DNA of 63,402 nucleotides, filler included, from Coriobacteriales bacterium (GTDB lineage Bacteria > Actinomycetota > Coriobacteriia > Coriobacteriales > UBA8131), in the NCBI GenBank assembly GCA_031263105.1. It is 7 parts of 7 records of this genome, joined end to end, with 100 filler letters (N's around TTAATTAATTAA, not from the genome) between each part and the next. Parts side by side here need not be neighbours in the genome. Positions count along the whole stretch, not along the records: positions 54,823 to 59,367 come from JAISGJ010000221.1; 6 more parts are not named here. One strand, given 5' to 3'. Under the pieces are notes generated by a model. The model was not told where the DNA came from, made no database searches, and was given only the letters and a program-made list of their open reading frames with translations. The translations under genes and the position numbers were made by a program. The number at the start of each line of letters is the position of its first letter. The first letter of the stretch is position 1. Shown one piece after another: positions 1 to 63,402 of the stretch.

Positions 1-294
1 TGCGCCGGGAGCGAGGGGGTCGAAAGCGCCACAGGGCTGGAAGTCGACGGGGAGGTCGGCGAAGCCGCCAAGACCCTCTGGGGAGACAGGCTCGACGTCA
101 TCGTCGGGGACTTCGCACAGGCGCCGCCCGTCGGGCCCGCGGCGAATCTCCTCATCAGCAACCCGCCCTACGTCCGCCACCACTACATCGGCAGCGAAAG
201 CATAGATGTCCTAGACCTCTCCTTCCACGTCTTCAACAAGGATACCTGGGATACCGTGTTCGATTCGGACATGATTTCCATTGGCTTCAACTGA
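1..294 (+). pseudogene. 3' part of a truncated, possibly chimeric N6-adenine DNA methyltransferase ORF (runs in from the window edge)
   Basis: Own translation of frame +1: ...GLEVD...VIVGDF...NLLISNPPYVRHHY (MTase motif IV). Stop at 292-294 about 40 codons later; the downstream MTase motifs are absent. Confidence 0.55.
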
Positions 295-311
295 TACCGA
301 GCCGTTCGAAG

Positions 312-477
312 GTCACTGTTCGCACCCCCACTGTCTGTTCGCACCCCCACTGTCATCCCGAGCCTGCCGTGGGATCCGCGGCTGCGAAGCAGCCGACCGC
401 AGGTCGAAGCGCCTTCCGGCTGCGGTCGACCGCTTGCGCGGTCGAGGATCCCTCGGCAGGCTCGGGATGACAGTGGG
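312..477. repeat. Palindromic MITE/REPIN-like element, family A
   Basis: CACTGTCATCCCGAGCCTGCCG...CGGCAGGCTCGGGATGACAGTG inverted arms, shared with many copies in the window. Confidence 0.9.
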
Positions 478-482
478 TTCGG

Positions 483-1577
483 CTACTGCTCCAAGCGTCT
501 CCCCACAGGCACCTGCGAGAGCAGGACCGCTGCGAACATGGCCGCGCAGCCCGCAAGCTCGCGCAGCGTCAGCACCTCGCCCAGCAGGAGCGCGCCGCCG
601 AGCACGCTGAAGACCGCCTCGAGGCTCATGATGAGGGAGGCGGCCGAGGGGTTGAGCCCCTGCTGCCCGAAGGCCTGGAGCGTGAAGGCGACGCCCGTCG
701 AGAGGATGCCGGTGTACAGAACCGCTGGCAGCGCGGCGAGAAGCGCATCCGGCTCGAAGCCGCCCGTGACGAAGGACGCGTCAAGGAAGGGGGCGGTCGC
801 CAGGCTCAAGGCCGCCGCCACGGCGAACTGCACGATGCAGAGCCCCATGACCTCCCGTTGGCCCAGGCCTGCGACGAAGTGGTCGACGACGAGTATGTGG
901 CAGGCCCAGAAGAAGGCTCCCACCAGCACGACCATGTCGCCGAACTGGAGGGAGGCCGCGCCCGCCATGCACAGGAAGTACAGGCCGACCGCCGCGACGA
1001 GCACGCTGAGCCAGGTGTTCCAACGGGGCCTGTGGCGCAAGAAGATGCCGAGCACAGGGACCAGCACGATGTACAGGGCGGTGAGGAAGCCTGCCTTCGA
1101 TGCGGGGGTGAAGACGAGGCCGACCTGCTGGGCGCTGCCGGCAAGGAAGATGACGAGGCCGCAGACGGCGCCGCCGAGCAGGAGCCGCTTCGAGGGAAGC
1201 AGGCCGTCCGCAGCGGGGGCAGCGGGGTGCTCCCCAAGGCGGCCCGTCTCGCTCGCCTGCGACCCCTCCCCTCTCCCCGTGCGCCACAGGCTGCGCAGTG
1301 CGGCAACAAGGCCGGGCACCATGAAGGCGACAAGGAGGGTCAGGGCGCCGAGGAACATGCGGACGCCCATGAAGAGGAAGGGGCCGATGGACTCCATGCC
1401 GACGCGCTGGGCAACGAAGGCCATGCCCCAGATGAGCGCCGTGAGGGTCAGGACGAGGGAGGAGCGCAGGGCATGCGGCCGAGGCCCGGATCCGGTGCCG
1501 GGCCCGCCGTGCGCCTCGGACCGCATGCCCTGCGGCCGAGGCCCGGGCCCTGCGCCCCGCCCGCCGTCAGTTGGCAA
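483..1577 (-). CDS. DMT/EamA family transporter (start may be ATG 1526)
   Basis: LIWGMAFVAQ, QQVGL, SKAGFLTALYIVLVP, AASLIMSLEAVF; about 10 hydrophobic helices. Confidence 0.9.
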   Translation of the reverse strand: MPTDGGRGAGPGPRPQGMRSEAHGGPGTGSGPRPHALRSSLVLTLTALIWGMAFVAQRVGMESIGPFLFMGVRMFLGALTLLVAFMVPGLVAALRSLWRTGRGEGSQASETGRLGEHPAAPAADGLLPSKRLLLGGAVCGLVIFLAGSAQQVGLVFTPASKAGFLTALYIVLVPVLGIFLRHRPRWNTWLSVLVAAVGLYFLCMAGAASLQFGDMVVLVGAFFWACHILVVDHFVAGLGQREVMGLCIVQFAVAAALSLATAPFLDASFVTGGFEPDALLAALPAVLYTGILSTGVAFTLQAFGQQGLNPSAASLIMSLEAVFSVLGGALLLGEVLTLRELAGCAAMFAAVLLSQVPVGRRLEQ

Positions 1578-3291
1578 GGAAGCCCCAGCCTTCGGGGCGC
1601 TTCCAGCCGCGTACCATCTCGAGGTACTCCTCGGGCCTTCCGTCGGGCACTAGGCCCCGGGAATGGTCCGTGAAGCCGTTCGTTATCGGCCAGTCCCGGT
1701 CGATGCCCATGTCGAGGGTGCCGAGGACGGGCGCAAGCGGCTCCTGGCGACGCTTGAACTCGGCGCGCCGCACGGTGTCGAGCACCGTGGCCACCAGGTC
1801 CTCCGTCAAGGCCGTTCCGTCGGGCACCTGGCGGCTGTACTCGAGTATCTGGTCCACGCCGAGGCCGTCCTCGATGTGGAGGCCGAGGATGCGGTCGAGC
1901 ACCTCGTAGGGCGGCAGGCTGTCCTGGTCCTTCTGTCCCTCGTACAGCTCGGCGGAGGGGGCCTTCTCCAGAATCTCGACGGGGATGACGGGCGACCTCC
2001 CGTTGCGCCAGTGCGCAAGGCCGTAGACATCGGTCTTGTAGGTGTTGCCCAAGGGGGCCAGCGCACCGGCCGTGTCGCCGTACAGCGTGGAGAAGCCCAT
2101 CGCGGCCTCGGACTTGTTGCCCGTGTTGAGCAGCAGCCATCCAAAGGTGTTTGAGAGCTGCATGAGATGGACGGCCCTGATGCGCGCCTGGATGTTCTGG
2201 CGCGCAAGGAAGCTCCCCTCCTGACCCAGCACCTCGCGATACAGCGCAGAGAACGCCGCAAGGGGCCCGTCTATGGGAAGGCTGAGGGTCTCGATGCCGA
2301 GATTGGCGGCGAGCGCGGTGGCGTCGAGGACGCTTCCCTCGGAGGAGTACGGGCCGGGCATCAGGACGCCGTGCACGTGTCCGGCGCCCAAGGCATCGCA
2401 GGCAAGGGCTGCGGTGACAGCGGAGTCGATGCCCCCGGAAAGCCCTATGACCACGTCGGTGAACCCGTTCTTGCGGACGTAGTCGTGGATGCAGAGCCCC
2501 AGCGCCCTCCAATCCGCGTCATAGGGCAGAAGGGGCCTGACGAGGCGCCCCTCCTCGTTGCCCGGCCGCCGCTCGAGCCCTATGTTGAAGGAGAGCACCT
2601 GCTCGACGAAGGGCCCTGCCGCCTCCACGACGCTGCCGTCCGGCGCAAGGGCCACGCTCGCCCCGTCGTAGACGACGTCGTCCTGGGCCCCGACGAGGTT
2701 GACTGCAAGGACCCAGGCGTCGTTTCTGCGCGCGACCTCCCGAAGATAGCCGAGCTGGTCGGAGGCCGTGAACATGGTGTCCGTCCCTTGGTACTCCTTG
2801 GCAAGCATGACGATGACGATGTCGGAGGCCGTGAAGTCGTCCGTCGGCTCGGGGGGCCCGTCGAGGAGGACGGACACGGTCTGCCCGTCCAGGGACACCG
2901 TGACGCTCGAGGTGTATCGCAGGGGCTCCCACTGGCCGGGCGGGTCGATGAAGCCGAGGGGCGTGCCCTCCCCGTCCCTGCAGAACAGCACCTCCGGCTC
3001 GCCGATGAAGCCTGCCCCCTCTTCCAAGGGGACGGGGAGCAGGGTGCCGACAAGGGTCGGCAAGGGGGCCTTCTCCATGAAGAGGCGGGCAACGTCGAGG
3101 GCCTCTGCCATGAAGGCGTCCGAATGGCACAGACCGTCGAGCGGCGCACCGGTCAGGGCGCAGGAGGGCAGCACGACGAGGTCCGGCGGATAGGCGCTTG
3201 CAGCCAGGGCGTCGAGGGTCTCCAGCACCTGTGCGGCATTGGCCCTGAGTGCGCCTACGGTGGGGTTGTTCTGCACTATCGCGACGTACAT
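1567..3291 (-). CDS. nadE: NAD+ synthetase with N-terminal nitrilase-fold domain
   Basis: SGGIDS, QNIQARIR, TGNKSE, TLYGD and KAPSAEL motifs; N-terminal Q-N-P-T-V-G nitrilase-like start. Confidence 0.93.
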   Translation of the reverse strand: MYVAIVQNNPTVGALRANAAQVLETLDALAASAYPPDLVVLPSCALTGAPLDGLCHSDAFMAEALDVARLFMEKAPLPTLVGTLLPVPLEEGAGFIGEPEVLFCRDGEGTPLGFIDPPGQWEPLRYTSSVTVSLDGQTVSVLLDGPPEPTDDFTASDIVIVMLAKEYQGTDTMFTASDQLGYLREVARRNDAWVLAVNLVGAQDDVVYDGASVALAPDGSVVEAAGPFVEQVLSFNIGLERRPGNEEGRLVRPLLPYDADWRALGLCIHDYVRKNGFTDVVIGLSGGIDSAVTAALACDALGAGHVHGVLMPGPYSSEGSVLDATALAANLGIETLSLPIDGPLAAFSALYREVLGQEGSFLARQNIQARIRAVHLMQLSNTFGWLLLNTGNKSEAAMGFSTLYGDTAGALAPLGNTYKTDVYGLAHWRNGRSPVIPVEILEKAPSAELYEGQKDQDSLPPYEVLDRILGLHIEDGLGVDQILEYSRQVPDGTALTEDLVATVLDTVRRAEFKRRQEPLAPVLGTLDMGIDRDWPITNGFTDHSRGLVPDGRPEEYLEMVRGWKRPEGWGFLAN

Positions 3292-3381
3292 GGCTTCCTC
3301 CTTGCTGTCCGTTCTCCTCGCCTGGGTGGGGCGTCAAACCAAGGGAGGCGCTGGGCGGCCGCCGTCTCCCAAGAGAAGCAC

Positions 3382-4029
3382 TCAGTCGGCATTTCGCGGA
3401 CGGAGCGCCCCGTGCTGCAGCTCGTGGGCTATGGTGGTATCGACATCGTGGCCGGGATGGACCACGGTCCGCCCCGGGAGCCGGGCGAGCCGTTGCAGGC
3501 TCTCGCGCATCTGCCGGGCGTTGCCTGTGGGGAAGTCCGTCCTGCCACAGGTCTCGAAGAAGAGGGTGTCGCCCGAGAGGAGGACGGCGCCCTCTTCGTC
3601 GTACAGGCACATGCTGCCCACGGTATGGCCGGGGGTGTGGATGACGCGGAGCCGTGCGGAGCCCACGGGCACGTAGTCGCCGTCCTCGACGGTGGCCGTC
3701 GCCGGCGTCGAGGGGGGCACAAGCCCATGCGGCACCGCACCCGAGGTGACGGGGTCGCACACGGCGTCGGCATCGAGCGCGTGGGCGACGACCTCGGCCG
3801 CGCCCGCCTGCACCAGGGCCGAAAGCGCCCCGGTGTGGTCGAAGTGGCGATGCGTCAGCACGATGCGCTCCACGGTGCGCCCTCCCAGGGCCGCATGTAT
3901 CCTTTCGGGCTGCGCCCCCGGGTCGACGACGACGACCCGCCTTGCATCCGCCACGTCGTTGACGAGGTAGCAGTTCTCGATGAAGCCGGGGGCCACCTCG
4001 ACCTCGACCCTCTCCACATGTACCGGCAT
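3382..4029 (-). CDS. MBL-fold metallo-hydrolase (glyoxalase II-like)
   Basis: THRHFDH, HTPGHT, SGDTLF, GRTDF and PGH motifs. Confidence 0.92.
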   Translation of the reverse strand: MPVHVERVEVEVAPGFIENCYLVNDVADARRVVVVDPGAQPERIHAALGGRTVERIVLTHRHFDHTGALSALVQAGAAEVVAHALDADAVCDPVTSGAVPHGLVPPSTPATATVEDGDYVPVGSARLRVIHTPGHTVGSMCLYDEEGAVLLSGDTLFFETCGRTDFPTGNARQMRESLQRLARLPGRTVVHPGHDVDTTIAHELQHGALRPRNAD

Positions 4030-4030
4030 G

Positions 4031-6367
4031 TCACGAACCGACCTTTCGTTTCTGTCCCGCCTCGCCCGACATCGCCCTCCGGGCATCTATGACGCCCTCG
4101 ATGGCGCACACCTCGCGCAGTATCTTCTCGATATGGGCGATCTCGCTCACCTCGAAGATATAGCGCATCTCCACGATACCATCCTTATGGGTCGCCATGT
4201 TGGCGTTGAGGATGTTCACGCCGCTGGAGCCGAGGGCGACCGTCACGTCCTGGTAGAGGCGCAGGCGGTCGATGGCCTCGATGAACACCTCGACCTGGTA
4301 GACCTCATGGCTCTGGCCCTCTGCGGCCCATTCGACCTCGATGATGCGCTCCGGCGTGTCCATGAGCGCCTTCGCGTTGGGGCAGCTCGTGCGGTGGACG
4401 GTCACGCCGCGCCCCCGGGTGACAAAGCCGATGATCTCGTCGCCCGGGACGGGGTTGCAGCAGCGCGAGAGCCGCACCAGGACGTCGTCGATGCCTTTGA
4501 CGACGACGCCGGAGGAGCCTTTGGAGGGTTTGGGGCCGCGTGTCGTGCCCCTGCCGAGCTTCGAGCGTGCGGGGTCGAGCACCGAGGCGTCGGCGCCCGC
4601 CAGGTTGCCGAGGGCCAGCAGCCTCTCGGGGCCCGTCGCCTCGGTGCTGTCCTGCCATTCGACGGCCATCTCCTTGAGCAGCCGGTTCGCCACCTGGCGT
4701 GCGCTCTGCTTGCCGGTCCCGATCAGCGCCATGAGGTCGTCGGGATCCTTGTGCCCCATGCCCTCCGAGACGGTCCTCAGCGCCTTCACCGAGCGGTGCT
4801 GCGATATGCCCGCCCCGTGCTTGCGCATCTCCTTGCCGAGCAGCTCCCTGCCCCGGAGGATGTCGTCGTCCTTGCTCATGCGGGAGAAGTACGCACGTAT
4901 CTTCGAGCGGGCAGAGGGCGTCTTGACGATGTTGAGCCAGTCGCGGGAGGGGCCGGAGCTCTTCAGCGTGAGCACCTCGACCCTGTCGCCCATCTGGAGT
5001 TCGTAGGTGAGGGGGACGATGATGCCGTCGACCTTGGCACCGACGCAGTGGTTGCCGACCTCGGTATGGATGGCGTAGGCGAAGTCGATGGGGGTCGAGC
5101 CGTTGCGCAGCCTGACGACCTCGCCTTTGGGGGTGAACACGAAGACCTCGGAGTACGTGAGCCCCAGGCGCAGGGACTCCATGAACTCCCGTGGCTCGAC
5201 GTCCTCGTCCGTCCAGTCGAGCATCTGCCGCAGCCAGGCGAGCTGCTCGTCGAGCTCGGCGTCGGTGGGGCTCGCCTTGTCGTCCTTGTAGCGCCAGTGG
5301 GCAGCGACGCCGTATTCGCTCGTCCGGTGCATCTCCCTCGTGCGTATCTGTATCTCGAGCGGCCGGCCCGCAGGGCCGATGACGGTCGTGTGCAGCGACT
5401 GGTAGCGGTTCAGCTTGGGCATCGCGATGTAGTCCTTGAAGCGCCCCGGCATGGGCGGCCAGATGGTGTGGACCGCCCCGAGGCACGAATAGCATTCGCT
5501 CGGAGTGTCGACGATGACGCGCAGGGCGATGAGGTCGTATATCTCTGAGAAGTCCTTGCCCTTCTGGGCCATCTTCTGGTAGATGGAGTACAGGTGCTTG
5601 GGGCGGCCGGTTATCTTCGCCTCCAGCCCTATGCGCACAAGCTCGGCGCCGAGCAGGGCTATCGTGTGCCCAAGGTACTCCTCCCGGGCGCTCCGCGACT
5701 CCTTGACCATACGGGAGACCTGCTGGAAGCGGGCCGGCTCGAGGTAGTAGAAGGCAAGGTCCTCCAGCTCCCATTTGATGGAGTTGATGCCGAGGCGATG
5801 CGCGAGGGGGGCGAACACCTCCATGGTCTCGCGCGCCTTGAAGATGCGGCGGTCCTCGCGCAGGGCCTGGAGCGTCCGCATGTTGTGCAGGCGGTCGGCG
5901 AGCTTGATGACGATGACGCGGATGTCCTTGGACATGGCGAGCAGCATCTTGCGGATGTTGCGCACCTGCTGCTCGGAGAGCGACTCGATCTCTATGCGCG
6001 TGATCTTGGTCACTCCGTCGATGAGGCCGCGCACGTCCGCCGAGAACACCTTCTCGACGTCGTCGAGGGTCATGGCGGTGTCCTCGACCGTGTCGTGGAG
6101 AAGGGCGGCGGTGATGGTGTCGGCGTCCATGCGCAGCTCGGCCAGGATGAGCGCGACCTGGATGGGATGGTTCACGAAGGCCTCGCCGGTCTTGCGGACC
6201 TGCCCTTTGTGCGCCTTCGCTGCAAAGGAGAAGGCCTGCTTGAGCTGGGCGACGTCCTTGGGACCCAGATAGGTGCCCGCCTGCTCGACGAGCCTGCTGA
6301 AGGCGTCGGGGACAAGGTCGCGCGGCTTCGGTGCCAAGGGAGGCGCGCCCTCGCTCGTCTCACCCAT
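4031..6367 (-). CDS. rel: Bifunctional (p)ppGpp synthetase/hydrolase (long RSH)
   Basis: HD motif LLHDTVEDT; synthetase GRPKHLYSI, YQSLHT and EIQIRT; TGS, CC and ACT regions. Confidence 0.97.
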   Translation of the reverse strand: MGETSEGAPPLAPKPRDLVPDAFSRLVEQAGTYLGPKDVAQLKQAFSFAAKAHKGQVRKTGEAFVNHPIQVALILAELRMDADTITAALLHDTVEDTAMTLDDVEKVFSADVRGLIDGVTKITRIEIESLSEQQVRNIRKMLLAMSKDIRVIVIKLADRLHNMRTLQALREDRRIFKARETMEVFAPLAHRLGINSIKWELEDLAFYYLEPARFQQVSRMVKESRSAREEYLGHTIALLGAELVRIGLEAKITGRPKHLYSIYQKMAQKGKDFSEIYDLIALRVIVDTPSECYSCLGAVHTIWPPMPGRFKDYIAMPKLNRYQSLHTTVIGPAGRPLEIQIRTREMHRTSEYGVAAHWRYKDDKASPTDAELDEQLAWLRQMLDWTDEDVEPREFMESLRLGLTYSEVFVFTPKGEVVRLRNGSTPIDFAYAIHTEVGNHCVGAKVDGIIVPLTYELQMGDRVEVLTLKSSGPSRDWLNIVKTPSARSKIRAYFSRMSKDDDILRGRELLGKEMRKHGAGISQHRSVKALRTVSEGMGHKDPDDLMALIGTGKQSARQVANRLLKEMAVEWQDSTEATGPERLLALGNLAGADASVLDPARSKLGRGTTRGPKPSKGSSGVVVKGIDDVLVRLSRCCNPVPGDEIIGFVTRGRGVTVHRTSCPNAKALMDTPERIIEVEWAAEGQSHEVYQVEVFIEAIDRLRLYQDVTVALGSSGVNILNANMATHKDGIVEMRYIFEVSEIAHIEKILREVCAIEGVIDARRAMSGEAGQKRKVGS

Positions 6368-9300
6368 GGACGTCCGCCTGCCGTCCGCCGAGCGGGGTCA
6401 GGGGCCCCCGTATCTGGTCGCGGAGCTCGTCGCTTTCCGCCGCGAGCGCCCATTGCCTGAAATCCTCGAAAAGCGCGAGCTCCTCCCTGCCCTCAAGGTA
6501 CCTGCTGCTTGCAGAGAGCTCGACCCGCCTGTCGGCGACGAGGGCGACCGTGCGAGGTGCTTCGTCGTCGTCGAGGGATCCGAGGGGGTCGAGGGGGGCC
6601 TGTTCGAGCAACCCGAGCTCCTCGAGGATCGCGAGCGCGTTCAGGGCCCCTCTCCCGTCGAGGGGGCATTGGGGGTCCCTGTGGCGGCAGGCGTCGGCAA
6701 GGCCCTGCGCAGAGACGACGAGGGGGGCGCCCTTGCCGGGCGCGGCATCGTGCCCGGAGGCCAGGTCGCCCAATGCCCGGTACAGGGTCACCATCTCCTC
6801 GCGCCCGGGCGAGAGCGGGGCGAGCAGCCGCCTGTTCAGGTGCGCGTCGTCGTGCGTGTAGAGCAGATGGACCGTCGCGTCGGCACCGTCCCTGCCCGCA
6901 CGGCCCGACATCTGGTTGAAGGCGGCCGCACTGAACGGGAGGCTGTAGAGCACCACGTCGGAGATGTCGGGGATGTCTATGCCCTCGCCGAAGGCGCTCG
7001 TCGAGACGAGCACCCTCGCCTCGCCGGCCCGGAAGGCATCCTCCAGCGCCTTGCGCGCGGCCCGTCCGAGCCCTGCGTGGTAGAAGACGACCTCTTCGGC
7101 CCTGCGCGGGTCGCGCTTGCGCAGCAGCCGCGCCAGGACGACCGTCTGCATGCGCGAGTTCGCGTAGATCACCGCCTTGGCCGCCTTGGCCACGACCTCC
7201 GCCAGCAGGCGGTCGCGGTCGCAGCGGTTGCGAAGGTCGTTGACGTGCAGGTTCTCGCGACGGGTGTCGTCCACGATGACGCGTCCGATGCCGAGGGCGT
7301 CCTTGACGGCGGCGGCGGTGCGGGCATCGGAGGTCGCGGTGAGCGCAAGGCACTGCACCTGGGGGAAGTGCGCACGCAACGCGCCGAGGTCGCGGTAGGC
7401 CGGCCGGCCGGCGGTGCGCTCCGTCTGGATGTGGTGCGCCTCGTCGAACACGACGAGGCCGATGCGCGCGGAGGAGGCGAACCTCCAGGCATGGAGGCCG
7501 AGGAACTCGGGGGTCGTGAGCACGACGTCGATGCTGCCCTCGTACAGGCCCTGGAACAGCTCGTCCTTCTCGTCGGCCGTGTTCTCCCCGGTCACCGCGC
7601 AGGCCTTGACGCCCAGGCGGGAGAGGCGCCCGACGAGGTGGGCGGACTGGTCCGCTATCAGGGCGCGCAGGGGATAGACGAACACGCTTGCGGCCTTTTT
7701 GCTGCGCGCCAGGTAGGCGGCATGGGCCTGGAAGACGAGGGACTTCCCCCTGCCGGTCGCCATGACCACCAGGACGGACTCCCCCGCCCTCAGCGCCTCA
7801 AGGGCCTCGGCCTGTGCCGGATGCAGCCGGACGGGCCTTCCGGCCACCTGCGAGGCCAGTCCTTGGATGTCGTCGCCCTCGGGTGCAGGGCCGGGAGCGT
7901 CGTCTGCATCTCCTTCGTCCGCACCGGCCCCGTCGTCGGCATCCTCGCCGTCGCTGCCGCCCTCGGGTCCGCAGGCGGCGCCTCCGCCCTCCCCCTGCCC
8001 TTCGTCCGTCCCGTCTGCGCCTTCCCGGTCGTCCGCGTCGGGCGACTCGAAGACCTTCTCGACCATGAGCTTCACACGGGGGGTGCCGCCCCATTCGTCC
8101 ACCTGCGGGCGGTAGACGACGTCCACGGCCTTCCCGCAGGAGGCGAGCGAGAGGATGTGCTCGATGCACGGGCACCTGAACCAGATGGCGGAGACGGTGC
8201 AGGCATCGTCCATGACGGAGAAGGAGAGGTGGGCCTTGTCCGCCCCCACGGCACGGGCGTTCACGAGGAACACGCCGCAGCTCACGTACAGCGGCTCCCT
8301 GTTGGCATGGCCGTAGGGCCCGAGGAGGGCGAGCTGCCCCACCGCCTCCCGGTCGAGCTCGCAGAGGGCGAGCTGCGCGTCGAGGGGCAGGGGCGGATGG
8401 AAGCCCTCGTCGGGTTCTGCGGCCATGACGGCCTCCATGCGCTCCTTGAACGCGTCGAGCCGCTCCTGCGCGACCGTGACCCCGACGGCCCCTGCGTGCC
8501 CACCGAACCTCAGCGTCAGATCCCCGCAGCGCTCGACAGCCTTGAACAGGTTGACCGTCCCGATGCTCCTGCCCGAGCCGCGCGCCTGGCCGTCCGTGAG
8601 CGTGAAGACGATGACCGGGACACCGTAGCGCGCCACGAGGCGGGAGGCGACGATGCCGCGCACGCCCTCGTGCCAGCCCTCCCCTGCCACCACGAGCACC
8701 TTCTGGCCATGATAGCCGTCCGCAGCCTGGGCGAGGGCCTCGGCGAGCAGGGCGGCCTCGACCTTGCGCCGCTCGGTGTTCAGCGCATCGAGCGTGGCGG
8801 CGATGTCGGACGCCTGTGAGGCCTCGTCGCTCAGCAGCAGGTCGAGCGCGACCGTAGGGTCGCCCATCCTGCCCGCCGCGTTGAGCCGGGGGATCAGGCC
8901 GTAGCTGAGGTCGATTGTGCTGAGCTCAGTGCCCCGCCTCTTCGAAAGCGCCAGGGCTGCGGCCGCACCGGGACGCGGCGTGCGCCCGAGGAGCGTCAGG
9001 CCCTCTGCGACCAGGGAGCGGTTCTCGCCGGTCAGGGGCATGACGTCGGCCACCGTCCCGAGGGTCGCCAGGTCGACGAGGTCGCGCCAGAGCAAGGGCC
9101 GGCCGAAACGTGCGCCGAGCAGGGCCATGAGCTTCAATGCGACGCCGGCCCCTGCGAGGCCGGCGAAGGGCGAATAGGGATCCAGCTTGGGATCCGTGAG
9201 GGGGATGCCATGAGGGACGCTGCCCGAGGGCTCGTGGTGGTCGGTGACAAGGACCTCTATCCCGTGCGCGAGGAGCTGGGCGACCTCCTCGTGCGCCGAG

Positions 9301-9794
9301 ATGCCGCAGTCGACGGTGACCAGCGTCTCGGGGGCCCTCGCATATATCCGCTCCAAGGCGCCCGGCGTCAGGCCGTAGCCCTCGTCCATGCGGTGAGGGA
9401 TAAGGCAGCCCACGTCCGCCCCGAGGGCAGCAAGCCCCCTCGCCATGCAGGCGGTGGCGCTGATGCCGTCCACGTCGAAGTCGCCGAAGACCAGTATGCG
9501 CCGACGTGCGCGCACCGCCGCCTCCAGGGCGTCGGCGACCTCCGTCATGCCGGGGACGAGGGCGGGGTCGCCCCAGTCGCGGTCGAGGTCGGGGGCCAGG
9601 AAGCGCTGCGCATCGTCTGCGTCGACGATGCCACGGGCCACGAGCGTGCGGGCAAGGAGGGGCGCGATCCCACAGGCGTCCGCGACCGCCTGTACGGCGT
9701 CCGGGTCGGCGTCGCGTATGCTCCAACGTGGTCCCAAGAAGGCCCTCCTGCATCGGTGCCCTGTATCAAGGGCAGACAAACATATCGCCTCCAT
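6360..9794 (-). CDS. recJ: ssDNA exonuclease RecJ fused to a C-terminal RecQ-like DEAH helicase (start uncertain)
   Basis: GDFDVDG, TVDCG, TDHH, LNAAGR and GGHAGAVG (DHH/DHHA1); then TGRGKS, DEAH, LTAT, AFGEGID and QMSGRAGRDG. Confidence 0.93.
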   Translation of the reverse strand: MEAICLSALDTGHRCRRAFLGPRWSIRDADPDAVQAVADACGIAPLLARTLVARGIVDADDAQRFLAPDLDRDWGDPALVPGMTEVADALEAAVRARRRILVFGDFDVDGISATACMARGLAALGADVGCLIPHRMDEGYGLTPGALERIYARAPETLVTVDCGISAHEEVAQLLAHGIEVLVTDHHEPSGSVPHGIPLTDPKLDPYSPFAGLAGAGVALKLMALLGARFGRPLLWRDLVDLATLGTVADVMPLTGENRSLVAEGLTLLGRTPRPGAAAALALSKRRGTELSTIDLSYGLIPRLNAAGRMGDPTVALDLLLSDEASQASDIAATLDALNTERRKVEAALLAEALAQAADGYHGQKVLVVAGEGWHEGVRGIVASRLVARYGVPVIVFTLTDGQARGSGRSIGTVNLFKAVERCGDLTLRFGGHAGAVGVTVAQERLDAFKERMEAVMAAEPDEGFHPPLPLDAQLALCELDREAVGQLALLGPYGHANREPLYVSCGVFLVNARAVGADKAHLSFSVMDDACTVSAIWFRCPCIEHILSLASCGKAVDVVYRPQVDEWGGTPRVKLMVEKVFESPDADDREGADGTDEGQGEGGGAACGPEGGSDGEDADDGAGADEGDADDAPGPAPEGDDIQGLASQVAGRPVRLHPAQAEALEALRAGESVLVVMATGRGKSLVFQAHAAYLARSKKAASVFVYPLRALIADQSAHLVGRLSRLGVKACAVTGENTADEKDELFQGLYEGSIDVVLTTPEFLGLHAWRFASSARIGLVVFDEAHHIQTERTAGRPAYRDLGALRAHFPQVQCLALTATSDARTAAAVKDALGIGRVIVDDTRRENLHVNDLRNRCDRDRLLAEVVAKAAKAVIYANSRMQTVVLARLLRKRDPRRAEEVVFYHAGLGRAARKALEDAFRAGEARVLVSTSAFGEGIDIPDISDVVLYSLPFSAAAFNQMSGRAGRDGADATVHLLYTHDDAHLNRRLLAPLSPGREEMVTLYRALGDLASGHDAAPGKGAPLVVSAQGLADACRHRDPQCPLDGRGALNALAILEELGLLEQAPLDPLGSLDDDEAPRTVALVADRRVELSASSRYLEGREELALFEDFRQWALAAESDELRDQIRGPLTPLGGRQADVHG

Positions 9795-9849
9795 TCTGAC
9801 AGAAAACCGCGTTTTGCGCAGCAGCCGTCTCTTGCGGCGCGGGCGCCGG

Positions 9850-10176
9850 GTTGCGGTCCACACCCTCCATGAATACCCCCACTGTCACCCACACCCCCAC
9901 TGTCACCCACGCCCCCTCTGTCACCCACGCCCCCACTGTCACCCACGCCCCCACTGTCATTCCGAGCCTGTCGAGGAATCCTCGGCCGCGCAAGCGGCCG
10001 ACCGCAGGTCGAGGGACCCCCCGACCTACCGTTGGTCGCTTCGCTCTCCATGGGCCTGTCGGCCCGTCCTCGCTGAAAACGCGGTGCGTTTTCCGGGCGC
10101 TCGGACCCAAGGATTCCTCGGCGGGGCTCGGAATGACAGTGTGCGCTCGGAATGACAGTGGGGTGTGAACGGTAAC
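9850..10176. repeat. Family A element with an 18-bp sub-terminal tandem array
   Basis: GTTGC..CACACCC left end and GTGTGAACGGTAAC right end; flanks GGCGCCGG / GGTGCTGG (6/8, degenerate TSD). Confidence 0.85.
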
Positions 10177-10264
10177 GGTGCTGGCAATGCGATAGAATGG
10201 GACACGACAGGGCGCATTGGCAAAGGCGCCGGGTTTCGGCTCTTGGAGCACCGAAGGAGGCTGA

Positions 10265-11086
10265 GTGGCTCGCGGCGACCGCAGGCGGTCCAGACAGTGG
10301 CGTTTCTCGGACTCGCCGCGCCGCTTCGGCGCTCAGAGGAACTACCGTTCCATCACGGACCATCAGCCGATCTCGGACACCTTCGCGCGCAAGATACTCT
10401 ACTGCAGGCGCTGCGGGAACCGCGTCGTCAGCAATGTGAGCCATTGCCCCTTCTGCGGCAAGAGCCTGCTGCCCTTCTTCAAGCGCCTCTGGTTCTGGCT
10501 CCTGGTCGTCGTCCTGAGCGCCGCCGCGACCGTCGCCCTGCTGTTCCTCAGCCCGACTGCAGAAGACGTCGCGCCCCCGCAGGAGACGCCGCTCCCTGTG
10601 GTGATAGGCGCACCGCCCACGACGCCCGCAAAGGACCTCGCCGTGGGCACGACGGTCGACTGCAACAACCTGCTCGTCACCGTCACCGGCGTCACGCACG
10701 ACCTTGTCGCCTCCGACGGCTCCCCCATCACCACCGTCGAGATACAGTTCCTCAACAAGGGCGCCGAGACGGTGGCCCTGTACTCGACGCAATGGCAGCT
10801 CGAGACGACGGGAGGGGACCGGCACGACCGCTATATCGGCAAGACGTCGGAGGGCGCCAACGTCAGCGGCGGCCTCGACTCCCAAGAGCTGGAGAAGGAC
10901 GGCACCCTCACCGTGAGCCTCTCCTTCGCGGCCGAAGGCCCCCTCCTGGCAGTGTACGCCCCCGACGCCCTCTCCTATACCGAGGCGGCGCTGGTCACCT
11001 GGTCGGTCTCACCGTCGGTCGCCCAGGACCCCCGGGCATCCGAGGGCTCCCAGGCCTCCGAGACGCCCCAAGGGGACGTCGGCTGA
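10265..11086 (+). CDS. Zinc-ribbon, single-TM membrane protein with an extracytoplasmic beta-rich (DUF4352-like) domain
   Basis: AAGGAGG RBS before GTG; CRRC...CPFC; TM segment LWFWLLVVVLSAAATVALLF. Confidence 0.75.
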   Translation: MARGDRRRSRQWRFSDSPRRFGAQRNYRSITDHQPISDTFARKILYCRRCGNRVVSNVSHCPFCGKSLLPFFKRLWFWLLVVVLSAAATVALLFLSPTAEDVAPPQETPLPVVIGAPPTTPAKDLAVGTTVDCNNLLVTVTGVTHDLVASDGSPITTVEIQFLNKGAETVALYSTQWQLETTGGDRHDRYIGKTSEGANVSGGLDSQELEKDGTLTVSLSFAAEGPLLAVYAPDALSYTEAALVTWSVSPSVAQDPRASEGSQASETPQGDVG

Positions 11087-11163
11087 AGCGGCTTCCGGGG
11101 CAGTGCCGAACAAGTGCCTGTGCGTCGGATGCAGGGCGTTCTCCCCGTCATCCTCCCTCCCGG

Positions 11164-12123
11164 TCAGTCCCCTAGCTGCTCCGCCACGGTGAACTCGTCG
11201 AGGCCTTCGCCGTACTTCGTCGCAAGTTTCCTGAACTTGGGCTCGCGCTGCTTCCAGAGGGCGTAGAGCGGCGACGCGATGGCGATGGAGGAGTACGAGC
11301 CGAGTATGAGCCCGATGGACATGGCGAAGGCGAAGTCCTTCAAGGTCTCCCCGCCGAAGAACAACATGGCAAGGACGGGGATCATTGTGGAGAGGGTCGT
11401 GTTGATGGTGCGCATGAGCACCTGGTTGACCGAGTGGTTCGCGACCGTCATGAACGAGTGGCGCGAGGTCGTCGAGAGGTTGTCGTTGATGCGATGGAAC
11501 ACGACGACGGTGTCGTAGAGCGAGTAGCCCATGATGGTGAGCAGGGCTGCCACGACGTTCGGGGTGACCTCCCGGCCGACGATCGCATAGACGCCGACTA
11601 TGATGAGGAGGTCGTGGACCAAGGTGGTGACCGCGACGACCCCCATCTTGTACTCGAACCGGATGGCGATGTAGATGATGATGAGCGCCAAGGCGACGAG
11701 GAACGCGATGAGCGAGGTGCGCGTGACCTCCGCACCCCAGCCCGGCCCGACGGTCATGGCCTCGGCGGTCGTGCTGTCGATGCCCAACGCGGCACTGACC
11801 GCGTCCTTGTAGGTGGAGGCCTCCTGGGCGTCCGTCGTGGATATGCCGACGATGAAGCCCGCCTCCCCCGTGCGCACGTCGGTGGAGGTCTGGACGATGG
11901 CGCCCTGCACCCCTGCGTCCTCGAAGGCCGTGCGCATCTCGTCGATGCTGATCTCGCCGGTGTTCTTGAAGTCGATGGACGAGCCGCCCACGAACTCGAT
12001 GCCGAAGTTGAGGCCCTTTACCGGCAGGGCGACGAGGGCCGCGACCATGAGGACGATCGAGATGATGAAGAACACCCTGCGGTGACGGAGGAAGTCGACG
12101 TCCTTCTTGAACGGCCTAACCAT
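11164..12123 (-). CDS. secF: Protein translocase subunit SecF
   Basis: GLNFGIEFVGG, GYSLYDTVVVFHRI, RTINTTLST. Confidence 0.96.
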   Translation of the reverse strand: MVRPFKKDVDFLRHRRVFFIISIVLMVAALVALPVKGLNFGIEFVGGSSIDFKNTGEISIDEMRTAFEDAGVQGAIVQTSTDVRTGEAGFIVGISTTDAQEASTYKDAVSAALGIDSTTAEAMTVGPGWGAEVTRTSLIAFLVALALIIIYIAIRFEYKMGVVAVTTLVHDLLIIVGVYAIVGREVTPNVVAALLTIMGYSLYDTVVVFHRINDNLSTTSRHSFMTVANHSVNQVLMRTINTTLSTMIPVLAMLFFGGETLKDFAFAMSIGLILGSYSSIAIASPLYALWKQREPKFRKLATKYGEGLDEFTVAEQLGD

Positions 12124-13711
12124 TCTCAACACCCCTTCTCATCTCGCCGGCTGCTCGTGCGAGCTCCTCGTCCTCCTTGATGCCCCAGAACCCCGGATGG
12201 CGCGTTATCACGTTGGGGGCGAGGAGACGGATGAGCGGCGCCTTGAAGATGAGCATGGTCACTATGTCGCAGATGACCCCGAGGGCGAGCGTCAGGCCGA
12301 AGCCCTTGACGGAGCCGACGGCGATGAAGAACAGCGCGAGCGCGCTGACCAAGGTGACGAGGTCGGCGTCTATGGAGGTCACGATCGCATGCCTCACCCC
12401 CGTGACGGAGGAGGCGCGCACCGAGCGCCCCATGCGTATCTCCTCCTTGAAGCGTTCGAGGACGAGGATGGAGGAGTCGGCGGCCACGCCGATGGAGAGC
12501 ACGATGCCGGCGATGCCTGCAAGCGAGAGCGCGAACTGGCCGAAGTAGGACAGGAGGGCGAGCACGCCGAGGTAGAGTATCGCGAAGACCCCGATCGCCC
12601 CTGCGGTCAGCAGGCCGATGCCCTTGTAGAACAGCAGGAGGTACAGCGCGACGATGATGAGGCCGATGATGGCGACGAGCACGCCTGCGCGCAGGGAGTC
12701 CTGGCCGAGCGTCGGGCCGATGACCTGCGACGTCGCGACCTCGAGGGTCACGGGCAGGGAGCCGGACTGCAGGATGGTCCGAAGCTGGTTCGCCCCGTCG
12801 ACGCTGTAGTTGCCGGTGATGGCGACCCTGCCGTTCGTGATGGCGTTCTGGACCGCAGGGGCGGACTGCACGTAGCCGTCCAGAAGGATGGCTATCATGC
12901 CCTTCGTCGGGTACAGCGCGGTCGTCGTGGTGCCGAAGGACTCGGTCGCCGCAGCATCCAACTCGAGGTTGACCGCGTAGTAGGGGCTCCCCTCCTTCTC
13001 ACGGTCGACGTTCACGCTCCTGATGTTGGAGCCGGAGAAGACGGGGGTGTAGGTGCCCGCCTCGAGCCTGAGGGGCTCCCACTCCATGCCGATGGACTGC
13101 GCGAGGGGCAGCAGCGAGCCGGAGAGGGGGTCGGTGGTCGTGTCGCTGGGGAACTCGACGACCGTCTCCTCCTCGCCGGAAACGGTCGTGGAAGAGAGGA
13201 AGAGCTGGGCGTTCACGGGTATGTCCTCCTTGCCCGCAAGGGCGCCGAGGCGTTGGAGGTAGTCGCGGTCGATCGCCATCCCCGTCTCTATGGCGTTCTT
13301 GGCCGTCTCGTCGGTGATCGCCGTGACGTCGACGAACTCGAGCATGCCGGTCGTGCCTATCGTGTTGAGCGCCTGCGTCTGGTCGACGAGCCCCGGCATC
13401 TGGACCAGGAGCTGGTCGCTGCCCTGGACCTGGACGCTTGCCTCCGACGCGCCGAGGAGGTTGATGCGCCTGTCGACGATCTGGGCGGCGGCCTGCATCT
13501 CGTCGGCGGTCACGGCCGAGCCGTCGGGCTTCTGCGCCGCCAGCACGACGGCCAGCCCGCCCTTCACGTCGAGGCCCTGCGTGACGCGCTCCTGCGGCGG
13601 CCAGAACATGAGCACGGAGCCCGCGAGCAGCACCGCCAGCAGGACGAGCAGCGTGACCTGCGGCCTCTTGGGCGAGGCCTTCTTCTTTACCTTGAACCTT
13701 CTGTCAGCCAT
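12116..13711 (-). CDS. secD: Protein translocase subunit SecD
   Basis: GLDVKGG, SGSLPV, IGPTLG, GVAADSSILVLERFKEE, KGFGLTL; ATG at 13711 after a GAAGGGG RBS. Confidence 0.96.
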   Translation of the reverse strand: MADRRFKVKKKASPKRPQVTLLVLLAVLLAGSVLMFWPPQERVTQGLDVKGGLAVVLAAQKPDGSAVTADEMQAAAQIVDRRINLLGASEASVQVQGSDQLLVQMPGLVDQTQALNTIGTTGMLEFVDVTAITDETAKNAIETGMAIDRDYLQRLGALAGKEDIPVNAQLFLSSTTVSGEEETVVEFPSDTTTDPLSGSLLPLAQSIGMEWEPLRLEAGTYTPVFSGSNIRSVNVDREKEGSPYYAVNLELDAAATESFGTTTTALYPTKGMIAILLDGYVQSAPAVQNAITNGRVAITGNYSVDGANQLRTILQSGSLPVTLEVATSQVIGPTLGQDSLRAGVLVAIIGLIIVALYLLLFYKGIGLLTAGAIGVFAILYLGVLALLSYFGQFALSLAGIAGIVLSIGVAADSSILVLERFKEEIRMGRSVRASSVTGVRHAIVTSIDADLVTLVSALALFFIAVGSVKGFGLTLALGVICDIVTMLIFKAPLIRLLAPNVITRHPGFWGIKEDEELARAAGEMRRGVENG

Positions 13712-13830
13712 GGGCACCCCTTCAGGATGAGGACTGTGAGAACCTTGGTCGTGCGGCCCCGGCAATGGGTCGCACGAAAACGCACAAGCACCAATTATAC
13801 CGAAAGTTGCGCCGCGTGCATCGGACATAG

Positions 13831-13990
13831 CTGAAGTGGGGAGAAAGGGGAGGCGTGCCGCTCGCAAAGGGGGGAGGAAGCGAAATCCCTTTCGCTTCCT
13901 CCCCCCTTTGGAACCCCCCTCCATCACTTTCGGCCTTGGGCGCTCTGCGGCGCTGCGCGCCTGCGCGCCTTGGTCGAGACTGAAGTGGGG
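13831..13990. repeat. Second palindromic element type upstream of secD
   Basis: CAAAGGGGGGAGGAAGCGAAA/TTTCGCTTCCTCCCCCCTTTG hairpin, bracketed by an 11-bp direct repeat CTGAAGTGGGG (13831, 13980). Confidence 0.55.
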
Positions 13991-14103
13991 GTCGCGGGGG
14001 CGGCGCTGTGCGCCTTGGGAGCGACGTGACGGACCTTTTGATATACTAATGACTAGTCATTGGGCAGATTGAGGCTCTATGAGGGCAGAAAGGCAGGCGA
14101 AAC

Positions 14104-14265
14104 GTTACACGTCACACCCCACTGTCATTCCGAGCCTGTCGAGGAATCCACGGCCGCGCCAGCGGTCGACCGCAGGTCGAAGGGTCCCCTGACCTGCCGT
14201 TGGACACTGCGTGTCCAAGGATTCCTCGGCGGGACTCGGAATGACAGTGGGGTGTGACGTGTAAC
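14104..14265. mobile_element. Complete family A MITE (162 bp) with perfect 8-bp TSD GGCGAAAC
   Basis: 31-bp TIR GTTACACGTCACACCCCACTGTCATTCCGAG; GGCGAAAC at 14096-14103 and 14266-14273. Confidence 0.9.
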
Positions 14266-14326
14266 GGCGAAACTGCGGCTCGCAGCCGATTCATGCTGCA
14301 ACTGGACAACGGACGAGGAGAATGCC

Positions 14327-14587
14327 ATGACGACGTACACACTTGCACAGGCAAAGGCCAACCTCTCGAAGGCGATAGGCGAGGTCGAGGCCGGCGGTGC
14401 CGTCCTCATCACGAAGCACGGACATCCCGCTGCGCTCATGACGCGGCCGGAGCATATGCCTGCTGCGGAGAAGAGGCAGCTGCACGGCTGCCTCAAGGAG
14501 GAGTTCGCAGGCTGGCAGATGCCCGAGGACTTCGACCGGATGATGCAAGACGAGATGGTCGCCCTGTTCGAAGGGGATGCCCTATGA
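14327..14587 (+). CDS. Phd/YefM antitoxin
   Basis: AKANLSKAI...VLITKHGHPAA; C-terminal MPEDFD; overlaps a PIN toxin gene. Confidence 0.88.
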   Translation: MTTYTLAQAKANLSKAIGEVEAGGAVLITKHGHPAALMTRPEHMPAAEKRQLHGCLKEEFAGWQMPEDFDRMMQDEMVALFEGDAL

Positions 14588-14967
14588 GGGTGCTCATGGA
14601 CACCAACGTGATAATCCGCTCGATGGCAGGCACGCTCGGGAAGGACGGAGCAGACGTGCTTGAGGACATGAGCAACACGCTCTACTACAGCCCCGTCAGC
14701 ATCTGGGAGATGGTCATCAAGCAGCGTACCGGCAAGCTCGCGATGCCGACAGAGGCCGGTGTCGTCCGCCGCCAGCTGGAGGAGAAGGGCTGCCGCGAGC
14801 TCCCCGTGACCTCGCGCCATGCGCTCGCGACCGGTGCCCTTGCCGATGTCAACAAGGACCCCTTCGACAGGATGCTCGTCGCCCAGGCCCTCACCGAGGG
14901 CCTGACGCTCATGACGACCGACCGCCTCCTCTCGGGCTACGCCGCCGAGGTCATGACGGTCGAGTGA
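14584..14967 (+). CDS. vapC: VapC PIN-domain toxin
   Basis: LMDTN, SIWE, KDPFDRMLVAQA, LMTTD; ATGA overlap with the antitoxin. Confidence 0.9.
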   Translation: MRVLMDTNVIIRSMAGTLGKDGADVLEDMSNTLYYSPVSIWEMVIKQRTGKLAMPTEAGVVRRQLEEKGCRELPVTSRHALATGALADVNKDPFDRMLVAQALTEGLTLMTTDRLLSGYAAEVMTVE

Positions 14968-15276
14968 GACGAAGGCAGGGCCAGTCCGCATTCAGCACAT
15001 CCGTAATTTTCTCACTATCCACATTTGTGCAAATTCTCTCCCATTTCGGCTCTTCGCCACTTTGCGTGGGCAACAAATTGTTATACACGTGTTTAGAGGT
15101 CAGCGGCAGCCGACGAGAGACGGCACGCCTTGAGGAAGGCGCTGCGGCTGCCCTCGAGGACGGATTGGCGGGCGTGATGCATAAGGGTGGTGAGGAAGTG
15201 GAGGCTGCTCTCGCCCGTGGGGGCCGTCCCCCTGTGCCGCCAGAAACATGCCAAGGAACAGCCCTGACAAAAGGAC

Positions 15277-15306
15277 GGGCGGCACCCTCCTAGGAGGGTG
15301 CCGCCC
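15277..15306 (-). terminator. Perfect 30-bp palindrome, possible minus-strand terminator or repeat remnant
   Basis: GGGCGGCACCCTCCT|AGGAGGGTGCCGCCC followed on the minus strand by GTCCTTTTG. Confidence 0.4.
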
Positions 15307-15409
15307 CTATCAAAATGGCAAAAATCATCATACGCCTTTGCCGCACCGAAGTGAAGGGGGAATTTCGAATCCGCATTGCGCAGACCTGAAAGGTTACACC
15401 CAATAAGTC

Positions 15410-15572
15410 GTTACACGTCACACCCCCACTGCCATTCCGAGCCTGTCGAGGAATCCTCGGCCGCGCCAGCGGCCGACCGCAGGCCGAGGGGCCCCCCGAC
15501 CTGCCGTTGGACACTGCGGGTCCAAGGATTCCTCGGCGGGGCTCGGAATGACAGTGGGGTGTGACGTGTAAC
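15410..15572. mobile_element. Complete family A MITE, close copy of 14104-14265
   Basis: Same GTTACACGTCACACCCC...GGGGTGTGACGTGTAAC ends; no clean TSD; degenerate GTTAC remnants on both sides. Confidence 0.88.
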
Positions 15573-15767
15573 TGAGAAAGGGTTACTAGAAAGGGTTACT
15601 CGCACCCAATGTCATTAAGTTAAGCTTTTTCAGTACAGCCAAGCACGTATAACGGATGACTCTCTCCCTCAATTCTCTGCGTGAACGGGCCAGACCGTCC
15701 TTACAGGGGCAATCCAGCGTCTTTTGCCGTCCCTCACCCACTCAGACGCGGTGACGGCTTGCGGTGT

Positions 15768-15787
15768 GTATATATTTTAATATATAC
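15768..15787 (+). promoter_or_regulatory. Probable VapBC operator/promoter
   Basis: Inverted repeat GTATATATT-TT-AATATATAC 40 bp upstream of vapB. Confidence 0.65.
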
Positions 15788-15826
15788 TTATATTCTCACA
15801 AAAGGCCACAGATGAAAGGAAGCACC

Positions 15827-16057
15827 TTGGACACCGCGAAGCTCTTTTCCAATGGCAGCAGCCAGGCCGTCAGGCTTCCCAAGAAGTACCGGTTCTCCGG
15901 CGAGGAGGTCTACATCAGGAAACACGGGGAAATCGTCTATCTGTTCCCCAAAGAGAAGGCTTGGGAGATATTTTCGAGCGGGCTGGAAAATTTCAGCGAC
16001 GACTACATGGCGGACGGCAGGCAACAGCCTGCGTTCCAGGATCTGAGCAGCCTGTGA
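15827..16057 (+). CDS. vapB: VapB antitoxin (AbrB/MazE fold)
   Basis: [26 protein letters not shown] before TTG. Confidence 0.9.
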
Positions 16058-16461
16058 GCTACCTCTTGGACACCGATACCTGCATCAACATCATCAGGAG
16101 CAGAAAGGGCTCCCTGATCCGCAAGGTCACGGCGATGGAACTGGAGAAGCTTTCGGTTTCGACCGTCACGGTAGCGGAGCTTCACTATGGTGTGGCCAAA
16201 AGCTCAGCCATTGAGCAGAACACCATGGCGCTGACGCAGTTCCTGGCGCCTATGAAGGTATGGGGCCTCGACGAGAGGGCGGCTTGCCTCTATGGAGGAA
16301 TTCGTGCCGACCTGCAGGCACGGGGTCTGGTAATCGGTCCCTACGATATGTTGATTGCAGCCCAAGCCTTGTCCTGTGGCCTGACGCTGGTTACCAACAA
16401 CATCAGAGAGTTCAAGCGCATCAAAGGCCTGAGCCTGGAAAGCTGGCACGAATTGGCATAA
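16054..16461 (+). CDS. vapC: VapC PIN-domain toxin
   Basis: [38 protein letters not shown] overlap. Confidence 0.92.
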
Positions 16462-16530
16462 CATTGTTGACAATAAATGTAAGCAGCAGCAGCAAGTGGT
16501 AAATCAGCGACTTAGCGGTGCCGAGGATGG

Positions 16531-16812
16531 TTATCGAGGGATGCCGCGATACGCCTCGCGCCGGTGCCCGACCCTGAACAGCTCCACCGTCACCTGCTCG
16601 TCGTCGATCGTCCCGAGCACCCGGTACACCCCGATGCGCCAGCGCCAGCCGCCCTCCACCGTCTCCAGCTTCCTCCCGTTGGGGACGGCACGGGGGTCCT
16701 CGCAGCCCTCGAGGTTCTCCAGTATCCAGTGTGCGACGATCGAGCGGGCCTTCTTGTCGAGCTTGGCGATCTCCTTCTCCGCCCGTTTCCTGATGACGAC
16801 CCGGTAGCTCAT
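16531..16812 (-). CDS. RelE/ParE family toxin
   Basis: AEKEIAKLD...DPR...WRWRIGVYRV...VGHRREAY. Confidence 0.9.
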   Translation of the reverse strand: MSYRVVIRKRAEKEIAKLDKKARSIVAHWILENLEGCEDPRAVPNGRKLETVEGGWRWRIGVYRVLGTIDDEQVTVELFRVGHRREAYRGIPR

Positions 16813-17039
16813 GCGATGCCGTGTCTTCGCATCAGCTCGGCGATGCCGATGCCCTCGTCGTCCGGGGCGGATGCCTTGACGGCCTCGAGGAGGTCGAGAG
16901 CGTCCATCTCGTCCTCCAGGCGCTCCAGCGCCCACTCGCGAACCTGGGCGGAGAAGCTCTTGCCCCTCATGCCCGCGAACGCCCCTATCCACTCCTTCTC
17001 CTCCGGCTCGAAGCGTATGGCCGACACCGTCTTGCCCAT
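16809..17039 (-). CDS. RelB-like (DUF6290-type) antitoxin
   Basis: RHH-like IRFEPEEK; ERLEDEMD; overlaps the toxin start. Confidence 0.8.
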   Translation of the reverse strand: MGKTVSAIRFEPEEKEWIGAFAGMRGKSFSAQVREWALERLEDEMDALDLLEAVKASAPDDEGIGIAELMRRHGIA

Positions 17040-17210
17040 CGCAGCTCCTTCCTGTGCGTTTACATCGTATACGCATTATACGCCGACTGCGGAGCCCTGC
17101 CAAGGCCTCGGAGAGAGGATGTCTCGGTGATATTCCTCGAAGAGGTCGAAGGGGCTACGACCGTCACCGCTTGAACAGTTTGTCGATGTCCGCCTTGCCA
17201 GCGACCACCC

Positions 17211-17405
17211 TCACGTTGCCTGGTATCCTCGCATCTTTCTTCGCCTTGCGGGAGGACTCGGCCCCAGTTTGTATGAGTCAAAGTCATAGCTGGCATGAAA
17301 CGACACAGGGGCACCTGGCTGGCGCTTGCTCTTGTAAATCAGGTAGTCGACAAAGTGCGACAGCTCATCGCTGAACACGTCGGGGACTTGCTTTACTTTT
17401 TCCAA
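17211..17405 (-). pseudogene. Possible DUF2281-like antitoxin remnant
   Basis: LEKVKQVPD...ELSHFVDYL resembles the DUF2281 N-terminus; degenerate afterwards. Confidence 0.3.
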
Positions 17406-17491
17406 GACTGCCTCCGCAACTCGCCCCCTGCCTTCCGTTGAGTCCCTCTCGACAGTTCGCTATAATTGCCAAAAGGAACGGAGGCTTCGCC

Positions 17492-17740
17492 ATGAAGGTG
17501 ACGTTGTCGAGGAAAGCGCACAAGCAATACGATAGACTTAATGAACCTATCAGGAGCCGTGTACGGACAGCGCTCGACTGTTTGTCGAAAGAACCTCCGC
17601 AGGGAGACATCAAGAGCCTTGAAGGGCGTGATGGCTACCGGGTGCGTGTCGGTGGACATAGAATCATATTCGACCGCATACACGACACTATTGTCGTATA
17701 CGGCATTGAGCCGCGTGGCGGCGCATACAAAAGGAGATGA
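17492..17740 (+). CDS. RelE/ParE family toxin (toxin-first arrangement)
   Basis: PPQGDIKSLEG...YRVRVGGHRIIF...IEPRGGAYK. Confidence 0.88.
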   Translation: MKVTLSRKAHKQYDRLNEPIRSRVRTALDCLSKEPPQGDIKSLEGRDGYRVRVGGHRIIFDRIHDTIVVYGIEPRGGAYKRR

Positions 17741-17744
17741 CGTC

Positions 17745-17960
17745 ATGAGCCCGTTGAGACAGGAAGTGTTGGACTACATTGATGAAATACCCGATGTGAA
17801 GCTTGAGGCCTTGCGCCCTCTGCTGCGCATGCTCGTAAATGATGAGGCCGTTGTCATTGAGACAGATTTGACCAACGACGAAAGGGCCATCGTTTTGGAG
17901 GGACGGAAAGAATACGAAGAGCGTCCTGAGACCTTTGTGCCATTGAGGGCGTTGCAGTAA
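17745..17960 (+). CDS. Putative antitoxin downstream of the RelE-like toxin
   Basis: 71-aa acidic protein with AAGGAG RBS, directly after the toxin. Confidence 0.7.
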   Translation: MSPLRQEVLDYIDEIPDVKLEALRPLLRMLVNDEAVVIETDLTNDERAIVLEGRKEYEERPETFVPLRALQ

Positions 17961-18331
17961 GGAGCAACCCCGGCATTTCGCTTTGCTTTGCCATAATGTC
18001 CTTCGTTAGGGTGTATGCCCTTTTGGCGAAGGCTTGCTGCGCAGCTTTTTTACTGGAGCTACCTGAAGTGTCAGTGGATTCCATGAGGAACGTAGCGTAC
18101 AGAAGCGTGGTATCCAATGCGCTTGCAGAACCAATGCAGTCCCGCATTTCCGAAAGGGCCGTTGAGGCAGGCCAAAGCCTTGCGCGGGCAGTGTGTGTCC
18201 ATGGTGACTCCCTTTCTGCTATCCCGGCTGTGCCCATGCGGGCAGCAGGGGACGGGCACGGGCACACGTGCCGGGGGCGCGTGTGGGTGCTGCGCCTTTG
18301 GGGTGCCTGGCAGGTTTTTTAAAATTGGGTA

Positions 18332-18351
18332 CCCCCCCCCCCCCCCCCCCC
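18332..18351. repeat. C20 homopolymer
   Basis: 20 consecutive C, directly adjacent to TGTCAA (TTGACA on the minus strand). Confidence 0.9.
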
Positions 18352-18607
18352 TGTCAAGTAGGGAGAAGAGAAAAAAATGAAAACGTCGTGCGTTTTCCGG
18401 GCGCTCGAACCCTCCGAAGGAGGGGAATTCGCAGCCACAATCGCGGCATCTCTCCGAGGGAGGGGAATTTGACATCCTATGAACCATAACAGCCGTAAAG
18501 GGAGTAGTCCCGTTTTCGTCCGAGAAGCAACATAATTTCCGGAAATTATGTTACAATTACGACGAAACTTCTAGTTTGACCGCCTCAATTTCTTCCAAGG
18601 AGTCGCC

Positions 18608-19906
18608 ATGAAGCGAAAAATAGAAGGAGCGCTGCTGTCGTGGAAGAAATCGCCGGCCCGCAAGCCGTTGGTGTTGAACGGTGCAAGGCAGGTCGGCAAG
18701 ACCTATTCGATCCTGAAGTTTGCCAAGGCCGAATACGGGAACCATGCCCACATCGACTTCTCTGCCCAAAAGGACATCGCCGCGTTGTTCGCTGCCGACA
18801 TCACCCCGGACGCCCTTGTCCCCCAGTTGCGAGCAAGGCTCAAAACCAGACTGGAACCGGCGGAGACCCTCCTGTTCTTCGACGAGATACAGACGTGTCC
18901 CCGGGCGCTGACATCGTTGAAGTACTTCTGCGAGCAGGCGCCGCACTGGCACATCATTGCCGCAGGCAGCCTTCTGGGCGTTGCCTTGGGTCGGGAGGAG
19001 TATTCCTATCCTGTGGGCAAGGTCGATACCGCCGCACTGCACCCGATGGACTTCGAGGAATACCTCTGGGCGAGGGGAGAGGAGACGCTCTCGCAGCTGA
19101 TACGGGAGGCGTTTGACGAGAATCGGGCGCTCGGCCTGCACGACCGGGCGCTGCGGCTGATGCGGGACTACTGGTTTTGCGGCGGCATGCCGGAAGTCGT
19201 CAGGGCAACGAGCTCACAGGCAGCCCCCGCCGCAGAGATCCGCAGGCTGCAAGGGGCGATCGTCGAGGGTTTCTTGGCGGATATGACCAAATACGCCTCT
19301 CCCCTGGACACGGCGAAGCTCCTCAACGTCTGGCACGGCGTCCCCGAACAGCTGGCGAAGAAGAACCACAAGTTCCAGTACGCCACCATCGCATCCTCCG
19401 CCCGCGCCCATCAGTACGAGGCTCCGGTCAATTGGCTCAAGGCCGCAGGACTGGTGAGCCTCTGCCACCGCATAACCGACGCCCTCTCTCCGTTGGGAGC
19501 GTTTCGGGAACAGGGCTTCTTCAAGCTCTACCTGCTGGACACGGGGATACTGACGGGCCTGTACGGTGCGGAGCAAAGCGACCTGGAGCCCTCGGCGGAC
19601 AAGGGCTCGCGCTTCCGGGGCGGCATCGCCGAGAACTACGTCATGCAGCAGTTGACAGCCAAAGGAATAGACCCGTTTTACTGGGGAACGGCCTCGAAGT
19701 CCGAAGTCGACTTCGTCTTTGGCTCCAAAAGCGGAGACATCATCCCCCTGGAGGTCAAGTCAGGGAAAAACGTCACTGCCAAGAGCCTTGAGTCCTACCG
19801 CAACGCCTACAGTCCCAAGTACGTCATCCGTTGCTCGACGAAGAACTTCGGCTTTGAGAACGGCATCAGGTCTGTGCCGCTCTACGCCGCCTCCTGCATC
19901 GAGTAG
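18608..19906 (+). CDS. AAA_14 ATPase with C-terminal DUF4143 (PD-(D/E)xK-like) domain
   Basis: GARQVGKT, FFDEIQ, AAGS, GGMPE, KLYLLDTG, EVDF, PLEVKSG. Confidence 0.92.
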   Translation: MKRKIEGALLSWKKSPARKPLVLNGARQVGKTYSILKFAKAEYGNHAHIDFSAQKDIAALFAADITPDALVPQLRARLKTRLEPAETLLFFDEIQTCPRALTSLKYFCEQAPHWHIIAAGSLLGVALGREEYSYPVGKVDTAALHPMDFEEYLWARGEETLSQLIREAFDENRALGLHDRALRLMRDYWFCGGMPEVVRATSSQAAPAAEIRRLQGAIVEGFLADMTKYASPLDTAKLLNVWHGVPEQLAKKNHKFQYATIASSARAHQYEAPVNWLKAAGLVSLCHRITDALSPLGAFREQGFFKLYLLDTGILTGLYGAEQSDLEPSADKGSRFRGGIAENYVMQQLTAKGIDPFYWGTASKSEVDFVFGSKSGDIIPLEVKSGKNVTAKSLESYRNAYSPKYVIRCSTKNFGFENGIRSVPLYAASCIE

Positions 19907-19949
19907 AAGCCTGCTCCGATCTGCACCCGCAGGGTGCTATACTGCCCAC

Positions 19950-20198
19950 ATGGATGAAACGACCGTCAAAAGGATCAACGCCATGCTCCCTTTGCTCAAC
20001 GAGAGGCAGCGGAGGCTGTTCCTCGCGTCGGAGGCGAGGGCACTGGGAGATGGCGGGATAGCCGAGGTCAGCAAGGCGACGGGGGTCTCGCGCCCCACGA
20101 TTGCGCGGGGTATCAGCGAGCTCGAGCAGGGCCAAGGGCAGGATGTCGACCCGGGCCACATCAGAAAGCCGGGAGCAGGGCGCAAACGGAAGAGATAG
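19950..20198 (+). pseudogene. ISAzo13-family transposase N-terminal fragment
   Basis: LNERQRRLFLASEARALG.GGI..VS.ATG.SR.TI..G..EL...IRKPGAGRK, then stop; no DDE domain. Confidence 0.8.
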
Positions 20199-20330
20199 AG
20201 ACGCAAGCCCCGTCCTTGTGTCCGCCTGCGTCCGCCTGCGCCCCCTTGCGACGCTGCCCTGTATCGGGTCAGTCCTAATATGGTACTATATACGGACTTA
20301 TCGATGGTGCCCAGCGAGAGCGGAGCTGTT

Positions 20331-20618
20331 ATGGGAATAAGTCTCATGGAGGATATAAAACCCATCTCCTACATCAAGACAAACGCGGCCGATATGCTCG
20401 CTTACATCAACGAGAGCAAGAGCCCCATCGTCATCACGCAGAACGGCGAGGCACGCGGAGTCATGCTGGACATCGACTCGTATCAGAAGATGACCGACGC
20501 CCTGATTCTGATGAGGCTCATCGAGCGCTCCGAGGCGGACACAGAGTCGGGCGCGACCAGGGGTCACGCGCAGGTATGTGCGGCACTTGAAGAAAAGCTC
20601 GCCCAGTATGAGCGGTGA
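20331..20618 (+). CDS. Phd/YefM antitoxin
   Basis: EDIKPISYIKTNAADML, PIVITQNGEA. Confidence 0.9.
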   Translation: MGISLMEDIKPISYIKTNAADMLAYINESKSPIVITQNGEARGVMLDIDSYQKMTDALILMRLIERSEADTESGATRGHAQVCAALEEKLAQYER

Positions 20619-20943
20619 TTGCCGAATCGTCTGGAGCGACAACGCCGCATCCATGCTCGACGAGATCGTTACCTCCATTGCCGAGGACAGCCCCCGAAAC
20701 GCCGAAGCCGCACTCGACAGGATACGGACGAGAGTGGGCAGGCTGAGCCGATCGCCACAGGGCGGCAGATACGTCCCCGAACTCCTGGAGTTCGGAATCC
20801 GCACGTATCGGGAGGTCATCGTCAAGCCTTGGAGAGTCATCTATCGCAGCGACAAGGACACCGTCCACATCCTTGTCGTCATAGATGCCAGACGCAATGT
20901 CAGCAGCTACCTGCTGCGGGAGCTCTACCGGAGAAATCTGTGA
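20608..20943 (+). CDS. ParE/RelE family toxin
   Basis: IAEDSPRNA, GRYVPEL, REVIVKPWRVIY, VIDARR. Confidence 0.88.
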   Translation: MSGDCRIVWSDNAASMLDEIVTSIAEDSPRNAEAALDRIRTRVGRLSRSPQGGRYVPELLEFGIRTYREVIVKPWRVIYRSDKDTVHILVVIDARRNVSSYLLRELYRRNL

Positions 20944-20970
20944 CACGAGGGGACGGGGCCGGATGCCCCG

Positions 20971-21090
20971 TCAGCGGAGCTGTGGGGCGTGCCAGACCAT
21001 GCGGGCGTCGAGCTCGCCGGCGAGTTCGGCGGGGGTCACGCCGGTGCGGCCCAGGAGGATCATGAGGTGGTAGAGGAGGTCGGCGGCCTC
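20971..21090 (-). CDS. hisE: 3' end of phosphoribosyl-ATP pyrophosphatase (HisE/HisIE), cut by contig end
   Basis: Own translation EAADLLYHLMILL...ELDAR; stop at 20971. Confidence 0.75.
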   Translation of the reverse strand, partial: EAADLLYHLMILLGRTGVTPAELAGELDARMVWHAPQLR

Positions 21091-21091
21091 G

Positions 21092-21191
21092 NNNNNNNNN
21101 NNNNNNNNNNNNNNNNNNNNNNNNNNNNNNNNNNNTTAATTAATTAANNNNNNNNNNNNNNNNNNNNNNNNNNNNNNNNNNNNNNNNNNNN
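21092..21191. other. Artificial contig linker (also 28874-28973, 35742-35841, 45676-45775, 54723-54822, 59368-59467)
   Basis: N-run + TTAATTAATTAA (six-frame stops) + N-run, 100 nt each. Confidence 0.99.
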
Positions 21192-21333
21192 TCCGGGCGC
21201 TCGGGTTCCGTGGGCCTTCCGGCCCGTCCTCGCTGAAAACGCGGTGCGTTTTCCGGGCGCTCGGACCCAAGGATCCTTCGGCAGGCTCGGGATGACAGTG
21301 GGTGCTCGGGATGACAGTGGGGGTGTCAGTAAC
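21192..21333. repeat. Family A element, right part (contig start)
   Basis: GAAAACGCGGTGCGTTTTC module + GGCAGGCTCGGGATGACAGTG + GTGTCAGTAAC end. Confidence 0.88.
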
Positions 21334-21380
21334 GTCTGACCTGCTATACTGGGGAAGAATCCTATGAAAGGCAGTGTCCT

Positions 21381-22079
21381 ATGAGTATCACAACGGTGTT
21401 CTTCGACGTCGGAAACACGCTCCTTACCCCTGCGATAGCTGAGAGCGAGGTCATTGTCCAGGCGGCCGCCAGCCTGGGAGCGCAGGTCGATCCGGCGCTC
21501 GTGGAGCAGAGCATGCCGCTCATGTATGCGCGCTACGAGGAGCTGTACGAGGCCGACGACTCGTTCTGGGCGGACGAGGGCCGGGCAAGCGGCATCTGGG
21601 TGGACCTCTATGAGTACCTCTGCGGGCTGCTCGGCATCCCCGAGCTCGGCCCTGAGGTCGCGCGAATCGGCTACGAGCGGTTTCTCGACCCGGACAGCTG
21701 GACGCTGTTCGACGACGTTATCCCCACGCTGTTCGCGCTCAAGTCGCGCCGGGTCTCCATCGGCCTCATTTCGAACTGGGATCATTCGCTCACAAGCATC
21801 ATAGAGGGCATGGGGATACGGTTCTACTTCGATGTGGTACTCGCCTCGGCGGACGTGGGGCTGCATAAGCCCCAGCCCGAGATATTCAGGCTCGCCCTGC
21901 ACGAGACGGAGGCGTTCGCCTCCGAGACCATTCACGTAGGCGACCACCTGCAGGCCGACGTCGGAGGCGCGACCGCCGCCGGCATCAACCCCGTTCTCAT
22001 CGACCGGGACGACCGTCATCCCGACGGCGAAGGCTATATCCGCATCACGAACCTGCGCGACCTTATCAAGCATCTGTAA
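21381..22079 (+). CDS. HAD-IA family hydrolase
   Basis: FFDVGNTL, ISNWD, KPQPEIF, HVGD...DV; extended -10 TGCTATACT at 21342. Confidence 0.92.
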   Translation: MSITTVFFDVGNTLLTPAIAESEVIVQAAASLGAQVDPALVEQSMPLMYARYEELYEADDSFWADEGRASGIWVDLYEYLCGLLGIPELGPEVARIGYERFLDPDSWTLFDDVIPTLFALKSRRVSIGLISNWDHSLTSIIEGMGIRFYFDVVLASADVGLHKPQPEIFRLALHETEAFASETIHVGDHLQADVGGATAAGINPVLIDRDDRHPDGEGYIRITNLRDLIKHL

Positions 22080-22134
22080 CGCCCGGCGGATGCAGCCTGG
22101 GGAGTGCCGACTTACTGTTCCTTTCGTGCAGGAT

Positions 22135-22240
22135 GGAAACAGCCCCAAGGGACTGTTTTCGGGCGAAGCTGCGTTGGGAAACAGCGCGGTGTGCTGTTTC
22201 CGGGCGAAGCTGCGGAGCAGCGCGTGAGTCCCTGAGCGCG
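22135..22240. repeat. Isolated internal module of family A
   Basis: GGAAACAGC..GCTGTTTCCGGGCGAAGCTGCG, also present inside the 52270-52711 and 54151-54722 elements. Confidence 0.75.
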
Positions 22241-22277
22241 CGAATTCCGGTGGAATGGTGATTGACTCGGCGCTTCC

Positions 22278-23423
22278 TTAGCAGATACGGGGGAGCTGCT
22301 CGCCGACGAGCATGTCGAGGATGCGGTAGGAGCCGAAGGCGGTACGGACGTAGGCCCGGGGCAGGGATGCGCCTCTCGCGCCCTGGGCGCCCCCTGCGTC
22401 TTCTGTGCCCAGCACGCCAAGGGTGTGAGGGGCATCGGCCGCGCCGACTTCGCCGATGGACGCGGCGTCGTGCCCGTAGCGCGACGCCCTCATGGCGGCA
22501 AGCGCATCGTCGGCCTCCTCGGGGGGCACGATGCAGACGACCTTCCCCTCGTTCGCCACTTGGAATACGTCGTATCCGAGCATCTCGCAGGCACCCCTCA
22601 CCTGATCCTTGACGGGCACGGCATCCTCGTCGATGGTCATGGTGGTGTTGCTCTGGGCGGCAAGCTCGTTGAGCGTGGAGGCGAGCCCGCCACGTGTGGG
22701 GTCGCGGAAGCAGCGTGTGCGCGGCGCTGCCTGGAGCACGGCGGCGATGAGGTGGTTGAGCGGCGCAGCGTCGCTTTCTATGGTGGTGGTGAAGCCCAGT
22801 CCCTCGCGGGCCGAGACGATGGCGATGCCGTGGTCGCCGAGCGTGCCCGAGAGCAGGATGCGGTCGCCGGGCCGACAGCGTGTGCCCGAGAGGCCGTCTT
22901 GCGCCCCTGTGCCCCGTGCCCCCGCCGCTCCCGTGCCCCCACGTGCCCCCCACGTCGTCTGCTCCAGCACGCCGACGCCGCTCGTGTTGAGGTAGATGCC
23001 ATCGCCGTGCCCCCGGTTGACCACCTTCGTGTCGCCGGTGACTATCTGCACGCCTGCCTCCCGCGCGGCCTCGGCCATCGACGCGCAGATGCGCCGCAGG
23101 TCGTCGAACGCAAAACCCTCCTCCAGCACGACGGCGACGGACAGCCAGAGAGGGCGCGCCCCTGAGGTCGCCACGTCGTTGACGGTTCCGCAGACCGCAA
23201 GGCGACCGATATCCCCGCCGGGGAAGAAATGCGGCGTCACGACGAAGCTGTCGGTCGAGAAGGCAAGGGAGGCGCCTGGCGCGCTGCCCGGCGGCAGGGC
23301 GAGCACCGCCGCATCGTCGCCGCGCCTGAGCACGTCCGAGCCGTACACGTCGATGAACATCTCCTCGATGAGGCGGTGCATCATCATGCCGCCGCTGCCG
23401 TGCGCGAGAAGCACCCTGTCCAT
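22278..23423 (-). CDS. hypE: Hydrogenase maturation carbamoyl dehydratase HypE
   Basis: LAHGSGG, FFPGGDIG, GTVND, RDPTRGG, ANEGK, C-terminal PRIC. Confidence 0.97.
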   Translation of the reverse strand: MDRVLLAHGSGGMMMHRLIEEMFIDVYGSDVLRRGDDAAVLALPPGSAPGASLAFSTDSFVVTPHFFPGGDIGRLAVCGTVNDVATSGARPLWLSVAVVLEEGFAFDDLRRICASMAEAAREAGVQIVTGDTKVVNRGHGDGIYLNTSGVGVLEQTTWGARGGTGAAGARGTGAQDGLSGTRCRPGDRILLSGTLGDHGIAIVSAREGLGFTTTIESDAAPLNHLIAAVLQAAPRTRCFRDPTRGGLASTLNELAAQSNTTMTIDEDAVPVKDQVRGACEMLGYDVFQVANEGKVVCIVPPEEADDALAAMRASRYGHDAASIGEVGAADAPHTLGVLGTEDAGGAQGARGASLPRAYVRTAFGSYRILDMLVGEQLPRIC

Positions 23424-23499
23424 CAGCACACCGCCTCCGGGATGCCCCGCAGGCCCAGGCCCGCTGTGCCGTGCGCGAGAGGCACCCTCACCCTGTCCA

Positions 23500-24660
23500 T
23501 CAGCGCACCTCCTGCCCCACGTGGTAACGGGCCCAGGCGGCACAGCTGCCCTCGCTCGAGACCATGCAGGGGCCTATGGGGTTGGTGGGCGTGCAGAGCT
23601 TCCCGAAGAGCGGGCAGCCCTGCGGGGAGATGACGCCGCGCAGTACGTCCCCGCAACGGCAGCCGCGCGGCTCGACGGTCGGCTCGACCTCGACCTCGAA
23701 GCGCTGCGTCGCGTCGAAGGCGGCGAAGTCGTCACGGAGCGCATAGCCGGATCCGGGAATCGTGCCGAGGCCCCGCCACTTCGCGTCGCAGACACGGAAC
23801 ACGCGCTCTATCGCCGAGCGCGCAGCGGGGTTCCCCTCGGGCATGACGGCGCGCCGGTAGGCGTTCTCTATGCGTGCGTCTCCCTCCACGCACTGCTTCA
23901 ACAGCTGCGCGATGCCCTGAAGCACGTCCACGGGCTCGAAGCCGGTTATCACGCCGGGAATCCGGTGCTCGTCCGCCAGGAACCTGTAGGGGCCGGGGCC
24001 GAGGATGGTGCTGACGTGCCCCGGCAGGATGAGGGCGTCGAGGCTGACCTCGGGGTCGTTCACGAGGGCCGCGAGCGCAGGCGGCACCCGCTTGTGTATC
24101 GCCAGCACCGAGAAGTTCGCAAGGCGCAGGGCGGCCGCGCGCTCGATGGTCGCGGCGATGAGGGGCGTGGTCGTCTCGAAGCCGACGCCGACGAGCACGA
24201 CCTGCCTGTCCGTCTGCTCGCGTGCGAGCCGCAGGGCGTCGAGGGGGGAGTAGACGACCTCGACGGAGGCCCCTTCGGCCTTGCGCTGCATCAGCGAGGT
24301 GCTCGACCCGGGCACGCGCACCATGTCCCCAAAGGTCGCAAGCGTGACGCCGGTCACGCGGGTGAGCGCGATGATGCGGTCGATGTCGGCGTTCGCGGTC
24401 ACGCAGACAGGGCAGCCTGGGCCGCTGAGCAGCCTGACGGCGCGAGGCAGAACCGAGCGGAATCCGCTGCGGGCTATCGCGACGGTATGCGTGCCGCAGA
24501 CCTCCATGAGGCTGACGGGCCCCTCGCGCTGGGACGCGAGCCGTTCGGCGAGCGCCTGGATGCGGGCGAGCAGCCTGCGGGCGGTCTCCGGGTCCCGGAA
24601 GGCGTCGATCAGCGCAAAGCCTGCGGCCTGCTCCCCTTCAGGGAGGCGATGGCTGCCCAT
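23500..24660 (-). CDS. hypD: Hydrogenase maturation protein HypD
   Basis: MEVCGTH, GPGCPVC, GFETT, PGHVS, GPCMVSSEGSC. Confidence 0.97.
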   Translation of the reverse strand: MGSHRLPEGEQAAGFALIDAFRDPETARRLLARIQALAERLASQREGPVSLMEVCGTHTVAIARSGFRSVLPRAVRLLSGPGCPVCVTANADIDRIIALTRVTGVTLATFGDMVRVPGSSTSLMQRKAEGASVEVVYSPLDALRLAREQTDRQVVLVGVGFETTTPLIAATIERAAALRLANFSVLAIHKRVPPALAALVNDPEVSLDALILPGHVSTILGPGPYRFLADEHRIPGVITGFEPVDVLQGIAQLLKQCVEGDARIENAYRRAVMPEGNPAARSAIERVFRVCDAKWRGLGTIPGSGYALRDDFAAFDATQRFEVEVEPTVEPRGCRCGDVLRGVISPQGCPLFGKLCTPTNPIGPCMVSSEGSCAAWARYHVGQEVR

Positions 24661-24661
24661 C

Positions 24662-24892
24662 TCATCCCTCAGCGAGAAGGTCGGGGAACTCGCTGAGGAG
24701 GTCGAGCGTCTCGTGCGCGTCGTCCTCGCTCACCACCTCGATGCCATAGCCTGCATGAACCAGGACGAAGTTCCCTTCCCGCGCGTGGGGCACGAGGTCC
24801 AAGGCGACCTCGCGCCGCACGCCGAGCAGGTCGACGGTGGCGATGCGCTCGTCGTTTATGCTCTCGATCCTTGCAGGCAATGCCAGACACAT
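24662..24892 (-). CDS. hypC: Hydrogenase chaperone HypC
   Basis: MCLALP, VLVHAG. Confidence 0.96.
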   Translation of the reverse strand: MCLALPARIESINDERIATVDLLGVRREVALDLVPHAREGNFVLVHAGYGIEVVSEDDAHETLDLLSEFPDLLAEG

Positions 24893-24909
24893 GGCTCGTG
24901 CTCCTTTGT

Positions 24910-27549
24910 TCACGCCCTGCCCGAGAGGGCGGACGGCGCGGTTCGGTCGGTGCCCCCCGATGCTTCCAACAGTACGCCCTCATCGGCCCTTCGTGCAAGA
25001 CGGGCTGCGGCAACCGCCGCCTGACCGTAGGAAATGCAGCCGTCGTTGGCAGGCAGGCTTTGGTTGAGCAGGACCGTGAACCCCGCCTGCTCCAGCAGAG
25101 GGACGGTGCGCGTGAGGAGGTGGCGGTTCATGAACACCCCGCCGCTGAGCGCGACGACGGCAAGCCCGTAACGCGAGCGCGCCTTCTTGCAGAGTTCCAC
25201 GACAAGTTGGACGACCGCCTCATGGAAGCGCAGCGCGACAAGGGATGGGGGGACAAGGGCGGCGCGGTCGTCGAGCAGGGCGCGCAGCACGGGCGCAGGA
25301 TCGATGAGGACGGGCGGCCCTGCGGGCTTCTGCCCCCCCTGTTCCCGTTCCGGCGGCGATGCGCCGTCCCGCGCCTCGTCCGCTCCGGCCTGCGAAGGCG
25401 TGTCCGCATCGCTCAGGGAGAAGCGGTAGCGTTCGGCGGCATGGCTGCCCTGGGGGTCGGCCACGGGCCTTCCTGTTGCGGGGTCGCACAGCGCCGCCTC
25501 CATCTCGACGGCAGCCTGTCCTTCGTAGCTGTTCGTGGTGCAGATGCCCGCCAATGCGCTTGCGGCATCGAAAAGCCGCCCCATCGACGAGGTCAGGGGG
25601 CTGTTGATGCGGCCGGCGACGACCTGGTCGAGCAGCAGCAGGCGGTCGGGGCCGATGCCGGCAACGAGTGCGGACGCCCCCGGATGTTCGGCAAGTCCGA
25701 GCGTCCGCAGATACGACCATGCCATGCGGTCGGGGCAGTCTATGGCCGCACGGGCGCCCGGCAGGGGCACGGGGCGCAGATGGGCGAAGCGCTCGAAGCC
25801 CTCAAGTGTGGCGACAAGGGCCTCGCCGCCCCAGATCGTTCCGTCCTCCCCATAGCCGCTGCCGTCGAAGGCGATGCCGATGACGCGCCCGCCCGCCCCG
25901 CCGTCCTCTGCCGCCTCTGCCAGCACGCTGGCGATATGGGCATGGTGGTGCTGCACCTCGACGCACCCTGCGCCCTGCGCATGCGCCCACTTGGTCGAAA
26001 GGTACTCAGGGTGCAGGTCGTGGGCGAGCACCTCGTAGTCGAGGTCGAAAAGCCGCCGGTACAGGGCGAGGGTCGAGTGCCATGCCTGAAACGACGAGGA
26101 GTTCTCCAGGTCGCCGAGGTGCTGGGAGACAAAGGCCTCCTCCCCACGCACGAGGCAGAAGGTGCTTTTCTGTTCGGGCCCGACCGCGAGGATGTGCGCC
26201 GACGTTCCCCTTTGGGCGAGCTGCAGGGGCAGCGGCGCGTAGCCACGGGCACGGCGCACGAATAGGACGCGGTCGCGCACGACGCGCACGACGCTGTCGT
26301 CGTAACGCGAGAGCACCTCACGGTCGTTGTCGAGGAAGGCGTCCGCCACGTCGGCGAGCGCATCGTGCGCGGCCGCCTCGCAGGCGATGATCGGTTCCTC
26401 GCTGATATTGCCCGAGGTCATGACCAGCGGTGTGGCGACTGCGGCCATGAGCAGGTGCTGTACGGGCGTGGAGGGGAGCATGACCCCCAGCTCGTGAAGG
26501 GTGCCTGCCACCGAGGGCGCGATTGTCGGGGGCTCGGCCCCGGACGCCCCTGCCCTCGCTCCCGTGTCCGTCCCCGTCTCTCGCAGGGGCGAGCTGTGCC
26601 TGTCCGCTCTTGGCGCCCCGCCCTCCGCCTGCGCACCGGCTCCGTCCTCCGCCCCCGTTCCCCGTCGTCGGAGCAGCACGATGGGGCGCACCGTGCCGGC
26701 AAGCAGGGCCGCCTCTTGCTCGTCCACCTCGCACAGTGCGCGCGCGTCCGCGACGCTTCGGACCATGAGCGCAAAGGGCTTGGCGCTGCGCCGCTTGCGG
26801 CGGCGCAGGCGTGCGACCGCGTCCTCGTTCGTCGCGTCACAGGCGAGGTGGTAGCCCCCCAGCCCTTTGATGGCGACGATACGGCCCTGTGCCAGCAACG
26901 AGGCGGCCTTTGCGATAAGCGCGTCGCTCTCCTCGCGCCCCCAGGCCCCCGCCGCTCCCCCGCTTAGTGCCCCCGCCTCCCAAAGCCGCAGTGTGGGCCC
27001 GCAGGAGAAGCAGGCGTCCGGCTGCGCGTGGAAGCGCCGGTCGAGAGGGTCGCGGTACTCCCTCCCGCAGTCGGCGCACATCGTGAAGGACGCCATGGAG
27101 GTGTGGGGACGGTCGTAGGGGAGCGCGTCGATGATGGTGAAGCGCGGGCCGCAGTTCGTGCAGTTGATGAAGGGGTAATGGAAGCGCCGGTCGTCGGGGT
27201 CGAAGAGCTCCTTGAGGCATTGGGGGCAGGTCGCGATGTCCGGTGACACGAGGGTGCTGCGCCCGCCCTCCTCGTCGGATGCGCGGATGACGAAGCCCTC
27301 CGGCCCTTCGACATGGCCCTCCGTTACCTGGGTCGAGGCTATCAGCGAGGCCGCAGGCGCACGGGTGCCCAGCTCGCCCACGAAGCCGTCGAGTGAGGCC
27401 CGGTCGCCCTCGATATGCACGTGGACGCCGTCGCCGGCGTTGAGCACCCAGCCGACGAGTCCCCAGCGCCTCGCCTGACGATAGACGAAGGGGCGAAACC
27501 CCACCCCTTGGACGATTCCGCTGATATGGAGGTCGCGTGCCGCAGTCAT
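24910..27549 (-). CDS. hypF: Carbamoyltransferase HypF
   Basis: VQGVGFRPF, CPQC/CTNCGPR/CADC/CFSCGP zinc fingers, KGLGGYHL, QHHHAH, TSSMGRLFD, NDG. Confidence 0.97.
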   Translation of the reverse strand: MTAARDLHISGIVQGVGFRPFVYRQARRWGLVGWVLNAGDGVHVHIEGDRASLDGFVGELGTRAPAASLIASTQVTEGHVEGPEGFVIRASDEEGGRSTLVSPDIATCPQCLKELFDPDDRRFHYPFINCTNCGPRFTIIDALPYDRPHTSMASFTMCADCGREYRDPLDRRFHAQPDACFSCGPTLRLWEAGALSGGAAGAWGREESDALIAKAASLLAQGRIVAIKGLGGYHLACDATNEDAVARLRRRKRRSAKPFALMVRSVADARALCEVDEQEAALLAGTVRPIVLLRRRGTGAEDGAGAQAEGGAPRADRHSSPLRETGTDTGARAGASGAEPPTIAPSVAGTLHELGVMLPSTPVQHLLMAAVATPLVMTSGNISEEPIIACEAAAHDALADVADAFLDNDREVLSRYDDSVVRVVRDRVLFVRRARGYAPLPLQLAQRGTSAHILAVGPEQKSTFCLVRGEEAFVSQHLGDLENSSSFQAWHSTLALYRRLFDLDYEVLAHDLHPEYLSTKWAHAQGAGCVEVQHHHAHIASVLAEAAEDGGAGGRVIGIAFDGSGYGEDGTIWGGEALVATLEGFERFAHLRPVPLPGARAAIDCPDRMAWSYLRTLGLAEHPGASALVAGIGPDRLLLLDQVVAGRINSPLTSSMGRLFDAASALAGICTTNSYEGQAAVEMEAALCDPATGRPVADPQGSHAAERYRFSLSDADTPSQAGADEARDGASPPEREQGGQKPAGPPVLIDPAPVLRALLDDRAALVPPSLVALRFHEAVVQLVVELCKKARSRYGLAVVALSGGVFMNRHLLTRTVPLLEQAGFTVLLNQSLPANDGCISYGQAAVAAARLARRADEGVLLEASGGTDRTAPSALSGRA

Positions 27550-27555
27550 GGGGCG

Positions 27556-27975
27556 CTACAGGTAGCGGCCGGTGGTGGTGGTGGTAAGCCGGCCGTGCTT
27601 GACGCCCTTCACCCCAAGGATGCCCTCCGCTATCTTGGTTATCTCGTCGCTGCGTCCCCTCAGCACGATGACCTCCAGGCAGTTGTGCGCGTCGAGGTGG
27701 ATGTGCATCGCGGAGATTATCCTCTCATGGTGTGCGTGCTGTATCTGGTCGAGCTTGCCCTGCAGGTCGGAGGCATGATGGTTGAACACGATGGTCAGGG
27801 TTCCGACGATCTCCTGCAAGGGGTCGTCCCATTCCTCGTCGACAAGCGCGTCGCGGATGAGGTCGCGGACGACCTCGGAGCGGTTCTTTGCCAGTCCGCG
27901 CCGCGCGACAAGGTTGTCGAACTGCATGAGCAGCTCCTCGGGCACAGCGACGCTGAAGCGCACAAGCTCACCCAT
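27556..27975 (-). CDS. nikR: Nickel-responsive regulator NikR
   Basis: RFSVAV, NRSEVVRDLIR, HH, HIHLDAHNCLE, GVKHGRL. Confidence 0.95.
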   Translation of the reverse strand: MGELVRFSVAVPEELLMQFDNLVARRGLAKNRSEVVRDLIRDALVDEEWDDPLQEIVGTLTIVFNHHASDLQGKLDQIQHAHHERIISAMHIHLDAHNCLEVIVLRGRSDEITKIAEGILGVKGVKHGRLTTTTTGRYL

Positions 27976-28010
27976 GGTCTGTGGGGCACCTCCTTGGGCC
28001 CGGCATGCGA

Positions 28011-28265
28011 TTAGGCGAGGTGCACCGACACGCCCGGTGCGCTGGCGGCCTCCGCCTCGATCGTGTCGCCCGCCTCGGAGAGCAGCGCGCGCACCTCGTC
28101 GAGGAGGCCCTGTGCCTCGCGCAGCGTGGCTGCGGTCCGGGGCTGCTGGCCCTCGTCGGCCGTGTGGTAGGCGCGATGCGTCCAACGGCGGGTCAGGGCG
28201 ACGGCCTCGTCTATCTGCTCTATCGTCGCTTTGAACTGTGTGACGTTAACCCCGTTCGTGCACAT
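28011..28265 (-). CDS. Small helical hypothetical protein (MCTNG... start)
   Basis: GAGG RBS, high-GC3 codons, co-oriented between trxA and nikR. Confidence 0.75.
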   Translation of the reverse strand: MCTNGVNVTQFKATIEQIDEAVALTRRWTHRAYHTADEGQQPRTAATLREAQGLLDEVRALLSEAGDTIEAEAASAPGVSVHLA

Positions 28266-28277
28266 GGCGCCTCGCTC

Positions 28278-28601
28278 TCACAGGCCCGGCTCGATACGCT
28301 TGAGCAGCTCCTCCTTGGAAGCGGCCCCGATGGACACCGCTGCCGCCTCACCGTCCTTGAACAGGATAAGGGTAGGAATCGACATGACGCGGTACCGCTG
28401 GGCGATCTCGCCCTGCGCATCGATGTCGAGCTTCCCCACCGAGAGCTCGTCTGCCTTCTCGGAAGCAATCTGTTCGACGATGGGGGAGACGGCCCGGCAC
28501 GGCCCGCACCAGCCGGCCCAAAAATCGACCAGGAACGGCTTGGAGGACTTAAGCACCGTCTCTTCGAAGTTCTCGGCTGTCAACTCTATGACCCCAGACA
28601 T
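28278..28601 (-). CDS. trxA: Thioredoxin
   Basis: WCGPC, SIPTL. Confidence 0.96.
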   Translation of the reverse strand: MSGVIELTAENFEETVLKSSKPFLVDFWAGWCGPCRAVSPIVEQIASEKADELSVGKLDIDAQGEIAQRYRVMSIPTLILFKDGEAAAVSIGAASKEELLKRIEPGL

Positions 28602-28743
28602 TGCGCACTCCTTTCAAAAGCGACAACGGGACGACACAGGATAACACGAATCACCGTATCCGTAACCTTTCCCATCATACCGGTGTCGGGCGGTGTCGGA
28701 CAAGCCCGTATCGGCGAAAACATGCCGAATCATGCCGGAGGGC

Positions 28744-28873
28744 GTTACCGTTCGCACCCTACTGTCATTCCGAGCGAAGCCGAGGAATCTTTGGGCGCAT
28801 CAGCGCCCAACCGGGCCAGTTGGCTGCTTCGCGTTCCGTGGGCCTGTCGGTTCCATGGGCTCACCCGCTGCTT
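28744..28873. repeat. Family A element, left part (contig end)
   Basis: GTTACCGTTCGCACCC-TACTGTCATTCCGAG. Confidence 0.85.
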
Positions 28874-28973
28874 NNNNNNNNNNNNNNNNNNNNNNNNNNN
28901 NNNNNNNNNNNNNNNNNTTAATTAATTAANNNNNNNNNNNNNNNNNNNNNNNNNNNNNNNNNNNNNNNNNNNN

Positions 28974-29244
28974 CCCGAGCACCCACTGTCATCCCGAGCC
29001 TGCCGAAGGATCCTTGGGTCCGAGCGCCCGGAAAACGCACCGCGTTTTCAGCGAGGACGGGCCGGAAGGCCCACGGAACCCGAGCGCCCGGAAAACGCAC
29101 CGCGTTTTCAGCGAGGACGGGCCGACAGGCCCACGGGACGCGGAGCAGCCGACTGCGGGTCGAGGCGCCCTCTGGCCGCAGTCGACCGCTGGCGCGGTCG
29201 AGGATCCCTCGGCAGGCTCGGGATGACAGTGGGGGTGTGAACAC
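28974..29244. repeat. Family A element with a duplicated GAAAACGC module (contig start)
   Basis: Two 60-bp-period copies of CCGAGCGCCCGGAAAACGCACCGCGTTTTCAGCGAGGACGGGCCG. Confidence 0.88.
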
Positions 29245-29248
29245 GGAG

Positions 29249-30130
29249 TCAGATGCCCTCCCCCGTCCCGATCTTCCAGACGCCTCGCTCGCGGAAGGCG
29301 GGGATGGTCTGGCGGCGGGCGGCGTTGAGCTGCGCATTGGGCGCAAGGCCCGCCTCACGCGCATGGTCGGTGAGCCTCACGATGCGCTGCCCGCGCAGGT
29401 AGGCGAGCCGCTTGTGCAGCGACTCGCGCAGGGCCCGCGAGAGCAACAGGGCCATGCCCTCGATGGCGTGGGAGTCGGCGTAGTCCTGGAACAGCGGGTA
29501 ATAGTCGCGCTGTTTGCCCTTGCTCCGGATGATGACGGGCGGATATCCCAGGGCGGCAAGTTGCAGGTTGACAAGGACGCGCCCCATGCGGCCGTTGCCG
29601 TCACAGAACGGGTGGATGCTCTCGAACTCGAGGTGGAAGTGGGCGACGGCATCGACGAAGTAACGGTCGTGCCCGCTGTGGTACGTGGCGATGAGCGCAT
29701 CGAGCAGGCCTGGGACGAACTCGGGCGGCGGTGCGATATGCCTGCCCACACGCACGTACTCGCCCTCGCCGCGCAGCCTTCCGGCGTATGCGTCGTTGAT
29801 GCCGCCGAGCAGCATCCGGTGGAGCAGCGTGAGGTTCTCGACGCTCAGGGGAAGCTGCGGCCGGTCGTCGAGGTATTCGATGACGCGCGCAAGGTTCTTT
29901 GCCTCGAAGAGCTCGCGGACGCTGACGGAACGCATGGCCTCCTGCTCCAGCAGGATGCGCTCGGTGTCCTTGAGGCTGAGCGTCGAGTTCTCGATGGCAT
30001 TGGAGTTGTAGACCTGCTCCGGCAGCTCGCTTTCCGCAAGCAGGCCGAGAAGGGACTCCCTGCCCGGCCTGAGCAGCTCGTACTCCTTCCTGAGCGCGGC
30101 TATCTGTTGCTGTGTCCTCTCGTCAATCAT
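29249..30130 (-). CDS. Fic family protein (class II, N-terminal inhibitory helix)
   Basis: HPFCDGNGRMGR catalytic motif; SNAIEN inhibitory motif. Confidence 0.92.
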   Translation of the reverse strand: MIDERTQQQIAALRKEYELLRPGRESLLGLLAESELPEQVYNSNAIENSTLSLKDTERILLEQEAMRSVSVRELFEAKNLARVIEYLDDRPQLPLSVENLTLLHRMLLGGINDAYAGRLRGEGEYVRVGRHIAPPPEFVPGLLDALIATYHSGHDRYFVDAVAHFHLEFESIHPFCDGNGRMGRVLVNLQLAALGYPPVIIRSKGKQRDYYPLFQDYADSHAIEGMALLLSRALRESLHKRLAYLRGQRIVRLTDHAREAGLAPNAQLNAARRQTIPAFRERGVWKIGTGEGI

Positions 30131-30205
30131 GGGCACTATGGTACACGATTCACGCTGAGTTAGCAAATCTGCGTGAATTTTAACCAAATTTTCATAAAAT
30201 TCACG

Positions 30206-30363
30206 GTTACTGGCCACACCCCCACTGTCATCCCGAGCCTGCCGAGGGATCTTCGACCGCGCAAGCGGTCGACTGCGGCTGAAAGGCGCTTCAACCTGCG
30301 GTCGGCTGCCTTGCAGCCGAGGATCCCGCGGCAGGCTCGGGATGACAGTGGGGGTGTCAGTAA
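30206..30363. mobile_element. Family A MITE
   Basis: GTTACTGGCCACACCCCCACTGTCAT...ATGACAGTGGGGGTGTCAGTAA. Confidence 0.88.
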
Positions 30364-30469
30364 TGAACTGCCCCGCAGCAAGCTGCGGGGTATCTCGTAG
30401 GACAAAGGGCATTGCACCGCCCACGGCGGTGTTTGCGCCCCAAGGGGCGGGGTATGTAGCCATGCAAGA
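30364..30469 (-). mobile_element. Miniature IS200/IS605-like element (PATE-like)
   Basis: Hairpins CCCCGCAGC-AA-GCTGCGGGG and GCCCC-AA-GGGGC; on the minus strand it follows TTGAT and ends in TTCA. Confidence 0.5.
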
Positions 30470-30499
30470 ATCAAATTCACGGTCGCTGGCCCTCCTTCC

Positions 30500-31459
30500 C
30501 TACCGTCGCCCCAGCACGAAGGGCTTGCTGAGGTAGTCGCGCACGAAGGTCTCGACGACGGTTCCTGCCTTCGCTTTGGGGAACACGGCGAACGTGTTGC
30601 AGAAATACTCGTCGAACTTGATGAGGTCCGTCCGTTCGACCACCCAGGGCGTCAGCAGCGGGTTGTCGTTGTCGCCGTAGTTGGCACAGATGAAGGCGCT
30701 GTTGCCGGGCTCGCTGGAGTAGAAGCCCTTGGGGTTGTCGGCCTCGTGGAAGTCATAGGCAGGGTTGAATCCGCCGAAGCGCTGGCAGAACTTGGCAAAG
30801 CTGTTGCGGAAGTGGTCCAGATGGCGCTCCGCCTGGGCCATGAACTTGAGGTTGTGGCAGTCGGCGATCGTCGGACGTGACGCGCTGCTCGCCAGCAACG
30901 GGTTGCCCTTGCTCACAGCCAAACAGAGCTCGCCGCGAAACGCAGGAATCGACACGGCCTCAAGTTCCTCGGGCACATTGACCATGACGGACTCGTCGAC
31001 CGTACCGAACCCATAGACCCAACCGATGTCAAGGCTCCCCTGTTCGAACATCTCCCAGTAGCTCTTGCCGGACTTGGGCGCGACGTACTTGAAGCTCACG
31101 CTCTCGTTGTCGGCCACGAAGCGGTTCTCGCAGCGCGACAGGAAGTCATAGGGCAAGGGGGAGAAGGATATGTCGTGCACGGCTATGACGGTATGGGTCT
31201 CTCTCCGCGCGGCCTTGGCATACTCGGCCATCCCGTCATATGCCCTGAGCATGTCGGTGACATAGGCCCGCACCCTGATTCCCTCGGGGGTCAGCGAGAC
31301 CGGCTTGGTGCGCAGTATCAGCTTGAGCCTCAGCTCCTTTTCAAGCATGTCCATGTGCCGGCTCAACGACGGCTGCGACGTGTTGAGCATCCGTGCCGCC
31401 TCGCTGAAGTTCTTGGCGATCGACAAGGCCATGAACTCACGCAGGGTCTCTATCTGCAT
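30500..31459 (-). CDS. LysR family transcriptional regulator
   Basis: NFSEAARMLNTSQPSLSRHM..LEKEL...LTPEG. Confidence 0.92.
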   Translation of the reverse strand: MQIETLREFMALSIAKNFSEAARMLNTSQPSLSRHMDMLEKELRLKLILRTKPVSLTPEGIRVRAYVTDMLRAYDGMAEYAKAARRETHTVIAVHDISFSPLPYDFLSRCENRFVADNESVSFKYVAPKSGKSYWEMFEQGSLDIGWVYGFGTVDESVMVNVPEELEAVSIPAFRGELCLAVSKGNPLLASSASRPTIADCHNLKFMAQAERHLDHFRNSFAKFCQRFGGFNPAYDFHEADNPKGFYSSEPGNSAFICANYGDNDNPLLTPWVVERTDLIKFDEYFCNTFAVFPKAKAGTVVETFVRDYLSKPFVLGRR

Positions 31460-31543
31460 AGGCTCCTCCTACACCTCAAAGACATACCGACCCAAACCCG
31501 AAGCACTCCGCCAACAACCCGAAGCACCACATCAAAGACCATG

Positions 31544-31560
31544 TATTCAGAATCTGAATA
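31544..31560. promoter_or_regulatory. Probable LysR binding site
   Basis: Palindrome TATTCAGA-A-TCTGAATA containing T-N11-A, in the divergent intergenic region. Confidence 0.6.
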
Positions 31561-31683
31561 GTATAGCACGTCGTTTGCCGCCCTCGTATTCGACTCGCGA
31601 GAAAATCGCATTTGTAGTATTCAGCCGCCCTTTGCCACGATGTCCCCGTAAGGTTACGGGCCTATAGAGGCGTCGATTTATCC

Positions 31684-31771
31684 TGTCATTGCGAGCGAAG
31701 CGAAGCAATCCAGCCTGTGGCCCGCAGGTTACGAACTGGATTGCTTCGTCGCTTCGCTCCTCGCAATGACG
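31684..31771. repeat. CGTC/TGTC-type REP doublet
   Basis: GTCATTGCGAGCGAAGCGAAGCAATCCAG...CTGGATTGCTTCGTCGCTTCGCTCCTCGCAATGAC. Confidence 0.85.
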
Positions 31772-31821
31772 GGAAGGGGATTAATCGGCGCTTCTGGCGC
31801 CCATCGGTCTAAGGAGAGCAT

Positions 31822-34305
31822 ATGGAAAGAACGGAGCGGACAGACGTACCGGAGCGAGGCCTGACACGGAGGGGCTTCCTCAAGACGACCGCAGCGGCGG
31901 CCGGCACGGCAGCGTTGGCAAGCCAGTGGGGATGCAGCTTCACGTCGTCGCAGGCCTCCGTAGGCGGAGGCGACGAGCAGACGTATCGGAACCTCTGCCG
32001 CGTGGGCTGTGTCACGGGGTGCTTCCTCAACGTGCACGTGCGCGAGGGCAAGGTGGTCAAGACCAGCCTGGCGGACGTGCCGGACCAGTGCTACAAGCGC
32101 GCCTGCCTGCGCGGGCTTTCGCATGTCCAGGTGCTCTACTCGCCGTTGCGCAACAAGTACCCGCTCAAACGTGCGGGCGAGCGCGGCTCAGGCGAATGGG
32201 AGCAGATAAGCTGGGACCAGGCCGTCGAGGAGATATCCGGCAAGCTGAACGAGGTGCGCGAGGCATACGGCCCCCGTGGCAATGCGGCCATGTCCAACGG
32301 CGGAAACGTCGCCGTGCTCAGCGGCACCTTCGGCGCCCAGCGGTTCAAGAACGCCATGGAGATGCAGAGCATCGGCAACTGCGTCGACTTCGGCTGCATG
32401 CCGGGCCTTACGCGGGTCTACGGTGCCGGGGGCTCGTACGGCAAGTCGGCCGAGTCCTCTGATTTGGAGAACGCCGAGCTGTTCGTGCTCTGGGGCATGA
32501 ACCTCACCGTCACCAACTGGGACCGATGGCAGCACATGATGCGCGCCATCGACAAGGGAGCGAAGCTCGTGGTCATCGACCCCAACTACACCCCTATCGC
32601 TTCCAAGGCCGACCTCTTCGTCCCCATCCGCCCGGCATCCGACGCCGCGCTGCTCATGGCGATGATCAACCTCATGATCACCGAGAAGCGCTACGACGAA
32701 GACTTCGTGCTCAAGGCGACGGTGGCGCCCTTCCTGGTGCGCGACGACACCGGGAAGTTCGTTCGGCGCAGCGACCTGGGCATACCGCCCGACGAGGGTC
32801 CGGTGAACCCCACGACCGGCCAGCCGACGACGATAGACCCCTACGTGGTCTGGGACGAGGCCACGCGGCAGCCGCTCCCCCTTGAGGAGGCCGCCAAACC
32901 CGCCCTCAAGGGCGCGTATACCGCAAACGGCATCAAGGCACAGACGGCCTTCGACCTGCTCGCAAAGCGGGCGAGCGAGTTCAGCCTGGAGTACGCCGCC
33001 GAACAGACCGAGGTGCCGGTCGAGACCATCCGCGATCTTGTCGCCATGGAGACCGACGGCAGGACGGTCGCCAACCTGCTGGGCTTCGGCACCAACGGCT
33101 ACGACAACAGCCCCTACATGGGCCACGCCTTTGCCACCATGGTGGTGCTCGCGGGGCAGATCGGCAAGCCGGGCACCAACGCATGCTACAACCAGGAGCC
33201 GGCGCCGATCAACACCTTCAACCCTCTGTACCTGTTCCCCGACATGAAGAACATAGCCACGCCGTCCATCACCCTGCTCGACCTGCCGGAGCTCATGGAG
33301 AAGGGGACGGCGACCATCAACGGCTCGGAGCAGACGGCTCCCAAGACCCTTTGGATAAGCCACATCAACCCCTACAACAACTTCCTCAACCCCCAGACCT
33401 GGCGCGAGAAGGTGCTCCCGGGCCTGGAGATGGTGGTGGTCGTGGACAGGATCATGAGCGACTCGGCCTACTACATGGCCGATTACGTGCTGCCCGCCGC
33501 CCATTACTTCGAGCAGACCGACGTGCGCCATGCCCTGGTCTCGGCCCCCTATGCCGTCTATGCGGAGAAGGCCGTGGAACCGGCGTTCGAGGCGAAGTCC
33601 GACCTCGAGATCTTCCGGGCCTTCGCAAAACCGCTGGGCATCGAGCAGTACTTCGACAAGCCCGACGAGGAGCTGCTTGCAGAATGCCTCACCTACGAGG
33701 GCTGTCCGACGATCGAGCAGCTGAAGTCCGAGCGCGTCTACCGCTTCACCGAGCCGGGCTGGCAGCCGTACTCCATCGAGGCCGACAACATCACCACGGC
33801 CAGCAAGCGCTTCGAGTTCTACTCGGAGGCCCCCATCGGCCAGACCGGGGCGCCCCTGCCGCCCGAGCTGTTCGAGGACAACTGCCTGCCCACCTTCAAG
33901 CTGCCGCTCGAAGCCTGGCCGGACGTCGAGGGCGCAGACGAGTACCCCTTCCCGCTCATCTCCGAGCGCGACCGCGTGATGCTGCACTCGCAGTTCAGCG
34001 ACTCCTCATGGCTGCTCGAGATCGACCCGGAACCCACGGTGCGCATGAACCCCCTCGACGCCGAGCCGCGCGGCCTCAAGACCGGCGACTACGTGAGGCT
34101 CTACAACGACCGTGGCTACGGCGTCGTGAAGCTCATCGTCTCGGAAGGCCAGCACCCCGGCTCGCTCACGTGGCCCAAGGGCTGGCAGCAGCGCTCGTAC
34201 AAGGACGGCAACCTGCACAACCTCACGCTGTTGGCCTACAACCCGGTCACCGTCAACCATTCCTACACCGACTGCCATGTGAACATCGAGAAAGTGGAGG
34301 CCTGA
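31822..34305 (+). CDS. Tat-exported molybdopterin oxidoreductase catalytic subunit (DMSO reductase family)
   Basis: TRRGFLK Tat motif, CxxxCxxxC...CLRG FS0 site, WEQISWDQA, VIDP, ADYVLPA, LHSQ, MNP.DA..RG. Confidence 0.95.
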   Translation: MERTERTDVPERGLTRRGFLKTTAAAAGTAALASQWGCSFTSSQASVGGGDEQTYRNLCRVGCVTGCFLNVHVREGKVVKTSLADVPDQCYKRACLRGLSHVQVLYSPLRNKYPLKRAGERGSGEWEQISWDQAVEEISGKLNEVREAYGPRGNAAMSNGGNVAVLSGTFGAQRFKNAMEMQSIGNCVDFGCMPGLTRVYGAGGSYGKSAESSDLENAELFVLWGMNLTVTNWDRWQHMMRAIDKGAKLVVIDPNYTPIASKADLFVPIRPASDAALLMAMINLMITEKRYDEDFVLKATVAPFLVRDDTGKFVRRSDLGIPPDEGPVNPTTGQPTTIDPYVVWDEATRQPLPLEEAAKPALKGAYTANGIKAQTAFDLLAKRASEFSLEYAAEQTEVPVETIRDLVAMETDGRTVANLLGFGTNGYDNSPYMGHAFATMVVLAGQIGKPGTNACYNQEPAPINTFNPLYLFPDMKNIATPSITLLDLPELMEKGTATINGSEQTAPKTLWISHINPYNNFLNPQTWREKVLPGLEMVVVVDRIMSDSAYYMADYVLPAAHYFEQTDVRHALVSAPYAVYAEKAVEPAFEAKSDLEIFRAFAKPLGIEQYFDKPDEELLAECLTYEGCPTIEQLKSERVYRFTEPGWQPYSIEADNITTASKRFEFYSEAPIGQTGAPLPPELFEDNCLPTFKLPLEAWPDVEGADEYPFPLISERDRVMLHSQFSDSSWLLEIDPEPTVRMNPLDAEPRGLKTGDYVRLYNDRGYGVVKLIVSEGQHPGSLTWPKGWQQRSYKDGNLHNLTLLAYNPVTVNHSYTDCHVNIEKVEA

Positions 34306-34307
34306 GC

Positions 34308-34937
34308 ATGGGCACGAAACGCTACGGCATGGTCATAGACACCAGGCGCTGCATCGGCTGCCACGGCTGCACCATCGCCTGCAAGGTCGAGAACAACGTG
34401 CCCGACGGCACCAAGTGGAACCGCATACTCACCGATGGCGGAGACGTGATCGACATGCCAGCCGGGGTCTTCCCCAAGCTGACCCTGTCCTACCTCCCGC
34501 TGAACTGCCAGCACTGCGAGAATCCCGCTTGTACGCGAGCCTGCCCGGTCGGCGCCACCTACAAGGACGAGGAGACCGGCCTGGTGCATCAGAACTACGA
34601 CACCTGCATCGGCTGCAGGATGTGCATCGCGGCATGCCCCTACACAGGCGTGCGCTCCTTCAACTGGGAGGAGCCCGCGTACTCGGTGGACTTCCCGGTC
34701 GGGGACGCCGCCGTGCCGACGCACCAGAAGCACACGGTCGAGAAGTGCGTCCTCTGCGAGCATCGCGTGGCCCGTGGCGAGGAGCCGGCCTGCATAGAGG
34801 TATGCCCCGGCCTGGCGCGTTTCTTCGGGGACCTCAACGACCCGGACAGCAGGGTCTCGCAGCTGATCCGGGAACGCACGTACAAACAGCTGCTGCCCGA
34901 GAAGGGCACCGAGCCGTCAGTCTATTACCTGGTATAG
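34308..34937 (+). CDS. 4Fe-4S electron-transfer subunit (DmsB/NrfC-like)
   Basis: CIGCHGCTIAC, CQHCENPACTRACP, CIGCRMCIAACPY, KCVLC, PACIEVCP. Confidence 0.95.
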   Translation: MGTKRYGMVIDTRRCIGCHGCTIACKVENNVPDGTKWNRILTDGGDVIDMPAGVFPKLTLSYLPLNCQHCENPACTRACPVGATYKDEETGLVHQNYDTCIGCRMCIAACPYTGVRSFNWEEPAYSVDFPVGDAAVPTHQKHTVEKCVLCEHRVARGEEPACIEVCPGLARFFGDLNDPDSRVSQLIRERTYKQLLPEKGTEPSVYYLV

Positions 34938-34950
34938 GGAGGAAATCGGA

Positions 34951-35741
34951 ATGACTGCTGAAAACAAGAAGGCTTCCCGCTCCAAGGGTCAGCTTATCGC
35001 CATCGTCGTCTGCGGTGCCATCGCCGTTGTCGGCATCGCCCTATGGATGTACCAGCTTTCTGCGGGCATGGTCAACACCAACATGCGCAACCTCGATGCA
35101 TGGGGCCTGTACCTGATCATGTTCATGCTGTTCGTCGGGCTGTCCGCAGGCGGCCTGATCATCTCGTCCGTGCCGAGGGTCTTCGGCATCGAGGGCTTCG
35201 GGCCTATCGGCAAAGTGGCCACATGGGTGTCGATCTGCTGCACGGTGCTTGCGGTGGCGTTCGTGGTGGTCGACCTCGGCGGCCCGCTGCGGGTATGGGA
35301 GCTGTTCGCCTACGCCAACATGACCTCGCCTTTGATGTGGGACATCATCGTGCTCACCGCATACCTCATCATCTCGGTGGTCTATCTCTGGGCGACGCTT
35401 CGGGCGGAGTCCGGCAAGGGCTCGCAAGGGGCGCTGAGGGCGTTGTCGGCCATCGCGCTCGTCTGCGCCGTCCTCGTGCATACCGTCACGGCCTGGATAT
35501 TCGGGCTGCAGATTGCGCACGAGTTCTGGTACACGGCGCTGCTGGGCCCGTGGTTCGTGTCCTCGGCACTCGTGAGCGGCCTTGCGCTCGTGCTGATCGT
35601 AGCGGTGGCCCTTCGTAAGGCCGGGTACCTGGAGCTTGAGAACGCCTCTGTCGTGAAGATGGCCAAGCTCCTCGGCGTGTTCACGGCCATCGACCTCTAC
35701 TTCTTCGCCTGCGACCTGTTGACCTCCGGGTTTCCCGGCGG
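34951..35741 (+). CDS. NrfD/PsrC membrane anchor, truncated by contig end
   Basis: WGLY...FVGLSAGG, DLG.P.R, SPLMWD, PWFVSSAL. Confidence 0.92.
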
Positions 35742-35841
35742 NNNNNNNNNNNNNNNNNNNNNNNNNNNNNNNNNNNNNNNNNNNNTTAATTAATTAANNN
35801 NNNNNNNNNNNNNNNNNNNNNNNNNNNNNNNNNNNNNNNNN

Positions 35842-36026
35842 CAAGCGGTCGACTGCGGGCGGATGCGCTTCGACCTGCGGTCGGCTGCTTCGCAATCGAA
35901 GATCCCTCGGCAGGCTCGGGATGACAGTGGGGGGGTCGGGATGACAGTGGGGGGGTCGGGATGACAGTGGGGGGGTCGGGATGACAGTGGGGGGGTCGGG
36001 ATGACAGTGGGGGGTGTGAACACGAC
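35842..36026. repeat. Family A right part with a 20-bp tandem array
   Basis: TCGGGATGACAGTGGGGGG unit, about 5 copies. Confidence 0.88.
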
Positions 36027-36067
36027 TGCTTACCGGGCCTGCCGGGACTCTCTCGCGTCGCTGCCGC

Positions 36068-36862
36068 TCAATGGAGCGGTATACAGACGCTTTCCTTCCT
36101 CCCTTCTCCCACTTGGACCTCGGTGACGCAGACGTCGGTGTGGTAGACCTCCTTCATGCTGCCGGTCGTGATGACCTCCGCGGGCGGCCCGTCGGCTATG
36201 AGGCGGCCCTGGTGCATGACCAGCACGCGGTCGGCACAGTAGAACGCGTGCGAGGGGTCGTGGGTGACCATCAGGACGCTGGTGCCGCCGTCGACCAGGC
36301 TGCGCATCCGGCTCAAGACGACCTGCTGGTTGCCGAAGTCCAGCGATGCCGTGGGCTCGTCCATGACCAGCACGTCCGGCTGCTGGGTGAGCGCCCGTGC
36401 TATGAGCACGAGCTGCTGCTGGCCGCCGCTGAGGCGCGTGTAGGTGCGCTCGGCAAGGTCCTGTATCCCCAGCTGCACGAGGGAGTGGTACGCGATCTGC
36501 CGGTCCTCGGCGCCCACCCGTGCCAAGCGGTTGACGTAAGGGGTGCGCCCCAGCATCACGACGTCGGCGACGCTGAAGGGGAAGGGCGGCGCATGGGCCT
36601 GCGGGATATAGGCGAAATGCCGCGCCAGCTCCCTCTCGGACATGCTGATGGCCTCGCGGCCGTCCACCACCACGGAGCCGGAGAAGGGCTTGATGAGTCC
36701 CAGCACCGCTTTGAGGGCCGTGGTCTTGCCGCAGCCGTTCGCACCGATGATGCACACGAACTCGCCGCGCCGCACCTGGAAGCTGATGCCGTGGACAACG
36801 GTCTTGCGGTGATACCCGCACACCAGGTCGCGCACCGTAAGCAAGGGGGAGGGCGTCATCAC
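36068..36862 (-). CDS. ABC transporter ATPase (FecE/MolC-like)
   Basis: GANGCGKT, LSGGQ, MDEPTASLD, VTH. Confidence 0.95.
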   Translation of the reverse strand: MMTPSPLLTVRDLVCGYHRKTVVHGISFQVRRGEFVCIIGANGCGKTTALKAVLGLIKPFSGSVVVDGREAISMSERELARHFAYIPQAHAPPFPFSVADVVMLGRTPYVNRLARVGAEDRQIAYHSLVQLGIQDLAERTYTRLSGGQQQLVLIARALTQQPDVLVMDEPTASLDFGNQQVVLSRMRSLVDGGTSVLMVTHDPSHAFYCADRVLVMHQGRLIADGPPAEVITTGSMKEVYHTDVCVTEVQVGEGRKESVCIPLH

Positions 36863-36863
36863 C

Positions 36864-37925
36864 TCACCGCCACCCGTGCATGGTGCACTTGAAGATGACC
36901 ACGAAGAACGGCACCCCGAGGATGGCCGTCAGTATGCCGATGGGTATCTCCACGCTCGACAGCAGGCGGGCAAGGTCGTCCACTATCAGCAGGAAGCTCG
37001 CGCCGAGGAACATCGCCGTCGGCAGCAGGACGCGGTAGTTCGGCCCGACTATCGCCCGTGCCAGGTGCGGCACCACCAGGCCGATCCAACCGACTATGCC
37101 GGCGATGGCGACGCTGAGCGCCGTGAGCATGGTGCTTGCGGTGATGACCAGCAGACGCGTGCGGCGCGTGTCGACGCCCATCGAGCGCGCCTCCTCGTCG
37201 CCGAAGCTCAAGACGTTGAGCTTCCAGCCTTGCAGGAGCAGGACCACGAAGCCGCATATGAAGGGGAGGATCACGACGAGGAAGTCGTGGTCGCTGACCG
37301 AGGAGAAGCTCCCCATGAGCCAAAACGTGATGGTGGGCAGCTTCTCGGTGGCATCGGCCAGGTATTTGACCAGCGACATGCCTGCCTGGAACAGGGTCGA
37401 GACGAGGATGCCGCCCAGCACGAGGCTCAAGGTGGGGTCGCTGCGCACCATGTTGCCGAACCATACGGCCAAGGCGACGGCCGCGATGCCGCCGATGAAC
37501 GCACCGACCGGCACCATCCACGAAGGCGCGTCCACAAGCAGCGCCAGGCAGGCCCCCAGGCTTGCCCCGGCCGACGCCCCCAGCAGGTCGGGCGAGACCA
37601 GAGGGTTCTTGAACATGCCCTGGTACGACGAGCCGGCGACCGCCAGGCCGGCGCCGACCAGTATGACGCAGGCTATGCGCGGCAGACGGATATTGAAGAT
37701 CACGTGGTCGATCTTGTCGGCATCGAGGCTTGCTGCTACGGTTTCCGGGTCGAAGAGGTGCCTGAAGATGCCGCCGAGCAGCTCGGGCGGGCTTACGGGA
37801 AACCTGCCCAGGGCGAAGGAGACGACGAAGACGACCGCAAGGACGGCCACAAGGCCCAGCTTGACCGCAAGCGGCACCTTCTTGCCGAAGGCAACATCGG
37901 CATCGGACTCCGTGATGGTTGTCAT
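36864..37925 (-). CDS. Type II ABC permease (FecCD/BtuC/MolB-like)
   Basis: IRLPR, FKNPLVSPDLLG, FWLMGS, GWIGLVVPHLAR, EIPIGI. Confidence 0.94.
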   Translation of the reverse strand: MTTITESDADVAFGKKVPLAVKLGLVAVLAVVFVVSFALGRFPVSPPELLGGIFRHLFDPETVAASLDADKIDHVIFNIRLPRIACVILVGAGLAVAGSSYQGMFKNPLVSPDLLGASAGASLGACLALLVDAPSWMVPVGAFIGGIAAVALAVWFGNMVRSDPTLSLVLGGILVSTLFQAGMSLVKYLADATEKLPTITFWLMGSFSSVSDHDFLVVILPFICGFVVLLLQGWKLNVLSFGDEEARSMGVDTRRTRLLVITASTMLTALSVAIAGIVGWIGLVVPHLARAIVGPNYRVLLPTAMFLGASFLLIVDDLARLLSSVEIPIGILTAILGVPFFVVIFKCTMHGWR

Positions 37926-38047
37926 GGAATATTCCATTTTGGAGCCAATGGGGGCCGTAGGGCTACGGCAGGGCTCTTTGCTTGCACTCATGGGATATCA
38001 GACCTGCGTTACACGCTCACCTATCGTCGCCTGTCGCCTGTCGCCCG

Positions 38048-38839
38048 TCATGCGGAAACGGGCTTCCACGAGATGAACGCCCAGCGGATCGGGATGCTCT
38101 CGGAGCCGAGCTCGGGGTCCGCGGTGCCGGGCCGTGTGGTGTCGATATAGCGCAGCTCGGGGTTGGCGCCCATCTGCCAAAGGATGCCCATGACGTAGAG
38201 GTAGTCGGGAAGGTAGCACGCAAGGCCCTCGGCCGCAGAGCCCAGGGCCTTGTAGCCGCGTGGGCTGTACTCGGTCGCCACCGTGACGGCGACCTTGTGA
38301 CGGGCGACCGCGTCCAGCTTCATCAGTGCGTCCCACAGGTCCTCGACCATGATGGAGCGCGAGGCGACGGCGACATCGGCGCTCTTCGGCGCGAGGCCTG
38401 CGCCCTGCCAGTCGTCTGTCCAGCTCAACGGCAGCACGTTGAGGCCGCCTATGCCCGCGCTCCGGGCACGCTCGGCAAGGGCCGTGCGCATGCCCTCGGA
38501 AAAGTCGGCCGCCGTCACCGGATGCCCCGCCTCTGCCAAAGGGAGCGCCAGCGTCCCCGTGCCGCAGCCCATGTCGAGGACGCTTTGGCCGGGCGCAAGG
38601 TCGAGCATGGCCAAGAAGGCATCCGCATACTCCGAGCGTCCGCTGTGCCTCCTGAACTCACGGGCCCTGTCGTCCCAATAGGCACAGGCATCCGGCTTGC
38701 GGCGGCGCCTGCTGCGCTCCACCCATGCTGCACGCCAATCCGTGCCTTCAAGGTGTTCCAGGACTATTCCGGCCACAACGACTCCTTTGCCTGATACGGA
38801 AGTGCCGATCACCTCACGCCACACCGCCTGGCGCAACAA
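38048..38839 (-). CDS. Class I SAM-dependent methyltransferase (start uncertain)
   Basis: VLDMGCGTG, AADFSEGM, DVAVASRS. Confidence 0.88.
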   Translation of the reverse strand: MLRQAVWREVIGTSVSGKGVVVAGIVLEHLEGTDWRAAWVERSRRRRKPDACAYWDDRAREFRRHSGRSEYADAFLAMLDLAPGQSVLDMGCGTGTLALPLAEAGHPVTAADFSEGMRTALAERARSAGIGGLNVLPLSWTDDWQGAGLAPKSADVAVASRSIMVEDLWDALMKLDAVARHKVAVTVATEYSPRGYKALGSAAEGLACYLPDYLYVMGILWQMGANPELRYIDTTRPGTADPELGSESIPIRWAFISWKPVSA

Positions 38840-38941
38840 CAGGTAATCGGCACTTCCCTAACTTTCTCAGACGGGATTATAGAGTTTTAAGTAGAAGCGC
38901 ACAAGAAGAGGTCCGCCCAACGGCGAGCGTGACGATGCGCC

Positions 38942-39113
38942 GTTACCGGTCACTCCCCACTGTCATTCCGAGTGTAGGGGCGCAAGCCCCGGAACCGAGG
39001 AATCTTTGTGCGCATCAGCGCCCAACCGGGCCAGTTGGCTGCTTCGCAGCCAAAGGTTCCTCACGCTCGGGCTTCGCCCTCGGTTCGGAATGACAGGGGG
39101 TGTGGCGAGCAAC
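38942..39113. mobile_element. Family A variant element
   Basis: GTTAC...GCAAC ends; flanks GATGCGCC / GCTGCGTC (6/8). Confidence 0.8.
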
Positions 39114-39176
39114 GCTGCGTCTGCTGCCTGTCTGCCGCCTGTCCTTTTCGTCAAAAATCTACCCAAAAGCCAAACC

Positions 39177-40880
39177 TCAGCGGTAGCCTACGGCGAGGCC
39201 GACGACGAGGATGGCGCCTGTGAGAACGAGCAGGCCGAGGAGGAAGGGCCAGGTGCGACGGATCCACTGGCCGTAGCTCAGACCGCAGATGGAGAGCGCG
39301 ATGAGCAGGGCCGGGTTGGTGGGGTAGAAGACGTTCGTGAAGCCGTCGCCGAAGGCGTAGGCGACCACGGTGAGCTGGCGGGGAAGGTCGATGAGGTCGA
39401 CGAGCGGGGCAAGCAGCGGCATGAGCAGGAAGGCCTTGGCGGAGCCGGATGCCACGGCAAACTCCAACACGAGCACGAGCAGGTAGATGCCCAGTATGGC
39501 CACCCAGCCCGGCTTGTCCGCGAGGTAGCCGCCCGCATAGGAGATGATGGTGTCGAGCACCTTGCCCTCCGTGAGCATGAAGTTGATCGAGGAAGCCATG
39601 AGCACGAGAAGCGCACCCGGGGCGATGGCCTTCACGCCGAGGCCGAACCATGCTCCCAGCTGACGCGCACTACAGCCGCCGAGCGGCGGGGCGACAAGAC
39701 CGCACAGCAAAAAGGTCAGGGCCGTCACGGGAAAGACGAGATCCGAGAGGCCGGGGACGGGCACGACGCTGCACGCGACGATGGCGACGATGCCGGTGAC
39801 GAGGATGACGACGAAGGCCTTGAGGGCCTTGGCCATCCGGGGGTCGCCGTCCTCCTCGCCGAATCCGTAGGAGGCGAGGGCGGGACTGGGCGCGGGGGCG
39901 GATGCGGGGGCGGGCGCAGGCGGGGGGCCGGATGCGGGGGCGGGGGCGGGGGCGAACGCGAAAGCGGGCGCGGGGACGGGCCCGACCTTCTCCCCAGGCC
40001 CTTCGTCCTTCTCCCCCGCTCCTGCGGCCTGCGCCTTGGCCGCCTTGCGCTCGCAGCGCCTGGCGTTGAGCAGCAGGAAGGCCATGAGGTAGGCATAGAC
40101 GAGGACGAATGAGACGATGCGGATGCTCACGCCCGAGAAGATGGGCAGCCCCGCGATGGTCTGGGCAATGCCGACGGTGAAGGGGTTCATGATGCCCACG
40201 GCAAAGCCGCAGCCCACGGCGAGCAGGCTCATGCCGAGGCCCTGGAAGCGGTCCCAGCCGAGCCTGAGCGCGAGCGCGACCACGATGGCCGCAAGCGGGA
40301 TGGTCTCCTCGAAGGAGCCGATGAGGGAGCCGAGCAGCATGAACACGAACGGCAGCAGGAACAGCAGGGCGCGGCTGTTGTGCCCGAAGCGCCGTGCGAT
40401 GCGCGCGATGAGGTAGGTGAGCACGCCGCAGGACTCGAGCGCATAGAAGGCGCCTCCGATGACGAAGAGGAACGCGATCAGCATGACGAGCATGAAGCTG
40501 CTGGGGCCGCCGAGGATGAGCACGGGGGAGAGCGCCCAGCGCCACAGCGGCAGGTCGCCCTCGACCGCGTGATAGGAGCCGGGGACGATCCCCGTGACAC
40601 CGTCGGTCGTGACGCGGTCGAACTCGCCGGCGGGCAGCACCTGCGTGAGCACGTAGGCGGCGACCATGAGCGCAATGAGCACGACGAACGCCGTGAGGTA
40701 GGTGCGCACCGTGATGGCCGTGATACCGCCGATGCCCTGGAGCGGGACGGTGGCGCCCGCCTGGCTCGGGGCGCCTGCGCCCGCCTGGTCGGCGCCTGTG
40801 CCCGCCCGGCGTGAGGCACCTGCGCCCGCTTGGCCCGCGCCCGCACTCGTCCGGCGTGAGGTCTTTCTATCCTTTGGCAT
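39177..40880 (-). CDS. YfcC/DcuC-like transporter
   Basis: LPAGEFDR, FEETIP, MNPFTVGIAQTIAGLPIFSG, SGSAKA, AYAFGDGFTN. Confidence 0.88.
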   Translation of the reverse strand: MPKDRKTSRRTSAGAGQAGAGASRRAGTGADQAGAGAPSQAGATVPLQGIGGITAITVRTYLTAFVVLIALMVAAYVLTQVLPAGEFDRVTTDGVTGIVPGSYHAVEGDLPLWRWALSPVLILGGPSSFMLVMLIAFLFVIGGAFYALESCGVLTYLIARIARRFGHNSRALLFLLPFVFMLLGSLIGSFEETIPLAAIVVALALRLGWDRFQGLGMSLLAVGCGFAVGIMNPFTVGIAQTIAGLPIFSGVSIRIVSFVLVYAYLMAFLLLNARRCERKAAKAQAAGAGEKDEGPGEKVGPVPAPAFAFAPAPAPASGPPPAPAPASAPAPSPALASYGFGEEDGDPRMAKALKAFVVILVTGIVAIVACSVVPVPGLSDLVFPVTALTFLLCGLVAPPLGGCSARQLGAWFGLGVKAIAPGALLVLMASSINFMLTEGKVLDTIISYAGGYLADKPGWVAILGIYLLVLVLEFAVASGSAKAFLLMPLLAPLVDLIDLPRQLTVVAYAFGDGFTNVFYPTNPALLIALSICGLSYGQWIRRTWPFLLGLLVLTGAILVVGLAVGYR

Positions 40881-42240
40881 GAACCCTCCGATCAAATGAC
40901 AGGGTATCCAACAGGGTGCCCAGACGCGCGACCTCGGCGACCTGCTGGGACGTGAGCGGCGGCGGGCCGGCGAGGTCGCCGTCCGCGATGCGACACCGGA
41001 GTGCGCGAAAGTCGAGCAGGCGCAACTCGACACAGCTGCCCTCGGCATCGTGGCGGCGGTAGGAGTAGAGCGGCCTCGTCCGCGCGTCCGTGATGGCGAC
41101 GCTGCCGTCCGCCGTGCGCGCCAAGTCCACACGGACGACCGCCGTAAGGGCCGAGTTGCCTGCCTGCGGCATGTCGGAGACGAGGTCGCCCAAGGCGTAG
41201 ACGACAAGACCGGAGCGCATCCGGCCCGCAGGCGTCTCGTAGACGTGGCGCTCTGCGGGCTGTAAGCCATGGGGGTGGTTGCCGACGACGATGTCCACGC
41301 CCGCCTCGACGAGCCGATGGCCGAGCCCGATGACATGCCGCTGAGGGAAGCTCTCGTACTCGAGGCCCCAGTGCAGGCAAGCGACGACGGCATCGGCGCC
41401 GTGCCGCTCGCGGGCGCTGCGGACCTGCCGCTCAAGGGGGGCGATGTCGCAGCCGGGCACGTTGAGGCGCAGGTGGTTGACGAGGTGCTCCTGGCCCTCG
41501 GGCAGCTGCTCGCGGTTGAGCGAGAAGGACCAGGAGAGCCATGCCACACGGATGCCGTTGGCCTCGGTGACGAGGACGGCGTCACGCTCTGCGGGGGTCC
41601 GCGCCGTGCCCGTGTGCGCAGCGTGGCGACGGTCGAGGAAGTCGAGGGTGGCGAGCAGGCCGTCTGCGCCCTGGTCGAGGGAGTGGTTGTTCGCGGTGGA
41701 GAACACGTTGATGCCGCTGCCGTCGCGGTACAGCAGGTCGAACACCTCCTCGGAGTTGTTCATGCGCGGAGGCGAGGTGATGTTCTCGTCCGGCCAGCAT
41801 ACGGGCCGTGCTGCCACGACGGGCGACTCGAGGTTGGCATAGCGCAGGTCGGCCGCAAGGCAGTCGTCCTCGAGGTCGTCGAAGAGATGGGCGGCACTGG
41901 CCGCATTGATGTTGGGCGAGGGCAGGATGTCGCCGGCAAGGGCGATGGTGAGCCGGGAGGACTCGGTCTTGTCCCCCTGCTTTGCAGGGCCTGCCTGCTG
42001 CGCGAAGCCCGCCTGCTGTGCGAAGCCCTCCAGGCCATGAGAGGCAAAGTGCTCGCGGATGCCTGCGTCGGGCTGCGGCTCGGTGGCGGGCTGGCCGTAG
42101 AACTTGTAGGCCCACCACAGCGTCTCGCGCACGCCCATCGTGGCGGCATTGCCCTCCATGGGGCGCTTGCGCGACGCCCGGATGCGCCCGCCCGTGACAA
42201 AGCGCACAAAGGAGAACAGCGCCCTGATCAGATGATGCAT
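40867..42240 (-). CDS. CapA (PGA_cap) family metallophosphoesterase-fold protein
   Basis: AGD, ANLESP, ANNHSLDQG, LHWGLE, GNHPH, YALGD. Confidence 0.9.
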   Translation of the reverse strand: MHHLIRALFSFVRFVTGGRIRASRKRPMEGNAATMGVRETLWWAYKFYGQPATEPQPDAGIREHFASHGLEGFAQQAGFAQQAGPAKQGDKTESSRLTIALAGDILPSPNINAASAAHLFDDLEDDCLAADLRYANLESPVVAARPVCWPDENITSPPRMNNSEEVFDLLYRDGSGINVFSTANNHSLDQGADGLLATLDFLDRRHAAHTGTARTPAERDAVLVTEANGIRVAWLSWSFSLNREQLPEGQEHLVNHLRLNVPGCDIAPLERQVRSARERHGADAVVACLHWGLEYESFPQRHVIGLGHRLVEAGVDIVVGNHPHGLQPAERHVYETPAGRMRSGLVVYALGDLVSDMPQAGNSALTAVVRVDLARTADGSVAITDARTRPLYSYRRHDAEGSCVELRLLDFRALRCRIADGDLAGPPPLTSQQVAEVARLGTLLDTLSFDRRVHAKG

Positions 42241-42365
42241 GGTTGCTCCCAAGATGCAGTCGTGCGTTGCCCCGACATGCCCCGACATACCGAGCCACCA
42301 TTGTAACGCACCGCCTCCCAAGAACGCACCTGAGTGTCGGGGGGGGGGGGGGGGGGGCCGTGGGC

Positions 42366-42442
42366 GTTACACGTCACACCCCCCACTGTCATTCCGAGCT
42401 CCGCCGAGGAATCTTTGGGTCCGAGCGCTCGGAAAACGCATC
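42366..42442. repeat. Half family A element, preceded by a ~20-nt G run
   Basis: GTTACACGTCACACCCCCCACTGTCATTCCGAG. Confidence 0.8.
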
Positions 42443-42445
42443 GCG

Positions 42446-42865
42446 TCAGAGGGCGGACGTGCCGTCCTGCTCCTGCTGCGCCAGGAACTCCTCCAGTGCT
42501 TCGGGGGTCGCGTCGAGCGGGGTGACCTCGAAGCCGTAGGCGGCGGCTATCGCGTCGGCCTGGGACCTTCTCAGGTCGGCGCGTTGCGTCTGGCCCGCCT
42601 CGTCGAGGACGTCCGCCTCAAGGTAGATCGAGCGCAGCACGTAGCCGCCCAGGTCCTCGTCGAGGTCACCCAGCTGCAACATGGAGACCAAGGAGTCGGG
42701 GTCGAGCGAGAACAGCAGGCGCGGGTCGATGTTGACTGCGTCCCCTACCGCCTGCTCAAGGCCCTCGGCCTTCTGTGCAGGGGTCGTGTTCTGCTCGTTC
42801 AGCGCCTTTTGCAGGGCGGCGACGAACTGCAGGATCATGCGCATGAGGTAGTCGTTGTGGAACAT
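42446..42865 (-). CDS. Hypothetical protein in the ruv operon
   Basis: GGAGG RBS, MFHNDYLMRMI start, coding-like GC3. Confidence 0.8.
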   Translation of the reverse strand: MFHNDYLMRMILQFVAALQKALNEQNTTPAQKAEGLEQAVGDAVNIDPRLLFSLDPDSLVSMLQLGDLDEDLGGYVLRSIYLEADVLDEAGQTQRADLRRSQADAIAAAYGFEVTPLDATPEALEEFLAQQEQDGTSAL

Positions 42866-42927
42866 GGTGCCTCCTGGTCTGGTTCGGTTCGGCCCGCATC
42901 GGTCCGACCTGGTCCCGTCCGGTCCGG

Positions 42928-44028
42928 CTAGCCGAACAGGTCGAACGGGACGTTGCGATGCCGGAACGCGCGTTGCGTCGCTATCCTTCCCTTGGGCGTC
43001 CTTTGGATGAGCCCCTGCTGGAGCAGGTAGGGCTCGTAGACGTCCTCAAGGCTCTCTGCGTCCTCGCCGAGCGCGTTCGCCAACGTGGTGAGCCCTACCG
43101 GCTTGCCGTTGAACGTGTTGATGAGCATGTCGAGTATCTTGTTGTCCATCGTGTCCAGCCCAAGCTCGTCCACCTCGAAGAACGCAAGGGCCGCTCGGGC
43201 GACCTCGGAGGTGACCTCGCCCGCCGCCCGTACCGCCGCGAAGTCGCGCACGCGCTTGAGCAGCCGGTTCGCAAGGCGGGGCGTCCCCCTGCTGCGACGG
43301 GAGACCTCGCGCGCGCCTCCCTCGTCGATGTCCACGTCCAGGATGGCGGCCGAACGGACGACTATGTCGTGCAGCTCCTGCTCGTTGTAGTAGTCGAGCC
43401 GAAACGTGATGCCGAAGCGGTCGCGGAGCGGGCCGGTCAGAAGCCCCGTGCGCGTCGTCGCGCCGACGAGCGTGAAGCGGGGGATGTCGAGGCGCAGCGA
43501 CTGGGCCGCAGGCCCTTTGCCGATGACGATGTCGAGCACGAAGTCCTCCATCGCCGGGTACAGGACCTCCTCGATGCTGCGGTTGAGCCGATGTATCTCG
43601 TCGATGAACAGCACGTCGCCCTGCTCGAGGTTCGTCAGTATGGCGGCAAGGTCGCCCGCGCGCTCGATGGCAGGGCCGCTCGTCGCTCGCAGCGAGACCC
43701 CCAGCTCGTTGGCGACGACCGCAGAAAGCGTGGTCTTGCCGAGCCCGGGAGGGCCGGAGAACAGCAGGTGGTCGAGGGTGTCCCTACGCTGACGTGCCGC
43801 CTCGATGAGGACGGCGAGGTTCTCCTTGACCCGCGTCTGCCCGATGTAGTCCTCAAGCCTCTTCGGCCTGAGCGAGCGGTCTATCCCCAGGTCGTCCTCG
43901 GTGAGCTCAGGGGTCAGCGCACGCACGGCGCCCCTGTCGTTCGCGTCCGCAACGTCCGCAACGTCCACAGCACCCGCAGGGCCGTCCGCGCCCGCCGCCC
44001 GGAAGTCCTCCGCCTCCCACGTCGCCAT
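42928..44028 (-). CDS. ruvB: Holliday junction helicase RuvB
   Basis: [43 protein letters not shown]. Confidence 0.98.
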
Positions 44029-44612
44029 CAGGAGGCTCCCAGCTTCTTGAGGCCGAAGCGCACGAGTGCGGCCACGTCCTTCTCGTCTCCCTCATAGCCC
44101 TTCAGTGCGAGGGACGCCTCTGCCGCCGTGAAGCCCATGCCGAGGAGCGCCTCGGCGGCCTGTGTCGCCGCCGCAGGAATCGCAGTACCGTCCGTCGCAG
44201 CCGGCCCACGCAGGTCGAGGGTGCCGCGAAGCTCAAGGATGATGCGTTGTGCGGTCTTCTTCCCGATGCCGGGGATGCTCGAGACGCGGGCGACGTCCTC
44301 GGCGGCGATCGCCTGCTGGAGCTCGTCTGCGCTGAACGTGGAGAGCGCCGAGAGGGCGACCTTCGGGCCGACCCCTGAGACGGTGACGAGCCGCTCGAAG
44401 ACCTGCTGCTCGCGCTCCGTCATAAAGCCGTAGAGCGTCACGCTGTCCTCGCGCACGGTCATCGTGGTAAGGACCGTCACCTCGCCGCCCCTCTCCCCCA
44501 AGGCCGCAAGGCTCTGCGTCGAGAGCAGCACCCGGTAGCCGATGCCGCCGACATCGATGACGGCACCGTGGGGGTCAAGGCCGAAGACACGCCCTCTGAG
44601 AAACGCAATCAT
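44028..44612 (-). CDS. ruvA: Holliday junction binding protein RuvA
   Basis: [40 protein letters not shown]. Confidence 0.97.
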
Positions 44613-44726
44613 TCCGTATGCCTCTCCTGTCTTCCAAGACGGCCGCCAGGTCGCCGGGGGTTGCCGGGCCGGGCGGCGGGGCACCGGGCCGGTCGGCCGG
44701 ACGGGGCGCCGTTGGGCCGAGCGGCG

Positions 44727-44805
44727 GGGCGTCGGGGACGCCGCCCCCTACGGCCGCTGCATACACGCCCTGGGCCGGGCGGGCGTCGGGGACGCCGCCC
44801 CCTAC
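44727..44805 (-). repeat. Two direct copies of a GTAG-type REP
   Basis: GTAGGGGGCGGCGTCCCCGACGCCC on the minus strand at 44727-44751 and 44781-44805. Confidence 0.75.
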
Positions 44806-44806
44806 T

Positions 44807-45307
44807 CTACACCAAGCGGCGCAGCCGCGCGTGGCAGAGCGCCACCGCGAGCGCATCGGCGGCGTGGTCGGGCGCGGGCTCGTGGTCGAGCCCCAGCAAG
44901 GCCTTGACCATGTACTGGACCTGCTGCTTGGCGGCGTGCCCCTCGCCGACCGTCACCTGCTTGATCTGCGTAGGGGAATACTCCCCCACCTCCAGGCCGT
45001 AGGCGGCGGCGGCCACGAGGGCGGCTCCGCGCGCCTGGCCGGTCGCCAGGGCGCTTTTGGTGTTCGCGCCGAAATAGACCACCTCGATGCCGAGCTCCGC
45101 AGGGCGGTAGCGCTCGATCGCCGCCGCGATGCCGTCGTGTATGTGCTTCAGGCGCACCGCGATGCCCTCGTGCGCCTCGGTCGTGACGCAGCCGTATGCC
45201 AGTGCCCTGAGCCGTGCGCCCCGCTGCTCGACGACGCCCCAGCCGGTGTTCGCAAGCCCTGGGTCGATGCCCAGTATGACGAGGGGGTTCCGGGCCGTCC
45301 CCTGCAT
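44807..45307 (-). CDS. ruvC: Holliday junction resolvase RuvC (start uncertain)
   Basis: ILGIDPG, IE, GQARG, YSPTQIK, G.G.A.KQQV, DHAADALAVALCH. Confidence 0.95.
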   Translation of the reverse strand: MQGTARNPLVILGIDPGLANTGWGVVEQRGARLRALAYGCVTTEAHEGIAVRLKHIHDGIAAAIERYRPAELGIEVVYFGANTKSALATGQARGAALVAAAAYGLEVGEYSPTQIKQVTVGEGHAAKQQVQYMVKALLGLDHEPAPDHAADALAVALCHARLRRLV

Positions 45308-45319
45308 GCGGGGCGTCCC

Positions 45320-45675
45320 GCAGTCGGCCGCTTGCGCGGCCGAGGATCCCTCGGCAGGCTCGGGATGACAGTGGGAGCTCGGGATGGCAGTGGAGGCTCG
45401 GGATGGCAGTGGAGGCTCGGGATGGCAGTGGAGGCTCGGGATGGCAGTGGAGGCTCGGGATGGCAGTGGAGGCTCGGGATGGCAGTGGGTGTGAACCAAC
45501 GAAGGCATGCGGCGCTTGGCGCACGGGACGGCTGTGATGTGTGAACCAACGAAGGCATGCGTTACAGTTCACGCCCCACGGATACCCCACTGTCATTCCG
45601 AGCCTGCCGAGAGATCTTCGACCGCGCCAGCGGTCGACCGCTGGTCGAAGGGCCCTGCGACCTGCCGTTGGACAC
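45320..45675. repeat. Cluster of family A parts with a 7x19-bp tandem array
   Basis: GCTCGGGATGGCAGTGGAG-type unit x7 (45358-45490); new left end GTTACAGTTCAC at 45561. Confidence 0.88.
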
Positions 45676-46042
45676 NNNNNNNNNNNNNNNNNNNNNNNNN
45701 NNNNNNNNNNNNNNNNNNNTTAATTAATTAANNNNNNNNNNNNNNNNNNNNNNNNNNNNNNNNNNNNNNNNNNNNGGGGGGGGGGGGGGGTGAGCAGTAA
45801 CCTGCCGTCACCGGAGCACCGGCATTGTTGCCGTCACCGGAGCACCGGCATTGGTGCCGCCGCTTGCGGCGTTGGCGTTGGCGACATGGTATCATTTGAG
45901 TAACAACTATTTCCCCGTTGCGTTGCCCGAAGAATATGCTACCATATAAGTAACATTTTCTTTCAGGTGCTTCGCTTGGGAGAAATTGTTGCTTTATAGT
46001 GAAGATATCGGGAATGTGGTACACGGACGAAGGAGAAGAAAG

Positions 46043-46633
46043 ATGCAAAAGACCTTGGAGAAGATGCCGACGACGAAGACGTTGGCGACAAAGGCACTGA
46101 GGGCGCTTGCCCTGTCGGCCATCCTGGTGATGGGGCTCGTCATGGGCATGGGCCTTATCGGCTGTGCCGCAAACAACGAGCAGGTCATCCGGGACGGGCT
46201 GACCGAAAGCCTCGACGAGTTCAAGGATCCCACCTCGGAGCCTTGGCAGGAGATGGTCGACGTGCAGGGCGGCCAGCTCGAGAGCGTGGGGATCGACCCC
46301 TCCGAGCTCGTCTCCACCTGGATCGACGGCTTCGACTACTCGATAGGTGCCGTCACGGTCACGGGCGACACCGCAACGGTCGAGCTCAGCATCACCTGCA
46401 AGCAGCTCAGCCCGGCGATCACTGCGGCGACGGACGCCCTCATGGCGGACGAGTCCATCGCGGAGCTCTCGAGCGACGAGGTCACGCAGAAGACCGGCGA
46501 GGCCATCATGGACGCGCTGAGGGCGGCCCAGCCGGAGACCACCGCCGTCACGATCGAGTGCGAGAAGGTCGGCAACCTGTGGACCGAGGGCGCGAGCGCC
46601 GAGAACGCCTACATGTCCGCCATCGTCGGCTAG
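46043..46633 (+). CDS. Putative lipoprotein
   Basis: AAGGAG RBS; hydrophobic stretch ending in lipobox LIGC. Confidence 0.8.
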   Translation: MQKTLEKMPTTKTLATKALRALALSAILVMGLVMGMGLIGCAANNEQVIRDGLTESLDEFKDPTSEPWQEMVDVQGGQLESVGIDPSELVSTWIDGFDYSIGAVTVTGDTATVELSITCKQLSPAITAATDALMADESIAELSSDEVTQKTGEAIMDALRAAQPETTAVTIECEKVGNLWTEGASAENAYMSAIVG

Positions 46634-46669
46634 CAGGGCATCTGGGAAAGACATCGGAGAAAGGGCACC

Positions 46670-48379
46670 GTGCGACTCTCGGGCGCGCAGGCCATTGTGC
46701 GCGGCCTTATAGAGCAGGGCGTGGATACCGTGTTCGGGTATCCTGGCGGCGCGGTGCTCCCCCTCTACGATGCGCTGTACGAGCACCGTGACACGATCGC
46801 CCATTACCTGACCGCGCACGAGCAGGGCGCTGCCCACGCTGCGGACGGCTATGCACGTGCGACCGGCAAGGCGGGCGTGGTGTTCGCGACAAGCGGCCCG
46901 GGATCGACGAACCTCGTCACGGGCATTGCGGCCGCCTTCATGGACAGCGTGCCCGTCATAGCGGTAACCGGCAACGTCGGCTCGACCTTCATCGGCAAAG
47001 ACAGCTTCCAAGAGGTCTACACCACCGGCATCACGCTGCCCATCACCAAGCACAACTTCTTCGTGCAGGACGCAGAAGAGCTGCCCGCCGTGTTGCGGGA
47101 GGCATTTGCCATCGCCATGGGCGGCCGCAAGGGCCCCGTGCTCATCGACGTCACGAAGGACGCCCAGGCGGCATTCTGTGAGTGGAAGACGGGCGAAGCG
47201 GGGGCGGGCGAAGCGGCAACGCAGACAGACGTGAGCGCAGACGACCTCGATGCCGTCCTTACGGCACTCGCAGCATCCACGCGCCCCCTCGTCCTGTTCG
47301 GCGGCGGCGTGATCTCTGCGGACGCCTCAGAGGAGCTGCGCGAGTTCCTCCATATGCTGCAGGTGCCTGCTGCCCACAGCATCATGGGCATAGGGGCCCT
47401 CGAACCTGACGATGCGCTCGACGTAGGGCTTGTCGGCATGCATGGCAGGCTCAGCGGCAACCGTGCGCTGGCCGAGGCCGACCTCGTCGTGGCCATGGGC
47501 TTCCGCTTCTCGGACCGTGTCGCGTTGGACAGGGAGCACTGGGCGTCGCAGGCCCATATCGTCCACATCGACATCGACCCCAGCGAGATCGACAAGAACA
47601 TCGGGGCCGACCGCGCTGTCATCGGCGACATACGCGCCGTGCTGCAGGCCCTGCTGGGCCGCATGCGCCTGTACGGGACGCCTTGTCCCGACACCGCCCC
47701 TTGGCGCACCCTGATCGCCTCGTGGCGCGCCAAGGACTACCGGCCCGCAGAGGACGGGACTGCCTTGAGGCCCCATCAGATAATCGGTGCCATCGCCGAG
47801 GTCGCAGGGCCGGACGCCATCCTCACCACCGACGTCGGCCAACACCAGATATGGGCGGCGCAATACTCGCGGCAAGGCCGTCCGCGCAGCTTTCTGACCA
47901 GCGGCGGGCTTGGTGCGATGGGCTTCGGCTACGGGGCTGCCATAGGGGCGCAGATAGGTGCAGGAGGCATCGGTGCAGACAAGGGCGCAGGCAGGAGGCC
48001 CGTCATCCATATCACGGGCGACGGCTCCTTCCACATGAACCTCAACGAGGCCTGCACGGCCGTGAGCTACCGCCTGCCCATCGTCTCGGTCATATTCAAC
48101 AACCGGGCGCTCGGCATGGTGCGCCAGTGGCAGCGCAGCTTCTACGACGCCCACTACTGCGCCACGACACTCGACCGCGCGACCGATTACGTGAAGGTCG
48201 CCGAGGGCTTCGGCGCCGAGGGGATACGGACGACGACGATCGCGGAGTTCAAGGCCGCCCTCGTCCATGCGCTCGCTGCCTGTGGCCCCGTTTGGATCGA
48301 GTGCGTCATCGACCGCGACGAGCAGGTGCTGCCGATGATCCCCGTCGGCAACGGGGTCGATGACGTGGTCCTGAACTGA
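46670..48379 (+). CDS. ilvB: Acetolactate synthase large subunit
   Basis: FGYPGGAVL, HEQGAAHAADGY, TSGPG, TDVGQHQ, SGGLGAMG, GDGS...NN. Confidence 0.96.
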   Translation: MRLSGAQAIVRGLIEQGVDTVFGYPGGAVLPLYDALYEHRDTIAHYLTAHEQGAAHAADGYARATGKAGVVFATSGPGSTNLVTGIAAAFMDSVPVIAVTGNVGSTFIGKDSFQEVYTTGITLPITKHNFFVQDAEELPAVLREAFAIAMGGRKGPVLIDVTKDAQAAFCEWKTGEAGAGEAATQTDVSADDLDAVLTALAASTRPLVLFGGGVISADASEELREFLHMLQVPAAHSIMGIGALEPDDALDVGLVGMHGRLSGNRALAEADLVVAMGFRFSDRVALDREHWASQAHIVHIDIDPSEIDKNIGADRAVIGDIRAVLQALLGRMRLYGTPCPDTAPWRTLIASWRAKDYRPAEDGTALRPHQIIGAIAEVAGPDAILTTDVGQHQIWAAQYSRQGRPRSFLTSGGLGAMGFGYGAAIGAQIGAGGIGADKGAGRRPVIHITGDGSFHMNLNEACTAVSYRLPIVSVIFNNRALGMVRQWQRSFYDAHYCATTLDRATDYVKVAEGFGAEGIRTTTIAEFKAALVHALAACGPVWIECVIDRDEQVLPMIPVGNGVDDVVLN

Positions 48380-48445
48380 CCGATGCGCACAGGCGCACGC
48401 TCGAGGAGCAGCATGGAACGTACGACCATAGACAGGGAGAACATC

Positions 48446-48901
48446 GTGTCACAACCGCTCGTCGGCATCATCATGGGCTCGAAGTCGGACCTCGAGGTCA
48501 TGCAGGCCGCGCTCGAGCAGCTTGAGGGCTTCGGCGTCCCCTTCGAGGTGCTCGTCGCAAGCGCCCATCGCAACCCCGCGCGCGTCCATGCATGGGCAGC
48601 GGGCGCGGCAGGCGCAGGGATGAGGGTGCTCATCGCCGCCGCCGGCAAGGCGGCGCATCTCGCCGGCGTGGTCGCGGCCCTCACGCCGCTGCCGGTCATC
48701 GCCGTGCCCATGAGGACAAGCGACCTCGGCGGCCTGGACTCCCTGCTCTCCATGGTGCAGATGCCCACCGGTGTGCCCGTAGCGACCGTTGCCATCAACG
48801 GGGCGAGGAATGCCGCCATCCTCGCGACCCAGATACTCGGCGTATCGGATGCAGGCTACCGCACGAAGATAGAAGCGTACAAGACGAGCCTGGCGGAGTA
48901 G
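48446..48901 (+). CDS. purE: N5-CAIR mutase PurE
   Basis: GIIMGSKSD, SAHRNP, AGKAAHLAG, GLDSLLSMVQMP.GVPVATV. Confidence 0.97.
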   Translation: MSQPLVGIIMGSKSDLEVMQAALEQLEGFGVPFEVLVASAHRNPARVHAWAAGAAGAGMRVLIAAAGKAAHLAGVVAALTPLPVIAVPMRTSDLGGLDSLLSMVQMPTGVPVATVAINGARNAAILATQILGVSDAGYRTKIEAYKTSLAE

Positions 48902-49058
48902 GGCGGCCTGGCGCTGACGGCTCGGCCCCCAGGCCGACCGGCAGACAAGGCCGGAAGCAGAAAGACTGCCGTGCAGGCACAGATTGCCCGGCAGGAGGCA
49001 CAGGGGCCCGACACAGACGGGCGGGCCCGAAGAACAACAGGTCAGGAGTGGATTGCCC

Positions 49059-49577
49059 ATGAGAGCTGTACCGACCCGCAAGCTGGACAAGCGGATCACC
49101 CGCGTCTGGAGACTCAGCGCGATACTCAATATCCTTATATGGTCGTTGGTGGCATCGGTGCCCCTCGTAATCGCCTTGGTGGCGCTTGAGGGCTCGGACC
49201 TCGATGTCGAGAACCTCACCTCGTCTCCCTTGGGCATCATCGCGCTCAGCCTGCTCGCGGCACTGTTCGTCCTGTTCATCGTTTTCGTGGTCATCGTTCC
49301 CAAGATCCGCTGGATCCAGTGGAGCTTCGAGGTGTATGACGAGGAGATCGACATCCACAAGGGGATATTCTGGCGCAAGCGCATCATCATCCCCCTCATC
49401 CGCGTTCAGAACGTCGACACGAAGCAAGGGCCCGTCATGCGCGCCAACGGCCTCGCCTCCTTTACGGTGGCGACCGCGGCAGGAGAGCATGAGATTCCGG
49501 GGCTCGATGTCGCCGAGGCCGATACCCTGCGCGACCATGTGGCCGTGCTCGCACGGATTGCACAGGAAGATGTCTAG
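49059..49577 (+). CDS. Bacterial PH-domain membrane protein (YdbS-like)
   Basis: Two TM segments; IP..RVQNVD.KQGP..R..GLA...V.TAAG. Confidence 0.88.
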   Translation: MRAVPTRKLDKRITRVWRLSAILNILIWSLVASVPLVIALVALEGSDLDVENLTSSPLGIIALSLLAALFVLFIVFVVIVPKIRWIQWSFEVYDEEIDIHKGIFWRKRIIIPLIRVQNVDTKQGPVMRANGLASFTVATAAGEHEIPGLDVAEADTLRDHVAVLARIAQEDV

Positions 49578-51597
49578 GGAGCCGCAGCCCGGACAGCAAC
49601 AGCCGGGACACCAGCAGTTCGCGCCGCCGCAGGCGGGAACGGGGCAGCCGCAGTTCGCGCCGCCGTCGGGGCAGCAGGCGTCGCCGCCGCAGCCGGGGCA
49701 GCAGCAGTTCGCGCCGCCGCAGGCGGGGCCGCCGCCGGGGCCGCCGGGGCCGCAGCGGTCTCAGGGCGGCATCTCCCCCGGGCCACATCATATCCATCCC
49801 GCCTTTGTGGTGCTGACAGCTCTCCGCATGCTCTTCGCCATCGTCCTCATTGCCTTTTTCAGCCTGATGGGAGGACTCTCCCCCCTCCTGCGGGAGTTGG
49901 CGGATGACCCCGACTTGCTCGGCCCCGTCATCATCGGCTCCGGAGCGTTCCTTGTCGTGTTCATCGCCCTGATCGCGATCTACTGCCTGTTCTACTACAA
50001 GCGCTTCCTGTGGGAGCTGACGGAGAGCGACATCCATATCTACTCCGGCATCGTATTCAAGAAACAGGTGCACATACCCTTCCAGCGCGTGCAGTCCATC
50101 GACTTCCACGCGGGGATCTTCGACCGCATACTCGGCCTGGTCAAGCTGAAGATCGAGACTGCGGGAGGGGCCGCCAACAAAGGCGTCCTCATCCCCGCCC
50201 TCAAGCTGGGACAGGCGGAGGCGTTTCGCGTCGAGGTGTTCGCCCGCAAGCACTCCCTCAAGCAGGCGCAAAGCGCACAGGCGGCGGCGCGGATGGCAAG
50301 GCCCGACAGTGCGCAGGCCGTCGCCATGACGGGCACAGTGGGCGCTGCGGGCGCAGCCGCGCCGAGCTTCGCCCCGCCGACCGGCGCACCGGTCTCCGTA
50401 CAAGCCCCCAGTGTCGCGGATGCGGTTGTCAGCGACATCGGCGACAGCGCAGCGGCCTTGCGCGGCATCTTCGCGGAAGAGTACCAAGAGAACGCCCCCG
50501 TCGAATACGAGTACGGGCTGAAGGCCCACGAGCTCATCCTCGCCGCGCTTTCGAACGACCAGATACTGGTGTTCTTTGCGTTACTGGCCGGCATCGTCGC
50601 GCAGCTTGGCAACATGCTGTTCTCCCTGTCCGACACGCTCGGTTTCGGCTATGCCACGGACGCCCTCTTCGACTACGCGTTCGACCAGACGTTCGCAAAG
50701 GGTGCCTTCGCCACCATCCTCATCAGCGGGCTTGTCATCTTTGTCCTCACGCTGGTCCTTAGCGTGATCAACAGCGCGTTCTCCTATGGCGGGTTCAAGG
50801 CGCGCCGCCGAGGCGGTCGCATCGAGGTCGAGAGGGGCCTGCTCTCGCGTCAGTACAAGGGTGTCGCAGTGGACCGCGTGCAGTCGGTCGAGCTTCGACA
50901 GGGCTTCATACGGCGGCTCTTGGGCTACGCGGAGCTCAGGTTGCTCACGGTAGACTCGGTCGACCCGAACAGCAGCTCCCAGAACAACAACAAGGCGCTT
51001 CAGGCCGGCGGCCTCGTCGTCCATCCCTTCGTCAAGCTGAAGCGGGCAGAAGAGATCCTCAAAGGACTCGCGCCCGAGTTCAACGGACGTCCCGCAGAGG
51101 CGGAGTACCAGAAGCTGCCACGCAGGTCGTTCCGTCGCGCCATCGTCCGACGCGCCCTCATCCCTGGGCTTGTGTACGTGCTCGGTGCGGCAGCGCTCAC
51201 CTTTATCCTCTCGCTCGTTTTTGACGACTCCGAACCCATCGCACAGACCTTCTTGATAGCCCTGTGGGTGTTGGCCGCCATCCTCTGCGTTGTGTGCCTC
51301 ATCGACAGCATCCTGTGGTACCGTCATGCCGCCTTTGCATACAACCCCACGATGCTGGCCATCCGCAAAGGCTCGTATGGGATGACGACGAGCATCATCC
51401 CGCGCAAGAAGATCCAGTGGGTCGCCGCCCAACAGAACCCGCTCCAACGTCTGTCGCAGGTCTCGACCCTCAGCGCAATGACGGCTGCCGGTGTGAGCGG
51501 GACCTCAACCAACCTGCGCGACGTGGCCACAACCGATGCCGACAAGTTCATCGAATGGATCCGCCCGCGCATAAAAGCTCGACATTCCGCATCCTGA
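49570..51597 (+). CDS. Bacterial PH-domain membrane protein (YdbT-like) with Q/P-rich N-terminus
   Basis: Three bPH_2-type repeats (IPFQRVQSI, RVQSVE..Q, IPRKKIQ...QNPLQR); overlaps the YdbS-like gene. Confidence 0.88.
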   Translation: MSREPQPGQQQPGHQQFAPPQAGTGQPQFAPPSGQQASPPQPGQQQFAPPQAGPPPGPPGPQRSQGGISPGPHHIHPAFVVLTALRMLFAIVLIAFFSLMGGLSPLLRELADDPDLLGPVIIGSGAFLVVFIALIAIYCLFYYKRFLWELTESDIHIYSGIVFKKQVHIPFQRVQSIDFHAGIFDRILGLVKLKIETAGGAANKGVLIPALKLGQAEAFRVEVFARKHSLKQAQSAQAAARMARPDSAQAVAMTGTVGAAGAAAPSFAPPTGAPVSVQAPSVADAVVSDIGDSAAALRGIFAEEYQENAPVEYEYGLKAHELILAALSNDQILVFFALLAGIVAQLGNMLFSLSDTLGFGYATDALFDYAFDQTFAKGAFATILISGLVIFVLTLVLSVINSAFSYGGFKARRRGGRIEVERGLLSRQYKGVAVDRVQSVELRQGFIRRLLGYAELRLLTVDSVDPNSSSQNNNKALQAGGLVVHPFVKLKRAEEILKGLAPEFNGRPAEAEYQKLPRRSFRRAIVRRALIPGLVYVLGAAALTFILSLVFDDSEPIAQTFLIALWVLAAILCVVCLIDSILWYRHAAFAYNPTMLAIRKGSYGMTTSIIPRKKIQWVAAQQNPLQRLSQVSTLSAMTAAGVSGTSTNLRDVATTDADKFIEWIRPRIKARHSAS

Positions 51598-51687
51598 CAG
51601 GAGCTGTCCCCTGTCCTGTCTCAGCTGCCGTAGGGGACGGCATCCTCGACGTCCCGCCGCATAAGGGTCGGAGACGCCCTCCCCTAT
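51596..51687. repeat. GTAG-type REP doublet plus a TGACA..GTCCCC-type palindrome between convergent genes
   Basis: GTAGGGGACGGCATCCTCGACGTCCC (51630) with an inverted partner at 51665-51687. Confidence 0.7.
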
Positions 51688-52238
51688 CAGTGCAGCACCT
51701 CGTCGCCGTGGCCGAGTGCGGTGGCGCCGGTGCGGCACATCTCGAGGACCCTGTACTGTGAGACGGCCTCGACGAAGGCGTCGATCTTCGTCGGCTTTCC
51801 GACGATCTCGAGCGTCATGCTCTTCTCCCCTATATCGACTATCTCGGCCTTGTAGGTGTCGGCGACTCCGGGGATGGTCTCACGCAGGTGCGTGTCGACG
51901 GCGAGCTTCACGAGCAACAGCTCACGCTGCGCGCTGCTGTCCGGGTCGAGAAGCGCGACCTTGCGCACCTCGACGAGCTTCGCGCTTTGGGAGAGTATCT
52001 GCTTGAGGCCGAGGTCGTCGGCATAGGTGGTGACGGTGATGCGCGATATGGCGCTGTCGTGGGTGGCGCTCACCGTGAGGGAGTCGATGTTGAAGCCCTT
52101 GCGCGCGAACAGGCTGGCAACGCGCGCCAACACCCCGAACCGGTTGTCGACGAGCAACGAAACGATGCGCCGCGTCGTCTCGCGCGGCTGCCGTGGCAGA
52201 GCGTCAGCCTCACGTACATTCTCGATGCCCTCGTTCAT
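51687..52238 (-). CDS. ilvN: Acetolactate synthase small regulatory subunit
   Basis: LVDNRFGVLARVASLFARKGFNIDSLTV, RELLLVK, EMCRTGATAL. Confidence 0.94.
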   Translation of the reverse strand: MNEGIENVREADALPRQPRETTRRIVSLLVDNRFGVLARVASLFARKGFNIDSLTVSATHDSAISRITVTTYADDLGLKQILSQSAKLVEVRKVALLDPDSSAQRELLLVKLAVDTHLRETIPGVADTYKAEIVDIGEKSMTLEIVGKPTKIDAFVEAVSQYRVLEMCRTGATALGHGDEVLH

Positions 52239-52269
52239 GCCATACTCCTTTCGGCAGGTGCTTTGCAAG

Positions 52270-52711
52270 GTTACCGCTCACACCCCACTGTCATCCCGAG
52301 CCCCACTGTCATCCCGAGCCCCACTGTCATCCCGAGCCCCACTGTCATCCCGAGCCCCACTGTCATTCCGAGCCCCACTGTCATTCCGAGTCCCACTGTC
52401 ATTCCGAGCCCCACTGTCATTCCGAGCCTGTCGAGGAATCCTCGGGTCCGAGCGCCCGGAAAACGCACCGCGTTCTCAGCGAGGACGGCGCGACAGTCCG
52501 GCGGACTGGGAAACAGCCCAGTGGGCTGTTTCCGGGCGAAGCTGCGAAGCAGCGTATGAGCCCCTGAGCGGGTGATCCCATGGAACCGACAGGCCCACGG
52601 GACGCGAAGCAGCCGACCGGGCCAGTTGGACGCTGCGCGTCCAAAGATTCTCACGCTGCGCGCCCTTTCGGGCGCTTCGCTCAGAATGACAGTGAGAGTG
52701 TGAACAGCAAC
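52270..52711. mobile_element. Large composite family A element with an 8x18-bp array
   Basis: CCCCACTGTCATYCCGAG x8 (52283-52426), several hairpin modules, GTGTGAACAGCAAC end. Confidence 0.88.
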
Positions 52712-52727
52712 GTTTGCAGAGCACACC

Positions 52728-52764
52728 TCCAGATACGCGCTCCAGATACGCGCTCCAGATACGC
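52728..52764. repeat. 13-bp tandem repeat x3
   Basis: CTCCAGATACGCG units. Confidence 0.7.
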
Positions 52765-52817
52765 CCACAAGATTATACTCCCGAACCTTCCGACATTCTG
52801 CTATACTCACACTGATA

Positions 52818-52947
52818 ATTGTTCAGGGCGAGGTGAAACTCCTCACCGGCGGTGATGGGCGGCAGATGCCAGCCACGAGTCCGCGAGCCGAAAGGCAGAC
52901 CCGGTTGGAACCCGGGACCGACGGTACAGTCCGGATGAGAGAACAGT
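52818..52947 (+). ncRNA. FMN riboswitch (RFN element)
   Basis: CAGGGCGAGGTGAAACTCCTCACCGGCGGT...AGTCCGCGAG...GACCCGGTTGGAACCCGGGACCGACGGTACAGTCCGGATGAGAGAA; extended -10 TGCTATACT at 52799. Confidence 0.95.
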
Positions 52948-52965
52948 GTCCCGGTCGGCACCCTC

Positions 52966-52990
52966 GCCCACAGGCCCCTGTGGGCTTTTC
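52966..52990 (+). terminator. Riboswitch expression-platform hairpin
   Basis: GCCCACAGG-CC-CCTGTGGGC-TTTTC. Confidence 0.65.
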
Positions 52991-53009
52991 TATTCTGAAG
53001 GAGGGTGTA

Positions 53010-53612
53010 ATGGCAACCGAAACCGATGCACGACAGAGGAACACGGGACGACACACGCGCTGGAGCGCAAGGCAGCTGGCAACGATGGCGCTGTTCACGG
53101 CACTCTGTGCGGTGTTCGCGTTCATCCCCTTGCCGATCTTCCCACCGGCAGCGCTCTTTGGAATCACCTACGACCCAGCCAACGTGCCTGCCATGCTGGG
53201 CGGCCTTGGCTTTGGCCCGGGGGCCGGCTGCCTTATCGGCGTCCTCGGGTGGATTCTTCACGGACTGCTTTCCTCGGACTACATCGGCGCGCTCATAAAC
53301 ATCGTAGTCGTACTCGCGTTCGTGGTGCCCGGCGCCCTTATCTGCCGCAAATCCAAGACGACCGCACGCCTCGTCGTCGGCCTTGTCGTAGGCAGCATCG
53401 TGAGCGTGGCGGTGATAATCCCCGTGAACCTGGTCATATGGCCGCAGTTCTACGGCATCCCCTTCGATGAGACCCTCACCTACGTGGTTCCCCTCATGCT
53501 GCCGTTCAACGCCCTTAAGGCCCTGCTGAACAGCGTCCTCTCGTTCCTGCTGTACAAGAGCCTGTGGCGCTTCTTCCGGCCGGCCGCAGAACCTGCCACA
53601 GGACAGAGGTGA
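53010..53612 (+). CDS. ribU: ECF transporter S component, riboflavin-specific by context
   Basis: ITYDPANVPA...FGPGAG, LPFNALKA; directly downstream of the FMN riboswitch. Confidence 0.88.
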   Translation: MATETDARQRNTGRHTRWSARQLATMALFTALCAVFAFIPLPIFPPAALFGITYDPANVPAMLGGLGFGPGAGCLIGVLGWILHGLLSSDYIGALINIVVVLAFVVPGALICRKSKTTARLVVGLVVGSIVSVAVIIPVNLVIWPQFYGIPFDETLTYVVPLMLPFNALKALLNSVLSFLLYKSLWRFFRPAAEPATGQR

Positions 53613-53618
53613 GGCACC

Positions 53619-54050
53619 ATGGCGCAGCAGCCACAGCGATTGCAGCGACTGCAGCGGGTCGCCGATTACCTTACCGCCGTCCCCGCGTGGTTCCTGGCAA
53701 CAAGCACAGACGACGAGCCGCATGTGCGCCCCTTCAGCTTCGCCGTTGCCGAGGAGGGCAGACTGTGGTTCAGCACCTCGAGGGGCAAGGACGTATATCT
53801 TGAGTTGACCGCGAACCCCCGCTTCGAGCTCTCGGCCTGGAAGCCCGGGCACCCGTGGCTCGTCGTGCGCGGCAAGGCGGTCTTCGCCGAGCCCTCGGCC
53901 GCTCTCCGACAGGCGGGCTTCGAGCATATGGCGGGCATCGGAGAGGCGCATTCAAGCGCCGACGACGGCCTGCTGGTGTTCTTCTCCGTCGACGAGGGCA
54001 TCGCCCGCATCTGCGACATCGACGGAACAGAGGAGCGCTTCGAGCTGTAG
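53619..54050 (+). CDS. Pyridoxamine 5'-phosphate oxidase-like FMN-binding protein
   Basis: FLAT...PHVRPF...LWFST..GKDVY.EL..NP. Confidence 0.88.
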   Translation: MAQQPQRLQRLQRVADYLTAVPAWFLATSTDDEPHVRPFSFAVAEEGRLWFSTSRGKDVYLELTANPRFELSAWKPGHPWLVVRGKAVFAEPSAALRQAGFEHMAGIGEAHSSADDGLLVFFSVDEGIARICDIDGTEERFEL

Positions 54051-54150
54051 GCGCACATGCATGTAGAGCAGGTTCGGCACAGGGAAGCACTCTCCCTGAA
54101 CGATATGGCAAGGATGGCAAAGACAACGGAACTATCGAAATACGAAAATG

Positions 54151-54722
54151 ATTATTGTTCACACCCCCACTGTCATCCCGACCCCCACTGTCAGATTCCG
54201 AGCCCCCACTGCCGCCCCGGCCCCCCGCTGCCGCCCCGGCCCCCGCTGCCGCCCCGGCCCCCGCTGCCGCCCCGGCCCCCGCTGCCGCCCCGGCCCCCGC
54301 TGCCGCCCCGGCCCCCCACTGTCATCCCGCGCCTGCCGAGGGATCCTCGACCGCGCAAGCGGTCGACTGCGGCCAGAGGGCACCTCGACCTGCGGTCGGC
54401 TGCTCCGCGTCCCGTGGGCCTGTCGGTTCCATGGGCTCACCCGCTCAGGGGCTCATACGCTCAGGGGCTCACCCGCTCAGGGGCTCACCCGCTCAGGGGC
54501 TCACCCGCTCAGGGGCTCACCCGCTTAGGGGCTCACCCGCTGCTTCGCAGCTTCGCCCGGAAACAGCGCACCGCGCTGTTTCCCAGTCCGCCGGACTGTC
54601 GCGCCGTCCTCGCTGAAAACGCGGTGCGTTTTCCGGGCGCTCGGGTCCCGTGGGCCTGTCGGCCCGTCCTCGCTGAAAACGCGGTGCGTTTTCCGGGCGC
54701 TCGGACCCAAGGATTCCTCGGC
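54151..54722. repeat. Large composite family A element (contig end)
   Basis: GC-shifted 18-bp array (54203-54311), 7x16-bp GGGCTCACCCGCTCAG array (54433-54543), duplicated GAAAACGC module. Confidence 0.88.
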
Positions 54723-54845
54723 NNNNNNNNNNNNNNNNNNNNNNNNNNNNNNNNNNNNNNNNNNNNTTAATTAATTAANNNNNNNNNNNNNNNNNNNNNN
54801 NNNNNNNNNNNNNNNNNNNNNNCACAGGGGGCGGGGCACCCGTGT

Positions 54846-54966
54846 GTTACCGTGGGGCGCAAGCGGTCGACCGCAGGTCGCAGGGGCCACTGACCAGCCG
54901 TTGGACACTGCGTGTCCAAAGATTCCTCGGCGGAGCTCGGAATGACAGTGGGGTGTGACGTGCAAC
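54846..54966. repeat. Family A element, internally deleted
   Basis: GTTAC start, TTGGACACTGCGTGTCCAA module, GTGTGACGTGCAAC end. Confidence 0.8.
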
Positions 54967-55065
54967 GCTTCGGGCACCGGCGCAAGGTGTGTCGCGGACA
55001 CACAGGGTTCTTGCGGTATCCTCGTCTCGGTGTTACGCTGTTAGTACACCTAGAGAGGAGACCCT

Positions 55066-55290
55066 GTGAGCACAACCATCACACTGCGGCTTGAAGAGGC
55101 GGAGAAGGGCCTGATTGCCGAGTACGCCAAGATGCACGGCATCGGCATCTCCGAGGCGCTGCGTGAGGCCATGTGGGAGAAGATTGAGGACGAGATCGAC
55201 TTGAAGGCGGCCGAGGAAGCCTATGCGGAGTACAGGAGGAACCCGACCACCTATTCCCTTGAGGAAGTCAACGCGATGTGGGACGCCTGA
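55066..55290 (+). CDS. RelB-like (DUF6290-type) antitoxin
   Basis: TITLRL...EKIEDEIDL...TYSLEEV. Confidence 0.85.
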   Translation: MSTTITLRLEEAEKGLIAEYAKMHGIGISEALREAMWEKIEDEIDLKAAEEAYAEYRRNPTTYSLEEVNAMWDA

Positions 55291-55568
55291 TGGGCTTCGA
55301 TGTCGTAGTCTCCGAAAAGGCCGCCAAACAGATAAAGGAGCTCGGCCGCAGGCAAGGTGAACTGCTGATAGCTTGGTTGATGAAGAACATCCGTGGCACT
55401 GAAGACCCCAGAAGCCGCGGCAAGGCCCTGGTTGGGAACATGAGGGGCCTTTGGCGCTATCGGGTGGGGGACTACCGGATTGTCTGTGACATACAAGACG
55501 ACAAACTCGTAGTCTTGGTCTTGTCTGCAGGACATCGCGGCGAGATCTATGGTGTCAGGGGTCAGTGA
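55290..55568 (+). CDS. RelE/ParE family toxin
   Basis: DPRSRGKALVG...LWRYRVGDYRI...GHRGEIY. Confidence 0.92.
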   Translation: MGFDVVVSEKAAKQIKELGRRQGELLIAWLMKNIRGTEDPRSRGKALVGNMRGLWRYRVGDYRIVCDIQDDKLVVLVLSAGHRGEIYGVRGQ

Positions 55569-55699
55569 CGGCGCAGGATACGACTGACGGCATGGAGATC
55601 AAACAGCTGCCGCAGGCAACAAAAGTCGGCCTGAGAGCATTCTTTGATCGCTTGTGATTGCAGGGCATTCCGGGTTGAGGCAGGTGTGACCGGTGGAGT

Positions 55700-56143
55700 C
55701 GCGGGCTTTTCGATACGTGATGGGCTACGCGTAGTTTCGATTCTCTTCTAGCATCGCGTGTTCTCTTTCAAGAAAATTGCTCAGTGGGCATTCCTCGATG
55801 TCGAAAAGGACGCTGCCCTTGCACGCATGATTGAACATGTGGGTAAGGTAGCCGCTAAAGACGACGTCTGTCAGTTCGACAATGGTTACTGTTCACACCC
55901 CACTGTCATTCCGAGCCCCGCCGAGGAATCTTTGGACACGCAGTGTCCAACGGCAGGTCGGGGGCCCTTCGGCCTGCGGTCGGTCGCTTGCGCGGTCGAG
56001 GATCCCTCGGCAGGCTCGGGATGACAGTGGGGTGTGAACAGTAACCGACAATGCTTCTGGGAATAGCGGGTTTTCAGCATGAGTCGTTCATGTTCAAACT
56101 CTACGTGGTAGGATAGAATCTCGTTGTCATGCACCTGCGACAT
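55700..56143 (-). pseudogene. Small hypothetical-protein pseudogene interrupted by a family A MITE (3' boundary approximate)
   Basis: MSQVHDNEILSY... continues after the MITE as IVELTDVVFSGYLTHMF...SVLFDIEE in a shifted frame, with an internal TAG. Confidence 0.55.
55885..56045. mobile_element. Complete family A MITE (161 bp) with perfect 8-bp TSD CGACAATG
   Basis: TIR GTTACTGTTCACACCCCACTGTCAT; CGACAATG at 55877-55884 and 56046-56053. Confidence 0.92.
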
Positions 56144-56156
56144 AGGGCTACCTTCC

Positions 56157-56372
56157 TCAACCAGCATTCAAGGGCGTGACGTTTAGTTTCTCCCGATACC
56201 GCGCCTCTTCGATCCGAAGCTCGCCTGTTGTGGCGCGGTAGAGCCTGTGCTCGGCGTAGAGCCCGCCCTCAAGCTCGTCTCGCTCCGTTGCCCGCAGATT
56301 CTCGGGGACGCGCACAGACTCAAAGGACTTGCGGCGCTTTTGGTATTCTGCTGTATAGGCGATGTTCGTCAT
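56157..56372 (-). CDS. Small hypothetical protein or fragment
   Basis: 71-codon ORF with AAGG RBS, co-oriented with the adjacent pseudogene. Confidence 0.35.
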   Translation of the reverse strand: MTNIAYTAEYQKRRKSFESVRVPENLRATERDELEGGLYAEHRLYRATTGELRIEEARYREKLNVTPLNAG

Positions 56373-56699
56373 ACCTTTAGCTTCCGAGGAGTGCGGCTGG
56401 GACTACGGCGATCCCGTCTGATCTGCGGTATGCGATCGAGCCGGTCGTGAGCACCACGGCATCGGTGAGCTTTCTGCCATATCCACATGGTAGGCCACTA
56501 CGAGCAAAAGTCAACGATTCCTAGACTTTTGGATTAACAATCCCAACATTTGAAAGTCAACAATCCCAACAAACAGGAGGAGGCAGGCGTGAGATGGTGC
56601 GCAATGAATCAATCGGCGCTTCCCTGATATGTAGACGCTCTTGTCAAGAGGCAATAATGGGGCAACCCCAAGATTTCTTCGAGGGGCTGCCCCTGCCAT

Positions 56700-56900
56700 T
56701 TGTACCACGGCCGGAAGCCTTGATGGCGTGTCTGACTCGACGCACATTCGCAAGTCTGATATCCGCGTGTTGGTTAACGCAATTCCGATGCTTCGGCTGG
56801 GGAGTCTGCCTGTCTAGGGACGCGCATGGCCAAAGACTGCTCGACCGCGCATAGGGAAGCCGCAGATTGCCCCACGCGACACCGTGTCAGCTGCCGGCCG
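56700..56900 (-). ncRNA. Candidate bridge/seek RNA in the IS110 downstream end (boundaries approximate)
   Basis: Stem-loop carrying GCTTCCCTA and TCCCTAG (match the target) and, further 3', ATATCAGAC (matches the circle junction). Confidence 0.6.
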
Positions 56901-56929
56901 GGGGTACAGCATGTTATGTCGGCCTGTCG

Positions 56930-58003
56930 TCAGGCCATGTTCGCCAAAGCCCAGACGAATCCCGCAGCCTCGCGCGCGACAGCGGCGTTGGCCTTGCACG
57001 GGCTCATCTTCCTTGACGCAAGATGAGCCGCCCGATCACGCAGCCGCAGGTTGGCCTTCTTCGCCGCCTGGGCGACCTTTGGCGGGGTGCCGTCGGGAGG
57101 CGCCTGGGCGGAGGGAAGGTACCTGCGGCGGTGGTGCCAGGCGGACTCGACGAGCAGCTTGCGCACGTGGCTGTTGCCGGTCTTGGTGATGGGGCCCCGC
57201 GAGGACGACTCGCCGCTCTCGCTGAGCGAGGGGGCGAGCCCCAGAAACGAGCAGGACGCGCCGGCGTTCCTGAACCTCGAGAAGTCGCCTGTCTCGGCGG
57301 CGACCGAGAACGCCGTGGTGGTCGAGACGCCGCGCAGCAGGCTCAGCCGGGAGACCGGGCCGCGCCATCTCTCCGTCGCTGCCAGCTCGCCTATCGCTGT
57401 GCCCGGGCGCCCCCTCTTGCGCTCTGCCTCCTCCACCGACACCAGGTACTCCGACAGCACCAGCCGCTCCGTCGGCGAGGGAAGCTCCAGGTGCCCCGGC
57501 CAGCGCCTGTGCGCCCTGGCCCGGGCCTTCTTGCCGCCCTCGTAGACTATGCCCTTCCTGAGCAGGAGCTTCGACAGCAGGTGCTTGGCGCGGGTGAGGT
57601 CCTGGCGCACGTCCTCGCGGGCACGGGCCAGGTCGCGGGCGGCCTCGTCGGCCTCGCCCGGCACGTACACCTCGACTATGTTGCCGACAGAGAGCATCCT
57701 GGCCAGAAAGACCGCGTCGCGCTCGTCGTTTTTTATCCTGTCGCCGCAGGGCCTGGGCATCTTGGTGACGGCGCCGACGACGCAGCAGACGCCGGCACTT
57801 TCCAACCTGCGCAAAAGGTCGAACCCGGTCGGGCCGGACTCGTAGGCGCATCTGACCGGCTGGGGAAGCGACTTCACCCATCCGGCGGCGGCGGGGTCGT
57901 AGGCGAAAGACCCTTGGACGATCCCCCCGGTTTCGTGGATCAGAGCCGCAGACTTGATGGAACGCGCATGTACGTCGGGCCCGACACTGGTAGAATAATA
58001 CAT
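56930..58003 (-). CDS. IS110 family recombinase (ORF intact but drifted)
   Basis: G.DVH, YESGPTG, KND..DA (DEDD); GL.PS...SG; ITKTGN..VRKLLVESAW; AVARE. Confidence 0.92.
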   Translation of the reverse strand: MYYSTSVGPDVHARSIKSAALIHETGGIVQGSFAYDPAAAGWVKSLPQPVRCAYESGPTGFDLLRRLESAGVCCVVGAVTKMPRPCGDRIKNDERDAVFLARMLSVGNIVEVYVPGEADEAARDLARAREDVRQDLTRAKHLLSKLLLRKGIVYEGGKKARARAHRRWPGHLELPSPTERLVLSEYLVSVEEAERKRGRPGTAIGELAATERWRGPVSRLSLLRGVSTTTAFSVAAETGDFSRFRNAGASCSFLGLAPSLSESGESSSRGPITKTGNSHVRKLLVESAWHHRRRYLPSAQAPPDGTPPKVAQAAKKANLRLRDRAAHLASRKMSPCKANAAVAREAAGFVWALANMA

Positions 58004-58121
58004 GTTGAGGCCTCCTATTGACTTGTGGTACGACTGTACCGGTTGTTAATTGCAGAACCGATTATGCCGTAATCCACGGATACTCATAGAGGAGGCCTCA
58101 GTTCCTCTACATATTGTCTAG

Positions 58122-59230
58122 GGAAGCACCGATTAATTGACATTTCCGCCGCTTTTCACCGTCTTAGGCAGCCCGCATGGCGGGCTGCCCTGTTTTGGCT
58201 TCACATCACTTGCAACACACAACCCAGGCGGCTGCCCCGTACACCTCCTGCACTCCTGTTTCTGCCCCTTTGCCCTCCCAAACTGCTCAGGAGGACACGC
58301 TTCTCCTTGTCACGCGCTGCCAAAGAGCGCTGAGCCGCCTGTCCTTCTGTTGGACTGAGCCAGCAGGTAGATGCCTGCCGACATCACCGCCCAGACCAAG
58401 CGCTCGGTGTTTTTGGCAAGCCCCCTGCAGGGTGTCTTTCTCAGCCCGAACAGGTCCTTGACGACATGGAACACGTGCTCGACCTTGCACCTTGTCGATG
58501 ACTTGCGGTTCTCCGTCGCCTTGTCTCCGTCGTTTCTCACCTTGCTTTTCATCTCGTTTATCCGGTAGTCGATGGATCTTAGGTGCTCGTCGTCTTTGAC
58601 CTCGGCGCGATTCCTGATGCCGCGGTAGCCCGCGTCGCCATAGACCACCTCGTCGTCGTCTCGGATGAGCCTGTGTGCCTCGTCCAGGTCATGCACGTTG
58701 GCAGAAGTCGTGGTGAGCGTGTGCGGGAGCCCGGTTCCTGCGTCGACGCCGATATGCAGCTTCATGCCGTGGTGCCATGTCCTGCCCTTCCTGGCCCGGT
58801 GCATCTCGGGGTCGCGCTTTCCTGATCTGTTTTTCGTGCTGCAGGTGGACTCGATGAAGGTGGCGCCCGCTATGGTGCCGCCCTTATACATCACGCCGCC
58901 GTCCTGGAGCAGTCTGGTAAGCGAGGAGAACAGGAGCTCGCCTATCCTGTCGGCCTCCATCATATGGCGGAAGTTGGCCAGCGTGGTGGCGTCCGGCACC
59001 TGTTCGTTAGCTCCCAGCTTCAAAAACGCGTGCATGGCATACGAGTCCATGCAGGCCTCTTCGCAACCGACATCAGACAAGGTGAACCAGACCTGCATTT
59101 TTGGGGGTCTGTAAGACGAGTGTCCAGAGTTGTGAGTCGGCAGGGATACCAAGCATGGGCGATGCGACCCGCCGAGGCGGGCCGCATGACACGATTTAAG
59201 GGGTGGTGACTGGATTAAATCGGTGGTTCC
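58122..59230 (-). mobile_element. Defective IS5-family element flanked by CTAG duplications
   Basis: Ends GGAAGCACCGATTAA / TAAATCGGTGGTTCC; CTAG at 58118-58121 and 59231-59234. Confidence 0.8.
58310..59100 (-). pseudogene. IS5 transposase, N-terminally truncated, first catalytic Asp replaced
   Basis: VPDATTL..FR, TIAGAT (for TIVDAT), RDPEM, GMKLHIGVD, ANVHD, YGDAGY, R.KVEHVF. Confidence 0.85.
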
Positions 59231-59269
59231 CTAGGGAGACGCTGATTGATCATTGCACGCCGCCTTCCG

Positions 59270-59367
59270 GCTACTGTTCACACCCCCACTGCCAGGGAGG
59301 CGATGGTCAATCATTGCACGCCGCCTTCCGGCTACTGTTCACACCCCCACTGTCATCCTGAGCGAAG
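59270..59367. repeat. Duplicated family A left ends (contig end)
   Basis: GCTACTGTTCACACCCCCACTG twice, inside a ~61-bp direct duplication. Confidence 0.75.
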
Positions 59368-59698
59368 NNNNNNNNNNNNNNNNNNNNNNNNNNNNNNNNN
59401 NNNNNNNNNNNTTAATTAATTAANNNNNNNNNNNNNNNNNNNNNNNNNNNNNNNNNNNNNNNNNNNNGGCGCCGCGACGGACGACATGGCCGTATCTCGT
59501 TCCCATGGTGTTGCTCCCTACGCCCGCTTATGACCCTTTTTACTGCATTCACTGCACCCGCATGCTGGCCGCAAGGCGGCCCAGTCCTGTTCAGAATACC
59601 ACGTTATCCTGCCCCCCGCAACGGCAGATTGCCCGCCCTGCCCGCCCTGCCCTGCACGCCCGCCCTGCCCCGCCATTCACCCGGATAGGCGACCGATG

Positions 59699-59895
59699 AT
59701 TACCGTTCACACCCACTGTCATTCTGAGCGGAGCGCCCGCAAGGAAGGTCCTCACGCTGTGCTCAGGATAAACTCCGCGTGAGAATCCTCGGGCACGCAG
59801 TGCCCGACTGGCCCGGTTGGACGCTGGCGCGACCAAGGATTCCTCGGCTGCGGCGCGGCCTCCGGCAGCGCCTCCGCTCGGAATGACAGTGGGGC
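59699..59895. repeat. Family A variant element
   Basis: ATTACCGTTCACACCCACTGTCATTCTGAG...CTCGGAATGACAGTGGGG. Confidence 0.8.
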
Positions 59896-60038
59896 GCGGC
59901 GGACGGGGGCAGCGGGGCGCGGCGAGCGGGAGCGGCGGGGCGCGGACGGGGGCAGCGGGGTGCGGCGGACGGGAGCAGCGGGGCGCGGACGGGAGCCGTC
60001 CCCTTTTGTCCTGCCCCCCTCTGTGCTTACATCCCTTT

Positions 60039-61196
60039 CTACAACGTCGCCTTGATGCGGCGGACGGCCTCGAGGAGCTGGTCGTCGGGGGTGGTGAGCG
60101 AGATGCGGATGTAGCCCTCGCCGTCGGGGCCGTAGCCGCTGCCGGGGGTGACGATGACGTGGGCCTCGGTGAGGAGCTTCTCCGTGAACTCCGCCGACGT
60201 GAGGCCTGCGGGCACCTTCGCCCATATATAGATGGTCGCCTTGGGCGCCTCGCATGCGATGCCGATGGCCGCCAGGGCGTCCAGGACGAGGTCGCGGCGG
60301 CCCTCGTAGAGCGCGCACATATCCGCGACGCACTGCTGGTCGCCTGCGAGCGCCGCTATCGCCGCGTCCTGCACCGCCGTGAACTGGCCCGAGTCGAGGT
60401 TGTTCTTCACGGTGCCGAGCGCACGCACCGCCTGTGCGTTCCCACAGGCGAAGGCGATGCGCCAGCCGGTCATGTTGTAGGTCTTGGAGAGCGAGAACAT
60501 CTCCAGGCACACGTCCTTCGCGCCGGGGCGTTCGAGGATGGAGGGCGCGACGTAGCCGTCGAAGGCGATCTCGGAATAGGCGTTGTCGTGCACGAGGAGC
60601 AGGTCGTGCTCCCGGCAGAAGGCGATCGCCTCGTCGAAGTACTCCGGCGTGGCGACGGCCCCCGTGGGGTTGTTGGGGTAGCCGAGGAACAGGATGCGGG
60701 CCTTCTCCAACACCTCGCCCGGCACGCCCTGAAGCTCCGCGAGCCAGCCGTTCTCCGCGCTCATCCGCAGGAAGTGCGTGTGCGCGTACATGAGGGTCGC
60801 GCCGCCCGAGTACACGGGGTAGCCGATGCTCGGGGCGAGCACGTACTCGCCGGGGCCCACGAAGGCGGTGTGGACGTGGGCGATGCCCTCCTTGCTGCCG
60901 ATGAGGGCGAGCACCTCGGTCTTGGGGTCGAGCGCCACGCCGAAGCGGCGGCGCATCCAGTCGGCACAGGCCGCGCGGTAGGCGAGCGAGCCGGCGTAGT
61001 CCGGGTAGCGGTGGTTCGCGGGCCTGCGGATCGCCTCCGCCATGGCATCGACGATATGCGTCGGCGTGGGGAGGTCGGGGTCGCCTATGCCGAGCGAGAT
61101 GACCTCGATGCCCTGGGCTCGCAGGGCGTCGCGCTTCGCGTCTATCTGGGCGAACAGGTACGGGGGCAGATGGTCGAGGTTGTGTGCAGCTCTCAC
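60039..61196 (-). CDS. dapL: LL-diaminopimelate aminotransferase
   Basis: LPPYLFA, LGIGDPD, LIGSKEGI, YPNNPTG, DNAYSE, SLSKTYNMTGWRI; GTGA overlap with dapF. Confidence 0.9.
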   Translation of the reverse strand: MRAAHNLDHLPPYLFAQIDAKRDALRAQGIEVISLGIGDPDLPTPTHIVDAMAEAIRRPANHRYPDYAGSLAYRAACADWMRRRFGVALDPKTEVLALIGSKEGIAHVHTAFVGPGEYVLAPSIGYPVYSGGATLMYAHTHFLRMSAENGWLAELQGVPGEVLEKARILFLGYPNNPTGAVATPEYFDEAIAFCREHDLLLVHDNAYSEIAFDGYVAPSILERPGAKDVCLEMFSLSKTYNMTGWRIAFACGNAQAVRALGTVKNNLDSGQFTAVQDAAIAALAGDQQCVADMCALYEGRRDLVLDALAAIGIACEAPKATIYIWAKVPAGLTSAEFTEKLLTEAHVIVTPGSGYGPDGEGYIRISLTTPDDQLLEAVRRIKATL

Positions 61197-62362
61197 AGTC
61201 GTATGGTCCCTTCGTAAACGGTGGCCGCAGGGCCGGTCATAAGAACATGGTCGTCGTCGCGCCACCCCACCAGGAGGTCGCCGCCGCGCAGGTGCACGAG
61301 GGCCGTGGCCCTAGGGCCGGGACGACTGTCGCCCTCCGCGATGCGCCCGGTGAGCGTTGCGGCCACGACGGCGGCGCAGGTGCCGGTGCCGCAGGCAAGG
61401 GTCTCCCCCACGCCGCGCTCCCATACGCGGAGGTGCATCTCGGCCCTCTGGCCGTCGCCGCCGGGGGCCGTCACTTCGGCGAAGCCGATGTTCGCCTTCT
61501 CGGGGAAGGCCTCGTGGGTCTCCAGCAGGGGGCCTGCCGCAGCGAGGTCGAGGGCATCGAGGGCGGGGGCGCCTCCCGGCTGCGGCTGGTCGCTTTGCGA
61601 CCAAGGATTCCTCGGCTTCGCTTCGCTGCGCTCGGAATGACAGTGAGATGTGGACAGCAGGCGGAGCGGAGCGGAGGGATCCATTCCGGGCGCCCGAACC
61701 CAAGGATTCCTCGGCTTCGCTTCGCTGCGCTCGGAATGACAGTGAGATGTGGACAGCAGGCGGAGCGGAGCGGAGGGATCTTCAAGGGCGACGGTGTCGA
61801 GGGCGTCGACGAAGGTGACGGCGTGGGGGTTGCCCATGTTCACGCAGGTGAGGTCGAACTCGCCGAGCGGGGTCGCGAGGGGGGCCTCCACCACCGCGTC
61901 GGTCGCGAGGGCGCCCTCCCCCACCGTGGTGGTCGCCTGGAGGGCCGTGGGTATCCGGGCGGGCTCGAAGGCGGGCTCGCCCATGTCGACGGTCGCGCAG
62001 GCCAGCGTGCCGTCGGGGCCCGTCTCGAAGGCGACGGCTCGCGGGCCCGCGAGCGTGTCCAGCACGAGACGGCCCTCGTGCGCAGGGACGATGCCCTTGT
62101 CCACCAGGTACTTCGCAAGGCAGCGCACGCCGTTCCCGCACATCTCGGCCAGGGAGCCGTCGTCGTTGAGGTAGTGCATGTACGCGGCGCTGCCCGCGTT
62201 TCGCGGCGGACGGACGAGGATGAGGCCGTCGGCCCCTATGCCGAAGTGCCGGTCGCAGAGCAGGCGCACCTGCCCCTCGCTCAGGTCGAGCCCCTCGGAG
62301 CGGTCGTCGATGAGGACGAAGTCGTTGCCCGCCCCGTGCATCTTCGTGAAGTGCAGTTCCAT
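61193..62362 (-). CDS. dapF: Diaminopimelate epimerase with a repeat-derived in-frame insertion
   Basis: FTKMHGAGNDF, GIGADG, EMCGNG, MGNPH, WERGVGETLACGTG, GG.L, MTGPA. Confidence 0.95.
   Translation of the reverse strand: MELHFTKMHGAGNDFVLIDDRSEGLDLSEGQVRLLCDRHFGIGADGLILVRPPRNAGSAAYMHYLNDDGSLAEMCGNGVRCLAKYLVDKGIVPAHEGRLVLDTLAGPRAVAFETGPDGTLACATVDMGEPAFEPARIPTALQATTTVGEGALATDAVVEAPLATPLGEFDLTCVNMGNPHAVTFVDALDTVALEDPSAPLRLLSTSHCHSERSEAKPRNPWVRAPGMDPSAPLRLLSTSHCHSERSEAKPRNPWSQSDQPQPGGAPALDALDLAAAGPLLETHEAFPEKANIGFAEVTAPGGDGQRAEMHLRVWERGVGETLACGTGTCAAVVAATLTGRIAEGDSRPGPRATALVHLRGGDLLVGWRDDDHVLMTGPAATVYEGTIRL
61601..61780. repeat. Two 99-bp-period family A half elements inside dapF
   Basis: CCAAGGATTCCTCGGCTTCGCTTCGCTGCGCTCGGAATGACAGTGAG... 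at 61601 and 61700. Confidence 0.9.
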
Positions 62363-62404
62363 GAACCTCCTTCGGTTCTCGTGTACGGTACTCATTGTAG
62401 CAGC

Positions 62405-62652
62405 GTTGTCGCTCACACCCCCACTGTCATTCCGAGCCTGCCGAGGAATCCTCGACTGCGGAGCAGTCGACCGCAGGTCGAAGCGCCTTCCGGCCACAGT
62501 CGACCGCTTGCGCGGTCGAAGATCCCTCGGCAAGCTCGGGATGACAGTGGGGGCCGGGGCGGCAGCGGGGCCGGGGCGGCAGCGGGGCCGGGGCGGCAGC
62601 GAGGGCCGGGCGGCAGCGGGGGCCGGGCGGCAGCGGGGGTGTGAGCGGTAAC
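62405..62652. mobile_element. Complete family A MITE with perfect 8-bp TSD GTAGCAGC
   Basis: GTAGCAGC at 62397-62404 and 62653-62660; GC-shifted 18-bp array near the right end. Confidence 0.9.
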
Positions 62653-62677
62653 GTAGCAGCACAAGACGGGGCGCAGC

Positions 62678-63402
62678 CTATGACGGCACGAGCTTTGAGA
62701 GGGCGCGCTCTTGGAGGCGGCGGGCGAAGTCGGCGGGGCCGAGGGCGCCTTCGAGCACCAGGCGGTGCAGGTCGCTCACGTCCATCCACTCGATGCGCGC
62801 GTCGCGCCTGAACCAGGTGCGCTGCCGCTTCGCGTAGCGGCGGGTCGCCTGCTTCACCTGTGCTGCGGCCTCCTCCAACGAGCATCTGCCCTCCACCACC
62901 GGCACGAGCTCCTTGTAGCCGATCGCCTGTTGCGCCGTGGCCGCCTCGCGAAACCCCCTCTCCATGAGCCCGCGCACCTCGTCGAGCAGGCCGGCCGCCA
63001 CCATGGCATCGACCCGCCGCTCGATCGCCTGAGAGAGCAGCTTCGGCTCGACGGCCAGGCCGATGAGGCGCGTGGGGTACACCGAGCGAAACGTCGCGAA
63101 GCCCTCGTGCTGCGCCGCATAGCTCGTCCCCTGCTCAAGGAGCTCGAAGGCCCGGACCACCCTGCGCACGTTATGGGGGTGGATGAGCGCGGCGCTTTGC
63201 GGGTCGCGCGCGGCGAGCAGCGCGTGGAAGCCCTCGGCGCCGAGCTCTTCGGCCTCGGCCGTCAGGCGCTCGCGGAGCGTGCTCGGGGCCCGCGTGTGAC
63301 AGTGGGGACGGTACTGTTTTGTCTCAGCCCCCCCCAGGGCGGGCGGGGCCAAAACAGTAACCGCCCCACAGTCACAACCCGGCCGGGGCGGCACACCACC
63401 GG
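62678..63402 (-). CDS. miaA: tRNA dimethylallyltransferase, 5' part outside the window
   Basis: DP.SA..IHPHNVRRVVRAFE, IERRVDAM...GLLDEV, QAIGYKE, TRRYAKRQRTWF. Confidence 0.95.
   Translation of the reverse strand, partial: GGVPPRPGCDCGAVTVLAPPALGGAETKQYRPHCHTRAPSTLRERLTAEAEELGAEGFHALLAARDPQSAALIHPHNVRRVVRAFELLEQGTSYAAQHEGFATFRSVYPTRLIGLAVEPKLLSQAIERRVDAMVAAGLLDEVRGLMERGFREAATAQQAIGYKELVPVVEGRCSLEEAAAQVKQATRRYAKRQRTWFRRDARIEWMDVSDLHRLVLEGALGPADFARRLQERALSKLVPS

Follow-up and report, generated by a model that had tools for sequence, protein, structure and literature searches.

How an IS110-family element came to lie between an IS5-type insertion sequence and a solitary IS5-like terminal repeat is the question raised by this locus, found in the window (the whole stretch of Coriobacteriales DNA that was analysed, 63,402 nucleotides). 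A preliminary description had proposed that the downstream non-coding end of the element holds a guide RNA aimed at the ends of IS5-type elements, and the strings it quoted are all present where it placed them. Two questions follow: whether an RNA in the element's own end matches the site it occupies, and whether IS5-type ends are what it seeks.

An intact IS1111-type element and its neighbour

The element is an intact insertion sequence of the IS110/IS1111 type, with the following parts:

56624..58119, minus strand: whole IS110-family element of IS1111-type layout, 1496 bp with the AG core counted at both ends, intact
58004..58119, minus strand: short left non-coding end, 116 nt, with the core AG at 58119-58118
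58114-58106, minus strand: left subterminal inverted repeat ATATGTAGA, pairing with 56635-56627
56930..58003, minus strand: transposase ORF, 357 aa, uninterrupted, with the G-L-x-P-x4-S-G motif as GLAPSLSESG
56624..56929, minus strand: long right non-coding end, about 305 nt (306 with the core), carrying the candidate bridge/seekRNA
56659..56693, minus strand: terminator-like G+C-rich hairpin followed by AUUAUUG (predicted fold), present in close relatives
56642..56647, minus strand: TTGACA facing outward, 16 nt ahead of the AG core, candidate -35 hexamer of a promoter that only circle formation would complete
56624..56635, minus strand: right terminus, in which the subterminal inverted repeat TCUACAUAU (56635-56627) is followed by C and the core AG (56625-56624)

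The IS110-type identity given in the preliminary description is borne out by profile scores above the cut-offs. The transposase matches Pfam DEDD_Tnp_IS110 (PF01548, E 1.5e-07, 31.8 bits, cut-off 29) and Transposase_20 (PF02371, E 1.8e-18), and scores 172.2 bits (cut-off 140) against NCBIfam NF033542, 'IS110 family RNA-guided transposase', over profile positions 2-338 of 343. By sequence comparison it is not close to any solved protein, a PDB search having returned 0 matches at E <= 0.01. The G-L-x-P-x4-S/T-G motif of the IS1111 group can be read in the C-terminal domain of the translated ORF. According to the texts of PMC11187229 and PMC11208160, the longer non-coding stretch in this group lies after the transposase gene, and here about 305 nt lie downstream and 116 nt upstream.

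Read on the minus strand, the sequence is ...GCTTCCCT-AG-ACAATATG at the left junction and ...CATATC-AG-GGAAGCGCC at the right. AG stands at both junctions with no longer target duplication, in this element as in its relatives, which is the pattern of the IS110 family; the end motifs AGAC..TATG and CATATCAG are likewise common to the element and its relatives. The subterminal repeat is perfect over 9 bp, a length inside the range of 7-17 bp stated in PMC11208160 and below the 11-13 bp described as usual in PMC11187229. With the core counted on both sides, the terminal extensions beyond the repeats are 5 bp on the left (AGACA) and 3 bp on the right (CAG); the published accounts of IS1111 elements describe 7 (or 6) bp and 3 bp. 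Extensions of 7 and 3 are obtained only if the flanking CT is assigned to the element, and the duplication of the adjoining IS5-type element argues against that assignment.

This neighbour and the repeats around it are laid out as follows:

58122..59230, minus strand: IS5-family element, 1109 bp, with an ORF at 59152..58310 (280 aa as called)
58118..58121, minus strand: CTAG, near-side target duplication of the IS5-type element, whose AG (58119-58118) doubles as the left-junction core of the IS110 element
59231..59234, minus strand: CTAG, far-side target duplication of the IS5-type element
56600..56623, minus strand: solo IS5-like terminal repeat beginning GGAAGCGCCGATT, abutting the right end of the IS110 element, with no transposase behind it
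59235..59258, minus strand: another arm resembling an IS5 repeat, beyond the far end of the IS5-type element

The neighbour's ORF matches Pfam DDE_Tnp_1 and DUF772 as well as NCBIfam NF033581 (207.4 bits, cut-off 140), and its terminal repeats begin GGAACCACCGATT on the left and, reading inward, GGAAGCACCGATT on the right. Target duplications in the IS5 family are 4 bp long and follow the rule YTAR. An IS5 relative with 82% identity (L219) has CTAG on both sides, and across the IS5 relatives the flanks are CTAG, TTAG, TTAA or CTAA. Cutting out the IS110 element with one copy of AG restores the neighbour's CTAG duplication. As the near-side CTAG matches the far-side CTAG only if the removal is made exactly at the AG core, the boundaries of the IS110 element are independently confirmed. 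The far arm, read outward from CTAG, agrees with the solo repeat (56623-56600) at 19 of 24 positions, so that a repeat-CTAG-repeat palindrome existed at the site before either insertion.

Within the IS110 element, TTGACA is kept at the same distance from the core in 37 of 39 distinct relatives, the remaining two having TTGACG. A promoter scan of the linear element found no sigma-70-type promoter, and a simple terminator scan of the minus strand did not pick up the hairpin at 56659..56693. The only public run containing the element, from a termite gut metagenome, gives it a depth of 21.7 against 21.7-24.6 for its flanks, that is, a single copy. No empty site or circle joint was seen in the contigs of that one run. 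An odd joint from 58139 to 56592, with 10 other letters between, was considered as an excision product and discarded because it resembles another repeat-bearing sequence.

The candidate right-end RNA and its agreement with flanking DNA

The candidate guide RNA comprises a target-binding domain and, further 3', a donor-like segment:

56799..56873, minus strand: target-binding domain, about 75 nt, its structure counted on 44 relatives
56873-56870 with about 56802-56799, minus strand: stem P1, GGGG with CCCC
56865-56862 with 56809-56806, minus strand: stem P2, CUGC with GCAG, followed by the internal loop
56852..56860, minus strand: guide 1, the 5' loop side, GCUUCC + CUA (GCTTCCCTA), identified by family covariation
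56851-56847 with 56825-56821, minus strand: hairpin P3
56811..56820, minus strand: guide 2, the 3' loop side, UCC + CUAG + ACA (TCCCTAG at 56820-56814)
56754..56762, minus strand: donor-like segment AUAUCAGAC (ATATCAGAC in DNA), in a multiloop that follows hairpin P5 (56781-56777 with 56768-56764)

A bridge/seekRNA-like target loop in this downstream end had been anticipated, and the relatives agree with it. The strands of P2 lie within TCTGC (56866-56862) and GCAGA (56809-56805, minus strand). The stems of the domain are conserved with compensation: 89.4% of cells are paired in the 44 relatives, compared with 24-53% when the partners are slid, and 15 stem pairs are altered on both sides. None of 500 shuffles matched either the paired fraction or the compensatory count. 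Guide 1 is complementary to top-strand T-AG-GGAAGC, a stretch running from the final base of the TSD through the core to the sixth base pair of the right flank. UCCCUAG in guide 2 reproduces the top strand of left flank and core, and its CUAG is near-invariant in the family. Guide 1, the top-strand complement, thus lies 5' of guide 2, the top-strand copy, which is the segment order of the IS1111 group. The proposed match between the loop and a CTAG junction beside IS5-type terminal repeats was therefore found, and from the sequence the programmed site would be CTAG + GGAAGC, the 4-bp duplication made by the adjoining IS5-type element followed by the opening bases of an IS5-type terminal repeat.

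Taken alone, a 9-nt guide match is weak evidence, as mononucleotide shuffling of the 304-nt non-coding end produced, in 232 of 5,000 trials, an exact match of at least 9 nt to one or other strand of the 32-bp empty site; the caution originally attached to short matches and a quasi-palindromic target was justified. The same figure could be taken to mean that the matches arose by chance in a non-coding end without guide function, and it fits this that the right end matches no Rfam family (one sub-threshold microRNA chance match was returned) and that the public runs with the element list no RNA run. Such a reading is hardly credible, however, for an RNA whose structure is conserved and compensated, whose guide covaries with its flank over 42 insertions and whose protein family has been published as RNA-guided.

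The covariation was drawn from 94 related loci, which provided 42, 38 or 37 distinct insertions with usable ends and guides, depending on the test. Guide 1 matches the right flank at 176 of 252 positions over 42 distinct insertions, where shuffling gives 82.7 +/- 7.2 and none of 20,000 shuffles reached the observed count. Counted from the core outward, the match rates at +1 to +6 are 0.76, 0.90, 0.90, 0.76, 0.50 and 0.36. In an unbiased scan of all RNA columns against 24 flank positions in 37 insertions, the top five signals (z 3.4-7.2) all came from guide 1, five columns of which complement flank positions +1 to +5 in antiparallel order. In the window element guide 1 matches at six of six positions, one of four perfect cases among the 42, so that the site looks cognate rather than off-target. 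Across these natural insertions, the loop bases setting the target in the subfamily appear to be T-AG plus four to six bases of the right flank.

These results bear on the pairing first proposed, which took the 5' loop side for a copy of the left flank and first core base and the 3' side for a reverse complement of core and right flank. Both strings do fit in the window, and they do so only because the site is palindromic. Among 38 distinct relatives the left-flank pairing of the 5' side gives 53 of 228 matches against 52.5 expected, a value equalled in 9,839 of 20,000 shuffles, whereas the same bases complement the right flank with z about 13. That pairing is accordingly very improbable, and the real partner of the 5' side is T-AG plus the right flank. 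The 3' side consists mostly of the family-invariant CUAG and three weakly informative bases. Covariation of loop and target, which the preliminary description named as a check, is thus present on the 5' side and barely detectable on the near-invariant 3' side.

The three variable guide-2 bases match the left flank in 32 of 114 cases against 24.2 expected (456 of 20,000 shuffles; 38 relatives), with rates of 0.21, 0.18 and 0.45 at -5, -4 and -3, and the three-of-three match of UCC in the window element could be luck. Relatives with ends share the junctions CT/AGAC..TATG and CATATCAG/, and hence their empty targets contain CTAG; in 36 of 42 rows a CUAG guide occurs together with a CT flank. Where the guide departs from this at position -2, which is rare, it follows the flank in three of five rows: a TTAG guide with a TT flank was seen twice (L069 and L070, the same element with the same left flank, counted as a single event), and a GTAG guide with a GT flank once. 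L234 is an additional possible TT case at this position. The 3' tail of guide 2 (ACA/ACG) seemed to covary with left-end base 5 in the first two sequences and failed to do so in the rest.

The donor-like segment AUAUCAGAC is identical to the right end plus core plus first two left-end bases, which is the predicted circle junction, and it is conserved alongside the invariant CATATCAG end. In a donor-side covariation scan both partners were nearly invariant, and the residual variation followed phylogeny. By analogy with ISEc11, ISPa11, ISKpn4 and IS621, the RNA would be produced, bound by the transposase and direct insertion; AUAUCAGAC would, on the same analogy, read the circle junction, and the conserved outward TTGACA may become a junction promoter, predicted as TTGACA-17-GACAAT.

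Readings of the insertion site

The account that best explains the locus, and which is probably correct, is that an intact RNA-guided IS1111-type IS110 element carries in its right end an RNA loop programmed for CTAG+GGAAGC, the site lying at an IS5-type repeat. The right end would encode the bridge/seekRNA, with the internal loop between two conserved stems as its target loop. The 5' side, GCUUCC-CUA, would base-pair with the top strand of T-AG-GGAAGC, and the 3' side, UCC-CUAG, which mimics the top-strand left flank and core, could pair with the bottom strand, after which the recombinase would exchange strands at the AG core. CTAG+GGAAGC would arise wherever a CTAG-duplicating IS5-type element ends in a repeat beginning GGAAGC. 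Such programming would place the element where it is found, precisely within the CTAG that separates the IS5-type element from the solo IS5-like repeat.

It is possible, if not favoured, that the guide-target match is real and the link to IS5 incidental, the 10-bp string having been met by chance beside an IS5-type repeat with no habit or selection behind it. A single copy is known, the other family members sit at unrelated targets and no obvious transposon end was found at the insertion sites of the relatives examined. Two of three exact CTAGGGAAGC strings in four related genomes are not IS5 ends. Further, IS5 relatives usually begin their repeats with GGAACC rather than GGAAGC, which leaves a single mismatch with the guide, at +5. 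A comparable second junction was not found in 185,579 species genomes, where a 20-nt scan for the right end plus IS5 repeat gave five matches, none of them real; a 15-nt guide scan gave at least 119 stretches, with no family element among the matches screened by motif, the pattern being too short. A transposase search of the IS5-bearing and related genomes found no match in the genome with the IS5 relative (G001) and no second IS110/IS5 pair. Against an incidental link stands the strong avoidance of CTAG, which occurs 17 times in the 63.4-kb window; CTAGGGAA[GC]C was found once in three other genomes (7.7 Mb), compared with 27 occurrences of the reversed control. Owing to this avoidance, IS5-type ends supply most of the available sites in genomes where IS5-type elements live: in a related 2.0-Mb Coriobacteriales genome with the 82%-identical IS5 relative, CTAGGGAA[GC]C occurs at seven sites, of which five are IS5 terminal repeats and a sixth resembles a repeat. 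Position +5, moreover, is matched in only half of the natural insertions, so that GGAACC ends should also be usable. The target string would make IS5 ends the usual landing pad; the neighbour's own far end (59234), however, is a near-target, TCC + CTAG + GGAACC, with 11 matching bases and then C for G, and it stands unoccupied.

An aim at two abutted repeats, repeat-CTAG-repeat, as would be offered by the circle junction of an IS5 element, by a tandem dimer or by a palindromic repeat, is improbable. It would account for the match of both loop sides here (9 nt and 7 nt), and the site was a double-repeat palindrome even before the IS5-type element arrived. The family, however, hardly reads the left flank beyond CT, the unbiased scan of 37 insertions gave no further RNA column tracking that flank, and the single far end of the IS5-type element also has TCC-CTAG-GGAA without a second repeat inside.

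With one single-copy insertion as its basis, habitual parasitism of IS5 ends is plausible but unproven: the proposed fit of the target loop to an IS5-type junction stands, whereas one insertion does not establish the proposed habit. For the programmed element favoured above, a wider setting can be suggested tentatively. It may belong to a large IS1111-type subfamily of Actinomycetota/Coriobacteriia that is anchored on CTAG and in which only the 4-6-nt right-flank guide is reprogrammed; CTAG, strongly avoided in the genomes concerned but made by IS5-type duplication, would predispose such elements to IS5 ends, and this lineage would have tuned its guide to the IS5 repeat. If so, each IS5 transposition would create a fresh, harmless landing pad for what would be an RNA-programmed transposon of transposons. 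A habitual IS5 link would also be a Gram-positive, RNA-explained addition to the few insertion sequences that use transposon ends as safe havens. Regardless, at this locus the guide RNA of an IS1111-type element can be compared directly with the site it occupies, with boundaries checked by a neighbour's duplication, and the loop bases that appear to set the target are now defined, which is useful for annotating such elements and choosing programmable recombinases.

Relation to known systems

The RNA-guided mechanism of IS110/IS1111 elements is described in PMC11187229 and PMC11208160. The text of the former (Siddiquee et al. 2024) reports seekRNAs for ISEc11, ISPa11, ISKpn4 and ISPst6 of the IS1111 family, with which the window element shares a non-coding region 3' of the transposase gene, subterminal inverted repeats and the G-L-x-P-x4-S-G motif. 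Its RNA domain of about 75 nt is comparable with the 82-96 nt given there for seekRNAs. As in those RNAs, two segments match both target strands and overlap in the target, with the top-strand complement placed 5'. A promoter formed from joined ends is reported for ISEc11 in the same text, and the window element has its conserved outward TTGACA. Unlike these four, it has a subterminal repeat of 9 rather than 11-13 bp, extensions (with core) of 5 and 3 rather than 7 and 3, and only a right-flank guide that visibly varies with the target; it is also known from sequence alone. A full-text literature search found no description of an IS110-family element that targets IS5-type ends in Coriobacteriia or Actinomycetota; PMC11208160 and PMC11187229 may already model the subfamily RNA in their figures, Extended Data or supplementary tables.

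The bridge RNA of IS621 has been described by Durrant et al. 2024 (PMC11208160) and Hiraizumi et al. 2024 (PMC11208158). As presented in the text of PMC11208160, IS621 resembles the window element in combining a DEDD recombinase with a structured RNA, whose internal loop serves both strands around a 2-bp core and whose second part matches the donor. The donor-matching bases of the window element lie in a multiloop, and Durrant et al. (PMC11208160) describe the same for many IS1111-group members. In the published account the RNA of IS621 lies in the left end and both its target guides are freely programmable, whereas that of the window element lies in the right end. The core of IS621 is CT. In the window element the core is instead AG, preceded by a near-invariant CT.

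Insertion sequences have also reportedly been found in REP sequences (Tobes & Pareja 2006). ISPpu9, ISPpu10 and ISPa11 are among those described as inserting there (PMC12288879). Like the window element they belong to the IS110 family and land in short repeated palindromes, theirs being host REP sequences and not a transposon end.

The locus is a natural example of a known mechanism and not a new one, and elements that target the repeats of other elements are already known. IS4321/IS5075 are said to target the terminal repeats of Tn21-family transposons (Partridge & Hall 2003), and IS1383 reportedly targets the inverted repeats of IS1384 (Muller et al. 2001). The window element is like them in belonging to the IS1111 group and in having a specific target in the terminal repeat of another transposable element. 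It differs from these elements of Proteobacteria, with their many insertions, in host, in target and in being represented by one insertion. Further, its site spans the neighbour's target duplication and the first six repeat bases, so that, unlike the targets of IS4321/IS5075 and IS1383, the IS5-type element is left uninterrupted.

Two nested insertion sequences

The window carries, on its minus strand, a nested pair made up of an IS5-family element and, at its near end, an IS110-family element with an IS1111-type layout (58119..56624; the inner element).

Features of the nested pair, all on the minus strand
59234-59231: CTAG outside the IS5-type far end
59230 down to 58122: IS5-family element, 1109 bp, comprising ORF and terminal repeats
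59152..58310: ORF of the IS5-family element, with DDE_Tnp_1 and DUF772
58121-58120: C-T between the IS5-type near end and the inner element
58114-58106 with 56635-56627: perfect 9-bp subterminal inverted repeat of the inner element
58003..56930: transposase ORF of the inner element, 357 aa, uninterrupted, with both Pfam domains of IS110-family transposases
56625-56624: AG, the last two bases of the inner element
56623-56600: solo IS5-like repeat, starting GGAAGCGCCGATT, right after the inner element

The IS5-family ORF passes NCBIfam NF033581 (207.4 bits against a cut-off of 140). At the far end of this element the terminal repeat starts with GGAACCACCGATT, at the near end with GGAAGCACCGATT. 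Taking out the inner element together with one AG copy restores CTAG on both sides of the IS5-type element. An 82%-identical IS5 relative in a Coriobacteriales genome is likewise flanked by CTAG on both sides, and more distant relatives by TTAG, TTAA or CTAA. The restored pair is thus an independent check of the inner element's ends and AG core. Already before the IS5-type element arrived, the site was a repeat-CTAG-repeat palindrome with arms alike at 19/24 positions. Past the IS5-type far end (59235-59340, minus) lies a tandem duplication with a unit of ~62 nt and an IS5-repeat-like arm at the unit's end; the copy closest to the IS5-type element provides the arm that forms the palindrome with the solo repeat.

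The inner transposase scores above the cut-off of the NCBIfam model 'IS110 family RNA-guided transposase', along almost its full length, and its GLAPSLSESG fits the motif G-L-x-P-x4-S/T-G, given for IS1111-family transposases by Siddiquee et al. (PMC11187229). The non-coding ends measure 116 nt (left) and ~305 nt (right). The IS1111-type features matched by the element are named in PMC11187229 and PMC11208160; against the elements described there, its 9-bp repeat falls among the shorter ones, and its terminal extensions are 5 and 3 bp, core included, where 7 and 3 are usual.

Short interspersed and tandem repeats around ...CCCCACTGTCATCCCGAGC... fill the intergenic DNA of the window, in which 37 families of direct repeats and 172 inverted pairs were counted. 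In the metagenome run containing the element, summed contig depth over 55822-56065 is 8,000-12,000 against ~22 for adjoining DNA, so this type of repeat is extremely abundant in the sampled community.

Other features of the window
55822-56065, 9859-10185, 14104-14272, 29002-29239, 30214-30375, 45309-45507, 52265-52505, 54160-54722, 62412-62574: CCCCACTGTCATCCCGAGC-type repeats, among many places
38798-38857 (minus): 60 bp, two facing IS5-like terminal repeats (GGAAGTGCCGATTACC ... GGTGATCGGCACTTCC) with TTAG on one side
22277 (after CTAA) and 31795: further solo IS5-repeat-like sites
55066-55568 (plus): toxin-antitoxin pair of overlapping genes, one for DUF6290 (74 aa) and one for a ParE-type toxin (96 aa)
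56373-56560 (minus), downstream of the solo repeat: GGGATTGTTGAC-like word, three times within ~60 nt
56372..56157: 71-aa ORF following these words, no Pfam match
59367-59467: TTAATTAATTAA bordered by N-runs; a second N-run at ~54767-54830

The 60-bp pair of facing repeats looks like a miniature, repeat-only derivative of the IS5-type element, and the GGGATTGTTGAC-like array could be operator- or iteron-like. The N-runs (528 N in total in the window) look like spacers joining contigs, across which adjacency is not real.

The candidate right-end RNA and its target loop

The inner element was compared with 94 related loci, 48 of them in species genomes and 46 in metagenomes. The closest share 59-68% protein identity and lie on Coriobacteriia-like contigs, while the majority are ~45% identical and belong to Actinomycetota. 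Nearly all have in common the right terminus CATATCAG and, after CT, the left terminus AGAC..TATG, and for this reason every reconstructed empty site contains CTAG. All right ends are built alike: they comprise stems P1 and P2, an internal loop and hairpin P3, and 3' of these P5 (a small hairpin that does not vary), AUAUCAG(A/U)C and a further two short stems. In a hand-drawn structure for 44 sequences, 89.4% of cells are paired, compared with 24-53% for slid partners, and 15/30 pairs show changes on both sides; the observed values were reached in 0/500 shuffles, a test that somewhat favours the structure, as it was drawn from the very sequences counted. No Rfam model matched the right non-coding end.

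Among the metagenome loci, L054 (~2530-2672) has the hairpin 3' arm and guide-2 segment tandemly duplicated in the target loop (...GCCTTCGGGCCATGCGCGATCCTAG twice). L052 and L053 are identical in right end, guides and start of the right flank; L053 has ...CTC GCAGAATATG in place of the normal CT|AGAC left junction, which suggests that its left end was rearranged or recombined.

The 5' side of the target loop (guide 1) has 6-7 variable bases and then an invariant CUA, and the 3' side (guide 2) three variable bases, CUAG and AC. Guides and flanks formed 42 distinct pairs, after removal of 3 duplicates from 45 rows. When reverse-complemented, the six variable 5'-side bases match the first six right-flank bases at 176/252 positions, against 82.7 +/- 7.2 when flanks were shuffled among elements (highest 111 in 20,000 shuffles); from the core outward, the match rates are 0.76, 0.90, 0.90, 0.76, 0.50 and 0.36. 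An unbiased scan of identity and complementarity, covering 37 insertions with both flanks, compared RNA columns with at most 30% gaps (thus leaving out, for example, hairpin loops) with 12 bases on each side. Its five strongest signals (z 3.4-7.2) are five guide-1 columns, antiparallel to +1 to +5, and all remaining column/flank pairs give z <= 3.3. The 3'-side variable bases follow the left flank weakly (32/114 against 24.2 +/- 3.6; 456 of 20,000 shuffles did as well). The invariant part of this side does agree with the flank: a CUAG guide and a CT flank occur together in 36/42 rows; in the five rows with other combinations, the guide follows the flank in three, namely a TTAG guide with a TT flank twice (in L069 and L070, which are the same element at the same left flank and so count as one event) and a GTAG guide with a GT flank once. 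In the IS1111-family seekRNAs of PMC11187229, the segment complementary to the top strand likewise comes 5' of the other, the same loop-side order as in these relatives. Three related loci, L005, L064 and L036, have an identical guide 1; L005 and L064 are alike in the first 14 right-flank bases and differ in left flank, and L036 has a different right flank, a pattern that hints at recombination between copies or a repeated target.

Guides of the inner element, minus strand
56860-56852: guide 1, complementary to T-AG-GGAAGC
56820-56814: guide 2, equal to TCC-CTAG of the left flank

Guide 1 matches the actual right flank at 6/6 variable positions, a perfect fit shared by just three others among the 42. 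Comparison across the family gives good support to CTAG + GGAAGC as the predicted programmed site, with the preceding TCC as a possible, weakly supported addition. The strings and coordinates of the preliminary description were all correct, and the observation is confirmed. Its caution about short matches was apt: an exact match of at least 9 nt to the 32-bp empty site arose in 232/5,000 shuffles of the non-coding end, and the string matches alone are not strong. It had paired the 5' side, as identical, with the left flank, which across relatives is no better than expected (53/228 against 52.5); the site being palindromic, the mirrored assignment fits here too. With the strand assignment corrected, the guide reading is well supported.

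IS5-type ends as a possible target

The preliminary description also proposed that the element is aimed at IS5-type repeat-CTAG junctions. The site looks cognate, and the programmed string coincides exactly with the target duplication of the IS5-type element followed by the start of an IS5-type repeat. CTAG is scarce, being present 17 times in the 63.4 kb of the window. The string CTAGGGAA[GC]C occurs once, against 27 times for the reversed control, in three related genomes (7.7 Mb in total), and seven times in the single related genome with the IS5 relative, where five of the sites belong to IS5 repeats and a sixth is repeat-like. Most sites for such a guide would thus lie at IS5-type ends, and the right end of an element bearing it would always face an IS5-type repeat. 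However, parasitism of IS5 ends, while plausible, rests on one insertion of a single-copy element, whose depth is 21.7 against 21.7-24.6 for its flanks in the only sequencing run with it, a metagenome that is probably the source sample. Further, the usual repeat start among IS5 relatives is GGAACC, a mismatch at +5, and the IS5-type element has such a near-target, unoccupied, at its own far end. No other relative examined has an evident transposon end at its insertion site, and scanning the species-genome collection with 20 nt of this junction gave no real match.

A preference for double-repeat junctions is also possible, given that the site was a repeat-CTAG-repeat palindrome before the IS5-type insertion; the family data, however, argue against a strong reading of the left flank. 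Elsewhere among the relatives, one Collinsella copy (L033/L237) adjoins on its right flank a perfect palindrome with a 20-bp stem (GACGGGGCCCAGTGTCATGC...), and the right flank of L007 is a long TTAG repeat run that may be satellite or assembly spacer.

Candidate donor segment, putative junction promoter and known systems

Two further features lie in the right end.
56762-56754 (minus): AUAUCAGAC, equal to right end, core and first two left-end bases
~56693-56653 (minus): G+C-rich hairpin with a U-rich tail, 3' of the RNA

AUAUCAGAC is conserved together with the element ends and is a candidate circle-junction (donor) segment. It sits in a multiloop, the same position as described for many IS1111-group members by Durrant et al. 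(PMC11208160). An outward TTGACA stands 16 nt ahead of the core in 37/39 distinct relatives; across joined ends, a 17-nt spacer would bring it to GACAAT. A promoter scan of the linear element gave no sigma-70-type promoter. The pair may be a putative junction promoter, which would fit the one reported for ISEc11.

By analogy, the mechanism would be the same as that of published bridge/seekRNA elements. IS4321/IS5075, of the IS1111 group, reportedly target the terminal repeats of Tn21-family transposons, and IS1383, of the same group, is said to target IS1384 repeats. Elements of this group aimed at other transposons' terminal repeats are thus already known, and the inner element may resemble them in its target. 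Particular here are the host group, a subfamily anchored on CTAG in which one guide alone is clearly programmable, and a site made up of another element's duplication and repeat start, with that element left uninterrupted.
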